From: Eledone cirrhosa
Taxonomy: Eukaryota
Direction: 5' to 3'
DNA: 64,000 nucleotides
Assembly: GCA_964016885.1 (NCBI GenBank)
Contig: OZ024764.1
Span: 25,730,001-25,794,000 of the forward strand
Positions 1-64,000 of this stretch are shown here, one piece after another. The notes below the pieces were generated by a model. That model was not told where the DNA came from, searched no databases, and worked only from the letters and a program-made list of their open reading frames with translations. Position 1 is the stretch's first letter. The number at the start of each line of letters is the position of its first letter. A program made the translations under genes and the position numbers.

Positions 1-2410
1 CGACGGTCTGCCGCGCCTCTCGGACGCGGAGGCGAAGTCCTGCGAAAGGACGATTTCAGCTGCTGAGATAGGGGCGGCGCTGAGCCAATGCGGCAAACGC
101 AAATCCCCGGGTCTCGATGGTCTACCATACGAGCTATATGTAGCGATGCCGGACTTGTTCTCCGATATCCTCGAAGCGGTCTACTGCAACTGGCAGCAGA
201 ACGGGAGAATTCCCAGTTCTGTGACCAAGGGCGTAGTTACGCTGGTGAGGAAGGATGAGAACAAGGGGGATGACATAAGTAACTTCAGGCCCATAACTCT
301 GCTAAATACAGAGTTAAAGATTTTGGCCAAGGTGTTAGCGAAGAGGTTGGCGCTTGTCGTTGGAAACCTGGTGGGAGAAGCGCAGACATGCGCAATCCCG
401 TCCAGGTCCATTCACGACAATCTCCACCTTATGCGATACATCATAGAGAGGGTAGGGAATGAACCCGGCTTTGGTGGGGCCCTGATCAACTTGGATCAAT
501 CTAAAGCTTTCGATAGGGTTGACCATCGTTACCTGGATGCGGTGCTCGCGGCGGCAGGCTTCGGACCCGTTTTCAGGGGTTGGATTGCTGCGATGCACAG
601 CAGCAACGTCTGCTCAAGGGTCAAGGTGAACGGCCACCTCTCGGAGCCGTTCCAAATCATGCGATCCATCCGACAGGGATGCCCTCTCTCCTCCCTACTG
701 TATGTGCTGGCTCTTGAGCCACTACTGCGGAAGTTGGAGCGGTTGCAGGGCATCCCTTTGGAACCGGGATTGCAGAAAGCGGCGTCGGCCTACGCCGATG
801 ACGTGACAGTAATGGTGTCGAAAACCTCGCAAATCGGTGAGATCGGCACCTTACTGGAGGAATATGAAAGGTTTACAGGAGCCAAGCTGAACCGGGACAA
901 GTCCGTCGGTTTGCAACTCGGAACATGGAGAGGCAAACCGATGCCCTCCAACGACGTCGTCGGACGCTGGACGGAGGGCCCGGTGAAGCTGCTTGGGGTC
1001 TGGTTCGGACCAGACCTCCAGGTGGAGAAAAACTGGAACGAGGTAACGGCCAGGGTGTTTGCACTCACCCAGAAGTGGGCCCAGTGCAAACTATCCCTGA
1101 AAGGTCGAGCGGAGGTGGCGAATACTTATATAGCATCCGTCATCTACTACCGCTTGACCGTCGTGCCTTGCCCAGTGAAAAGACTCGCCAAAATGGAGTG
1201 CGCGCTGTTCCAATTTCTTTGGAACAAGCGGACCCCTTTGGTGAGGAGATCCATCTGCTGTCAACACCCTTCGAAAGGAGGGCTGGGGATGCCGTGGCTA
1301 CAGATGCGTAAACACGCATTAAGGCTACGGCACCTCCAGGTATTCCTCACCGGTCAACCGGTGTGGGCCCCGTTTGTGAGGCGAGCCTTTCCCAGACTCG
1401 TCTCGCTCACCGAGCTGCAATCGTGGGTCAAGCAAAGACCGAGAAAAGTGGGCGACTGGCACATTGAATGTGCCCAGGCGCTCACGGCCCTCTGGAAAGC
1501 GGACCCGGCAATCAGTGGAGACTCCACCTCGACATTCTATAGAGGGTTGGTACGCAGCAGGTGCGACGATGCTCTCGGAGAAGCTCTAGGCATGGAGGAA
1601 GATGAACTGGCCAGTCTGTTCGGTAGGACGTTTGGCCCTGGACCGATGGACAACTTCCAAAAGTCCCTGGCTTGGCAGTGCTACCGAGGGGCTCTACCCG
1701 TTCGAGACAAGCTCCACGGGCATGGGAGCCTGGGTAGAGATCCTTTGAATAAGATCTGTCCGAGATGCGTGCATGATGACGAAACCGTTGCGCACGCATT
1801 CGTACACTGCCCAGGCATTGCTGACCTGTGGGGCTATGTGGAACGACTACTGTCGAGGGTGGGACCAATCCGGTTGACCACCGAGTCCATTGTCACGATC
1901 AAACCGCCTCCCCCTTTCAAAAACGAAGGAGAGGCGGTTTTTCTCTGTGTGGTAGCCATGGCTAAAGAAGTTGTATGGTGGACGAGGCTGAAAGGGCTGA
2001 GGTCAGACACCTTTCTCTCCGGCCAACAACTGGTCCCCTTTTTCAAATACCATTTTAAAAGAAGGATCAGAATGGAGAGAGAGGTGCTCTACCCCAGCAA
2101 GTTTTATGAAAGGTGGGTGAAAGTAGGGAGAATGGCCAGAGTGAATGGGTCTTCTCTCTATATCAGCCTGTAGGTGAAAGAAGAGGAAAAAGAAGAGACG
2201 AGGGAAGCACCTACTCTTTGTGCTCCTGAGGAGAAGGGTTACACATTTTTTCCGGGGTGTGTGCGACCCATGTTAATTCCCCCTCCCTATTGAGGACTTC
2301 GTTTGTTGTTGTTATTTCATTGTTATATTTTTGTACTCGTTAATTATATGTAAACTTCCCCCCTTGTATCTGTCCCTACCTTTTGTGCCCTAGTGGCAAA
2401 TAAAGAAACC
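1..2410 (+). mobile_element. Tx1/L1-clade non-LTR retrotransposon, copy 1 (3' part; 5' end outside the window)
   Basis: Open frame to TAG at 2173 with RT motifs (NFRPITLLN, LDQSKAFDRV, RQGCPLS, YADD) and a C-terminal CCHC finger (CPRC..ETVAHAFVHC). 3' UTR has AATAAA near 2399, then joins the 72-bp satellite. Confidence 0.93.
146..2173 (+). CDS. LINE ORF2 reverse transcriptase plus C-terminal zinc finger (partial; frame is open upstream of 146)
   Basis: 675-aa ORF in the supplied track with canonical non-LTR RT motifs. Confidence 0.92.
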   Translation: MPDLFSDILEAVYCNWQQNGRIPSSVTKGVVTLVRKDENKGDDISNFRPITLLNTELKILAKVLAKRLALVVGNLVGEAQTCAIPSRSIHDNLHLMRYIIERVGNEPGFGGALINLDQSKAFDRVDHRYLDAVLAAAGFGPVFRGWIAAMHSSNVCSRVKVNGHLSEPFQIMRSIRQGCPLSSLLYVLALEPLLRKLERLQGIPLEPGLQKAASAYADDVTVMVSKTSQIGEIGTLLEEYERFTGAKLNRDKSVGLQLGTWRGKPMPSNDVVGRWTEGPVKLLGVWFGPDLQVEKNWNEVTARVFALTQKWAQCKLSLKGRAEVANTYIASVIYYRLTVVPCPVKRLAKMECALFQFLWNKRTPLVRRSICCQHPSKGGLGMPWLQMRKHALRLRHLQVFLTGQPVWAPFVRRAFPRLVSLTELQSWVKQRPRKVGDWHIECAQALTALWKADPAISGDSTSTFYRGLVRSRCDDALGEALGMEEDELASLFGRTFGPGPMDNFQKSLAWQCYRGALPVRDKLHGHGSLGRDPLNKICPRCVHDDETVAHAFVHCPGIADLWGYVERLLSRVGPIRLTTESIVTIKPPPPFKNEGEAVFLCVVAMAKEVVWWTRLKGLRSDTFLSGQQLVPFFKYHFKRRIRMEREVLYPSKFYERWVKVGRMARVNGSSLYISL

Positions 2411-2691
2411 ACTCTATATATACTATTGTATTTTCACAGTAAAGGCTTTACCTCACCTAATACCTCACATAACATTTACATTACTCTATATATACTATTG
2501 TATTTTCACAGTAAAGGCTTTACCTCACATAATATCTCACATAACATTTACATTACTCTATATATACTATTGTATTTTCACAGTAAAGGCTTTACCTCAC
2601 GTAATACCTCACATAACATTTACATTACTCTATATATACTATTGTATTTTCACAATAAAGGCTTTACCTCACATAATATCTCACATAACAT
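2411..2691. repeat. 72-bp minisatellite, about 4 copies
   Basis: Unit ACTCTATATATACTATTGTATTTTCACAGTAAAGGCTTTACCTCAC(C/A/G)TAATA(C/T)CTCACATAACATTTACATT starts at 2411, 2483, 2555 and 2627. Confidence 0.95.
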
Positions 2692-2900
2692 CTCGTATAC
2701 GAGAGACGTGTGTTGACGTGTGTGAACAAGCTCGGCTACCGAGTCGGATTTACTTACTCAAAAGTGAGTTTTGATTAATTTTTTATACTGTAATATACGT
2801 TAACCCCCTGCCTTGGTCGTCAAACTTTGAGTTTATTTATTTTCGCCCCTTTTTGGGGCGAATTTTCCAGTTAAAAACTTATTGCGGCAAACTAATAGAA

Positions 2901-4634
2901 ATGGACGGAATTTTCACATCTCATCCTAACGTGAAAGCCACGCCCCCTAAGAAAGGTGATACAGAGAAGCTAGAAGCACAAGGCTCTAAGTCTTCCCTCC
3001 TGACTTCTGCAAAAGAAACATGGAACACGGAATTAAAATAAAAATTTGTAAAAATGGGTGAAAACCCAGAAAGTCACATAAACGCAGACAAAAACAACAA
3101 CGACAATAACAGCAATAGTCACAACACCAACCAAGGAAAAAATAACGATAACACCAAACAAAGCGAACCCACTACTGGTGCCTCCTTTGCACAGGCGGTC
3201 CGGAAAACACAAACCTGCAAGCAACTGGACATTACAACTCTGAGAGAAAAGATGAAGGAAGCGAAACAGTATGTAACTTTCAAAGAAGGAGGAGACTTCA
3301 CAATCACCTCCCCACAAGAAATCAAAAGAGACACGACGCTAAGAACGATATCTTTCAGAACAATTTCCAACATAACAAGGAAACCAACTCAATTATCCCA
3401 AAAAGAGATTGAGCTGGTCCTAAAACGTGTGTGGGGTGATATATCGTTCATACAAAAAGGGCCACTCTATGGGAATATAACGGTCCTAATGAAGGATCAA
3501 TTGACGGCCAGGAAATACTCTGTGGCGCCAATTGTTTCCAAGCTACATACATTTTTCCCCACATATTTAGGGAAAAGAACGCAGAAAATAAGGGTCTCCG
3601 GAATCCGTTCAAATGCATGCATTTCCTGGGTACTAACAGGATTTTTAGAACACGAGGACGGAATCCTCTCAGTAGGAGAAGTCACCACAGACGTTTTCGG
3701 CGGTTTGAGCGTGGAGGTTCTGGTCCAAATGAGACCAGAACGAATAGCTAGAATACCACAGAGGGTGTCCCTCGATGGAGAAACATTTATATACATTTCA
3801 GCCGAGGGTAGGAGGCCCATATGTTACTACTGTTCAAGCAGGGGTCATCTAAGGGCTGCTTGTCCTCAATTGACAAAAAAAAAGGCTCTTTTGCCTACAC
3901 CCCACACACCACCACCACCACCACCACCACCACCACGGAAAAATAACACAAGACACGGCCCCACCCAAAACAACTCCCAAAACACACTCAAACACAACAA
4001 AACCCAAAAATACACCACTACCCGACAGCACGGACGAGGACCCAGCTGAAACGGCACCTAGTGACGAAGAGGGGGGAGAGCCTTCCAACCTGTAAAAAGA
4101 AAAAAAAGAAAGCACCATTCGAACATAAACGAAACAAACACACAACCACCAACAAAAACAAAACAAACAGAACAAACAAAATCCGCCCCACCCCAAAACA
4201 TAACACATACAACAAAACGTAAGCACACACAAGAACAACAAACAAACACAACACAAATAAAACAGTATACATACATTAACACAAATAACAAAGAACTAGT
4301 AAAAACAATACACAAAGACCCTTCGGTGGAAACTGAAGGGCAATTCTTTGCAAGCGCGGCCAACAAACCGCATTTAAAAATGATAAGACTCCCAATGGAC
4401 ACCTATGCACAACTAAGAGAGAACTTTCCTGAGGACGTGGGGAAAACATGTACTCGACCCTATAACCGCGTCCTCTTGAAACGTTTCCCCACCCACACCT
4501 CACCAAACACCCCCACTCCACCACAGAACAACACCCCCACCAAACAACCCCTCCAATACGCCCATGGATATTGTGCAACCTGCTCCACAGGAGCCGAACA
4601 GGTAGGTCCTTCCTCTTTTAACCAACATGGCTGA
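2901..4634 (+). pseudogene. Tx1 ORF1 (CCHC zinc knuckle), disrupted
   Basis: ATG at 2901, in-frame TAA at 3039-3041 and probable frameshifts in low-complexity tracts near 3935 and 4075. Terminal TGA at 4632-4634 overlaps the ORF2 ATG at 4627. Confidence 0.75.
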
Positions 4635-7489
4635 TATAAGAGTTGGGTGTCTGAATGTACGTGGCCTGGGACTGTCTTGGAAACAAGGCAAACTTTTAAA
4701 CGATCTCAGGTCGCATAGAATGGATGTAATGGCTATTTGCGAGTCCAGGATCAGCAGCGAGCACCAACTGGCGCCCCTCTTCGACGACTTTGAGATCTTC
4801 GCATCTCTCTGTCAACCGGGGGGTGGGGGTGGAGTTGTCGTTCTGCTGTGAAAACACCTGGGCCTCGCCATACAGAAGGTGCACCTGGACCCGGAGGATC
4901 GACTGGTGGTTTTAGACGTCGGCAGTAGTGAAAGTGGAGCCCTTAGACTAATAGCTGTGTACGCCCCTTTTTGGGCAGCACGGCCGGAATACTTCCAACG
5001 TCTGGAAACTTTTCTGGGAACGTCCCGCTCCTTGCTTTTAGTGGGGGACTGGAATGGTATCCTGGATGCACGTTGGGACTATGTAGGGGCATGTGCCAAT
5101 AGAGGGGGGTGTAAAAGCCTCAAAAGGTTAATCGACCGATTTGACCTGGCCGATAGATATCGACTAGATTTTCCGACTGTACCACTATGGACGTGGACCA
5201 ATCGCAGCGGAACGTCTAGATCGTACCTAGATAGGGTCCTAGTTAGAGAGAAGGATAGGGACACATTTAGCTGTCCAAAAATGTTCATGGTTGACTATTC
5301 CGATCACAAGTTAGTGACCTGCATAGCCAACCTTGATAGAACCCATAGACAGGGACCCGGTTACTGGAAGCTGAACTTGTCCTTACCGAGAAGCAAAGCT
5401 TACAGTAAACGGATTAGCACGTTAGTTAAGCAGAGTTTGACAGGGGCAATTGTCAACAACAGGTGGTGGAGCTCTCTTAAGAGAGCAATTAGAATAGAAT
5501 CGATAGGTTTTAGTCAGGAATTAGCAAGGGATAGGAACAAGACGGAAAGGGAATTAGTAGATAGAGTAGAAGAGGCGATTAGGAGTGACAATGTAGCCGG
5601 CGTGCTGGCATCAAGAATGGCCTTAGACCAGTTCTTTGAGGTGAAGCATGAAGGCTGCGTTGTCAGAAATAAAATACGTGCTCTGGGTAATGAGGGAGCC
5701 AAAGCTGTGAGCTGGGCCAGAGTGACAGAGGCAAAAAGTGGGAACAAGTCCACGATTCGCTCTTTGAAGGACCAGGATTGGCGTGTGATCCTTGAACCTG
5801 GGCAGATGTGTGCGGCCTTTCAGCGGCACTTTGCACGACTGTTCTAGAGGGGCGGCGCGCCGTGTGAGACTATGGATTTCGATCCATACCTTGACGGTCT
5901 GCCTCGCCTCTCGGACGCAGAGGCGAAGTCCTGCGAAAGGACGATTTCAGCTGCTGAGATAGGGGTGGCGCTGACCCAATGCGGCAAACGCAAATCCCCG
6001 GGTCTCGATGGTCTACCATACGAGCTATATGTAGTGATGCCGGACTTGTTCTCCGATATCCTCGAAGCGGTCTACTGCAAATGGCAGCAGAACGGGAGAA
6101 TTCCCAGTTCTGTGACCAAGGGCGTAGTTACGCTGGTGAGAAAGGATGAGAACAAGGGGGATGACATAAGTAACTTCAGGCCCATAACTCTGCTAAATAC
6201 AGAGTTAAAGATTTTGGCCAAGGTGTTAGCGAAGAGGTTGGCGCTTGTCGTCGGAAACCTGGTGGGAGAAGCGCAGACATGCGCAATCCCGTCCAGGTCC
6301 ATTCACGACAATCTCCACCTTATGCGATACACCATAGAGAGGGTAAGGAATGAACCCGGCTTTGGTGGGGCCCTGATCAACTTGGATCAATCTAAAGCTT
6401 TCGATAAGGTTGACCATCGTTACCTGGATGCGGTGCTCGCGGCGGCAGGCTTCGGACCCGTTTTCAGGGGTTGGATTGCTGCGATGCACAGCAGCAACGT
6501 CTGCTCAAGGGTCAAGGTGAACGGCCACCTCTCGGAGCCGTTCCAAATCATGCGATCCATCCGACAGGGATGCCCTCTCTCCTCCCGTCTGTATGTGTTG
6601 GCTCTTGAGCCACTACTGCGGAAGTTGGAGTGGTTGCAGGGCATCCCTTTGGAACCGGGATTGCAGAAAGCGGCGTCGGCCTACGCCGATGACGTGACAG
6701 TAATGGTGTCGAAAACCTCGCAAATCGGTGAGATCGGCACCTTACTGGAGGAATATGAAAGGTTTACAGGAGCCAAGCTGAACCGGGACAAGTCCGTCGG
6801 TTTGCAACTCGGAACATGGAGAGGCAAACCGATGCCCTCCAATGACGTCGTCGGACGCTGGACGGAGGGACCGGTGAAGCTGCTTGGGGTCTGGTTCGGA
6901 CCAGACCTCCAGGTGGAGAAAAACTGGAACGAGGTAACGGCCAGGGTGTTTGCACTCACCCAGAGGTGGGCCCAGTGCAAACTATCCCTGAAAGGTCGAG
7001 CGGAGGTGGCGAATACTTATATAGCATCCGTCATCTACTACCGCTTGACCGTCGTGCCTTGCCCAGTGAAAAGACTCGCCAAAATGGAGTGCGCGCTGTT
7101 CCAATTTCTTTGGAACAAGCGGACCCCTTTGGTGAGGAGATCCATCTGCTGTCAACACCCTTCGAAAGGAGGGCTGGGGATTCCGTGGCTACAAATGCGT
7201 AAACACGCATTAAGGCTACGGCACCTCCAGGTATTCCTCACCGGTCAACCGGTGTGGGCCCCGTTTGTCTGGCGAGCCTTTCCCAGACTCGTCTCGCTCA
7301 CCGAGCTGCAATCCTGGGTCAGGCAAAGACCAAGAATTGTGGGCAACTGGCACATTGAATATGCCCAGGCGCTCACGGCCCTCTGGAAAGCGGACCCGGC
7401 AATCAGTGGAGACTCCACCTCGACATTCTATAGAGGGTTGGTACGCAGCAGGTGCGACGATGCTCTCGGAGAAGCTCTAGGCATGGAGG
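4627..7489 (+). pseudogene. Tx1 ORF2 (APE endonuclease plus RT) with two in-frame stops
   Basis: ORFs starting at 4627, 4879 and 5872 share one frame, broken by TGA 4849-4851 and TAG 5845-5847. Motifs LNVRGL, VGDWN, SYLDRV, SDH and YADD. Confidence 0.92.
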
Positions 7490-7583
7490 CTTTACCTCAT
7501 ATAATATCTCACATAACATTTACATTACTCTATATATACTATTGTATTTTCACAGTAAAGGCTTTACCTCACATAATATCTCA
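7487..7583. repeat. 72-bp minisatellite resumes (about 1.3 copies)
   Basis: Same unit as 2411-2691. Confidence 0.9.
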
Positions 7584-7814
7584 TGAATAACAGTGTTAAA
7601 ATAGAACGGAGTGGTTTCAGACATGCCCCCGAGACACGATACAACAATAATATCATCTTCTTCTTCCATCCATCCCGTACTACATACACCACATCCCTCT
7701 CCATCTACCCCCACCCCCTCTATCAACCCCTTTCCTCACTCCTCCAAACACTCTTTTTCCCACCTCGTTCTCCAGAGCTAATGTCATTTCAGTTTGATAG
7801 AGGTACGCAAACAC

Positions 7815-8480
7815 ACAGCTATAGAACTCACCTTTAACGTAGGTACCTCCCAAACAGCTATAGAACTCACCTTTAATGTAGGTACCTGCCAAACAGCTAT
7901 AGAACTCCCCTTTAACGTAGGTACCTCCCAAACAGCTATAGAACTCACCTTTAACGTAGGTACCTGCCAAACAGCTATAGAACTCACCTTTAACGTAGGT
8001 ACCTGCCAAACTGCTATAGAACTCACCTTTAACGTAGGTACCTGCCAAACAGCTATAGAACTCACCTTTAACGTAGGTACCTCCCAAACAGCTATAGAAC
8101 TCACCTTTAACGTAGGTACCTGCCAAACAGCTATAGAACTCACCTTTAACGTAGGTACCTGCCAAACAGCTATAGAACTCACCTTTAACGTAGGTACCTC
8201 CCAAACAGCTATAGAACTCACCTTTATCGTAGGTACCTGCCAAACAGCTATAGAACTCACCTTTAACGTAGGTACCTGCCAAACAGCTATAGAACTCCCC
8301 TTTAACGTAGGTACCTCCCAAACAGCTATAGAACTCACCTTTAACGTAGGTACCTGCCAAATAGCTATAGAACTCACCTTTAACGTAGGTACCTGCCAAA
8401 CAGCTATAGAACTCACCTTTATCGTAGGTACCTGCCAAACAGCTATAGAACTCACCTTTAACGTAGGTACCTGCCAAACA
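7815..8480 (-). repeat. 39-bp minisatellite, 17 copies, each made of an exon end plus a 5' splice site
   Basis: Minus-strand unit TGTTTGGCAGGTACCTACGTTAAAG|GTGAGTTCTATAGC, open in the exon's frame (CLAGTYVKGEFYS). Confidence 0.95.
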
Positions 8481-8584
8481 ACCATCCATTCTGTAGTCAT
8501 CACGACTTTTTGGAATACAAATAGGATTTATACATCCAGATAGAGGCAGCTTTTTCTCCAGTTTTGATAGACGAAAGCGCGTTC
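8456..8584 (-). CDS. Exon 5 of a secreted trypsin-like (S1) pseudo-protease gene
   Basis: Acceptor ttttcag|GA, donor AAAG|GTGAGT, 129 nt, phase 1/1. Encodes GTRFRLSKLEKKLPLSGCINPICIPKSRDDYRMDGCLAGTYVK, matching the S1 DIALLKL...PICLP region. Confidence 0.8.
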
Positions 8585-8595
8585 CTGAAAAGTAT

Positions 8596-8630
8596 GATTT
8601 GAAAAGAGGTATTTAAATACTTGACAGTAG

Positions 8631-8692
<62 letters not shown>

Positions 8693-8733
8693 ACACACAC
8701 CTACTGTCAAGTATTTAAATACCTCTTTTCAAA

Positions 8734-8735
<2 letters not shown>
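8596..8735. repeat. Perfect inverted repeat around a (TA)n core
   Basis: GATTTGAAAAGAGGTATTTAAATACTTGACAGTAGGTGTGTGT ... ACACACACCTACTGTCAAGTATTTAAATACCTCTTTTCAAATC. Confidence 0.95.
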
Positions 8736-8777
<42 letters not shown>

Positions 8778-8811
8778 TACACACAGGTGTGTATATATAT
8801 ATTTTTTTCAT

Positions 8812-9135
8812 TCATTTCACGTCCGCTTTTCCCTGCTTGCAAGGGTGGGACGGGAACTGATTCTGGCTTGATTTCTACAGCTGGATGCCCTTCCTAACAC
8901 CAACCTCATCTACAGTGAGTGGTGGGTCCTTTTTTGCCGTGGCACCTCCACGACCACTTTGCAGTGGAATGATATGGACCCCAGTCCCTATCATCTCATT
9001 TCTACAGCTGAGTAAACTGGAGCAATGTGAAATAAAGTGTCTTGCTCAAGGAAACAACACATCACCCGGTCTGAGAATTGAACTCACAACCTTTCCATTG
9101 CAAGATGAATGCTCTAACCACTACGCCATATGCCT

Positions 9136-9137
<2 letters not shown>
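8812..9137 (-). mobile_element. RTE 3'-UTR fragment plus tRNA-derived SINE
   Basis: CTACAGCTGGATGCCCTTCC motif is shared with many RTE tails. The SINE head has A/B boxes and CTTGAGCAAGACACTT, also seen near 36840-36983. Confidence 0.65.
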
Positions 9138-9220
<83 letters not shown>

Positions 9221-9418
9221 CACACACACAGGTGTGTATATATATGTATATATATATTCAGGTGTGAGGTTCACCACTGGATAGAGATGGTCAATTCTGT
9301 AGCCACGTCACTCGAGGGCGACTGGCTGAGGTTGACGGAGCAGGATAGCGGTCGCCCTCGGGTCCTTGATTTTCAGCCCCATGGATTTTATCTATTACAT
9401 TCACGTATTATATTTCGA

Positions 9419-9476
9419 ATACCTGATGATGTCACCGGATTCATACGGAACCCGGTCATTGAAATGATCATAGTAT
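9419..9476 (+). ncRNA. Type I hammerhead ribozyme motif (minimal, palindromic stem III)
   Basis: ATAC-CTGATGA-[stem II ACCGG/CCGGT]-GAAA-TGATCA-TA^GTAT. A second family copy lies at 19202-19259. Confidence 0.75.
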
Positions 9477-9533
9477 AATAAACCTTTCAAGGATTTACAC
9501 AAGTCCAGCCTCCTGTCATTTCATTATAATATG

Positions 9534-9619
<86 letters not shown>

Positions 9620-9934
9620 ATTTCTTTAAGTCGTTTGGAAGCCTCGACAATGCAAATGGGTAAATCTCCGGGTAACAAGATCCGGTGGTAGAGAGAGAGA
9701 TGTAAGTGGGTGTACGTGGAGATGCGTGGCATTTATAAGACGTGTAGAGCAATGAAGGAGCATAGAGGATATATGGATATATATATATATATATATACAC
9801 ACAGGTGTGTGTATATATATATATATATATATACATACACACAGGTGTGTATGTATATATATATATATATACACCTACCATATTTATATATATGTTTTTC
9901 TATTTGTGACATAAAATACTATGAAATCATGTGC

Positions 9935-10420
9935 TGTATAAGTAGATGAGGCGGAGGAGCAGTTGAGGGTGAGGACCAACTCCCCGAGGCGGTGGAGGGG
10001 AGGGACAGAGGTCAAGGTAGTGTTGGAGGGTGGATAGGCCGTCTGCCGGTTTGATGACGATGTCACCGCGGTTACAGAGGGAGCGGAGAGCGAGAAGTCA
10101 GCCCGAGAGATGTTACTCTGGAGCGGTGGCGGAAGTCTAATTGGTCTACTGCACTACGGTAGGCATCAACGAAGGGGTCCTGGGTGCGGAACTGTCCCAG
10201 TACCAGTGGGATGGTCTTCGGCCCAGGGTGAGGAGGCGGTTGTGAAAGTGTGCCTGTAGCTTGGTGCGTCGCGTGAACCGCTCGAGTGTGGTACTCGTTG
10301 CTGTACGGGGTGTTGGGTATGAAGCGCAGACCAGGGAGGTAGCGCTCGAGTCCGAAGGGGGGTGGGGGTAGAATAGGGGGGTGTAGGTAGTGTGGTAGTG
10401 GGGGCATCAGGGGTTAAGTG
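9935..10420 (-). mobile_element. Degenerate Penelope-like RT fragment
   Basis: Peptides RVTSLGLTS and LHRLGELVLTLNC resemble the PLE RT motifs DVxSLYTSI and LRLAELVLTLN. Heavily frameshifted. Confidence 0.45.
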
Positions 10421-10564
10421 GGATGGAGGGGTCTGAGAGGTGGGTAGGGGAATGAGTGAATTGATATATACATACGTACACACTATATATATATATATAC
10501 ATTATATATACAATATATAAATATACACTTTCTACATTTTATATGCATTGCATATACACACTGA

Positions 10565-11086
10565 CCACCATCAATACCACCACCGTCACACCACCACATT
10601 ACACCACCAGAACCATCAACACCACCATCAAAACCACCACCACCACCACCACCATCAACACCACCACCACCACCTCCATCAACACCACCACCATCATCAA
10701 CACCACCACCACCACCACCATCAACACCACCATCAACACCATCAACACCACCACCATCAACACCACCATCAACACCATCAACACCACCACCATCAACACC
10801 ATCATCAACACCATCAACACCACCACCATCAACACCACCATCAACACCACCTCCATCAACACCACCACCACCATCAACACCACCATCAACACCACCACCA
10901 TCAACACCACCATCAACACCACCACCATCAACACCACCACCACCACCACCATCAACACCACCATCAACACCACCACCATCAACACCACCATCAACACCAC
11001 CACCATCAACACCACCACCACCATCAACACCACCATCAACACCACCACCATCAACACCACCATCAACACCATCAACACCACCACTA
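10565..11086. repeat. (CAC/CAT/CAA)n compound trinucleotide repeat, intronic
   Basis: Read directly. It begins about 10 nt downstream of the exon 4 donor on the minus strand. Confidence 0.95.
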
Positions 11087-11096
11087 CTAAACATAC

Positions 11097-11203
11097 CTTC
11101 TATTTCAACCTGAGTTGGATTCTCCTTAGCTGCCAATTCTTTCGCCTTCTCTATGGTAGTGTTGTATTTCTCTCCAAAATGGTAGCTGAATGGGTATTCT
11201 GGG
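11097..11203 (-). CDS. Exon 4 of the S1 pseudo-protease gene
   Basis: Acceptor tattacag|C, donor GAAG|GTATGT, 107 nt, phase 2/1. Encodes PEYPFSYHFGEKYNTTIEKAKELAAKENPTQVEIE. Phases fit both neighbouring exons. Confidence 0.78.
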
Positions 11204-11414
11204 CTGTAATACATAAAACACTCATCATTATCATCGTTTAACATACATCTTCCACGCTAGCATGGGTAGGATGGGCTGTCCCTTTGTGAGGGATCAGACT
11301 GGGGGACCGTGATTCGCTCACACACAACTGATTCTGGCTTGGTTTCTACAGCTGGATGCCCTTCCTAACACCAACCACTTTACAGTGTGGACTGGGTGCT
11401 TTTTCTGACACCTA

Positions 11415-11655
11415 CACGAAAATTAATCTAAAAAAGACTAAGGTAATGTTCACCCCATCACCAGGGGAAGCATATATTGAGCCAAATATAATGGTTCATG
11501 GAACTAGGTTGGGTGTAGTTGACACTTTTGTTTACCTGGACAGTACATTGTCAAGAGATGGTTCACTGGATGCAGAAATACAGCTGCACATTCAGAAGCC
11601 GTTTTTAGAAAAGAGAGTGTGGGTGGATCATGGCATTAATATCAGCTTGTGTGTA
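11415..11655 (+). mobile_element. RTE (BovB-like) RT C-terminal fragment
   Basis: KINLKKTKVM...VVDTFVYLDSTLSRDGSLDAEIQLHIQK. Confidence 0.7.
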
Positions 11656-11659
11656 CGTA

Positions 11660-12464
11660 TCATCATCATCATCATCATCATCAGGTTTAGCGTCCGTGTT
11701 CCACGCTTGCATGGGTTTGGACGGGGGTTTTCCCACTTGAGGCAAGAGTGGTTGTCTTGCTCGCATAGGACTGTCTGGCGGGTTTTCTACAGTTGGATGC
11801 CCTTCCTAACACCAACCACATTTACAGTGTGGGGCTGGGAGGTTTTTACCGTGTTGCCTACACGGCCACATTACAGCGTGGACTGTCTGGCGGGTTTTCT
11901 ACAGCTGGATGCCCTTCCTAACACCAACCACATTTACAGTGTGGGGCTGGGAGGTTTTTACCGTGTTGCCTACACGGCCACATTTACAGCGTGGACTGTG
12001 TGTTTTTTGTCGTGACACCTACACGATCTCATTTGTTTCGGCCTGGATGTTGTGGGACCAACATAACTTTACATTGAAAGGGGCGGTGTGGGTGGGGTGG
12101 AGGGTGGTGGGACGGGGGGGTGTTTTGATAGAGGTGCCTACTGACTGTAGTAGGTTTTTACTTTGTATTTAGGTAAGGCGGGTCTTCTCTATTACTGAGT
12201 ACCGCCAAAGGTCTCGGTCCAGTGACATTGTCTTGGAGAGGTGTAAGCGTGTGAGGTCGGAATTTATCAGTTCGTCCCATGTTTTTCTGGGTCTGCCTAC
12301 TCCGTGGCTACCGTCTATCTTTATTGCCCTGCACTTTGTTATACAGCTGTCGTCTTTCATGCGCATCACGTGACCGAACCAACGTAGCCTTCTCTCGAGT
12401 AAACAACATCTGATCCCTCTTATTTCTAATTTTTTCCTTAGTTCGTTTATGCTTTGCCGTTCAC

Positions 12465-12466
<2 letters not shown>
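11660..12466 (-). mobile_element. 5'-truncated RTE LINE with 3' UTR and (GAT)n tail
   Basis: RRLRWFGHVMRM...GRPRKTW at 12169-12466. The 3' UTR has an internal duplication and ends in (CAT)n on the + strand. Confidence 0.85.
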
Positions 12467-12501
<35 letters not shown>

Positions 12502-13057
12502 TGTGTGTCTATGTATGTATGTATGCATGCATGAATGAATACAGTAAGCTATAAATTGGGACACTATCATATATTTTGGTTTCTATTAATTCCCTGGGAA
12601 TTGTTTGACCAAATGCTTTGCTTAATTGTTTTATTTATTTTAAAACAATTTTTATTCTTTCACTAAGACATTTATTAAAGATATTTTTTGAAAGCAAAGC
12701 ATTGGCTCCTAAAATACTACAGTGGGCTTCTGCAATGCTACCGTAGGCCCCTGTGGCCCACTTATCATTGGGCAACCGGCAAGCTGGCCAGTTCGTCCCT
12801 GCATACACACATACATACACAGACAACAAACACAAAACACATATACACACACTCACAAAACATATACATACACATACAACACACATAAAAGACCAACACT
12901 AGGGAGGTTTTCATGTCCCTGACAAACTGAAGGGTCTTCGCAACACTTTAACTAGCTTTCTACAGTTCAATGTTTCCTACCAACAAATTTACAGAGTGTA
13001 CTGGGTGCAGTAATTTGAAAGAAAGAATCCCAAAGGTAACAAATTGTTTGTACTTAC

Positions 13058-13214
13058 ATGACAATGTCCTGTATGGACAACACTGTGTCTTCATCAATGA
13101 GGATTGCATTATTCATGAACGATATATCGTATGCTGCATAACCAAGCCATGGCTGACATCTTGTGGCGCTGTGAGTGCCGAAGACAAAGGCTTGCACGGG
13201 ATACCTACCACAAC
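13058..13214 (-). CDS. Exon 3 of the S1 pseudo-protease gene
   Basis: Acceptor tttgtag|GT, donor CAT|GTAAGT, 157 nt, phase 1/2. Encodes GCGRYPVQAFVFGTHSATRCQPWLGYAAYDISFMNNAILIDEDTVLSIQDIV, equivalent to CG..IVGG..PW..LI..VLTAAHC with His lost. Confidence 0.82.
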
Positions 13215-13851
13215 CTACAAACATCAAGTGAACACATCATCATCTTCATTTAACGTCCATCTTCCACGCTAGCATGGTTTAGACGGGAGTTGTCCCACTT
13301 GAGGCAAGATTGGTCGGGTGACCGTGTCTTGCTCGTATAGGACTGTCTGGTAGGTTTTCTACGGCTGGATGCCCTTCCTAACACCAACCACATTTACAGT
13401 GTGGTCTGGGAACTTTTTACATTACAGCGTGGACTCGGGGTTTTTGGTAATTTTTCTAGGTTATCTCCATTGATTTTTTTTTAAAAACCAGAATTAGTCG
13501 TTTAGTTTACATAGTGAGACCTCAACACCTCCTATATATTTTATAACATTGGATTTCTAGTAATGTACTTTTTTTTTGTCATGTATAATCTTTTTTAATA
13601 TCTAAAAAAAATTATGTGTCACATGAATGCTACCACTTAGAATAACATTTCACTGGAGATAGATTAGTAACATTTAAGAGGGGTGGAATAAGAGTAGGGA
13701 ATGGTGGAAAAAATCTGAAAAATTAATAAGTGGAGGGGGAGACGATTATTCGAGACCCAAGAGTATATATATCAGCCAGTCTGCTGATATGCAAATCAGG
13801 TTGATCATTCACTGTATATTTTAGAAAATATCATGTATTTTCACTGACAGT

Positions 13852-13929
13852 TGGCAGATGAACAGTGAACTGTACTGAAGAAGGGTGATAGCCAGAAACA
13901 TTAGTGTCTGCAGTTCTGTTCACATGCCA
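13852..13929 (+). ncRNA. Type I hammerhead ribozyme with extended stem I
   Basis: TGGCA-GA-TGAACAG-T-GAACTGTA CTGAAGA AG-GGT-GATA-GCC-A GAAA CA-TTAG-TG TC^ TGCAGTTC-TGTTCA-CA-TGCCA. GUC cleavage predicted after 13908. Confidence 0.82.
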
Positions 13930-14058
13930 AGAGAAGAGCAAGAATGAAGGGTTCATTCTACTGACATAGCTTTAAAAATGAGGCTTGTTTGCATAATTGC
14001 AAACGAATCAAATGTTATTAGTAATATTCGAAAAACTCAGATTACATTTATATATATA

Positions 14059-14091
<33 letters not shown>

Positions 14092-14094
<3 letters not shown>

Positions 14095-15000
14095 AAACCT
14101 ACCCTTTTAAGAAAACCCACTGTACCAATAGGAAATGTATTATATGTAAAGTAAACCCCGGATAAACTGTAAAACTAGAAACGTAGTCTATAGCATAAGA
14201 TGTACAGAGGGTACTTGCAGAAACATGACAACAACATACATAGGCAAGACAGCTCGTAGCATAGGTGAAAGGATAGACCAACACTGGGGGGAACTAAAAG
14301 GATGAAAAGATGGTTCAGTACTATACGAACATGCCAGACAACAACACGACGGTAACATAGACAACATAGAAATTAGAATAATATCTAAACATAGAAATGA
14401 CTCAGCAGATAGGCAAATCAGAGAGGCCAGTGAAATAGAACTTAGAAGGCCAAGGCTAAACAGAAAGAATGAATGGAATAACAACAACACCCAAACAAAC
14501 AACACTGACCTAAGAGAAATATAAATAAATAAACAAATAAATGCATACACAAGCACAATAACAACAAACACATAGAAATACACACTAGTAAAATAAGATA
14601 GAATACAATAACCACAGTCACCAAAAACGCGAACACACATCAAACACTATACACACACGCAAACGCATGCACAGAGAAGAAGACAAGAATAAATAAATAA
14701 ATAAATAAACAGACTAAATAAAGATGGCGTAGACATACAATACAACAAGAGGAAACATAATAGCAGCACTGACGATGTTGCAGATGTGCAACGAAAGAAC
14801 TTTGTTAGACTATATATATGTGTTTGTGTCTATATTGTATCTGTATTTTTGACCGTTGGTCAGTCAATGGCAACATTGAGGACCGAATAAATTAAATTAA
14901 CCGATATAAAAGACACAGAAGCGAAAACCAACCAAACAGTGAGTGTGTTCTGTTATTAATTCTGGCAATATTATTACACAAATATGACCCTCCCCAAGTA
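14092..15000 (+). mobile_element. Penelope-like element 3' fragment (GIY-YIG endonuclease plus pLTR)
   Basis: CKTRNVVYSIRC...TYIGKTARSIGERIDQH...RQIREASEI..PRLNRKNEW with an internal stop, followed by a hammerhead motif. Confidence 0.85.
14765..14806 (+). ncRNA. Minimal hammerhead motif in Penelope pLTR
   Basis: AGCA-CTGACGA-T-GTTGCA-GATG-TGCAAC-GAAA-GAAC-TT^TGTT. Stem III is weak. Confidence 0.62.
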
Positions 15001-15060
15001 TAACAATATTTATATATATTATAGGACTTCATCAGTCACGTATGACCATAGGATTTGCAT

Positions 15061-15127
<67 letters not shown>

Positions 15128-15154
15128 TACACACATAGATTTGCATACACACAT

Positions 15155-15219
<65 letters not shown>

Positions 15220-15246
15220 TACACACATAGATTTGCATACACACAT

Positions 15247-15276
<30 letters not shown>

Positions 15277-15281
<5 letters not shown>

Positions 15282-15860
15282 AGAGACATAAAATAAGAAA
15301 ATTATAAAATTAACTTACTTACTAAAATATCACTTCCAACTAATTAGTTTCTGGAATGGAGTAGATACATCTTCCGAAGAAGGTGTAGAGAAACATCCCG
15401 TCATCAGGAAAGTCAATTCTCATATAAGTTTCCAGGCAAAGCGAGGACACTGGAAGCTTATTAAAAAATAAATCAGTGAATAGGAAATGGCAAAGCGTGG
15501 ACTTAATTCCTAGCCATTGAGAAAATCACTGCCTCTGTGTCCGTAGCAAATTCAAAAAGAATAGAACACGTGACATCGAGGTCAATCGGTGGAAAGTGGG
15601 TTGTTAATAAGACAGCGGCCAGCCTACTACTGTAGCAACAGTCATGGCCAGTATTGCTCGACAAAAGATTTGGAGATAATAATAAAGAATTCATATCTAG
15701 TAACATATATATACATACAAATGCATATCGATGCTAGCAAATATATAGGTTTTGTCTTAATAACATTGTGGTTCAATGCATGGGGTTGCAGAACAATAAT
15801 ATAAGAGACGTAAAATAAGAAAATTATAAAATTAACTTACTTACTAAAATATCACTTCCA
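15277..15860 (-). mobile_element. Retrozyme-like element: 522-nt monomer plus about 62-nt terminal redundancy
   Basis: 15277-15338 is repeated at 15799-15860. Non-coding, TA-flanked, contains a hammerhead and is homologous to the 554-bp repeats starting at 43750. Confidence 0.75.
15333..15412 (-). ncRNA. Type I hammerhead ribozyme
   Basis: CTTTC-CTGATGA-C-GGGATG..(TACACCTTC-TTCG-GAAGATGTA)..CATTCC-A-GAAA-CTAATTAG-TT^GGAAG. Confidence 0.8.
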
Positions 15861-17029
15861 TATATATGTGTGGGGGGGGGGGGTGCAAATGGAGCTAATC
15901 AACCCATCTACACGGGTGAAGAAACTATATATTTTTGCCTCAAAGTCCAGCAGTAGGAAGAGGGAAGCATTGTCCTGATGAGGACCATATAAGTTTGCTT
16001 CTGCTAGACTCCGCTTGGTGGCACTGACCGTCAGTCTTCTATTCATAGCTGAGGCTTTCTAAATGTTTATTTTTTTAAACATACCGTATATCTTTAGATA
16101 TCCAAAATTCATATATATCAAATTAAGAGTATTTAAGTTAATTCACCATAATTGTTTTATTGCATGATATATATTTCTATTACATGGTTATTGCATTTAA
16201 TCACCAACTTTTAGCTGGGATAAACTACTGAGCTGAAGTGCTTTTGGATCGCTTGGACCGGCTTAACCCCACAAAGTTCCAACATCACAACCATATAAGC
16301 AACTTATCTCCTGCAACTATATATATATATCATCATCATCATCGCTTAACGTCCATTTTCAGCCCTAGCATGGGTTAGACAGGTTGTCCCATTAGAGGCA
16401 AGTTGTGTCAGGTGGCTGTGTCTTGCTCATATAGAACAATTTCTGGCTTAGTTTCTACAGCTGGATGTCCTACCTAACACCAACAACATTTATAATGTAG
16501 GCTGAGTGTTTTTTGTTGTGACACCTACATAACCACTTTACAGTGCGGACTGGGTGCTTTTGTATATATATATATATACATATATACAAATATATATATA
16601 TATAATTAGGAGATGAAGCAAGTCGAATGGAAGAAACACTGCTTACGCTGTTTCTTCACCCACTCTATGGGAAACTAAGTTTGTATTATTAAAATCGAAC
16701 CCAGCTGGTCATGATGGACACATTTGCTAAACAGGGAGGGAAACAGCTTCATGTGGGTAAGATAATATGGTACCCGAACTGCCAAAATCTCAATTTATGG
16801 GGACCGTAAGTCAGAATGACTAAAATAAGTTAGTCTAACTCATATAATGATGTCCCTACCATGGTTTCAAGGATAAAAAATAAATATTGGACATTTCAAA
16901 TTATTGGAATAATTTATACTCCGCTAAATTGAGATTTATATAACTATATGTATGTAGGTTAGTGGAAGATGACTTCTGGGTAAAGAAGTGCTAAGAAATC
17001 CCAGTAGAAGGAAGACGCAGTATAGCTGA

Positions 17030-18318
17030 ATTAGAGATGAAATTCCAAACCTGAAAGCACGGCTGGGAATCTAAAAGTCTTAAAGTCAACTTAACAAAGT
17101 TAAGTAGAAAGGTTAACAAGGCCCAGATCTCCTCAGGGAAATGGCCCTACACAGTGTGCAGAAAAGGAGTAGGTAGGAATTCCATGCTATGTCCTAAGTG
17201 CAAGCTATGGGTACACAAGAGATATAGTGGGATCCCAGGCAGGCTAACAGAGAACGTAGGTTTCACTTGCGGTCAGTGCACAGGAGCAATAAATAGCAAG
17301 AGCTCTCAAGAAACAATCACTTTCAAATGCCCAGAGGGCTCTATAGATGTGGTAGATAGCTTCTGTTACCTGGGTGACAAAATCAGCAGTGGGGGAGGGT
17401 GTACCAAAAGTACAGTAGCCAGAGTGAGATTGGGCTGGAGAAAGTTCAGGGATCTACAAAGGTTTTTCTCTCAAAATAAAAGACAGACTGTATGATGTAG
17501 GTATAAGAAATGTTGTAGGTATAAGAAATGTTGCATGGCAGCGAGACCTGGGCATTGTGTGTAGAAGACTTGCAAAGATGTGCAATAGCAACATACGTGA
17601 ACGGCAAAGTATAAATACACTGTGTGAGAAATTAGGCCTAAGAGGGACCAGATGTTATGTGGAGGAGAGGAGATTGTGTTGGTATGGACATGTGATGTGT
17701 ATGAAGGATGAGAGCTGTATAAAAAGGTGCAGAGTGCTCAAAGTCAATGGTAACCATGGAGTAGGCAGTCCTAGGAAGACTTGGGATGAGGTATTAAGAG
17801 CTGACTTTGCTCAATTACACCTCACTGAGGTGATGACACAGGACCACGACCTCTGGCGCTATCAAGTATTACATAACAACTGTCCTCTATTATTCTCGGG
17901 CTGAGGCATATACCTAGTTGGCAACACCATTCCCTACCATCTCCCCACCCTCCCCTATACCTGCGTCCCCAATATCCCCATCTTCCCCACCCCTCCCAAG
18001 TTCCGAATCTCCTCTGTAAAGTGAACCCCGCCTGGAGCCACGACAAAAGAGCACAGCCTGCAATAGTGGTCTTGTAGGTATCATGACAAAAGCAAGCACC
18101 CAGTCCACTCTGTAAAGTGGTTGTGTAGGTGTCACAATAAAAAGCACCCAGTCCACTCTGTAAATGTGGTTGGCATTAGGAAGGGAATCCACCCTTAGAA
18201 ACCAAGCCAAATCATTTATGTGTGAGCAAATCACAGTCCCCTGATCCCTCACAAAGGGACAGCCCGTCCAACCCATGCTAGCAAGGAAGATGGACGTTAA
18301 ACGATGATGATGATGATT
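17030..18318 (+). mobile_element. Degenerate 5'-truncated RTE LINE with 3' UTR and (GAT)n tail
   Basis: CRKGVGRNSMLCPKCKLWVHKR, FCYLGD, RRLCWYGHV. Tail GGACGTTAAACGATGATGATG. Confidence 0.85.
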
Positions 18319-18417
18319 GATGATATACAATATATAGATATATATGCGCATATATACCAGTTTTAAACTAGTAGGACCATTATTCAGCAGAGTATTGAAT
18401 ATTTGGGATAGTATTCT

Positions 18418-18838
18418 AGGGCGGGTAAAATTCCCGAGATCCATGGACGAGTTCTCTTCAGCGGTCGCTGTCCCTCATTATCGCTGCCATGTCCTGCGTC
18501 TCCAACAGACCAGTGTCTTTCCTTAGGGCATCAACATACGTTAACCTTGGTCTTCCTCTTCCAGTGTGTCCATGTACGGGCTCCCACGGGAGCACTGAGT
18601 GCAATGTCAACTCTGGATGTTGGTGAGCATGTCCAGCTAACCTCAGTCTCCTCTGTGTCACTTTTGAGCTGACTTTTGGGAGGCTCCTGTACAGTTTTTC
18701 ATCCTCAGTGTGTACTGATTAATGTTCAGAGCCATCCTCAGCATTCTCGTGTAGCACCCACCCACCATCTGAGTGAGTTTCTTGGTCAGTGTCCAAGTCT
18801 CAGACCCGTACAGCAGCACAGACCCCACTACAGCAACA
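18418..18838 (-). mobile_element. RTE-group LINE 3' fragment (second family)
   Basis: LLYGSETWTL...RRLRLAGHA...RGRPRLTYVD. Same family as 59054-59523. Confidence 0.8.
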
Positions 18839-19201
18839 AAGAGATAGTAACAGGATAGTAGAGTGTGATTATATTAAAGAGTTAGACCCTGACATTTTAA
18901 TAGATTTAAAAGAATTGACGTCAGGGTTGCAGCTTATATGGGCAAATCTATTTACACTCTGCACACTACAGTTGCTGTGGAATACAACACACACGAAACG
19001 GACCTCGTAATAGCATTGAGTGCTTCAAATGACACACCGCCTATAACTGTTACACACTAACTAATATATATATATATATATATGAAGGCGACCACCCGGA
19101 CTGGCAACTGCTAATTTTTTGGCCGCCTTCTCATCTTGGGCATCTCTCTGCTTTTCAGCCCCTTGGATTGTGTCTATTATATTCCTTTGTTAAATTTTGG
19201 A

Positions 19202-19259
19202 ATACCTGATGATGTCACCGGATTCATACAGAACCCAGTCATTGAAATGTTCATAGTAT
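19202..19259 (+). ncRNA. Type I hammerhead motif (family of 9419-9476)
   Basis: ATAC-CTGATGA...GAAA-TGTTCA-TA^GTAT inside a TA-flanked repeat of about 220 bp. Confidence 0.68.
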
Positions 19260-19468
19260 AATAAACTTTTAAGGAATTACACCAGTGCAGCCTCCTGGTA
19301 TTTTATATATATTATGTAACATTCTCTCCTTATTTTAATTTATATTCCTTTGAAGTTCCGATGGACCGCTCTGTTTTTAAATATGTTAATTATTTTCAAC
19401 TGAACCAGTTCAATAATGATATATAGTCATCTGATCCAGAAATATTATATTGTTTTGCTTAACTAACG

Positions 19469-19720
<252 letters not shown>

Positions 19721-19721
19721 A

Positions 19722-19935
19722 GGTGTGTGGCTGAGTGGTTAGAGAATTGGATTCGCAATCGTAAGGTTGTGAGTTCGATTCGTGGACCAGGCGATGCGTT
19801 ATGTCCTTGAGCAAGACACTTTATTTCACGTTGCTCCTTCTACCTGGAGTTGCGACCGATAGATAGTATTACCAATTGGAAAGACCAACGGAAACATTGT
19901 TCCCTCGGTCCGATTTGACGAAAGTCGATCGTTCC
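19722..19935 (+). mobile_element. tRNA-derived SINE with CORE-like central box
   Basis: A box TGGCTGAGTGG, B box GAGTTCGATTC and GTCCTTGAGCAAGACACTT. Minus-strand copies at 43041-43258, 47128-47345 and 51250-51467. Confidence 0.85.
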
Positions 19936-20750
19936 TATATATATATATATATATGTATTCTCATCTGTCTATATATGTGCGGCGTCTTGGTTACGCGCGC
20001 TCCCTTGAGTCCAGTGTGTGAGTGTAGAATTGGGTGTATTTGTTGAAAACACCTTCGATATAGCCCTTCTGTTTGAAAAACGTTCTTAATACAGGTTTTT
20101 TCTCTTTCTTTTTGAAATATGTATGGCGGAGTGTATCCTAAGGTTGTGTCCTACAGATGTTACGCTAAATATCCCTATGATTTTTTTTTTTTTAAATTCC
20201 CACAAAACATTATTTATGATGAATGCCGCATACAGCATAATGGCGGGTGTGTACCTGACCGATGTAGACTAAGGCCCCTGGGGGTAATGAAGACGTCGAA
20301 GTGATGCCAGCCGTCCAGGATTACAGCCTTTCCCACCACAGTAGTCATTCTGATACATGAAGAAATGTTGATTGACAGGTGGAGGACGAGAGGAAGCAAG
20401 AAGTGGGCAACCATGAGTGGCTAGAAATACCAGTGACGTGTACAATTCTTGACCACTCATAGAATGACAACAACAGGATCTAAATCAACAAACGGAGAAA
20501 TTTGATGTTATAGGAAAATCTGCTTCCTAGAATCGAGACGTATCCAACGACCGCGCGATTTCAGAGTCAGGTGTGATCACCATATCGATCGTGCCTCGAG
20601 CTGGTCGCCCGAAAAACATTTGTAATGTCCAATAAATTCCTTTCGTCACAACACTGATTCTCTTTTTTCTGTGATATCATACTCTGCTCTACGAGGGCAT
20701 TGAGTGCTCATACAGCCTACCACATACGGACGCCTTAAGCATCCAACACC

Positions 20751-20831
<81 letters not shown>

Positions 20832-20841
20832 AATATAGAAG

Positions 20842-20892
20842 AGCTTCTACAGGACTAGAACTGTTTCATTCGTGAGAAATCATCAGGAAGCT
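20842..20892 (-). ncRNA. Type I hammerhead ribozyme (inverted arm)
   Basis: Reverse complement of 20905-20955 with one substitution. Confidence 0.72.
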
Positions 20893-20904
20893 GGCTGTCC
20901 AGCT

Positions 20905-20955
20905 AGCTTCCTGATGATTTCTCATGAATGAAACAGTTCTAGTCCTGTAGAAGCT
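20905..20955 (+). ncRNA. Type I hammerhead ribozyme
   Basis: AGCTTC-CTGATGA-TTTCTCATGAAT-GAAA-CAG-TTCTAGTC-CTG-TA^GAAGCT. 6-bp stem I, GUA site, weak stem II. Confidence 0.78.
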
Positions 20956-21072
20956 CTTCTATATTAAAACGTTTATACTCTGCTATGTATTGAATACCTT
21001 ACTTACTGTGGTTACCTCCGATTCAACCCGGAATAACGTATATATATACACATATATATATATATATACACA

Positions 21073-21108
<36 letters not shown>

Positions 21109-21111
21109 CAC

Positions 21112-21417
<306 letters not shown>

Positions 21418-21659
21418 GAAATGTCAGAATCAACAGTTTTCCAAGAGATGTCAACATGAATGGACCTGTTATCTTTATCCAAAGACATGTTTATACCCTG
21501 CCCGTCCCTTCAATCTATTTTTTTTCTCATTCTTTCTTCTGATGAAAGACTAGGTTTTAGACAAATATAAACATATTAAAATACTCAGTTCTGTAGAACC
21601 AGAGGTTTCATGTGGGTTTTCTATCAAGAATGTTAACAATAAATGCTTGTAATATTTAC

Positions 21660-21980
21660 CTCTTGGGGGTGGTGCTGTGGTTGGTAGTGTGGTTGGTAGT
21701 GTGGTTGGTAGTGTAGTTGGTAAAGTGGTTGGTAGTGTAGTTGGTAAAGTGGTTGGTAGTGTGGTTGGTGCTGTGGTTGGTAGTGTGGTTGGTAAAGTGG
21801 TTGGTAGTGTGGTTGGTAAAGTGGTTGGTAGTGTGGTTGGTAGTGTGGTTGGTAGTGTGGTTGTTTCTGACTTATAACATTGTTTCACTTTATATTTCTT
21901 TTTAAACATACAGTCACCCTTATTTTCATAATCTGCTGAGCAGAAGGGACTAAAAGGTTTGTATCCATTATCAGAGCGAC
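21660..21980 (-). CDS. Exon 2 of the S1 pseudo-protease gene (Cys module plus TTLP mucin-like repeats)
   Basis: Strong acceptor ttcttctttttttctcacag|GT, donor AGAG|GTAAAT, 321 nt, phase 1/1. Encodes (C)RSDNGYKPFSPFCSADYENKGDCMFKKKYKVKQCYKSETTTLP(TTLP)n..PPPR. Confidence 0.85.
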
Positions 21981-22945
21981 CTGTGAGAAAAAAAGAAGAA
22001 AAATGTAAGAGATAGTATTACATACTTTGTTCACCTGAGAAGTATCAGATACTACGTTGAAGAGATAGCATGTGGTATGTTTCTCTGAAAAACAATACTG
22101 TTAGTTTGGCCAAATGCTTAAAAAGTTCCTTTTGCAATTATTACGTCCAGGCATTGTGAATAAAATTTGGTAGATGGAAATGGTGTGGAAGCCTGTTGGG
22201 TGGGTTGTATATAATTGAAAGTGCCATCCTTGTCACACACTAGATCACAGGCTGGATCTCCCTGAGAACTGTTAGATGTACACATGAAATGCTTGGCCCC
22301 TTACACTAATATAAGATGTAGTATTTAGACATATACGCCTCTATTATGAATCACTCTTTGTTAGTGCTAAATATGGGTGTCTGTGTATGCATGTCTGTGT
22401 GTATGTTTGAGACTGTATGTATGTATGTGTCTGTGTATGTATGTATGTATGTATGTATGTATGTATGTATGTATGTATGTATGTGTCTGTGTGTGTATGT
22501 ATGTATATATGTGTAAATATGTATATACACATGTACATATGTATATATATGTATGTGCATGTGTATGTATATACGTGGGGACATAGAAATAGTCGGGCTA
22601 GATACCCGATTGTGTGGTTAAACCACTGGGAGTGAAGGACCCCTAGCCTTTGTCAGGGAATTCTTCTAGGAGAAGGCAACTCAGGAAACTGGGATAACTC
22701 TGACATAAAACCTGTGACTCAGTAGTTACAGATAATGTTGATCTTTTCTTCTTTTCGGGTTATAGCTACTGTCTCTCAGAGAGTGGGATTGGCTCAGTGC
22801 ACAGTCTTTCCTCACTTTAAAACATATCTTCACACACAGGCATTGCAGGATGGCATTAATTGATAATTTAATGTTATATCGTGCAATAGCCATACTCGAG
22901 AAAAAGGGGGCAGCCATCATATATGTATGTGTGTCTGTGAATGTG

Positions 22946-23428
22946 CTACCATGTAGCACCACATGTCCTCTGCAGTCACAGCCCCTGTTTCACTACCATG
23001 TAGCACCACATGTCTTCTGCAGTCACAGCCGATGTTTCACTACCATGTAGCACCACATATCCTCTGCAGTCACAGCCCATGTTTCACTACCATGTAGCAC
23101 CACATGTCTTCTGCAGTCACAGCCCATGTTTCACTACCATGTAGCACCACATGTCCTCTGCAGTCACAGCCCATATTTCATTACCAAGTAGCACCACATA
23201 TCTTCTGCAGTCACAGCCCATGTTTCACTACCATGTAGCACCACATGTCCTCTGCAGTCACAGCCCATGTTTCACTACCATGTAGCACCACATGCCCTCT
23301 GCAGTTACAGCCCATGTTTCATTACCATGTAGCTCCACATGTCCTCTGCAGCCACAGCCCATGTTTCACTTCCATGTAGCACCACATGTCCTCTGCAGTC
23401 ACAGCCCATGTTTCACTTCCATGTAGCA
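22946..23428 (-). repeat. 47-bp minisatellite (about 10 copies) derived from RTE coding sequence
   Basis: Unit CCATGTAGCACCACATGTCCTCTGCAGTCACAGCCCATGTTTCACTA. The minus strand reads MLHGSETWAVTAEDM, continuous with the RTE remnant to about 23460. Confidence 0.88.
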
Positions 23429-23734
23429 TCACACTTTGCACACAGACATCATAGAGAGAAACCATTTCCAGGTCAACAGTGCGGGGTAGCTGTCTAAAGT
23501 ATTTCGATCCTCTGCTGCTCCACGTCACCTATTGTTGCTTTTCTTTTCCTATCATCAGCTTCGCTTTTTTTATCTTTCTCAACTTTCTGATTCATCTCAC
23601 TGTTGTTTTTCTTCCTTTTTGGAGTCTTTCTTGTCACAGCTCTTCACCATTATTCTCACTCTGCCGTAGCCTTCTCAGACTTTCTTCCAAATAAAGTTTT
23701 ATTCTTCAGTGGCAGTTTCCAAAGTCATTATTTG

Positions 23735-23918
23735 TGGATTGGCAGTATCGGTAAAGGGTCGGACTCCATGCTTTCCAGCATAGTTACGTCCCTTTGCGGT
23801 CTGAGTTCAAATCCCGCCGAAGTTAACTTTGCCTTTCATCCTTACGGGGTCGATAAAATAAAGTACCAGTAATGTACTGGGTAATTGATGGCCTTATGCC
23901 AAAAGTAGGAACAATTAT
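23735..23918 (+). mobile_element. tRNA-derived SINE with Meta-like domain
   Basis: B box GAGTTCAAATCC and GCCTTTCATCCTTACGGGGTCGATAAAATAAAGTACCAG. Copies at about 30243-30428, 31556-31652 (truncated) and 56348-56455 (-). Confidence 0.82.
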
Positions 23919-24208
23919 TTTTTATCTAAAAATTTAAAATGTTTCGATTAATGATGGATATAAGTTTAATCAAATTTTGTTGAATAAGACTCACGGCAAT
24001 AACTTTCAGTTATTTTTCGGAAACAATAAAAAAACTAATGGAAATGAATATGTAAAAATTATTACAGGCTTCACAAATGTTATTTTTAGTAGGATTTCTA
24101 TACTTGTGTCCTAGAGTATGGTTTGTTAATTTATTGTGAAACTAACTGTATAACATCCATTGAACTGAGTGATCTACTTACTACGAATATAACCTCCCAG
24201 TTTTTTAC

Positions 24209-24272
<64 letters not shown>

Positions 24273-24277
<5 letters not shown>

Positions 24278-24540
24278 GTTATGTAATAAATAACATAGGA
24301 CAATTATTCCATTTACCAAAGGTTTCACGAAGTCAAACAAGCTCAACACAGACGTCTGAAATCACTCATCAGAATGAAATTTTATTTGAAGTGGTCCACG
24401 TCTGTGTTGAGCTTGTTTGTCTTCGTGAAACCTTTGGTAAATGGAATAATTGTCTTATGTTATTTATTACATAACTAAATAGCTCTGTAGCCTACATAGA
24501 GCACTCTCCTTTCCTTTACCTTTCCTACGGAAACACTTAA
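24273..24540 (+). mobile_element. Fold-back mini-element with a hammerhead in the inverted arm (24310-24376, -)
   Basis: Inverted arms of about 80 bp. Minus strand CATT-CTGATGA...GAAA-CC-TTT-GG-TA^AATG. Tail shared with 30846-30910 and 36096-36160. Confidence 0.72.
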
Positions 24541-25001
24541 TATATATATATTTATTTATATTCAAATATGAAAAGAGATAATGGTTGGTGAAGAAGTTAT
24601 TACAGCTGCAAAATATGAGATTTATTACAACAATAAACTGCACATAAGGCTGCTTACAATTTTCTTTAAAAAAACATGAATTCTTAATATGAACATTTAT
24701 GTAGATATGGAGAACAAAATATTACATAGAAAATAAGAGCAAACACAGCAAATTATATCATATATGATATAGTTAGCAGTGTTTTCAAATATATATGAGG
24801 ATGTTAAAGTTTGCTTGAAGCATTGTGAAATGTGTAAAATACGTAGTTTAGAAAGCCACAACAATGCAGAGGGAAATCTCGGGGTATGAAGTGAATGATA
24901 GATAAGAGAAATAGGAGAAAGTGAAAATAGAGAGAGACAAAGATGAAAACAAAACAAAGGTAGAAGGGTTACCGTAGTGGAGATTTAATTTGTGTACTTA
25001 C

Positions 25002-25083
25002 AATCTGGCAAAGTTGCTTCGACAAAGATCGAAGACAGGCCAATACTGAAGACTAGAAGAGTATATGTTGTGTACGATGCCAT
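25002..25083 (-). CDS. First coding exon (signal peptide) of the S1 pseudo-protease gene
   Basis: ATG at 25083 in AGAATGG context. Encodes MASYTTYTLLVFSIGLSSIFVEA-TLPD. Perfect donor T|GTAAGT, phase 1, making TGT (Cys) with exon 2. Confidence 0.8.
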
Positions 25084-25318
25084 TCTGCTGGTCTGGTGAA
25101 AATCTTTTCATTAGCCTGCCTATATATATATATAACACCTATACATATATATATACATACATATATATACATATACACATATACATATATATATTCACAC
25201 ACATATAAATATGTATGTATGTATATGTTTATATGTATATACATATATATGCATATATATCATCATCATCATCATCATCATCGTTTAACGTCCATCTTCC
25301 ACTCTAGCATGGATTTGG

Positions 25319-25384
<66 letters not shown>

Positions 25385-25390
25385 TGTAAG

Positions 25391-25448
<58 letters not shown>

Positions 25449-25679
25449 AGTATGTATGTATTCATGTAAGTTAATAGGTATGGAATCATGTAATAGATAT
25501 TTGTATTAGGGATTAGGATTAGGCTGGGAGTGTGTGAGGTGTGGGGTGGGGGTTGGGGGGAGGTGCGTGGGGTGTGTTTATGTTCATGCTGACAAGTGTA
25601 TATACAAAATACTATCATTTGTTGGTGTTTACAAATGTATAATGTATAATATTGATCTGTCGCTGTGTGTGTTGTAGTG

Positions 25680-25772
<93 letters not shown>

Positions 25773-25821
25773 CATATATATATACACTATATATATATAT
25801 AACACATATATATATATATAA

Positions 25822-25914
<93 letters not shown>

Positions 25915-25993
25915 TATATATATGTGTGTTATATATATATATACATATGATACATATATGTAATTATCACACATATATATATGTATATATATG

Positions 25994-26062
<69 letters not shown>

Positions 26063-26135
26063 ATATATAAATATATACAATATATATATATGTATATATA
26101 TATATATACATATATATATGTATATATATATATAT

Positions 26136-26214
<79 letters not shown>

Positions 26215-26373
26215 ATATATATAAAATATATATATGTGTGTGTGTGTAATAAGGTATATTGATTGTTTTACCTCCTATAAAATTCCATTATACAGCAGTT
26301 TAAGATGTCACACCTTTAGATAGACAAACATATACACACATATATATATGTATGTATATATAGATACATATAT

Positions 26374-26404
<31 letters not shown>

Positions 26405-26430
26405 AATGTAAATATATATATATATAAATG

Positions 26431-26570
<140 letters not shown>

Positions 26571-26715
26571 GAGTATATGTTGGTTGTATACCAACACCTC
26601 AGTATGCAGGCTGGAGCACTCGACGAAGTGCGCAGGTTGGTTTTGTTTACTCCGGAGAAATGTAAAATAAAGTTAAATAAAAAGTCAAATGTTTAAAATT
26701 TAGTTTCGTTTATTA

Positions 26716-26768
26716 CTGCTATATATATTTCAGTGACAGCCATCTTTGGCTGTGACCTCTTCAGGCTG
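26716..26768 (-). ncRNA. Minimal hammerhead motif
   Basis: CAGC-CTGAAGA-GGT-CACAGCCA-AAGA-TGGCTGTC-ACT-GAAA-TATATA-TA^GCAG, with one stem I mismatch. Confidence 0.62.
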
Positions 26769-26894
26769 TCCGATTTAGTGTGGTATAGACAAGTACATAT
26801 GTTGTTGAGGTGTATAATATTGTCAATACTCTGATATGCCCAGTTCCTGGTTAGGTTGTTATTTCATTGAGGAACTGGAATCATTTATTGACGG

Positions 26895-28277
26895 ACTGCG
26901 TGGTCGCAGAGGACATCCACTGCTACGGCCTCCACCCGACGGACATACACCAGATTTGTCCTTCACAGTAGACAACACGTACTTCACCTTCCACCACCAC
27001 ACATACAGACAGACAGACAACAGGATTACCCATGGGATCCAGCCTATCGGGCCTGCTGGCCATCACCTACATGAACCAGCTAGAATGCCGAGCCCTCAAC
27101 ACCTGCCATTCCCATGCCTTCTTCACCCGATATGTAGATGACATACTCATCCTTACATCATCCCGTGAGGAGGCAGATAAAATATACACAACATTCTCCA
27201 GCATGGACGCCAGTATAAAGTTCAGCATGGAACACCACGATGACCGCGGATCCCTATCCCTACTGGACTTCCAACTCAGGGTAACAGAGGAAGGCAACAT
27301 CCACACCCGCTTCTATAAAAAAGCCGCCAGCAGGGACCTGTTCGTACATTTCAGATCGGCCCTCCCACTCGGTACCAAGTTCGGATACATAAGGAACGAA
27401 CTGGCACGTATCCGGAACAAAAGCACCGACGTTAGAGACCGAGACACACACACCACACATTTCCTGGAAGTACTCAAACTGAACGGATACACGACATCCA
27501 CCACAAACCGTGCCAGAAAGAACAGAGGACACCACACCCGAGGTGATGACTTGCTTCCTGAAGCTCCCACACTTCAGTGAAGAAACAACAACAGCCATCC
27601 GCAGAGCTATAAGACGAGAGGGACTAGATATCCAACTGGCCCACTCAGGTCCTTCTCTACGCAGACAGCTAACCAAAAGACACTCCACCAGACATGACAA
27701 CTGTTGCAGACTAGCCAACTGCCCCATCAACGACACAGACCTATGCCACCAGGCTTACGTCGTATACAGACTAGAGTGTGACAAATGCAACAACTTCTAC
27801 GTAGGTAGTACCACCAGACCACTCCACATAAGAATAAAAGAACACCTCAATACTAACGCTTCCTCATTTAAGAAACACCTAGATAAATGCAAAAACACCG
27901 ACAAAACCATAACAGTTAGGATAGAAACTAAGGAAAGAAACCTCGGCAATCTTAGAATTAAGGAAGCACTAATTATAGATAAAACACAACCACCAATCAA
28001 TAATAGACTAGAACTCAACACCCAATTTATAACCTGATAGAGCTTCTAGCCCCATATTTACACACACCCCACACACACACGCACGCACACACACACACGC
28101 TTACACCTCCACTTATTCTCTCTCACACATACACACATACACACACAAAACCAGTTCTAACACCAGATAACACCTATCCCCCACATTTACGAATAGACTT
28201 ATCTTCTCACACTCACACACACACACACTCACATACTTACACCTTCATGCATTCTCCCACACACTTAAACAGGCATG

Positions 28278-28308
<31 letters not shown>

Positions 28309-28620
28309 CCCTTTTAAAGGGAGACTACTCTTTATCCACCTAATTTTAACTCTTTGACATTAGAGATAGAACAGATACTCTATACTATTTCCTGTCAGCA
28401 TGACTTGGCAAGCTATTTAGAACGCTGGTTTGAGACCTTTATTTCCCTCTGAAGAAGAGATATTATCTCGAAAATTAAGGACATTTAAATAAATCTAAGG
28501 TAAAAGACGAATTGTCAACAATATCTTTTGCATTTGCATTCTTTATTCTATGTCCATACCTGCATTGTTTTGGCTTTATTATACATATACAAACGTTTAT
28601 ACCTCATTACACAATGCTTC
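26895..28620 (+). mobile_element. 5'-truncated Penelope-like element (RT plus GIY-YIG, frameshifted) with 3' pLTR
   Basis: MGSSLSGLLA..RYVDDIL..LLDF (27032-27580) and VVYRLEC..FYVGSTTRPL..RIKEH..IKEALII..PPIN (to 28037). Confidence 0.92.
28446..28480 (+). ncRNA. Minimal hammerhead in Penelope pLTR
   Basis: CCT-CTGAAGA-A-GAGAT-ATT-ATCTC-GAAA-AT-TA^AGG, with palindromic AATT stem III. Confidence 0.68.
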
Positions 28621-28710
28621 AAGTGAACTATAACCTCCTCCATATATATATATGTATATTAATTCAAAATATTAACAAAATAGATATTCTTGTGATCAAT
28701 TATATTTTAT

Positions 28711-28766
28711 TTTACATATTTCAGAGGTACTGAGTTAAGTTTAACAGTACGTCCTCATCAGATAAA
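28711..28766 (-). ncRNA. Degenerate hammerhead motif
   Basis: CTGATGA-GGAC-GTACTG..CAGTAC-CTCT-GAAA-TATG-TA. Stem I is poorly paired. Confidence 0.45.
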
Positions 28767-28922
28767 ATAAGATGATGCATGACATACCCTGACATAGTAG
28801 ATGGTTAAGATTCAGTCATGGTAGTATAATATTAATAACTCTGGAAAACCTTTTTTTCTGTTGACTGCTTCCAATCTATTGTAAAACTCATTCTTTGATG
28901 TATTCATTGAACCTTGTTTAAC

Positions 28923-28995
<73 letters not shown>

Positions 28996-30060
28996 ACCAC
29001 CCCATTCTCAAGAGCGTGAAATTAATAAACATTCGTTGTACTGCCTCTCTGTTTTGTTCCTGTTCAATTTTTCATTATATATATATAGTGATAATAATAC
29101 AAGGACTATTTGTTAAGCCTTCATTACGTTTATTGACTGGTGACACGCTCTTCGCTATTGATTAGCTCAAGGTTCTATCTGGCCTGACTCTGGAATCAAA
29201 ATCTCATCGAACCTCTGCTGTTGAAATGATAAAATAAACACCCCTCTCTATATACACAAGATTCTATTTTTCCAGTCTCCTTCTCAACAAGAAAGATGAA
29301 AAAACCCACCTCAACACTTAATTTTAAATCTTTAATTTTTAATTCTTATTAATTCTTTTTAATTGTAATACTCAACATTTGATAAGATTATAATTTATGG
29401 AGAAAACCTCTGCATTTCAATATTACTCAATGTAAAATGTAATGCATGAAAAATTGGAAAACATTATTTTTTGTAATATATCAAATCAAAATTACATTAT
29501 TAAATCTTATTCTTATTTTTTTCTTGTAAATAATTTTTTTCAAAATATCAATTCAAAACTTTTGTGAATAGGCATCATATGTTGTCATTTACCTATGGTT
29601 TAAATTTCATATAAATCGAAGGGAAAAAGTTTCAGCTGGGGTTTGTGCCCCTTTGATTAAAATGAAATATACTTATCCAAGTAACCTGGGCAATGTAGTT
29701 TCAGAATATATATGGTTATGGGGGGTCTATCTCCAAAACCATAGGAGGAGTTCGTGAACAAACAGACAGGAATACAACTTTATATATATAGATATACATT
29801 ATAAAACTCCTTTTTAAAAGAATTGTCCCTCTCATTTTTTAAATAATGTTACTTTGACGAATCAAAGAAAGGAAAAAAAAGAAAAACAGACCCTAAATAT
29901 ATTTTCCGTGCTATTTCCAACTTCACTTTTTCTCTATAACCCCTGTTTTGTATAGAACCTTACTTCTCTTTTCATATATATATGTATACTAATAATATAT
30001 ATGTGTATATATATAAATATATATATATACACACACACATATACCCCACACATACACCTC

Positions 30061-30105
<45 letters not shown>

Positions 30106-30439
30106 CCACACAAACACACCTGTATATATATACACATATATACACCCTATCCCCACTTATCACTTGCAGATGTTCAGTTCCCTGATACGTCACTGATACC
30201 TATTGCATCATGGGATATATTATTAGAATTGTTCAAGGGCAATGGATTGGCAGTATCGGTAGAGGGTCGGACGCCATGCTTTGCAGCACAGTTACGTCCC
30301 TTTACGGACTGAGTTCAAATCCCGCCGAGGTTAACTTTGCCTTTTATCCTTACGGGGTCGATAAAATAAAGTACCAGTAATGTACTGGGTAATTCCTGGC
30401 CTTCTGCCTAAAGTAGAAACAATTATTAGAATTGTTCAT

Positions 30440-30676
30440 AATATGGCCATACTGTGGTCATACTGAGGCAGTGTCTTATACTATGGCCATACTGGAGCAA
30501 TCTCTTATACTATGGCCATACTGGAGCAGTGTCATTTACTATGGCCATACTGGGGCAATGTATTATACTGTGGTCATACTGGGGCACTGTCTTATGTCGT
30601 GGCCATACTGGAGCACTGTCTTATGCCGATGCCATACTGGGACAGTGTCTTCTCTGGCCATGCTGGAGCACTGTCT
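30440..30676. repeat. Degenerate 29-bp tandem repeat, about 8 copies
   Basis: Consensus CTATGGCCATACTGGAGCAGTGTCTTATA. Confidence 0.8.
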
Positions 30677-30772
30677 TTTGCTGGTTTCAGTGATTTCCCT
30701 GGCACAGGACTTAAACACTGACACACACATTTGTATCGCCATGATTATCATTTTCACGTCCCTTTTTCCATG

Positions 30773-30845
<73 letters not shown>

Positions 30846-30847
<2 letters not shown>

Positions 30848-31124
30848 GAAGTATTTCCGTAGGAAAGGTAAAGGAAAAAAGAGTGGTCTATGTAGGCTAC
30901 AGAGCTTATTAGGTATGTAATAAACAACATAAGATAATTAATTCATTTACCAATGGTTTCTTGAAGAGCTTGACATTTATGTCCGTCTTCATTCATCAGA
31001 AAATTTTTTTATTGAATGTCAATAATACATTTTTTCTGATGAATGAAGACGGACATAAGTGTCAAGCACTTCAAGAAACCATTGGTAAATGAATTAATTA
31101 TCTTATGGTGTTTATTACATAACT
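30846..31124 (-). mobile_element. Fold-back mini-element with two inverted hammerheads (30944-31003 -, 31032-31091 +)
   Basis: Inverted arms of about 90 bp. CTGATGA-A-TGAAG..CTTCA-A-GAAA-CC-ATT-GG-TA^AATG. Same family as 24273-24540. Confidence 0.72.
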
Positions 31125-31732
31125 ATATATGTATATATGTATGTATGTATATATGTATATATATATATGTATGTATATATGTATATATACACATACATGT
31201 ATGGCCATACTCGATAATGAGGGGGAAGCCATCATATATATGTATGTATATTTATAAAACAGGGAAAAACCACCAGTGTATGGAATCTATAACCTAATTT
31301 CATTTCTGTCAACAACTTACTGGCGAAACAGATCTCTTTGGATTTGTACGTGTGTTATATAATTATAGAGGTATTTATTTACGCTTTAATTTATATTTTT
31401 AATTATCGTGTCTATAGTCTGCCTTTCATAGGTTATAGATTCCATACATTGGCGGTTTTTCCGTTTTATTGATGGGCACTGTATCTCTCTCTGGTGTGTT
31501 ACCTTTTCAACATATTGTATTTTAAAGAGCGCAGGATTTCTTCTCCTTTGAGCACATTAACTTTGCCTTTCATCCTTACGGGGTCGATAAAATAAAGTAC
31601 CAGTAATGTACTGGGTAATTGCTGGCCTTGTGCCTAAAGTAGAAACAATTATTTAGAGGGAACGACGAGAGTCTATGGCTCCGTTAATTTTTCGTGTATA
31701 TATATATGTATGTATATATATATGTATATATA

Positions 31733-34544
31733 TGTAGTGACCTACATTCCGCGGGCTCACATACACATACGTTCTCTGTGCGTGATTTGGCTCAGTTCAG
31801 CCAATCAGCGCCAGTAGAAGAGGATGTATCCCTACGCGCCCCGAGGAAGAAATTCCCCGCGAGGATTTGAAGAATCTCTCTCTTGTACCGGGAACTTCGA
31901 ACCAGCAACACGCATAATGTAACGGTGAGATTTTGCACCCTAGCCTCGCCGGCTTTCCGGCGCAATGGCACATTCCCTTTTGTAACCTCTTTTTATCTGT
32001 AACTTCAACCATATAAGTTAACAAACATTGTTTGTGCTACATCCAAAATAAACATACATTTCATCTCTAATTTCTGCTGTTGAAATCATTATTATGTTAC
32101 TCGTGTCTCAATAACATCTATAATCCATGCTGCTGGAATTGGCGACCTAACGAAAGGAATATTGTAAATACAAAGATGGTAAATAGATCGAGGGACCTTC
32201 CCTCACGTCTATGTCGACAAGACAAATCCAACGAAGATACTATCATTTTACCACACTGTGACCACTGGCCACAACTACACTGTCAAATCACGACTTCATA
32301 TATGTACCCTGTTAAAGTGGTGACCGACGTAAAAATTTAACGCAGCCTTCTTTTTTATCCAGTTGAACTTTTATTGCCGCGTTGCCGGCCTTTTCGCAAC
32401 TTGCGAAAATACAATATATTCCTTTCAACATTTTTTTTGAAAAATTACCAGTATTTCAAAAACTTTTCGCCACGAGGAAATTTCAAGATGGCTACCGACA
32501 GGTCCTGGCTACACTTGACAACAACAACGACAGCAGCAGCAGCAGCAGCGACAGCATTGTTTAGCCACTGACCAACGACAGGGAATGGTGAGATGGCAGC
32601 TTCATAGCCTTACCGACGCAAACCACCACACATCGGAAATTTCAAAACGGCTTGTAACTTTACCGACGCAACCACCATACCTTCTGTCTCAATACCACAG
32701 GGACTCGAGAAATTGAAACAGTAGTTTTCTCACCATTATGGCGTCAGACGTGGCTGCCATGTTTGGTGACTGCTACTCTACAGAAGATTCATTGACTTTG
32801 CTTTAACAACAAGCAACACAACCTTATGTCACACAAGGTGGCAGGACGGTAAAATGGCCACGAAAACTCTCAAAAACACCATACATCTAACCCCTAACGA
32901 CATTAACAAACTTCTTTTTCAGTTTTCAGATAGAACTAGTGTCAGAAAGTCTGTACACTGGTGATGTGTGAACTATTTGACTTTGAAAACCTTTGAACTT
33001 ATCATTGAGCAATTTCTCTGCTCCCTTAGATTGACTTTGAATTATCAGTTTGTTACATTCACATATTTCTTTGTAGAATGCATTTACTTGTTTTGTGCTC
33101 TTTTGCTATTTGCTTGCTCATGGTTTTTGTTCATTCACATACTTTGCTGTTTTACATGCCTGCATATGCACACATTTTTTTTGTCACACACCAACATGTT
33201 GTTCTTGGTATATGTTCTTCAAACGTAATATTCTGCGAGTCCCTTTTCACCTGGTTGAGATGCTGTCACATGCTAGCAGCTCACAGAGCTTAATCCACTT
33301 GGATTCAAACAGGCACCGCAACACGAGAATACTAGTTGCAGCTGAGTTCAAACAGTTTTGCATCTCGTTGCACACTGATCGTCCATGACGGCCTTCGTCT
33401 TGCTGTTTTTGCCCGACTCGCTGGGAAAACGGCAAATAGAACTGGACTTGTCAGCATTTCTGCCACTTCTGTGGATTCGCCCGAATTATGGAATTTACAC
33501 TGCAACCCACCTACAGATTAAACTTGCTTTTTTTTCTTTTCAAAGCAACCAGCCATTTTTTCCTGGCTCCCTAGCACATTCGGCAATACATCTGGGAGGC
33601 CAACATTTTCTCGCCTACCCATCATCTTCTTGCCAGCACTGGTAAACTACCATAATAGCTTCGTCCACAGCTACTGGTTACCATTAACATTAAATGCAAG
33701 AACAGCAACTTTGCCCATGTCAGACTTTATCCGTTTTTGTTAGACCTTTACTGGTCACGTATAAACAACAAAACAGCTGGTCATTTGACACAGCGGCTCA
33801 ACACGGCCCGTAGCGCCTCATTTTTTTCTTGCATGCAGCCTTCTGCCCAATTATTTTTTTAAAACTGATGTGCTCTTTCAGCATTTGTTCTTGCTGATTC
33901 AATAATCTGTATCGACTTCCTTGTGGGTCCTTGGCTTCTTCGTTTACGATTTTCGGCTAAAAATCTGCTCGGAGGTATTGTAGTGACCGACATTCCGCGG
34001 GCTCACATACATTCTCTGTGCGTGATTTGGCTCGGTTCAGCCAATCAGCGCCAGTAGAAGAGGATGTATCCCTACGCGCCCTGAGGAAGAAACTCCCCGC
34101 GAGGATTTGAAGAATCTCTCTCTTGTACCGGGAACTTCGAACCAGCAACACGCATAATGTAACGGTGAGATTTTGCACCCTAGCCTCGCCGGCTTTCCGG
34201 CGCAATGGCACATTCCCTTTTGTAACCTCTTTTTATCTGTAACTTCAACCATATAAGTTAACAAACATTGTTTGTGCTACATCCAAAATAAACATACATT
34301 TCATCTCTAATTTCTGCTGTTGAAATCATTATTATGTTACTCGTGTCTCAATAACATCTATAATCCATGCTGCTGTAATTGGCGACCTGACGAAAGGAAT
34401 ATTGTAAATACAAAGATGGTAAATAGATCGAGGGACCTTCCCTCACGTCTATGTCGACAAGACAAATCCAACGAGGATACTATCATTTTACCACACTGTG
34501 ACCACTGGCCACAACTACACTGTCAAATCACGACTTCATATACA
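31733..34544 (+). mobile_element. Non-autonomous LTR retroelement (about 570-bp LTRs at 31733-32316 and 33979-34544)
   Basis: Near-identical direct repeats starting TGTAGTGA. PBS-like TGGTGACCGACGT at 32318 resembles the complement of the tRNA-Trp 3' end. Short purine tract before the 3' LTR. No intact internal ORF. Confidence 0.8.
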
Positions 34545-34564
34545 CATACATATGTATGTATATA

Positions 34565-35225
<661 letters not shown>

Positions 35226-35228
35226 CAG

Positions 35229-36028
35229 TAGACAGCTTCAGCTACCTAGGTGACCGAATTAACCGCGGAGGTGGGTGTTCGGAAAGTACAATAACTGTCG
35301 TAAGAATGAGATGGAAGAAGTTTAGGGAACTACTGCCACTGCTAGCTGCAAAAGGCTTTTCCCTCAAAATGAAAGGCAGACTGTATGATGTGGGTATACG
35401 AACAGCAACGTTACATTTGCGTAGATTTGAAAGAAACGAAGCCTGCATGCTCCAATGGATGTGTAATAGTAATATACGTGAACGACAAAGCATGAACGAA
35501 TTGAGAGAGGGACTGAGCATAAGAGAAATCAAATGCTGTGTGCAGGAGAGGCGGTTGCGTTGGTATGGACATGTGATGGGTATGAAGGTTGACAGCTGCA
35601 TAAAAAGGTGCCGAGCACTAGAAGTCGATGGAAACCATGGAGTGGGGAGACCCAAGAAGACCTGGGAGGAGATGATAAAAGCCGACCTTACCCAATTACA
35701 CCTCTCAAAGGCGATGACACACGACCGTGACCTCTGGCGTCATGCAGCAATACAGAAGACCCGATCCCCCCACGGGTACAAGCCAAAGCTGAAGCATTTA
35801 GACAATATGCCCGCACACCCTCCCATAGCAAAGTGGTCGTGGGGGTGCCATGGCAAAAAAGCACCCAGCCCACACTGTAAAGTGGACGTGTAGGCGCCAG
35901 CTGTAGAAATCAAGCCACAATCAGTTCCCGTATGAGCAAGGCATGGTCAGCCGACTGGACACTGGCCACAACAGGACAACCCGTCTAACCCATGCTAGTG
36001 TGGAAGAATGGATGTAAAACGGTGATGA
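35229..36028 (+). mobile_element. 5'-truncated RTE LINE with 3' UTR
   Basis: FSYLGD, WKKFRELLPLL, RRLRWYGHV, GRPKKTW. Tail GGATGTAAAACGGTGATGAT. Confidence 0.87.
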
Positions 36029-36543
36029 TATATATACATACGTATATATATATATATATAGTTATGTAATAAACAATGTTGTTTATTACATAACTATTAA
36101 GCTCTGTAACCTACATAGAGCACTCTTTTTTCCTGGACTTTTCCGATGGAATTACTTCATTTACACACACATATATATATATATGAGGAAAAAAGATGAA
36201 ATCGAAAATGCAACTGGAGTCTTTTTTTAAAATATATATTTATTTGGTTCCTTTAGCGGTTTCGCAGTTCTTCTGCTTTTCAAAAGTAGAATTGAGATGG
36301 AGGGTTTGTGGTTTTTCTCACATTTTCTTGCATTTTCGATTTCAACTTTTTTCCTTATTCTTTCACTCGTGTAGGACACCTCGTTTTTTTTTCATTTTGT
36401 AAAAAAACCTCATTTTCTAACATATGTATATATATCTACATATATACATCTATATATATATACATACATATATATATTTATATATACATACATATACATA
36501 TATATATAGATACACAAACATACATATATATATCTACATATAC

Positions 36544-36574
<31 letters not shown>

Positions 36575-36679
36575 ATACATACATTATCATCATCATCATC
36601 ATTTTACGTCCGCTTTTCCCTGCTTGGGTGGGGCGGGTCCTATTCAGCACAGCATCTCTCCACTTGTTATGGTCCTTCG

Positions 36680-36730
<51 letters not shown>

Positions 36731-36981
36731 CTTGATCACCTTCACCGACCAGTCTTTCGGGCGCCGCTGGTCACAGCAGTCGTGCTGTTTTAGCCATAAG
36801 ATAACGCCATCCCACTGGCCGGGCGGACAGGCCGGTAGTCATTTCTACAGCTGAGTAAACTGGAGCAACGTGTAATAAAGTGTCTTGCTCAAGGAAACAA
36901 GACATCACCCGGTCTGAGAATTGAACTCACAACAACCTTTCGATTGCAAGGCCAATGCTCTAATCACTAAGCCATGTGCTT

Positions 36982-37180
<199 letters not shown>

Positions 37181-38104
37181 CACATATACATATATATATA
37201 TAGGCTTGGCACTTGTTGGTATCAGACGTGAATTGTCGTCTCTCCAGAATTGAAATTCTAATATTTTAAATCGACAGTAATCGGATTTATGTATGGTTTT
37301 AATTCTTCAGAGGACAAGGAAAACATACAAAAAAGATAAGTTTTTGTGCTTTGACGCAATTATTTTGAAGTATATTTTACATATATTACCGTTTTGAACA
37401 TGTTTATTTTCACTGTGTGATTCCTTGATAGGAGACAACACACACACGTGCTTTCTATTTTTCTTTACTACCATACAGAGCATTTTGGTTTAACTTGAGC
37501 AGATCTTGTATTAATTTTCATTTTTCTGAGTAACATAATTTAATTTGATATAATCTTGTTTGATTTGGTATAATCTTATCTGTATTTGACCCGATTTCGT
37601 TGTTTCTTGTATGATATGCTGATATTACAATAACTTCGTATATTTGTAAACAAACACTTACGTTCGGCTTATATATACAACTTACATCGTGTTTCTATAT
37701 CTCTATGTTTCCGGTTTCTTCCATTCATTAATTTAAATTTATAAATTTAAAAATTTATTTTTATATTTGTGAACTGCTGTTGCTCACGCTGTCTCTATCT
37801 CTCTCCTTCCTTCCTCTCTCTCTCTCTCTCCCTCTCTCTCGATCAACGAGCTCTCTTTCTCCCTCTCTCTAGATCAACGAGCTCTCTCTCTCTCTCTCTC
37901 TATCTCCTCTCTCTCCCTCTGACCTTCCCCCCACTCTTCCCGCTATCTCTCTCGCTCCCCTTTTCTGTCTCCCCCTTTTCTTTTCTTCTGTTTCTCTTTC
38001 TTTTTCTCGCTGGAGTTACATCTCTATCTCCCTCCCTCACTCCGTCCCTCTCTAACCTCTACCCTACACTTCCCACTGTCTCTCTTTCTCCCCTCCACAG
38101 CGAA

Positions 38105-39052
38105 ATGGACTGCATGCAGGAAAAATGTGAAATCAGGAGTCAGCGAAACTGGTCAAAGATTGAACTAGCGGTTTTGATCAAGGGGTGGACCATGGCTGAT
38201 GGGTCTCCACCAAGCAAAAAGATGGCGGAGAACCTGAAGAGCCATGGGTTTCTGAGGACCCTGGCACAGATAGAGAGAAAGAGAAAGGAAATTGAGAAGG
38301 CGTATGTCCTCATAGCGCCTCATATGGCGATGCTAAGCCGTGTCCTCGGGGAGGAGAAAACCGAAGGGAGGGATGAGGAGAAGGAGAGGGAAAAGGAAGA
38401 GGAAAAAGAAAAAGAAAAGGAGGAGAGCACAAGCACGGACCTGAAAGAAAATGATATACCCTCCGCCACAGGCAGGGAGGGCAGGCCGGGCAACCAACAA
38501 GCTAAGGGCAAAGGTGAAAAGCGAAATCACCTTCCGAAGGAGAACCAAGCGCAGAGGGACCAGTGGACAACTGTTCAAAGAAAGAACAGAAAGCACCGAG
38601 ACACTGGGAGCAAAAAACCCCAAGTAATGTGCAAGTTTTTAAAGAACGGGACATGCTGGCATGGAGAGACAGGGATGGGATGCAGATTCGCCCACCCTAG
38701 GTCTCAAACGAACTATGCCCATCATACTCGCGCAACATGCCCCAGCCAAAGCCGAAATAAGCCGCTCCAGAAGTATGCTGATGTCGCGCGTGCTGCACCA
38801 ACAAGGAGAAGGCACGCACATGCCGACGAGATACAGATGGCAGCAGCAGATCAGAAAATTTTTTTAGTGATGGCAGAGAAGATTGTGGGACAGCTGACCT
38901 GGCTGCATCGTCTCCAGAGCCAGGGTCATCCACACCAGCACTCGAGACCACCGCAGTTAAGGGACCCAGAGTGGCCGCCGCTGACACCAGACCAGGTGTC
39001 ATACCGACAGCCATTACTGGCACCCCAAAAGTCACACCAGTGCTGCTGCTGA
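38105..39052 (+). CDS. LINE ORF1 (Myb/SANT-like N-terminus, charged linker, CCCH finger)
   Basis: First ATG after the CT tract at 38105. RNWSKIELAVLIKGW..RTLAQIERKRKEI and CKFLKNGTCWHGETGMGCRFAHP. Confidence 0.72.
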   Translation: MDCMQEKCEIRSQRNWSKIELAVLIKGWTMADGSPPSKKMAENLKSHGFLRTLAQIERKRKEIEKAYVLIAPHMAMLSRVLGEEKTEGRDEEKEREKEEEKEKEKEESTSTDLKENDIPSATGREGRPGNQQAKGKGEKRNHLPKENQAQRDQWTTVQRKNRKHRDTGSKKPQVMCKFLKNGTCWHGETGMGCRFAHPRSQTNYAHHTRATCPSQSRNKPLQKYADVARAAPTRRRHAHADEIQMAAADQKIFLVMAEKIVGQLTWLHRLQSQGHPHQHSRPPQLRDPEWPPLTPDQVSYRQPLLAPQKSHQCCC

Positions 39053-42009
39053 ATGTCAGGGGCCTGGTGAAACTCAGCAACATGAGTAAAATTTCCTACC
39101 TGGGAGACTTAGCCATAAGCAATCAAGCACTATGCATGGCACTAACCGAAACGCACCTGACAAGCAGTATAGCAGATGCAGAAATACATATACCGAAATA
39201 TACTGTATTTCGTTCGCACAGGAAGGAGAGAACTCATGGTGGGGTTGCTCTGTATATCCGTGAAGATGTCACACCAATTGTACTGTTGACACATTCAAAC
39301 TCAGTCTGTGACACACTGATAATACATATGAAGCAACTACAGACGGTAATATGTGTCACATATCGGCCGCCCGATGCCCCCAGTCATGAGGGTAAATTTG
39401 AGGATAGCCTAAGTAGGATAGAAGAGGTCCTTGACAAACTGGACCAGGGTCTCAACATCCTACTGCTGGGAGACTTCAACCTACCAAAGGTCAAATGGCC
39501 TGAGGGCCACCTCCTCCCTGGAATGACGTCAATAGAACAGAGACAGACGGAATCCCTGCTGGCCCTCACACACAGGTTGTTCATGGAGCAAGCAATACTC
39601 CTCCCAACAAGAGGCGAAAATGTCCTGGGCCTCTGTTTTACAAACAACGAAGTGCTCATCCACAATGTAAAGGTGACACCAACAATTCTCTCGGATCATA
39701 ACTTAGTAGAGCTAATGATATGTGGTCCAAGAGAACCAACAGAGACAAAACCACCAAGAAGCTCCGGGATGCTATCCAACCTTAACTTCTACAAGGCTAA
39801 CTGGAAAAAGATTAAGAGTGAAATCCGGAAGCAAACATGGAGTGAAAACATCGCCACACAAGACACTAACACACAATTTCAACACTTCATGACAACGATA
39901 CACACCATATGCAAAAAGTGTGTCCCGGAGAAAGAGGCAAACAAACACAAAAATCTTATTCCCAGAGATAGGAAAATCCTTATGAGACGTAGAACTAAAC
40001 TCTCAAACCAGTTGAATAGTCAACAAAACAAAAACAAGAAGGAATCCTATTTGAAACGTGCACTACTTGACATCGAGATTACATTCAAACTTTCACATGA
40101 GAATGAGAGGGCAAAGAAAGAGAACAGGGCCATAGAAAACATTAAAACAAACCCTAAGGCCTTCTTTAAATTTGCAAAAGAAACTGCCTCAGTACACTGC
40201 AAGATTGGACCACTCTTCCACAAGGACGGTTCATTAACCGAAAATCCCCAAGAGATATGTGAAATACTGAACGAACAGTACAAAAGTGTCTTCACATGTC
40301 CACTGAGGCACATGCAAATAACGAAGCCAGAGGAGTTCTTTGATGCCACACTACATCAAGAAATGGCAACCATCAACCACATAGACATAACGGAGGAGGA
40401 TGTGGTGTACGCCATTGATGAAATTAGAACAGACTCGGCTGTTGGACCTGATGGATTCCCAGCAGTTCTCCTAAAAATATGTAAGCGGGCCTTAGCAACT
40501 CCACTGAAGATGCTCTTCAGAAGCTCCTTGGCTAGCGGTGTACTACCCAGGGAGCTGAAAGAAGGCACAATATGCCCTATCCATAAAGGAGGTAGTAGAG
40601 CGGAGGCCAAGAACTATAGGCCAGTCTCCCTGACGTCGCATATCAGTAAGGTCATGGAGCGAGTCGTCAGAAAGAAACTAATCACTTTCCTCGAAGAAAA
40701 TGACCGCCTGACTAGCACGCAACATGGCTTCCGCCCAGGAAGAAGCTGCCTTACACAGCTGCTACATCACTACGACTGGCTACTGAGACAACTACTAGAC
40801 AGCTCACATGTAGACGTGATATATCTTGACTTTGCGAAGGCCTTTGACAAGGTCGACCACGGAATGATATGTCACAAACTACACGGACTCGGCATAACTG
40901 GAAAAGTAGGTGAGTGGCTGCATGGCTTCCTAAGGGACAGAAGCCAGGCAGTCGCAGCAAATGGGGCCCTCTCGAGGGAAACACCGATAACAAGTGGGGT
41001 GCCCCAGGGGACAGTCCTGGGACCACTACTGTTTTTGGTGGCTCTCTCGGACATGCCCTCTGTGGTGCATGCAACAACATCCCTCACTAGCTATGCTGAT
41101 GACACTAAGGTAGGACAGGCAATCAAAAACCCGGCTGACGCTGCCCTCTTACAGCAGGATCTGGATGCCATATACAGATGGGCGGAAGAAAACAACATGC
41201 AGTTTAATGCTGGCAAATTCCAAGCCCTACAATACAAACCTGCAAACACAAACACAAATATAGCGGAACACAGCTACACAGGACCAGGAGGGACCGATAT
41301 CCCCGTGTCAAAATCGATACGAGACCTGGGCATAGACATGAGCGATGATGCATCTTTTTCTTCACACATCATGAAGGTGGCGACAACATGTAGACGATTC
41401 GCTGGCTGGATCTTGAGGACTTTCCTTACAAGAGATCGAGACACCATGTTGACACTGTGGAGGACTTTTGTCCTAAGCCGCCTGGACTACTGCTCCCAGC
41501 TGTGGTCACCCCATAGTGTCAAACTAACCACGGAGCTTGAGGCAATCCAGCGAAGCTACACCAAGAGGATTGCCAAGATGAGGGAGACAAGCTACTGGGA
41601 GAGGCTAAAGGAACTGAACCTCTACTCCTTGGAGCGAAGACGGGACAGATACGCAGTGATCTACATGTGGAAAATCCTGGAGGGACTAGCACCAAACTTT
41701 GGCATTGGGAGCTGGACCAACCATCGAACAGGACGTCACTGTGTGGTGCCAAAGGTCCCGTCTTCCACATCTAGAATAAGGAGCAGGTATTGCAATAGCC
41801 TGGGATTCAAGGGCCCTCAACTCTTCAACAGGCTGCCGAGGCATCTGCGAGACTTGCATGACGTGGAGGTTGATGTCTTTAAGAAACATCTCGACACCTT
41901 GTTATCCAGGATCCCGGATGAGCCCACAGCAAGACACGAGGGAAACCTAAGGGCTGCAGCAACAAACTCCCTCCTACACCAGTGGCCAACCTATACAGGC
42001 TGGAGATAA
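38971..42009 (+). CDS. LINE ORF2, APE endonuclease plus reverse transcriptase (1012 aa, no stops; true start uncertain)
   Basis: [81 protein letters not shown]. Confidence 0.95.
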
Positions 42010-42083
42010 AATGTGTAGCAACAAGGGCGGTGCCCCAGCATGGCCTCAGCCGGATGGCTGAAACAGGTAAAAGAGTAAAAGAG

Positions 42084-42468
<385 letters not shown>

Positions 42469-42872
42469 TATACATATACATCATCATCATCATCAACGTT
42501 TAACGTCCGTGTTCCACGCTTGCATGGGTTTGGACGGGGGTAGTCCCACTTGAGGCAAGAGTGATTGTCTTGCTCGCATAGGACTGTCTGGCAGGTTTTC
42601 TACAGTTGGATGCCCTTCCTAACACCAACCACATTTACAGTGTGGGTCTGGAAGGTTTTTACCGTGTTGCCTACACGGCCACATTACAGCGTGGACTGTG
42701 TGTTTTTTTGTCGTGACACCTACACGATCTCATTTGTTTCGGCCTGGCGCGGCACCAACATAACTTTACATAGAACGGGGTGGTGTGGATGGGGTGGGGG
42801 TGGTGGCGGGACGGGGTGTATTTTGTTAGAGATGCCTACTGGGCAGTGACATTGTCTTGGAGAGGTGTATAC

Positions 42873-42911
<39 letters not shown>

Positions 42912-42950
42912 CATATATATACATATATATATATATATACATATATATAC

Positions 42951-42981
<31 letters not shown>

Positions 42982-42982
42982 C

Positions 42983-43040
<58 letters not shown>

Positions 43041-43262
43041 GAAGGAACGATCGACTTTCGTCAAATCGGACCGAGGGAACAATGTTTCCGTTGGTCTTTC
43101 CAATTGCTAATACTATCTATCGGTCGCAACTTCAGGTAGAAGGAGCAACGTGAAATAGAGTGTCTTGCTCAAGGACATAACGCATCGCCTGGTCCAGGAA
43201 TCGAACTCACAACCTTACGATTGCGAATCCAATTCTCTAACCACTCAGCCACACGCCTTCAC

Positions 43263-43379
<117 letters not shown>

Positions 43380-43383
43380 TATG

Positions 43384-43667
<284 letters not shown>

Positions 43668-43675
43668 GATAAATC

Positions 43676-43715
<40 letters not shown>

Positions 43716-43749
43716 GATAAATCTACATATATATATATATATATATATA

Positions 43750-44922
43750 TAAGACGTAAAATAAGAAAATATTTTTTTTTTTAATTTTTAAAAATTTTTT
43801 TACTTACTTACTTAAATTTTCACTCCAACTAATTAGTTTCTGCAATGGGATAAAGACAGTTACGTAATCCAACTGTCGAGAATTCATTGCGTCATCAGGG
43901 AGTCTATTCTCAGCTGAGTCTCCAGACAATGCGCGGACACTGGCGGCTCATATAAAAATAATAATAATTCGGTAGATAGAACAGCTGGCGAGGACTGGAT
44001 TCTATGTACTGAAATTCTCACTGCTTCTAGTCAAATGGCCGATTCTAAAGAATCAATCACGTGACACAGAGGCTAGTTAGAAGGAATGGGATGGTAAGAT
44101 GACTGACGCCTACTAACACCCCAAAAAATTTTTGAAGTGGTTTTGGCAGGTTTGCTCGACAAATCAGTGATTTGGAGATAAATATAGATAATTTAATATA
44201 TCAACTAACATAAGCGCACAGATGCACGTCCATGCCACCAAATACACAGGTTATGTCATAGTACCTAGGTGGTTCAATGCAGGAGGATGCAGAACAATAA
44301 TATAAAAGACGTAAAATAAGAAAATATTTTTTTTTTAATTTTTAAAAAATTTTTTACTTACTTACTTAAATTTTCACTCCAACTAATTAGTTTCTGCAAT
44401 GGGATAAAGACAGTTACGTAATCCAACTGTCGAGAATTCATTGCGTCATCAGGGAGTCTATTCTCAGCTGAGTCTCCAGGCAATGCGCGGACACTGGCGG
44501 CTCATATAAAAATAATAATAATTCGGTAGATAGAACAGTTGGCGAGGACTGGATTCTATGTACTGAAATTCTCACTGCTTCTAGTCAAATGGCCGATTCT
44601 AAAGAATCAATCACGTGACACAGAGGCTAGTTAGAAGGAATGGGATGGTAAGATGACTGACGCCTACTAACACCCCAAAAAATTTTTGAAGTGGTTTTGG
44701 CAGGTTTGCTCGACAAATCAGTGATTTGGAGATAAATATAGATAATTTAATATATCAACTAACATAAGCGCACAGATGCACGTCCATGCCAGCAAATACA
44801 CAGGTTATGTCATAGTACCTAGGTGGTTCAATGCAGGAGGATGCAGAACAATAATATAAAAGACGTAAAATAAGAAAATATTTTTTTAAAAAATTTTTAA
44901 AAAATTTTTTACTTACTTAAAT
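43750..44922 (-). mobile_element. Retrozyme-like tandem dimer (2.1 x 554 bp); also at about 47883-49055 and 51963-53135
   Basis: AGACGTAAAATAAGAAAAT recurs at about 43752, 44307 and 44861. One hammerhead per monomer, no ORF. Confidence 0.78.
43822..43903 (-). ncRNA. Type I hammerhead ribozyme (copies at 44376-44457, 47955-48036, 48509-48590, 52035-52116, 52589-52670)
   Basis: ACTCC-CTGATGA-C-GCAATG..(GACAGTT..AACTGTC)..CATTGC-A-GAAA-CTAATTAG-TT^GGAGT. Confidence 0.83.
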
Positions 44923-45104
44923 CTACCAAAAGTTTACGGCAGTGTCCAATCCGTATGAAGAACTCAATGTAATCCGGATATCATGAAAAGAGGAGATGCA
45001 TTCAAAAACTACTTTCGGTGAAAAATAAACGGAAAACAGAGTCAAGATAAATTATTAAAAAAATAATGAATAAACAAAGAAACAGTTCCTTATATTAAAA
45101 AAAT

Positions 45105-45248
45105 TCATTATTTTACGATCGTTTCTAGGATATATATGTGTTAGAGTTGGTATGCTTATTCTATAGATCTATGTACAATATTTATACAAACTATCAGAGG
45201 GAATATACATACCTTCACATATATATATGCTGTCTTCAGAAATAATGA
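45105..45248 (-). ncRNA. Hammerhead with a stem II insertion of about 107 nt (copies at 49239-49382 -, 53319-53462 -, 57868-58011 +)
   Basis: TCATTATTT-CTGAAGA-[long hairpin]-GAAA-CGATCG-TA^AAATAATGA. 9-bp stem I, palindromic stem III. Confidence 0.75.
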
Positions 45249-46210
45249 TACTTGTTTATTGATAAGAACAAAGATTCAATACAATAGGTCTGTTTGGGAA
45301 CAGGTTTTGAATTGACCAATCAGGAGATAGTGAGGGTCAAGATAGTGATGTAGAATTTGGAGAACCTTAAATTATGGGTAGAGGAAGGGAGATTTCAGTT
45401 TTGGATGGAAAAGAGTATTATGAATGAAGGATTACTTTAGGGAAGAAGTAGGTCATATGTTGACCTCAGAAATAATATTATTTGTTCATTGAATAAAACC
45501 AACAAAGATCCAGTATAATAATGGATTACTTTAGGGAAGAAGTAGGTCATATGTTGACCTCAGAAATAATTTTATTTGTTCATTGAATAAAACCAACAAA
45601 GATCAAATATATTCTGTCTGTTTGGTAAGAGGTTTAGAATTAACCAATAGAAAGTTAATAATTGGCCAAATGGTAAAATAGTAGTAATTGAAACTTATTT
45701 TAGGGGTGAAACTAGGTCAGGTGGTCAGTAGAAGGTATACAAGCAAATGCTGTTATAAAATAGTAATGCCAATACAAATATCTAAGGTGACCAGAGTTTT
45801 AAGATAAGGATGTTAGTGAAAAAAATACATCTATGAAAAGGATATAAAATTAATTTAATTGATGGGTATATTTATATTGATAAAATTATACTAATACATA
45901 TAGATATGATAAATAAGAATTAGATGCAGTTGAAAAGTGCTGTTAAGGATGAGGGGAGATTAAAAGAATATAAAAATGATATATATATGTATATACATAT
46001 ATATATACCTACATATATATACATACATACACACACACATACACACATATATATATATTTATATATATATATATATATATACATACATACACATACACAC
46101 ACAAACATATACCCATATATATATATATACATATATATATACACGCATATACACATGTACATATACATACACACACACACACACAGACATATATATACAT
46201 ATATATATAC

Positions 46211-46243
<33 letters not shown>

Positions 46244-46247
46244 TATA

Positions 46248-46375
<128 letters not shown>

Positions 46376-46376
46376 C

Positions 46377-46555
<179 letters not shown>

Positions 46556-46959
46556 TATACATATACATCATCATCATCATCAACGTTTAACGTCCGTGTT
46601 CCACGCTTGCATGGGTTTGGACGGGGGTAGTCCCACTTGAGGCAAGAGTGATTGTCTTGCTCGCATAGGACTGTCTGGCAGGTTTTCTACAGTTGGATGC
46701 CCTTCCTAACACCAACCACATTTACAGTGTGGGTCTGGAAGGTTTTTACCGTGTTGCCTACACGGCCACATTACAGCGTGGACTGTGTGTTTTTTTGTCG
46801 TGACACCTACACGATCTCATTTGTTTCGGCCTGGCGCGGCACCAACATAACTTTACATAGAACGGGGTGGTGTGGATGGGGTGGGGGTGGTGGCGGGACG
46901 GGGTGTATTTTGTTAGAGATGCCTACTGGGCAGTGACATTGTCTTGGAGAGGTGTATAC

Positions 46960-46998
<39 letters not shown>

Positions 46999-47037
46999 CA
47001 TATATATACATATATATATATATATACATATATATAC

Positions 47038-47068
<31 letters not shown>

Positions 47069-47069
47069 C

Positions 47070-47127
<58 letters not shown>

Positions 47128-47349
47128 GAAGGAACGATCGACTTTCGTCAAATCGGACCGAGGGAACAATGTTTCCGTTGGTCTTTCCAATTGCTAATAC
47201 TATCTATCGGTCGCAACTTCAGGTAGAAGGAGCAACGTGAAATAGAGTGTCTTGCTCAAGGACATAACGCATCGCCTGGTCCAGGAATCGAACTCACAAC
47301 CTTACGATTGCGAATCCAATTCTCTAACCACTCAGCCACACGCCTTCAC

Positions 47350-47466
<117 letters not shown>

Positions 47467-47470
47467 TATG

Positions 47471-47752
<282 letters not shown>

Positions 47753-47760
47753 GATAAATC

Positions 47761-47796
<36 letters not shown>

Positions 47797-47804
47797 GATA
47801 AATC

Positions 47805-47848
<44 letters not shown>

Positions 47849-50344
47849 GATAAATCTACATATATATATATATATATATATATAAGACGTAAAATAAGAA
47901 AATATTTTTTTTTTTAATTTTTAAAAATTTTTTTACTTACTTACTTAAATTTTCACTCCAACTAATTAGTTTCTGCAATGGGATAAAGACAGTTACGTAA
48001 TCCAACTGTCGAGAATTCATTGCGTCATCAGGGAGTCTATTCTCAGCTGAGTCTCCAGACAATGCGCGGACACTGGCGGCTCATATAAAAATAATAATAA
48101 TTCGGTAGATAGAACAGCTGGCGAGGACTGGATTCTATGTACTGAAATTCTCACTGCTTCTAGTCAAATGGCCGATTCTAAAGAATCAATCACGTGACAC
48201 AGAGGCTAGTTAGAAGGAATGGGATGGTAAGATGACTGACGCCTACTAACACCCCAAAAAATTTTTGAAGTGGTTTTGGCAGGTTTGCTCGACAAATCAG
48301 TGATTTGGAGATAAATATAGATAATTTAATATATCAACTAACATAAGCGCACAGATGCACGTCCATGCCACCAAATACACAGGTTATGTCATAGTACCTA
48401 GGTGGTTCAATGCAGGAGGATGCAGAACAATAATATAAAAGACGTAAAATAAGAAAATATTTTTTTTTTAATTTTTAAAAAATTTTTTACTTACTTACTT
48501 AAATTTTCACTCCAACTAATTAGTTTCTGCAATGGGATAAAGACAGTTACGTAATCCAACTGTCGAGAATTCATTGCGTCATCAGGGAGTCTATTCTCAG
48601 CTGAGTCTCCAGGCAATGCGCGGACACTGGCGGCTCATATAAAAATAATAATAATTCGGTAGATAGAACAGTTGGCGAGGACTGGATTCTATGTACTGAA
48701 ATTCTCACTGCTTCTAGTCAAATGGCCGATTCTAAAGAATCAATCACGTGACACAGAGGCTAGTTAGAAGGAATGGGATGGTAAGATGACTGACGCCTAC
48801 TAACACCCCAAAAAATTTTTGAAGTGGTTTTGGCAGGTTTGCTCGACAAATCAGTGATTTGGAGATAAATATAGATAATTTAATATATCAACTAACATAA
48901 GCGCACAGATGCACGTCCATGCCAGCAAATACACAGGTTATGTCATAGTACCTAGGTGGTTCAATGCAGGAGGATGCAGAACAATAATATAAAAGACGTA
49001 AAATAAGAAAATATTTTTTTAAAAAATTTTTAAAAAATTTTTTACTTACTTAAATCTACCAAAAGTTTACGGCAGTGTCCAATCCGTATGAAGAACTCAA
49101 TGTAATCCGGATATCATGAAAAGAGGAGATGCATTCAAAAACTACTTTCGGTGAAAAATAAACGGAAAACAGAGTCAAGATAAATTATTAAAAAAATAAT
49201 GAATAAACAAAGAAACAGTTCCTTATATTAAAAAAAATTCATTATTTTACGATCGTTTCTAGGATATATATGTGTTAGAGTTGGTATGCTTATTCTATAG
49301 ATCTATGTACAATATTTATACAAACTATCAGAGGGAATATACATACCTTCACATATATATATGCTGTCTTCAGAAATAATGATACTTGTTTATTGATAAG
49401 AACAAAGATTCAATACAATAGGTCTGTTTGGGAACAGGTTTTGAATTGACCAATCAGGAGATAGTGAGGGTCAAGATAGTGATGTAGAATTTGGAGAACC
49501 TTAAATTATGGGTAGAGGAAGGGAGATTTCAGTTTTGGATGGAAAAGAGTATTATGAATGAAGGATTACTTTAGGGAAGAAGTAGGTCATATGTTGACCT
49601 CAGAAATAATATTATTTGTTCATTGAATAAAACCAACAAAGATCCAGTATAATAATGGATTACTTTAGGGAAGAAGTAGGTCATATGTTGACCTCAGAAA
49701 TAATTTTATTTGTTCATTGAATAAAACCAACAAAGATCAAATATATTCTGTCTGTTTGGTAAGAGGTTTAGAATTAACCAATAGAAAGTTAATAATTGGC
49801 CAAATGGTAAAATAGTAGTAATTGAAACTTATTTTAGGGGTGAAACTAGGTCAGGTGGTCAGTAGAAGGTATACAAGCAAATGCTGTTATAAAATAGTAA
49901 TGCCAATACAAATATCTAAGGTGACCAGAGTTTTAAGATAAGGATGTTAGTGAAAAAAATACATCTATGAAAAGGATATAAAATTAATTTAATTGATGGG
50001 TATATTTATATTGATAAAATTATACTAATACATATAGATATGATAAATAAGAATTAGATGCAGTTGAAAAGTGCTGTTAAGGATGAGGGGAGATTAAAAG
50101 AATATAAAAATGATATATATATGTATATACATATATATATACCTACATATATATACATACATACACACACACATACACACATATATATATATTTATATAT
50201 ATATATATATATATACATACATACACATACACACACAAACATATACCCATATATATATATATACATATATATATACACGCATATACACATGTACATATAC
50301 ATACACACACACACACACAGACATATATATACATATATATATAC

Positions 50345-50377
<33 letters not shown>

Positions 50378-50381
50378 TATA

Positions 50382-50677
<296 letters not shown>

Positions 50678-51081
50678 TATACATATACATCATCATCATC
50701 ATCAACGTTTAACGTCCGTGTTCCACGCTTGCATGGGTTTGGACGGGGGTAGTCCCACTTGAGGCAAGAGTGATTGTCTTGCTCGCATAGGACTGTCTGG
50801 CAGGTTTTCTACAGTTGGATGCCCTTCCTAACACCAACCACATTTACAGTGTGGGTCTGGAAGGTTTTTACCGTGTTGCCTACACGGCCACATTACAGCG
50901 TGGACTGTGTGTTTTTTTGTCGTGACACCTACACGATCTCATTTGTTTCGGCCTGGCGCGGCACCAACATAACTTTACATAGAACGGGGTGGTGTGGATG
51001 GGGTGGGGGTGGTGGCGGGACGGGGTGTATTTTGTTAGAGATGCCTACTGGGCAGTGACATTGTCTTGGAGAGGTGTATAC

Positions 51082-51120
<39 letters not shown>

Positions 51121-51159
51121 CATATATATACATATATATATATATATACATATATATAC

Positions 51160-51190
<31 letters not shown>

Positions 51191-51191
51191 C

Positions 51192-51249
<58 letters not shown>

Positions 51250-51471
51250 GAAGGAACGATCGACTTTCGTCAAATCGGACCGAGGGAACAATGTTTCCGT
51301 TGGTCTTTCCAATTGCTAATACTATCTATCGGTCGCAACTTCAGGTAGAAGGAGCAACGTGAAATAGAGTGTCTTGCTCAAGGACATAACGCATCGCCTG
51401 GTCCAGGAATCGAACTCACAACCTTACGATTGCGAATCCAATTCTCTAACCACTCAGCCACACGCCTTCAC

Positions 51472-51588
<117 letters not shown>

Positions 51589-51592
51589 TATG

Positions 51593-51876
<284 letters not shown>

Positions 51877-51884
51877 GATAAATC

Positions 51885-51928
<44 letters not shown>

Positions 51929-53259
51929 GATAAATCTACATATATATATATATATATATATATAAGACGTAAAATAAGAAAATATTTTTTTTTTTAATTT
52001 TTAAAAATTTTTTTACTTACTTACTTAAATTTTCACTCCAACTAATTAGTTTCTGCAATGGGATAAAGACAGTTACGTAATCCAACTGTCGAGAATTCAT
52101 TGCGTCATCAGGGAGTCTATTCTCAGCTGAGTCTCCAGACAATGCGCGGACACTGGCGGCTCATATAAAAATAATAATAATTCGGTAGATAGAACAGCTG
52201 GCGAGGACTGGATTCTATGTACTGAAATTCTCACTGCTTCTAGTCAAATGGCCGATTCTAAAGAATCAATCACGTGACACAGAGGCTAGTTAGAAGGAAT
52301 GGGATGGTAAGATGACTGACGCCTACTAACACCCCAAAAAATTTTTGAAGTGGTTTTGGCAGGTTTGCTCGACAAATCAGTGATTTGGAGATAAATATAG
52401 ATAATTTAATATATCAACTAACATAAGCGCACAGATGCACGTCCATGCCACCAAATACACAGGTTATGTCATAGTACCTAGGTGGTTCAATGCAGGAGGA
52501 TGCAGAACAATAATATAAAAGACGTAAAATAAGAAAATATTTTTTTTTTAATTTTTAAAAAATTTTTTACTTACTTACTTAAATTTTCACTCCAACTAAT
52601 TAGTTTCTGCAATGGGATAAAGACAGTTACGTAATCCAACTGTCGAGAATTCATTGCGTCATCAGGGAGTCTATTCTCAGCTGAGTCTCCAGGCAATGCG
52701 CGGACACTGGCGGCTCATATAAAAATAATAATAATTCGGTAGATAGAACAGTTGGCGAGGACTGGATTCTATGTACTGAAATTCTCACTGCTTCTAGTCA
52801 AATGGCCGATTCTAAAGAATCAATCACGTGACACAGAGGCTAGTTAGAAGGAATGGGATGGTAAGATGACTGACGCCTACTAACACCCCAAAAAATTTTT
52901 GAAGTGGTTTTGGCAGGTTTGCTCGACAAATCAGTGATTTGGAGATAAATATAGATAATTTAATATATCAACTAACATAAGCGCACAGATGCACGTCCAT
53001 GCCAGCAAATACACAGGTTATGTCATAGTACCTAGGTGGTTCAATGCAGGAGGATGCAGAACAATAATATAAAAGACGTAAAATAAGAAAATATTTTTTT
53101 AAAAAATTTTTAAAAAATTTTTTACTTACTTAAATCTACCAAAAGTTTACGGCAGTGTCCAATCCGTATGAAGAACTCAATGTAATCCGGATATCATGAA
53201 AAGAGGAGATGCATTCAAAAACTACTTTCGGTGAAAAATAAACGGAAAACAGAGTCAAG

Positions 53260-58070
<4,811 letters not shown>

Positions 58071-58092
58071 ATATATATATATATATATATAT

Positions 58093-58262
58093 AACGAAGG
58101 AAATGTGGTAAGGAACCAGGTGGACCATAACGCACCAAAGTACTCAATACTTAGGGTAGTAGAGTGGGTAATAGGAACGAGTAAGACCCCGATGGCTGAG
58201 CTCAAGCCGTTTCGACGTCGAAACGGCTTGAGCTCAGCCATCGGGGTCTTATTCGTTCCTAT
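58093..58262 (-). mobile_element. Fold-back mini-element (92-bp palindrome 58171-58262 plus tail)
   Basis: Palindrome centred on TTTCGACGTCGAAA. It keeps only the GAAAC-stem III half of a hammerhead-like motif. TA flanks. Confidence 0.55.
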
Positions 58263-58349
58263 ATATATATATGTATATATATATTATATAATATATATAT
58301 AATATATATAATATATATATAATATATATAATATATATATAATATATAT

Positions 58350-58682
<333 letters not shown>

Positions 58683-58697
58683 TACATATATATATAT

Positions 58698-59035
58698 ACA
58701 TCATCATCATCATCATCATCACCGTTTTACGTCCGTTCTTCCACGCTAGCATGGGTTAGACGGGTTGTCCTGTTGTGGGCAGTGTCTGGTCGGCTGACCA
58801 TGCCTTGCTCATACAGGAACTGATCTGGCTTGATTTCTACAGCTGGATGCCCTTCCTAACACCAACCTCATTTACAGTGAGTGCTGGGTGCTTTTTCGTG
58901 GCGCCTACACGTCCACTTTACAGTGTGGGCTGGGTGCTTTTTTGCCGTGGCACCTCCACGACCACCTTGCGGTGGGGGGGGGGGCATATTGTTTATATGC
59001 TTCAGCATGTACCCATGGGAGGTCGGGTACCCTGT
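58698..59035 (-). mobile_element. RTE 3' UTR with (GAT)n tail
   Basis: Reverse-complement similar to 35760-36028. Confidence 0.75.
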
Positions 59036-59053
59036 ACATATATATATATATAT

Positions 59054-59523
59054 CTTTTGAGCTGACTTTTGGGATGCTCCCATACAGCTCTGAGTTTTTC
59101 ATCCTCAGTGTATACTGATTAATGTTCAGAGCCATCCTCAGCATTCTCGTGTAGCACCCATCCGCCATCTGACTGAGTTTCTTGGTCAGTGTCCAAGTCT
59201 CAGACCCATACAGCAGCACAGACTCCACTACAGCAATGAAGAGGCGGATTTTCAGGTCTCTACGAAGTCAGCTCAAAAGTGACACAGAGGAGACTGAGGT
59301 TAGCTGGACATGCTCACCGACATCCAGAGTTGACATTGCACTCAGTGCTCCTTTGGGAGCCCCTACATGGACACACTAGAAGAGGAAGACCAAGGTTAAC
59401 GTATGTTGATGCCCTAAGGACAGACACTGGTCTGTTGGAGATGCAGGACATGGCAGCTATAATGAGGGACAGAGACCGCTGGAGAGAACTCGTCCATGGA
59501 TCTCGGGAATTTTACCCGCCTTA
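59054..59523 (+). mobile_element. RTE-group LINE 3' fragment with inverted 5' segment
   Basis: 59054-59264 encodes ESVLLYGSETW..PKVSSK on the minus strand. 59265-59523 encodes KVSSKVTQRRLRLAGH on the plus strand. Confidence 0.82.
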
Positions 59524-59539
59524 GAAAAAAAAAGAGAGA

Positions 59540-59582
<43 letters not shown>

Positions 59583-59585
<3 letters not shown>

Positions 59586-62237
59586 TGGGTAGGTAAGGAT
59601 GATGGGTTAGGGGGAGTAGGCATTTTCCTGGCTGAGAAATGGATCAATAAGACAATAGAGGTAGTTCGAGTTAGTAATCGAATAATTAAGCTTAGATTAG
59701 TTGTAGGTAGGAGACTACTGACAATCATCTCGGCCTATGCTCCCCAAGCAGGCCTAGGAAAAGATGAGAATGACTGCTTTTATGAGCAACTTTTGCAAAC
59801 AACTGCAATGACAGAGGACGGAGACATCGTTATGCTAGCAGGAGACTTCAATGGTCATGTTCGACAGCTCCAGGATGGTTACACTGGGGTACATGGTGGG
59901 CACTGTTATGGCTCAAGAAATGAAGAAGGAGTGAGACTTCTTGAATTTTGTGATGCAGTTACATTGACTATTTGCAACACAAACTTCCAGAAACCTGCCA
60001 ATCACCTAATAACCTACAAATCTGGTGAGCACATAAGCCAGATTGACTTCTTGCTAGTTAGGCAGCGGGACAGGCAGATAGTGTCTAATACCAAGGCATA
60101 CCCTGGGGAAGAATGTACCCCACAGCATAGGTTAGTTGTTAGTGATATCTCAGTAAGCAAGATATGGAATGAGACATATAGGAAGGTGTGGAGAAGAAAG
60201 GTCTGGAAACTAAAAGACCTTTCATTAAAATACAAATTTAGGAAAGCCCTTCAAGATGTATATGACGAAAAAGAAGACGATTTAGAGACGTATGACATAT
60301 ATAATAACTGGAATTTCTTACGTGACAACTTGCTGCAGGCTACTGATGAAACTTGTGGCTGGAGCAGAGCTCCAACCAGACAGAGAGTGACCTGGTGGTG
60401 GAACAGCACAGTAGATAAGGCTATTAGAGACAAAAGACTAGCATGGCAGGCTTGGAAAAGGGGTGGAAGTAGGGAAGAATATACAGCCACTAAGAGAGAA
60501 GCTAAACGTCAGGTGTACTTAGCACGCAGAGAGGCGGAGAGTAGGAGGTTTGCCAATGTTCTGCAACAAGAAGATCAGAGGCATGCGGTGTTCCACATTG
60601 CAAGGCAGTGTGTCAATGCAAATCAGGATGTTGTTGGAGATAAATGTGTCCGGGATGATGCCGGTGTACTTAGTGTCACGAATGATCAGAAAAAGGAGGT
60701 CTGGAAATGTCATTATGAGAGACTGATGAATGTGGAGAACAAATGGGAGAGAGATAAATTACCCTTAGTAGATCCGACAGAGGGACCAGCTATTGAGATT
60801 GACGAATATAGGGACCAAGAGGCGATTAGGGAAATGAAAAATGGTAAGGCTGCCGGACCATCGGGAATAGTTGCTGAGATGCTGAAGGCATCAGGGGACG
60901 TGGGAACTAAACTGGTTGCACGCATCATCAATTAGGCTATATTTGGTGGTGTCATACCCAAAGACTGGTGCAGCAGTATTCTCATAAATTGCTACAAAGG
61001 TAAAGGGGATGCTTTGGAGAGGAGCAATTATAGGGGTATAAAACTGATAGATCAGGTTATGAAAGTGGCAGAAAGGATTTTAGCACAACTAATTAGAGAA
61101 AGGGTCAAACTAGACGACATGCAGTTTGATTTTGTGTCTGGGAAGAGTACAACAGATGCCCTCTTCTTGGTGAGACAATTGCAAGAGAGGTTTTAGAGAA
61201 GAATAAGCCACTATACTTAGCCTTTGTTGACCTAGAGAAGGCCTTTGATAGGGTACGCCAATCTGTCATCTGGTGGTCCCTAAGGAAGCTGGGTGTCGAG
61301 GAATGGCTTGTGAGGACAGTGCAAACTTTGTACAGAGGTACTCTCAGTAAAGTCAGGGTAGGAATGGAGTTTAGTGAGGAATTCCAGATACAAGTAGGAG
61401 TACATCAGGGTTCGGTCCTCAGCCCGCTCTTGTTCATTATAGTCCTCCAAGCCATAACAGAGAAGTTTAAGACTGGCTGTCCATGGGAACTTCTCTATGC
61501 TGACGATCTGGTTCTTATACCAGAATCAGTAGAGGAGCTAGAGAATACATTCTGGCTATGAAAATAGCAGTTGGAAGCAAGAGGACTGAGAGTGAATCTA
61601 GCTAAGACAAAAGTTTTGATGAGTAGAAAAGAGGACAAAACCCTGATTCCGTCAGGGAAATGGCCATGTTCGATATGCAGAAAAGGAACTGGCATAAATT
61701 CTATAAAATGCACACAATGCAGATGATGGGTACACAAGAGATGTAGCAGGATAGCAAGCAAACTCACAGGTAGGGAGAAATATGTATGCAGAAGATGTAC
61801 AGGGAAATTAGACAGTAGAAGTCGCACTGATAGACACATTTTTCAAATGCAGGAGGACGCTATAGAAGTGGTGGATAGCTTCCGGTACCTAGGAGATCAG
61901 ATTAGCATGGGAGGAGGGTGTTCCTAGGCCATAGTATCTAGAATAAGGACAGGTTAGAAGAAGTTTAGGGAGCTGCTTCCTCTGTTGACGAAGAAGGGTT
62001 TCTCCCTGCGTACGAAAGGCCGGTTGTATGATGCCTGTGTGAGGAGCGCGATGCTGCATGGTAGTGAGACATGGGCAGCAACTGCAAAGGATATGCGACG
62101 GCTGGAGAGAAATGAGGCAAGCATGCTCCGTTGGATGTGCAGTGTAAATGTGCGTGAATGACCCAGCATAAATGTATTGAGAGAGAAACTGTGTCTGAGG
62201 GGGATAGAATGTAGTGTACGGGAGAGGAGACTGAGCC
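59583..62237 (+). mobile_element. RTE LINE ORF (APE, RT, Cys/His finger), disrupted by stops and frameshifts
   Basis: GGVGIFL, SAYAPQ, GDFNGHV, QIDF, NYRGIKL, FVDLEKAFDRV, GVHQGSVLSPLLF, LLYADDL, FRYLGD, MLHGSETW. Confidence 0.93.
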
Positions 62238-62745
62238 AATATAGCAGTTTTTGGTCCAAGATAGACTACTTTCCTTATCTATATTACTCTCACTTTGGAG
62301 CTCCCTGGCAACGTATCCATGCATGATTTTTTGCTGATAGGCATGCAGTTTTTCATCCATGGATTCACTGCGATACTGCTGAGCGACATCCCTGGGTGTG
62401 AGTTTTTTATTATCACACAGGGAATATCTCTCAAGGAGTTCCTTCCCAACTCTCATGATCTTATCTGTTTCATGCAGATAGAATTGCTTGAGAAGCGGGC
62501 TCCTACGCTTCGAGGTTCGTAGATGTTGTCGGAGAGATATGATGCAACATTCAAATGTTGTCTGGACTGATGTTAGGCCTCTGCCTCCCTGCTTACTTTT
62601 CAAGTAAAGGCGGTCTATGTCACTGTTGATGTGGAAGTTTCTGGTGTTGTTCAGTATTTATCGAGTTCCAACATCAACTGCTCGGATTTCGTCTATCGTC
62701 CAATTGAGTATTCCAAACGTTGGTGTTAGGACAGGCACCGCAAAC
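62238..62745 (-). mobile_element. R4/Dong-like non-LTR retrotransposon fragment
   Basis: FGILNWT..SDIDRLYLKSKQGGRGL..KIMHGYV..IDKESSLSW, the post-RT region typical of the R4 clade. Confidence 0.72.
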
Positions 62746-62871
62746 ACATTGTGAGCCACTGTTTTGTTTTGCAGAGAGTTCCGATGACCAGATCTTTCTT
62801 ATGTATGTATGTATGTATGTATGTATGTATGTATGTATGTATGTATGTATGTATGTATGTATGTATGTATG

Positions 62872-63480
62872 TCAGGTCACCAGTTGGTGCTACTGGTAAC
62901 ATGTATCCCAGTACAACCTGTCTCATGGTCGGGTTTGTTGGCGACTAAACTGGCAACCCCACCAAGGTTTCTTGGTGAGGAGGGTGACTTTGGACATCCT
63001 GCAGGACTAAAAACAAAACCTGTCAAAGGGCAAAGGAGCTCTTAAGAGTCATTGGCCATCCAAAATCACCGGGAGAGATGACCCCTTAGCCTTTGTCAAG
63101 GCAGAATTCTAGCAGAAGGAAAACTCTGATATAACACCTGCAACCCTGATGGTATCCAATGATGTTGACTTGTTCTTCTTTTTGGTAAATATCATCTTGG
63201 TTAAGAGAGTGGGACTGGCTTTGTGCAGTGCCTTTGCTCACTATAAAAGCTTCACGGCACAGGCATTGCTTTATATCTGGAGATCTCTCTGCACTTGTCG
63301 TCACATGGTATCATGGGCCCAGCACTATGTGTCAATAATTGTCACAAGTGTAGTGTTTGTACCAGAGTTTTCAAGTCGCTGGCTGGACTAAAGTCACATT
63401 CGTTCAGCGCATCGGTAGGAGTTCTCCTACATGGATATAAAGTAGTGGTCGTACTCGAAAACGAGTTGGCAGCCACCATG
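62872..63480 (+). mobile_element. Internally deleted RTE-derived non-autonomous element between (TATG)n tracts
   Basis: 3' part encodes the C2H2-like CSVCTRVFKSLAGLKSH. Similar pieces at about 22600-22920. Confidence 0.55.
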
Positions 63481-63489
63481 TATGTATGT

Positions 63490-64000
63490 ATGTATGGAAA
63501 GACCTAACTAAAGCAAGGAACTTATCAGAGCAACCAAGTTTCTGGAGAACCTTCCATATTGCATTTCTGTTAACAGTATCGAAAGCTTTTGTCAGATCGA
63601 CAAAAACCTGATACAGATACAAACCTTGTTCCATGCACTTCTACTGGAGCTGTCTAGCTGAGAAGATCGTATCAGTAGTGCTGCGTCCAGCACGAAAACC
63701 AGATTGACTTTCAGGAAGAACACAATCTGCAATGTGTGTCAGCAGACGGTCCAGAAGCACCCTACATAAAACTTTCCCTACGACAGAAAGCAATGATATA
63801 CCTCTGTAGTTCCCACAATCATTCCTGTTACCCTTTCCCTTGTACAAGACCACCATTACTGCATCTTTCCAGTCCTCAGGTACGGATTCATTAGCCCATA
63901 TCCTGCCAAACAAAGAGTGAAGATGTTGCAGGAGTCTCTCACCACCATATTGTAGGAGCTCAGCATGTATGCCATCCATACCTGGAGACCTTCCACTGTT
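63490..64000 (-). mobile_element. RTE (BovB-like) RT fragment, continuing beyond the window
   Basis: PGMDGIHAELL, DCGNYRGISLLSVVGKV, LPESQSGFRAGRST, FVDLTKAFDTV, with one in-frame stop. Confidence 0.9.

Follow-up and report, generated by a model that had tools for sequence, protein, structure and literature searches.

Minisatellites that span an exon-intron junction have been described in the human genes F7, CBS, 6-16, LMNB2 and PDGFA (PMC1557585). In the account given there, the authentic, most upstream donor is the only one used in F7, LMNB2 and PDGFA, and 6-16 and CBS use two others in addition to it, the CBS unit being 31 bp according to a reference title in the same source. The F7 donors are weak (CV 74) and lie in 5-9 identical copies 37 nt apart; killing the first donor activates the next one, exon skipping grows as the usable donor is shifted away, and perfect CAG/gtgagt pseudo-sites in minigenes of F7 drew approximately 70-90% of the splicing away from the first, weak site (PMC1557585). 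For two strong donors, data from HeLa cells show that the intron-proximal one gains in use beyond approximately 30 nt and reaches approximately 100% at 45 nt and above (PMC3413131). The mirages of the amphioxus genes Adh3, BflGb6 and BflGb9 appear not to disturb splicing, which RT-PCR suggested to be normal (PMC3087553). All the splicing precedents cited here are chordate, and our literature search found no mollusc case of a junction-spanning minisatellite.

We investigated a stretch of 64,000 nt from the cephalopod Eledone cirrhosa (C25:25730001-25794000, where C25 is contig OZ024764.1; hereafter the window), in one assembly in which the locus is present once. The window contains a junction-spanning minisatellite of the mirage or F7 type, the first unit of which lies over a real exon-intron boundary. 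Human and lancelet genes already provide examples of this architecture, and the Eledone cirrhosa array is an added case, which extends junction-spanning minisatellites to a cephalopod. It resembles the 37-bp VNTR of F7 intron 7, as published, in that unit 1 spans the exon end and the donor, in its identical downstream donors and nearly equal unit length, and in that the host is also a trypsin-fold gene. It differs from F7, where the 37-bp unit is out of frame, in having a 39-bp unit that is in frame, near-consensus donors and 17 copies. The donors here depart from the CAG/gtgagt 9-mer at position -3 only.

The unit of 6-16 is 12 nt long and adds four or eight residues in frame, and that of CBS shifts the frame; if these figures are right, 6-16 already represents an in-frame donor ladder, and the step here is larger and brings a Cys. 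Both the 6-16 (IFI6) and the CBS intron 13 minisatellites are similar to the present one in that the donor is reiterated, 15-25 times in the published description. The amphioxus mirages, as described, are likewise invertebrate tandem duplications of an exon-intron boundary, on either its 5' or its 3' side, in which the cryptic sites are intact and the units turn over, and they differ in their cephalochordate host.

Structure of the array and of its splice donors

We identified an array with a period of 39, 17.1 copies and 96% matches (Table 1). The mean pairwise identity among its units is 96.8%, and the array is thus young or homogenised. A 30-nt core of the unit gave 17 matches in the 3.0-Gb genome, all inside the array, and a control gave none; the repetition itself is not chance. 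As the initial annotation had proposed, the unit consists of the last 25 nt of exon 5 and the first 14 nt of its intron, and it reiterates the donor in exact 39-nt steps from 8455 down to 7831, yielding 17 donors spaced 13 codons apart. The splice signal is intact (GTGAGT) in 15 of the 17 units and changed to GGGAGT in the other two, again as first annotated.

All 17 donors have phase 1, and the expectation that a frame without stops crosses the array was borne out, the frame being open to 7682. Exon 6 also has phase 1, so that each of the 17 donors reads without a stop to the natural stop. Exon 5 would measure 168-753 nt at the reiterated donors 2-17, and more than 300 nt from donor 6 onward. 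Each donor step would insert 13 residues, with 14 Cys in total over the full array. The earlier suggestion that donor choice could insert 0-16 copies of a Cys-containing peptide holds in that n x 13 residues can be added without a frameshift, but the two dead donors leave at most 15 products. Similarly, a Cys is present in 14 of the 16 extra units, but exactly GEFYSCLAGTYVK is encoded by only six of them. The donor-2 insert ends in YDK, and a mass spectrometry search for GEFYSCLAGTYVK alone would therefore miss the likeliest extra isoform.

We additionally identified a second, weaker candidate site in every unit, which reads CAG/GTACCT in 12 units and GAG/GTACCT in five. Predicted RNA structure masking the donors did not exceed that of shuffled sequences (z -0.48), and predicted accessibility was 0.59 at donor 1 versus 0.33-0.56 at the other donors, a difference too weak for use. 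Internal cassette exons, or intron gain through the AG/GT within units, were considered and rejected, the pyrimidine tract not being good by eye.

Table 1. Features of the minisatellite and of the host gene, in window positions unless a contig position is given
Feature	Position	Strand	Remarks
Minisatellite, 17 x 39 bp	7815..8480	-	Unit 1 (8480-8442) straddles the exon 5/intron 5 boundary; unique to the locus
Donor 1 (AAG/GTGAGT)	8450..8458	-	Sole donor giving a homologue-like product without insert
Donors 2-17, with introns starting at 8416 down to 7831	7826..8419	-	14 intact, two GT>GG (8299, 7909)
Second, weaker donor-like site per unit (candidate)	7841..8473	-	15 nt upstream of the main donor, equal phase
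Coding exon 1, signal-peptide-like (by eye)	25002..25083	-	Gene model
Exon 2, small Cys-containing segment and Thr/Pro mucin-like stalk	21660..21980	-	Includes coding 12-bp repeat 21676-21863
Exon 3, trypsin-like domain begins	13058..13214	-	His57 position replaced; by homology
Exon 4	11097..11203	-	Gene model
Exon 5, 129 nt, phase 1-1, middle of trypsin-like domain	8456..8584	-	Donor-1 end; tblastn 55% to Argonauta proteins; model aligns to XP_014779244.1
Exon 6	C25:25726477-25726359 (outside window)	-	Phase 1
Exon 7	C25:25726025-25725849 (outside window)	-	Stop, then AATAAA
Intron 5, part within window beyond the array	1..7814	-	Two tandem antisense LINE copies

The host gene and its predicted product

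The array begins at the end of the fifth coding exon in a model of seven exons, in agreement with the numbering used in the initial annotation. All seven exons are open and have GT-AG ends, and the product read from donor 1 has 363 residues, no internal stop and 14 Cys; as judged from this model, the gene is intact. Searches of the genome with the last exon and with an Argonauta protein, with seven candidates scored in each, identified the locus here only. Exon 5 is flanked by introns of 2.5 and 12 kb, intron 5 measuring 11,978 nt from donor 1, and since its length is a multiple of three its skipping would also be in frame. Two open frames in intron 1, at 22299-22145 (with three Cys) and 22084-22026 on the minus strand, are exon-like and are missing from the homologue. 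We rejected both as extra exons, because their phases misfit and the model aligns without them.

The donor-1 product is 53% identical to XP_014779244.1 of Octopus bimaculoides over residues 1-354 (E 7e-122) and 47% identical to an Argonauta hians protein. The octopod S1-like proteins, comprising XP_014779244.1 and GAB1602655.1 and GAB1602657.1 of Argonauta hians, share with it a signal peptide, a Cys segment and a degenerate trypsin domain at identities of 47-53%, and XP_014779244.1 also has the Thr/Pro stalk; unlike the array-extended frame here, their protein models contain no repeat insert. None of 15 homologues matching the junction motif carries an insert at the junction; 12 of the 15 form one near-identical cluster from a more distant relative. 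These sequences come from gene models or from a distant paralogue, so that this absence is read from proteins and not from gene arrays.

A word-based protein search gave no match for exon 5 alone and no match for P0002 at longer lengths. An HMMER search with the last exon gave six matches; of the four inspected, two were genuine homologues, and P0001 and P0006 were rejected as unrelated repeats. An alignment search also recovered homologues. The homologues P0002 and P0003 match the Pfam family PF00089 (Trypsin; E 2.6e-4 and 1.8e-11, respectively), and the family profile matches enteropeptidase (1.8e-9), kallikreins and chymotrypsin; single exons alone gave no Pfam match to the trypsin domain. 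This homology places the predicted product within the peptidase S1 (trypsin) fold. The initial annotation had named a trypsin-fold domain as the host of the array, which is upheld as to the fold, but the S1 catalytic triad is missing, with the positions that we take to be His57, Asp102 and Ser195 aligning to Asp, Arg and Asn. The predicted product is a pseudoprotease that is secreted and bears a mucin-like stalk. A structure model of XP_014779244.1 was rejected as a proof of the fold, having a pLDDT of 43.9 and trypsin-fold PDB matches that were all at E>0.001.

In a profile alignment to enteropeptidase, the donor falls just past the strand equivalent to chymotrypsin 136-141, in a loop which we take to be the autolysis loop, and the strand preceding the donor is presumably that involved in the Cys136-Cys201 bond. 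Each insert would duplicate this strand together with its Cys. Such a surface loop might hold one or two units, but a Cys left unpaired would more probably be harmful in a secreted protein.

AlphaFold2 returned a regular beta structure for the repeats (mean pLDDT 64.7), for which a PDB match at E<=0.001 was not found. The same program yields confident beta-solenoids for random perfect repeats, as reported in PMC11795689, and a beta-solenoid formed by the repeats was rejected as this known artefact. Matches to DUF6618, LCI and other Pfam families in the repeat frame were also rejected, as summed weak repeat matches.

Proposed origin of the array and probable neutrality of its open frame

Of 12414 simulated tandem duplications over the six donors of the gene, 2829 (23%) were in frame and open, as were 666 of 2069 (32%) at the exon 5 donor. 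An in-frame open unit is about one chance in three to four, and not special. We identified six distinct unit variants, of which five are non-synonymous, two of these losing the Cys (absent from two units), and the sole synonymous variant is the one responsible for the two dead donors. The random expectation of 117 changes is 85 non-synonymous, 24 synonymous and eight stop, and the variants agree with it (P of at most one synonymous change 0.61; P of no stop 0.65), with six variants giving low power. Coding constraint on the inserted units was not found in this comparison, in which the five non-synonymous variants of six are as neutral and the power is low.

It is highly improbable that the array has been selected as a regulated choice of donor, which would add a varying number of Cys-bearing 13-mers and alter the binding or cross-linking of the pseudoprotease. 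The retention of frame and phase at every donor is consistent with such a choice, but in-frame openness is a one-in-three event and no coding constraint was found, with the Cys lost in two units. An insertion site in a loop, in a protein that has no catalytic site to lose, would also suit it, but an insert is absent from all 15 homologues that match the junction motif. As to the regular beta structure of the modelled repeats, solenoids are obtained for random repeats as well (PMC11795689), and no PDB entry matched at the threshold used.

The array unit starts with TGT and the sequence following the array begins with a similar motif, and these near-repeat bounds would fit an origin by slippage. 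A 39-nt segment with such ends (TGT at both, and the similar motif past the array) would have been duplicated by slippage, and the duplicated segment would then have expanded via unequal exchange. Local arrays with a period of at least 10 and at least four copies number 20 in 164 kb (approximately one per 8 kb), and three of these, besides the present array, lie within the gene. The gene is repeat-prone, as seen in a low-complexity array at 10564-11083 and in the coding 12-bp Thr/Pro repeat of exon 2. The low-complexity array begins 13 nt past the exon 4 donor.

Across the genome, a pattern of three donor-like sites gave 12,960 overlapping matches versus 4,395 for a control, which are not array counts. 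Six donor-like arrays among the 100 matches listed had no clear upstream coding exon by eye, and a second junction-spanning case was not found among those six. At L046:2570-5983 (C1:37421400 onward, plus strand), a 30-bp array that holds at least 97 donor-like sites begins shortly after a pyrimidine-rich, acceptor-like stretch, with no evident coding exon.

Donor use

We consider it likely that the locus represents a young minisatellite of the mirage or F7 type in an intact gene whose secreted trypsin-fold product is predicted to be non-catalytic, an unselected by-product in which donor 1 is dominant, with at most a minor leak to donors 2-3. This neutral reading is supported by the unit variants, which are as random, from the homologues, which are without an insert, and from the open frame, obtained in 23-32% of simulated duplications. 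Exon definition over exon 5 would favour the donor closest to its acceptor, and the remaining unit copies would be removed together with the intron. Donor 1 probably carries most of the splicing, since splicing in published arrays, as described, is confined to the first one to three donors. Splicing may leak downstream from donor 1, given that the donors come close to the consensus and follow each other at 39 nt, a distance associated with a downstream shift in mammalian data on strong duplicated donors; against an intron-proximal shift, donor 1 matches the others in strength, and exon 5 is internal between long introns and would be longer than 300 nt from donor 6 onward. Leaked products would evade nonsense-mediated decay; each unit would lengthen them by 13 residues, usually with one unpaired Cys among these, at the loop that follows the first strand of the second barrel.

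Simultaneous binding of U1 to 15 equal donors could instead spread splicing among them or shift it downstream, which would produce stable in-frame mRNAs at 39-nt steps and proteins that are mostly misfolded or retained, making the array a copy-number-dependent hypomorph. Taken together as one reading, we consider this unlikely. Strong duplicated donors prefer the intron-proximal site at 30-45 nt and above (PMC3413131), and the donors here are near-consensus, but the published data concern donor pairs in model substrates rather than arrays that follow an internal exon flanked by long introns. Perfect pseudo-sites compete in F7 and extra donors are used in 6-16 and CBS, but the arrays described in that source use at most three donors (PMC1557585). 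The array has no stop to trigger decay and no marked RNA structure over its donors, but the gene appears intact, with a donor-1 product that holds its 14 Cys. We think it very unlikely that the 15 in-frame donors are widely used, which would go beyond the three donors of described arrays and would generate a secreted pseudoprotease whose trypsin fold carries, as a loop, a variable and allele-dependent run of Cys-bearing 13-mers; donor choice alone would then have turned a minisatellite into tunable coding sequence. If such a wide ladder were true, it would constitute a direct path from an intronic repeat to a variable-length coding sequence.

Recognition of exon 5 could also be impaired, leading to in-frame skipping of its 129 nt or to read-through to the stop at 7682, or the copy could be little expressed and the array inconsequential. 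That F7 exon skipping increases as the usable donor moves off (PMC1557585), and that exon 5 is a multiple of three, would agree with impaired recognition, but donor 1 is intact and strong. The two near-identical LINE copies in intron 5 suggest weak constraint there, but the seven exons are open with GT-AG ends and this is the only locus found in the genome, and we regard this alternative as decidedly unlikely.

The locus provides a natural test of 5' splice-site choice, in which scanning or exon definition, as for F7, points to donor 1, and double occupancy by U1 points to downstream donors when strong donors stand at this spacing. Since all products are in frame, decay would not bias the isoform count, and the unit variants form partial barcodes for the donors.

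Neighbouring repeats and mobile elements

We additionally identified several repeats and elements around the gene. The LINE copies of intron 5 are in tandem, antisense and 98% identical, encode an endonuclease and a reverse transcriptase, and extend over approximately C25:25726680-25737490 (window -3320 to 7489). Each is bounded by a short motif that forms a 72-bp array at 2411-2691. A third copy near C25:25656100-25661200 has 72-bp and 44-bp arrays of this bounding motif at its flanks. These arrangements suggest a target-specific element, which we take to be Tx1-like.

Elsewhere in the window, a very AT-rich 113-bp repeat at 56499-57012 lacks any long open frame when read with the invertebrate mitochondrial code. 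A unit of approximately 4.1 kb is present three times at 42098-54638 with 98-99% identity, reflecting recent duplication or an assembly artefact. An open LINE frame of 1075 codons, with endonuclease and reverse transcriptase domains, occupies 38782-42006 on the plus strand.

Follow-up and report, generated by a model that had tools for sequence, protein, structure and literature searches.

Two-ended insertions of a hammerhead retrozyme family in Eledone cirrhosa carry the tail signature of Penelope-like elements

Introduction

Animal non-LTR retrozymes are described in the accessible text of Cervera and de la Pena (2020, PMC7229834) and of Li, Clavereau and Pollet (bioRxiv 10.64898/2026.07.22.740005) as non-coding head-to-tail units of 51-972 bp with a GC content below 50% and no LTR, each unit carrying one type I hammerhead with a weak palindromic stem III. 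Circular retrozyme RNAs were shown in coral, mussel and axolotl (PMC7229834), and one of nine Xenopus retrozyme dimers was cleaved in vitro (bioRxiv 10.64898/2026.07.22.740005). The link of retrozymes to Penelope-like elements (PLEs) has come from co-occurrence and from pLTR homology; a PLE origin is argued in the same preprint, whose accessible text includes no mollusc among the samples. According to the available part of a review (PMC7761336), animal retrozymes carry no motif that would indicate their helper.

The second group of relevance comprises the canonical EN+ PLEs of the Neptune/Nematis type (PAc of Frangieh et al. 2024, PMC11167929; Craig et al. 2021, PMC8557442). Their tail is an extension at one end only, reported as 30-40 bp; it is defined by two internal start sites of reverse transcription; cutting and extension take place on both strands of the DNA, and the protein is predicted to form a dimer (PMC11167929, accessible text). 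The origin of the tandem and inverted structures of PLEs, as well as their presence in microsatellites, are named as open questions in PMC8557442. The same source describes non-autonomous PLEs of Chlamys, such as MRC1, as elements without coding capacity that a PLE mobilises and that insert as several copies joined head to tail.

A repeat family of Eledone cirrhosa is described here that combines features of these systems. In a literature search that left most subscription papers outside, no cephalopod retrozyme, no tail signature in retrozymes and no PLE-made microsatellites were found. Neither "ribozyme" nor "retrozyme" occurs in the accessible main text of an octopus repeat annotation (PMC13282606), and 235 hammerheads were counted in a giant squid paper, as far as its text was available. 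An unnamed entry for the family may already exist in Dfam or Repbase.

Sequences and Sample Sets

The window, i.e., the whole stretch of DNA that was analysed, comprises 64,000 nt of contig OZ024764.1 (assembly GCA_964016885.1), and all positions refer to it unless stated otherwise. Similarity searches with two units gave 771 and 2,167 candidates, 40 of which were scored for each. Insertion ends were mapped in 73 loci taken in genome order (132 arms) and in 63 loci chosen by their ribozyme (105 arms). For the covariation analysis 36 hammerheads covering the subfamilies were picked by hand from 121 distinct ones, and visibly decayed copies were left out.

Results and Discussion

The locus: The minus strand at 43752..44922 carries a retrozyme insertion of subfamily A that consists of 2.1 units with a period of 554 nt and 99% identity between units. 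The copy is 5'-truncated about +13 to +17 past the cleavage site, and its 3' end coincides with a short start site, S (43746..43760, minus strand, approximately +75 to +81 past the cleavage site), at which reverse transcription is presumed to have begun. Two identical type I hammerheads are present (43822..43903 and 44376..44457, minus strand, with CUGAUGA cores at 43898-43892 and 44452-44446). Each has ACUCC/GGAGU as stem I, followed by CUGAUGA and an additional C; GCAAUG/CAUUGC forms stem II, which holds an inner hairpin, and after an additional A come GAAA, the palindromic stem III ACUAAUUAGU and the GUU site. The hammerhead consensus predicts cleavage between GUU and GGAGU, that is, between 43827 and 43826 and between 44381 and 44380; because these cuts lie 554 nt apart, exactly one monomer (43827..44380, minus strand, the predicted circle, read from 44380 to 43827) would be releasable. 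A tail of about 120 nt (44178..44305, minus strand) separates site S from site L, the long 3' end (about +200, 44178-44184), and the most conserved block outside the ribozyme is found at its start.

A preliminary description of this DNA had reported head-to-tail 554-nt monomers, each with one minus-strand hammerhead, as a large tandem family. The arrangement of the monomers stands, but the array is limited to 2.1 units: the other four units of the window are not separate insertions, since they lie inside a 4.1-kb block that occurs in three head-to-tail copies (42480..54638), with the second and third copies of the insertion at 47885..49055 and 51965..53135 (minus strand). The block copies differ in 2 of 2,224 columns, and the triplication is either a recent duplication or an assembly artefact. 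Nor is the family mainly a large tandem array elsewhere, for only 47 of the 132 arms exceed one unit.

The diverged 522-nt relative of that description was found at 15281..15859 (minus strand) as a copy of a second subfamily, B, with a unit 68% identical to the 554-nt unit. It contains the stems quoted, but comprises only 1.1 units, i.e., one 522-nt unit plus the short end, with its 5' end at the cleavage site and a single hammerhead (15332-15413), in which stem I is one pair longer than had been given (ACUUUC/GGAAGU). The atypical C-A at the base of stem II is present in both units, as had been stated.

At its 3' end the 43752..44922 insertion adjoins a (TA)n tract (43263..43751) in which GTAGATTTATCTAC, the last bases of the long end of a neighbouring Penelope-like element, is repeated. 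The 3' part of this Neptune-type element, PLE-N, occupies 44921..45975 (minus strand); its long end (44921) is joined to the retrozyme 5' end, and its hammerhead (core 45239-45233) has the same C-A mismatch. A two-armed PLE-N insertion spans 53134..58070, with an inverted arm to the long end (53134), a broken RT/GIY-YIG frame on the plus strand (54949-56420) and a short end near 58070. Since the PLE-N hammerhead precedes the retrozyme on its strand, read-through could free a chimeric RNA of about 733 nt bounded by both ribozymes (45113-44381, minus strand).

Size and composition of the family: The core-plus-stem-III pattern has 10,294 exact matches in the genome (3.0 Gb) and its reversed form none, so the hammerhead unit is not a chance occurrence. 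A 28-nt block after the ribozyme (the tail block) has 6,525 exact matches genome-wide, and its reversed control likewise has none. Clustering of 60 full monomers gave at least 10 subfamilies with units of 511-560 nt that are 71-93% identical. The preliminary description had regarded the unit as longer than usual for animal retrozymes; this does not hold, since the size lies inside the 51-972 bp already reported (bioRxiv 10.64898/2026.07.22.740005), although it exceeds the 170-400 nt of the circles shown by experiment in the accessible literature, the Eledone circle being a predicted one.

The units are non-coding (no ORF above 67 aa on the sense strand), have a GC content of 36-37% and lack an LTR arrangement, as do animal non-LTR retrozymes. 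The units carry a type I hammerhead with an intact core and a non-canonical extra A before G12. Consecutive hammerhead units occur in the window (two) and in the 30 of 132 arms that cross two or more cleavage sites, and arrays of five or more units that reach or pass the ends of the loci were found at L217, L257 and L261; these are possible source arrays. The units have no open frame with RT plus GIY-YIG, the mark of an autonomous Penelope-like element. Folded as circles, all eight monomers considered were more stable than their shuffled counterparts (z -2.1 to -5.2, 20 shuffles each), and the antisense energies were similar. This family is a genuine addition to the animal retrozymes, high in copy number and recently active. 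It differs from those described in that its copies are mostly dispersed short insertions with inverted arms, in its GUU site and long interrupted stem II, and in two fixed ends with microsatellite flanks, which are without description in the accessible text of PMC7229834 and bioRxiv 10.64898/2026.07.22.740005.

Among the sequencing runs checked for transcripts none is recorded as RNA; contigs from four runs of unspecified kind contained subfamily variants only, without ends or strand. Two of the runs examined, X4 and X6, are labelled as two other organisms and gave 1-3 contigs with a depth of about 3 that are up to 98-99% like subfamily A; either contamination or a related species would account for them. 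The motif GTCACGTG is retained in nine of ten subfamily representatives, and a B-box-like GGTTCAATGC was seen on the antisense strand of the tail (window positions 44057-44065 and 44271-44280 for the two together); a promoter role for them is a guess.

Hammerhead structure: Among the 36 hammerheads 91% of the cells pair, and both partners have changed in 10 of the 21 base pairs. One pair of stem II takes the four forms A-U, G-C, C-G and U-A, and a second is found as either U-A or G-C. Cells with a change on both sides number 95, compared with 30.4 ± 6.1 after shuffling, a contrast that is inflated by the relatedness of the 36 hammerheads and is not to be read as a probability; slid registers also fall far short. 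Stem III has no telling variation. The compensating helix changes noticed earlier between two units therefore hold across subfamilies and are real in stem II. The pairing of the inner hairpin was also claimed; its structure is kept, but its tip is out of register between lineages and is only 60.7% paired. Of the 26 core columns 21 are invariant across 10 subfamilies, whereas outside the core the figure is 245 of 527 (p = 0.0009); the block around the short end has 47 invariant columns of 60.

The hammerhead fold lies 2.5 (A) and 3.3 kcal/mol (B) above the local minimum-energy fold, the region in B folds no better than its shuffles (z -0.72), and the palindrome could form a duplex of -9.0 kcal/mol. 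No match of the hammerhead was obtained in Rfam at the gathering threshold or with E up to 10. We infer that the ribozyme would be slow and, weakened by the GUU site, the C-A mismatch and the 3-bp palindromic stem III, would probably act as a dimer or with the help of a protein. A mismatch at the base of stem II has a counterpart in the axolotl hammerhead HHR_Amex2, in which a U-U takes the place of the C-A and which still cleaves (PMC7229834, accessible text). PLE hammerheads with one more base between positions 9 and 10.1 and an intact G10.1-C11.1 have been described (PMC4209133); the extra A opposite the additional stem II base is not described in the accessible text of either source.

Type I hammerheads of other, unrelated repeat families occur in the window at 9423, 14769, 19206, 20886/20911, 24372, 30999/31036 and 58556; in many of them the foot of stem II has either a mismatch, U-U or A-A, or one additional base. 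More hammerheads of unrelated repeat families lie in the flanks of the loci analysed.

Two fixed ends: Two 3' ends about 120 nt apart recur throughout the family, S at +57 to +81 and L at +175 to +203 past the cut. One or the other terminates 120 of the 132 arms of the loci in genome order and 91 of the 105 arms of the ribozyme-chosen loci, and a TA-rich or (TC)n run adjoins 211 of 216 S/L ends. The common 3' end at a TA tract given in the preliminary description is thus present, but it is only one of two. Head-to-head arm pairs with typical ends invariably combine a short with a long end: S+L was found in 83 of 83 pairs from three sets (39 + 17 + 27, the first of which under-samples S+S while the other two do not), and neither S+S nor L+L occurred. 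A further 26 inverted pairs in these sets carry an atypical end.

The two-end structure of the retrozyme copies is the PLE tail. PLE-N has the same geometry, with S at about +65, L at about +200 and a tail of about 130 nt, and S+L in all five inverted pairs with both ends readable (L080, L093, L095, L098 and the window). The tails of the retrozyme and of PLE-N differ in length from those of the canonical elements; that of the retrozyme is 3-4 times the reported 30-40 bp (accessible text). Truncation at the 5' end, partial tandems, head-to-head inverted copies and an AT-rich target, the hallmarks of PLE mobilisation, were all found. Mobilisation by Penelope, a surmise in the preliminary description, has in the S/L ends and the S+L rule its structural evidence, and we regard PLE-driven mobilisation of the retrozyme as very likely.

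Spread at the DNA level, by unequal crossing-over or duplication of a satellite in which the ribozyme is a fossil, would fit the six window units, which do stem from a triplication of DNA, and those C3 loci that are segmental duplicates. Against it stand the dispersal of the copies over many chromosomes, the constancy of their 3' ends and the scatter of the 5' ends, the inverted arms, the S+L rule and the compensatory stem changes; already contradicted by the structure of the ends, this explanation is extremely improbable.

PLE-N and the search for a helper: Intact copies of PLE-N contain frames of 834 aa. No Pfam family was found for the 834-aa protein; it was recognised as a PLE protein from sequence motifs and homologues, one with PF01541 and one from Argonauta, and the label Neptune-type is a sequence-based assignment from its Zn-finger. 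Unlike PLE-N and the other canonical EN+ elements, the retrozyme contains no RT/endonuclease ORF, and it has no sequence homology to the sampled PLE ends.

The unit could nevertheless be the pLTR of an unseen autonomous PLE; the short copies would then be ends of that element, truncated or tandemised, and no RNA replicon in their own right. In Xenopus, retrozymes and PLE pLTRs are homologous (bioRxiv 10.64898/2026.07.22.740005, accessible text), the retrozyme layout matches that of PLE-N, and of the 56,919 PLE endonuclease candidates a part was covered. Against this, a profile of 10 monomers run over 54 PLE loci and the window matched retrozyme copies only and no PLE end, and no similarity between the unit and three PLE proteins was found. 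Nor does a junction of the unit to an ORF recur in 185 loci, in which an arm either passes in register into a further unit or breaks off at one of many scattered positions. A parent element was not found in PLE-N loci and 14 neighbouring Neptune-like fragments, and two relaxed patterns recovered only variants of the retrozyme family. That the unit is such a pLTR and not an independent replicon is quite improbable. For the adjacent coding element, which the preliminary description had allowed as the source of the repeat, the matter is clearer: the unit is not its pLTR, since it has no detectable sequence in common with PLE-N and no recurring ORF junction.

An AT-rich similarity of the retrozyme to the antisense strand of PLE-N was weak (E 0.003) and was rejected. 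Past the retrozyme 3' end the PLE end sequence occurs again, which makes it less likely that the 43752..44922 copy was inserted together with PLE-N through a template switch.

By its geometry the helper is likely a Neptune-type PLE. Two other Neptune-like PLE families with a hammerhead and two 3' ends were noticed at L190 and L191; their GTCGAG motifs (CTCCAAAT..TTGTCGAG in L191) resemble the block just past the long site of the retrozyme, and these families are possible leads to the helper. Further Penelope-type fragments with GIY-YIG ends are present in the window at 14300-14800 and 26972-28037, the former with a minimal hammerhead (14769) behind it, unrelated to the subfamily B copy and on the other strand. 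The window also contains an open frame of 1,075 residues (38782-42009), which we take to encode a LINE endonuclease and reverse transcriptase.

The template, circular or linear: The cleavage site is crossed by 102 of the 132 arms, and about nine in ten passages run through it. A cleaved linear monomer is ruled out as the template, since arms cross the site and exceed one unit. The 5' ends are near random; a pile-up at the cleavage site was looked for and proved weak, with 14 ends at +1 to +20 (0.51 compared with about 0.27 per 100 nt overall, p = 0.019, uncorrected and in one of 7 zones). Shared-variant differences, for which 176 of the 185 loci were used, amount to 0.25% between tandem units and 0.39% between two arms, compared with 2.59% between loci of one subfamily; tandem units and arms of one insertion hence represent one haplotype. 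At most one such difference between units was found in 90 of 106 tandem loci. Six of the 106 are mosaics with three or more differences, a number that a single circle would yield only if templates were switched. At L114 and L157 single arms mix units of two haplotypes, which suggests template switching or conversion.

A ligated circle is favoured by the combination of a conserved ribozyme with read-through of its site and by arms that share one haplotype, and we consider a circular intermediate likely. The same PLE-driven element might instead be copied from a linear, mostly uncleaved multimer transcribed from longer arrays, the ribozyme trimming the 5' end or serving as a protein-binding fold and circles having no part. 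Such a template would agree with the weak features of the ribozyme, the existence of long arrays, the few mosaics such as L114 and L157 and the slight 5'-end excess described above. It would also agree with the small share of Xenopus dimers cleaved in vitro (one of nine), with the finding that ribozyme cleavage is dispensable for PLE insertion in vitro (PMC11167929, accessible text) and with non-autonomous head-to-tail PLEs known to lack this ribozyme (MRC1, PMC8557442). The comparison with Chlamys is limited by the source's own account, in which most of these elements carry no hammerheads, resemble their helper at the 3' end and belong to green algae and a different PLE clade. The conservation of the catalytic positions across 10 subfamilies and the frequent read-through speak against a linear multimer; the near-uniformity of the units within tandem loci also counts against it, except that homogeneous source arrays would look alike. 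We hold this alternative to be unlikely, though far less so than the two discussed before.

Microsatellite runs at the start sites: Among 44 TCT-type L ends, 21 have runs of (TC)5+ ahead of (TA)n; such runs are found at none of 66 L ends of the TTCTT type, none of 5 other L ends and none of 125 S ends, including the 57 S ends that begin with TCTC. Where counted, the runs are 5-18 units long, compared with 1-2 units in the locus's own internal copy of the site. Homologous empty-like sites were obtained for 3 of 130 loci, of which only L117 was informative: its empty site has (AT)4-5, compared with about 50 and 90 units in the filled one. Pre-existing (TC)n(TA)n targets were considered as the source of the TC runs and rejected; they cannot explain most of the runs, since a matching (GA)n lies behind the (TA)n of the other end in only 2 of 14 two-armed cases. 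The (TC)5+ pattern suggests a stuttering, telomerase-like start. We propose that copying was reiterated at initiation and that ordinary slippage came afterwards; slippage is also known to add repeats in LINEs.

Proposed course of an insertion: Taken together, the non-coding hammerhead repeat probably spreads as a non-autonomous, PLE-mobilised retrozyme by way of a self-cut circular RNA. Transcripts of more than unit length would be cut slowly by the ribozyme and likely ligated into circles of 510-560 nt, with a host ligase closing the monomer. An enzyme of a Neptune-type PLE would likely copy these circles into (TA)n sites, where a probably dimeric PLE protein would nick both DNA strands and reverse transcription would start at S and L, one per strand. 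Starts on opposite strands would yield two arms head to head, one ending at the short and the other at the long site. Each start would likely stutter on the template dinucleotide and so add (TC)n or (TA)n, and synthesis would pass the cleavage junction and halt at near-random positions.

More tentatively, and with somewhat more doubt than confidence, it may be proposed that a PLE dimer starts twice on a single ribozyme-made circle, with one subunit per DNA strand and at sites 120 nt apart, and that each start reiterates the template dinucleotide as telomerase does. PLEs and retrozymes would then write many of the (TA)n and (TC)n(TA)n microsatellites of the genome, rather than merely land there.

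Conclusions

Retrozymes as a class are known; what is new here is the anatomy of the insertions, namely the PLE tail signature on a retrozyme itself, with a strict rule of one short and one long end in 83 insertions. With an RNA of 550 nt and an intact 834-aa PLE frame available from the same genome, the questions of the tandem and inverted structures and of the microsatellites become testable in the existing in vitro system. If the reading of a dimer that stutters at its starts is true, retrozymes would record the PLE reverse transcriptase working in vivo.
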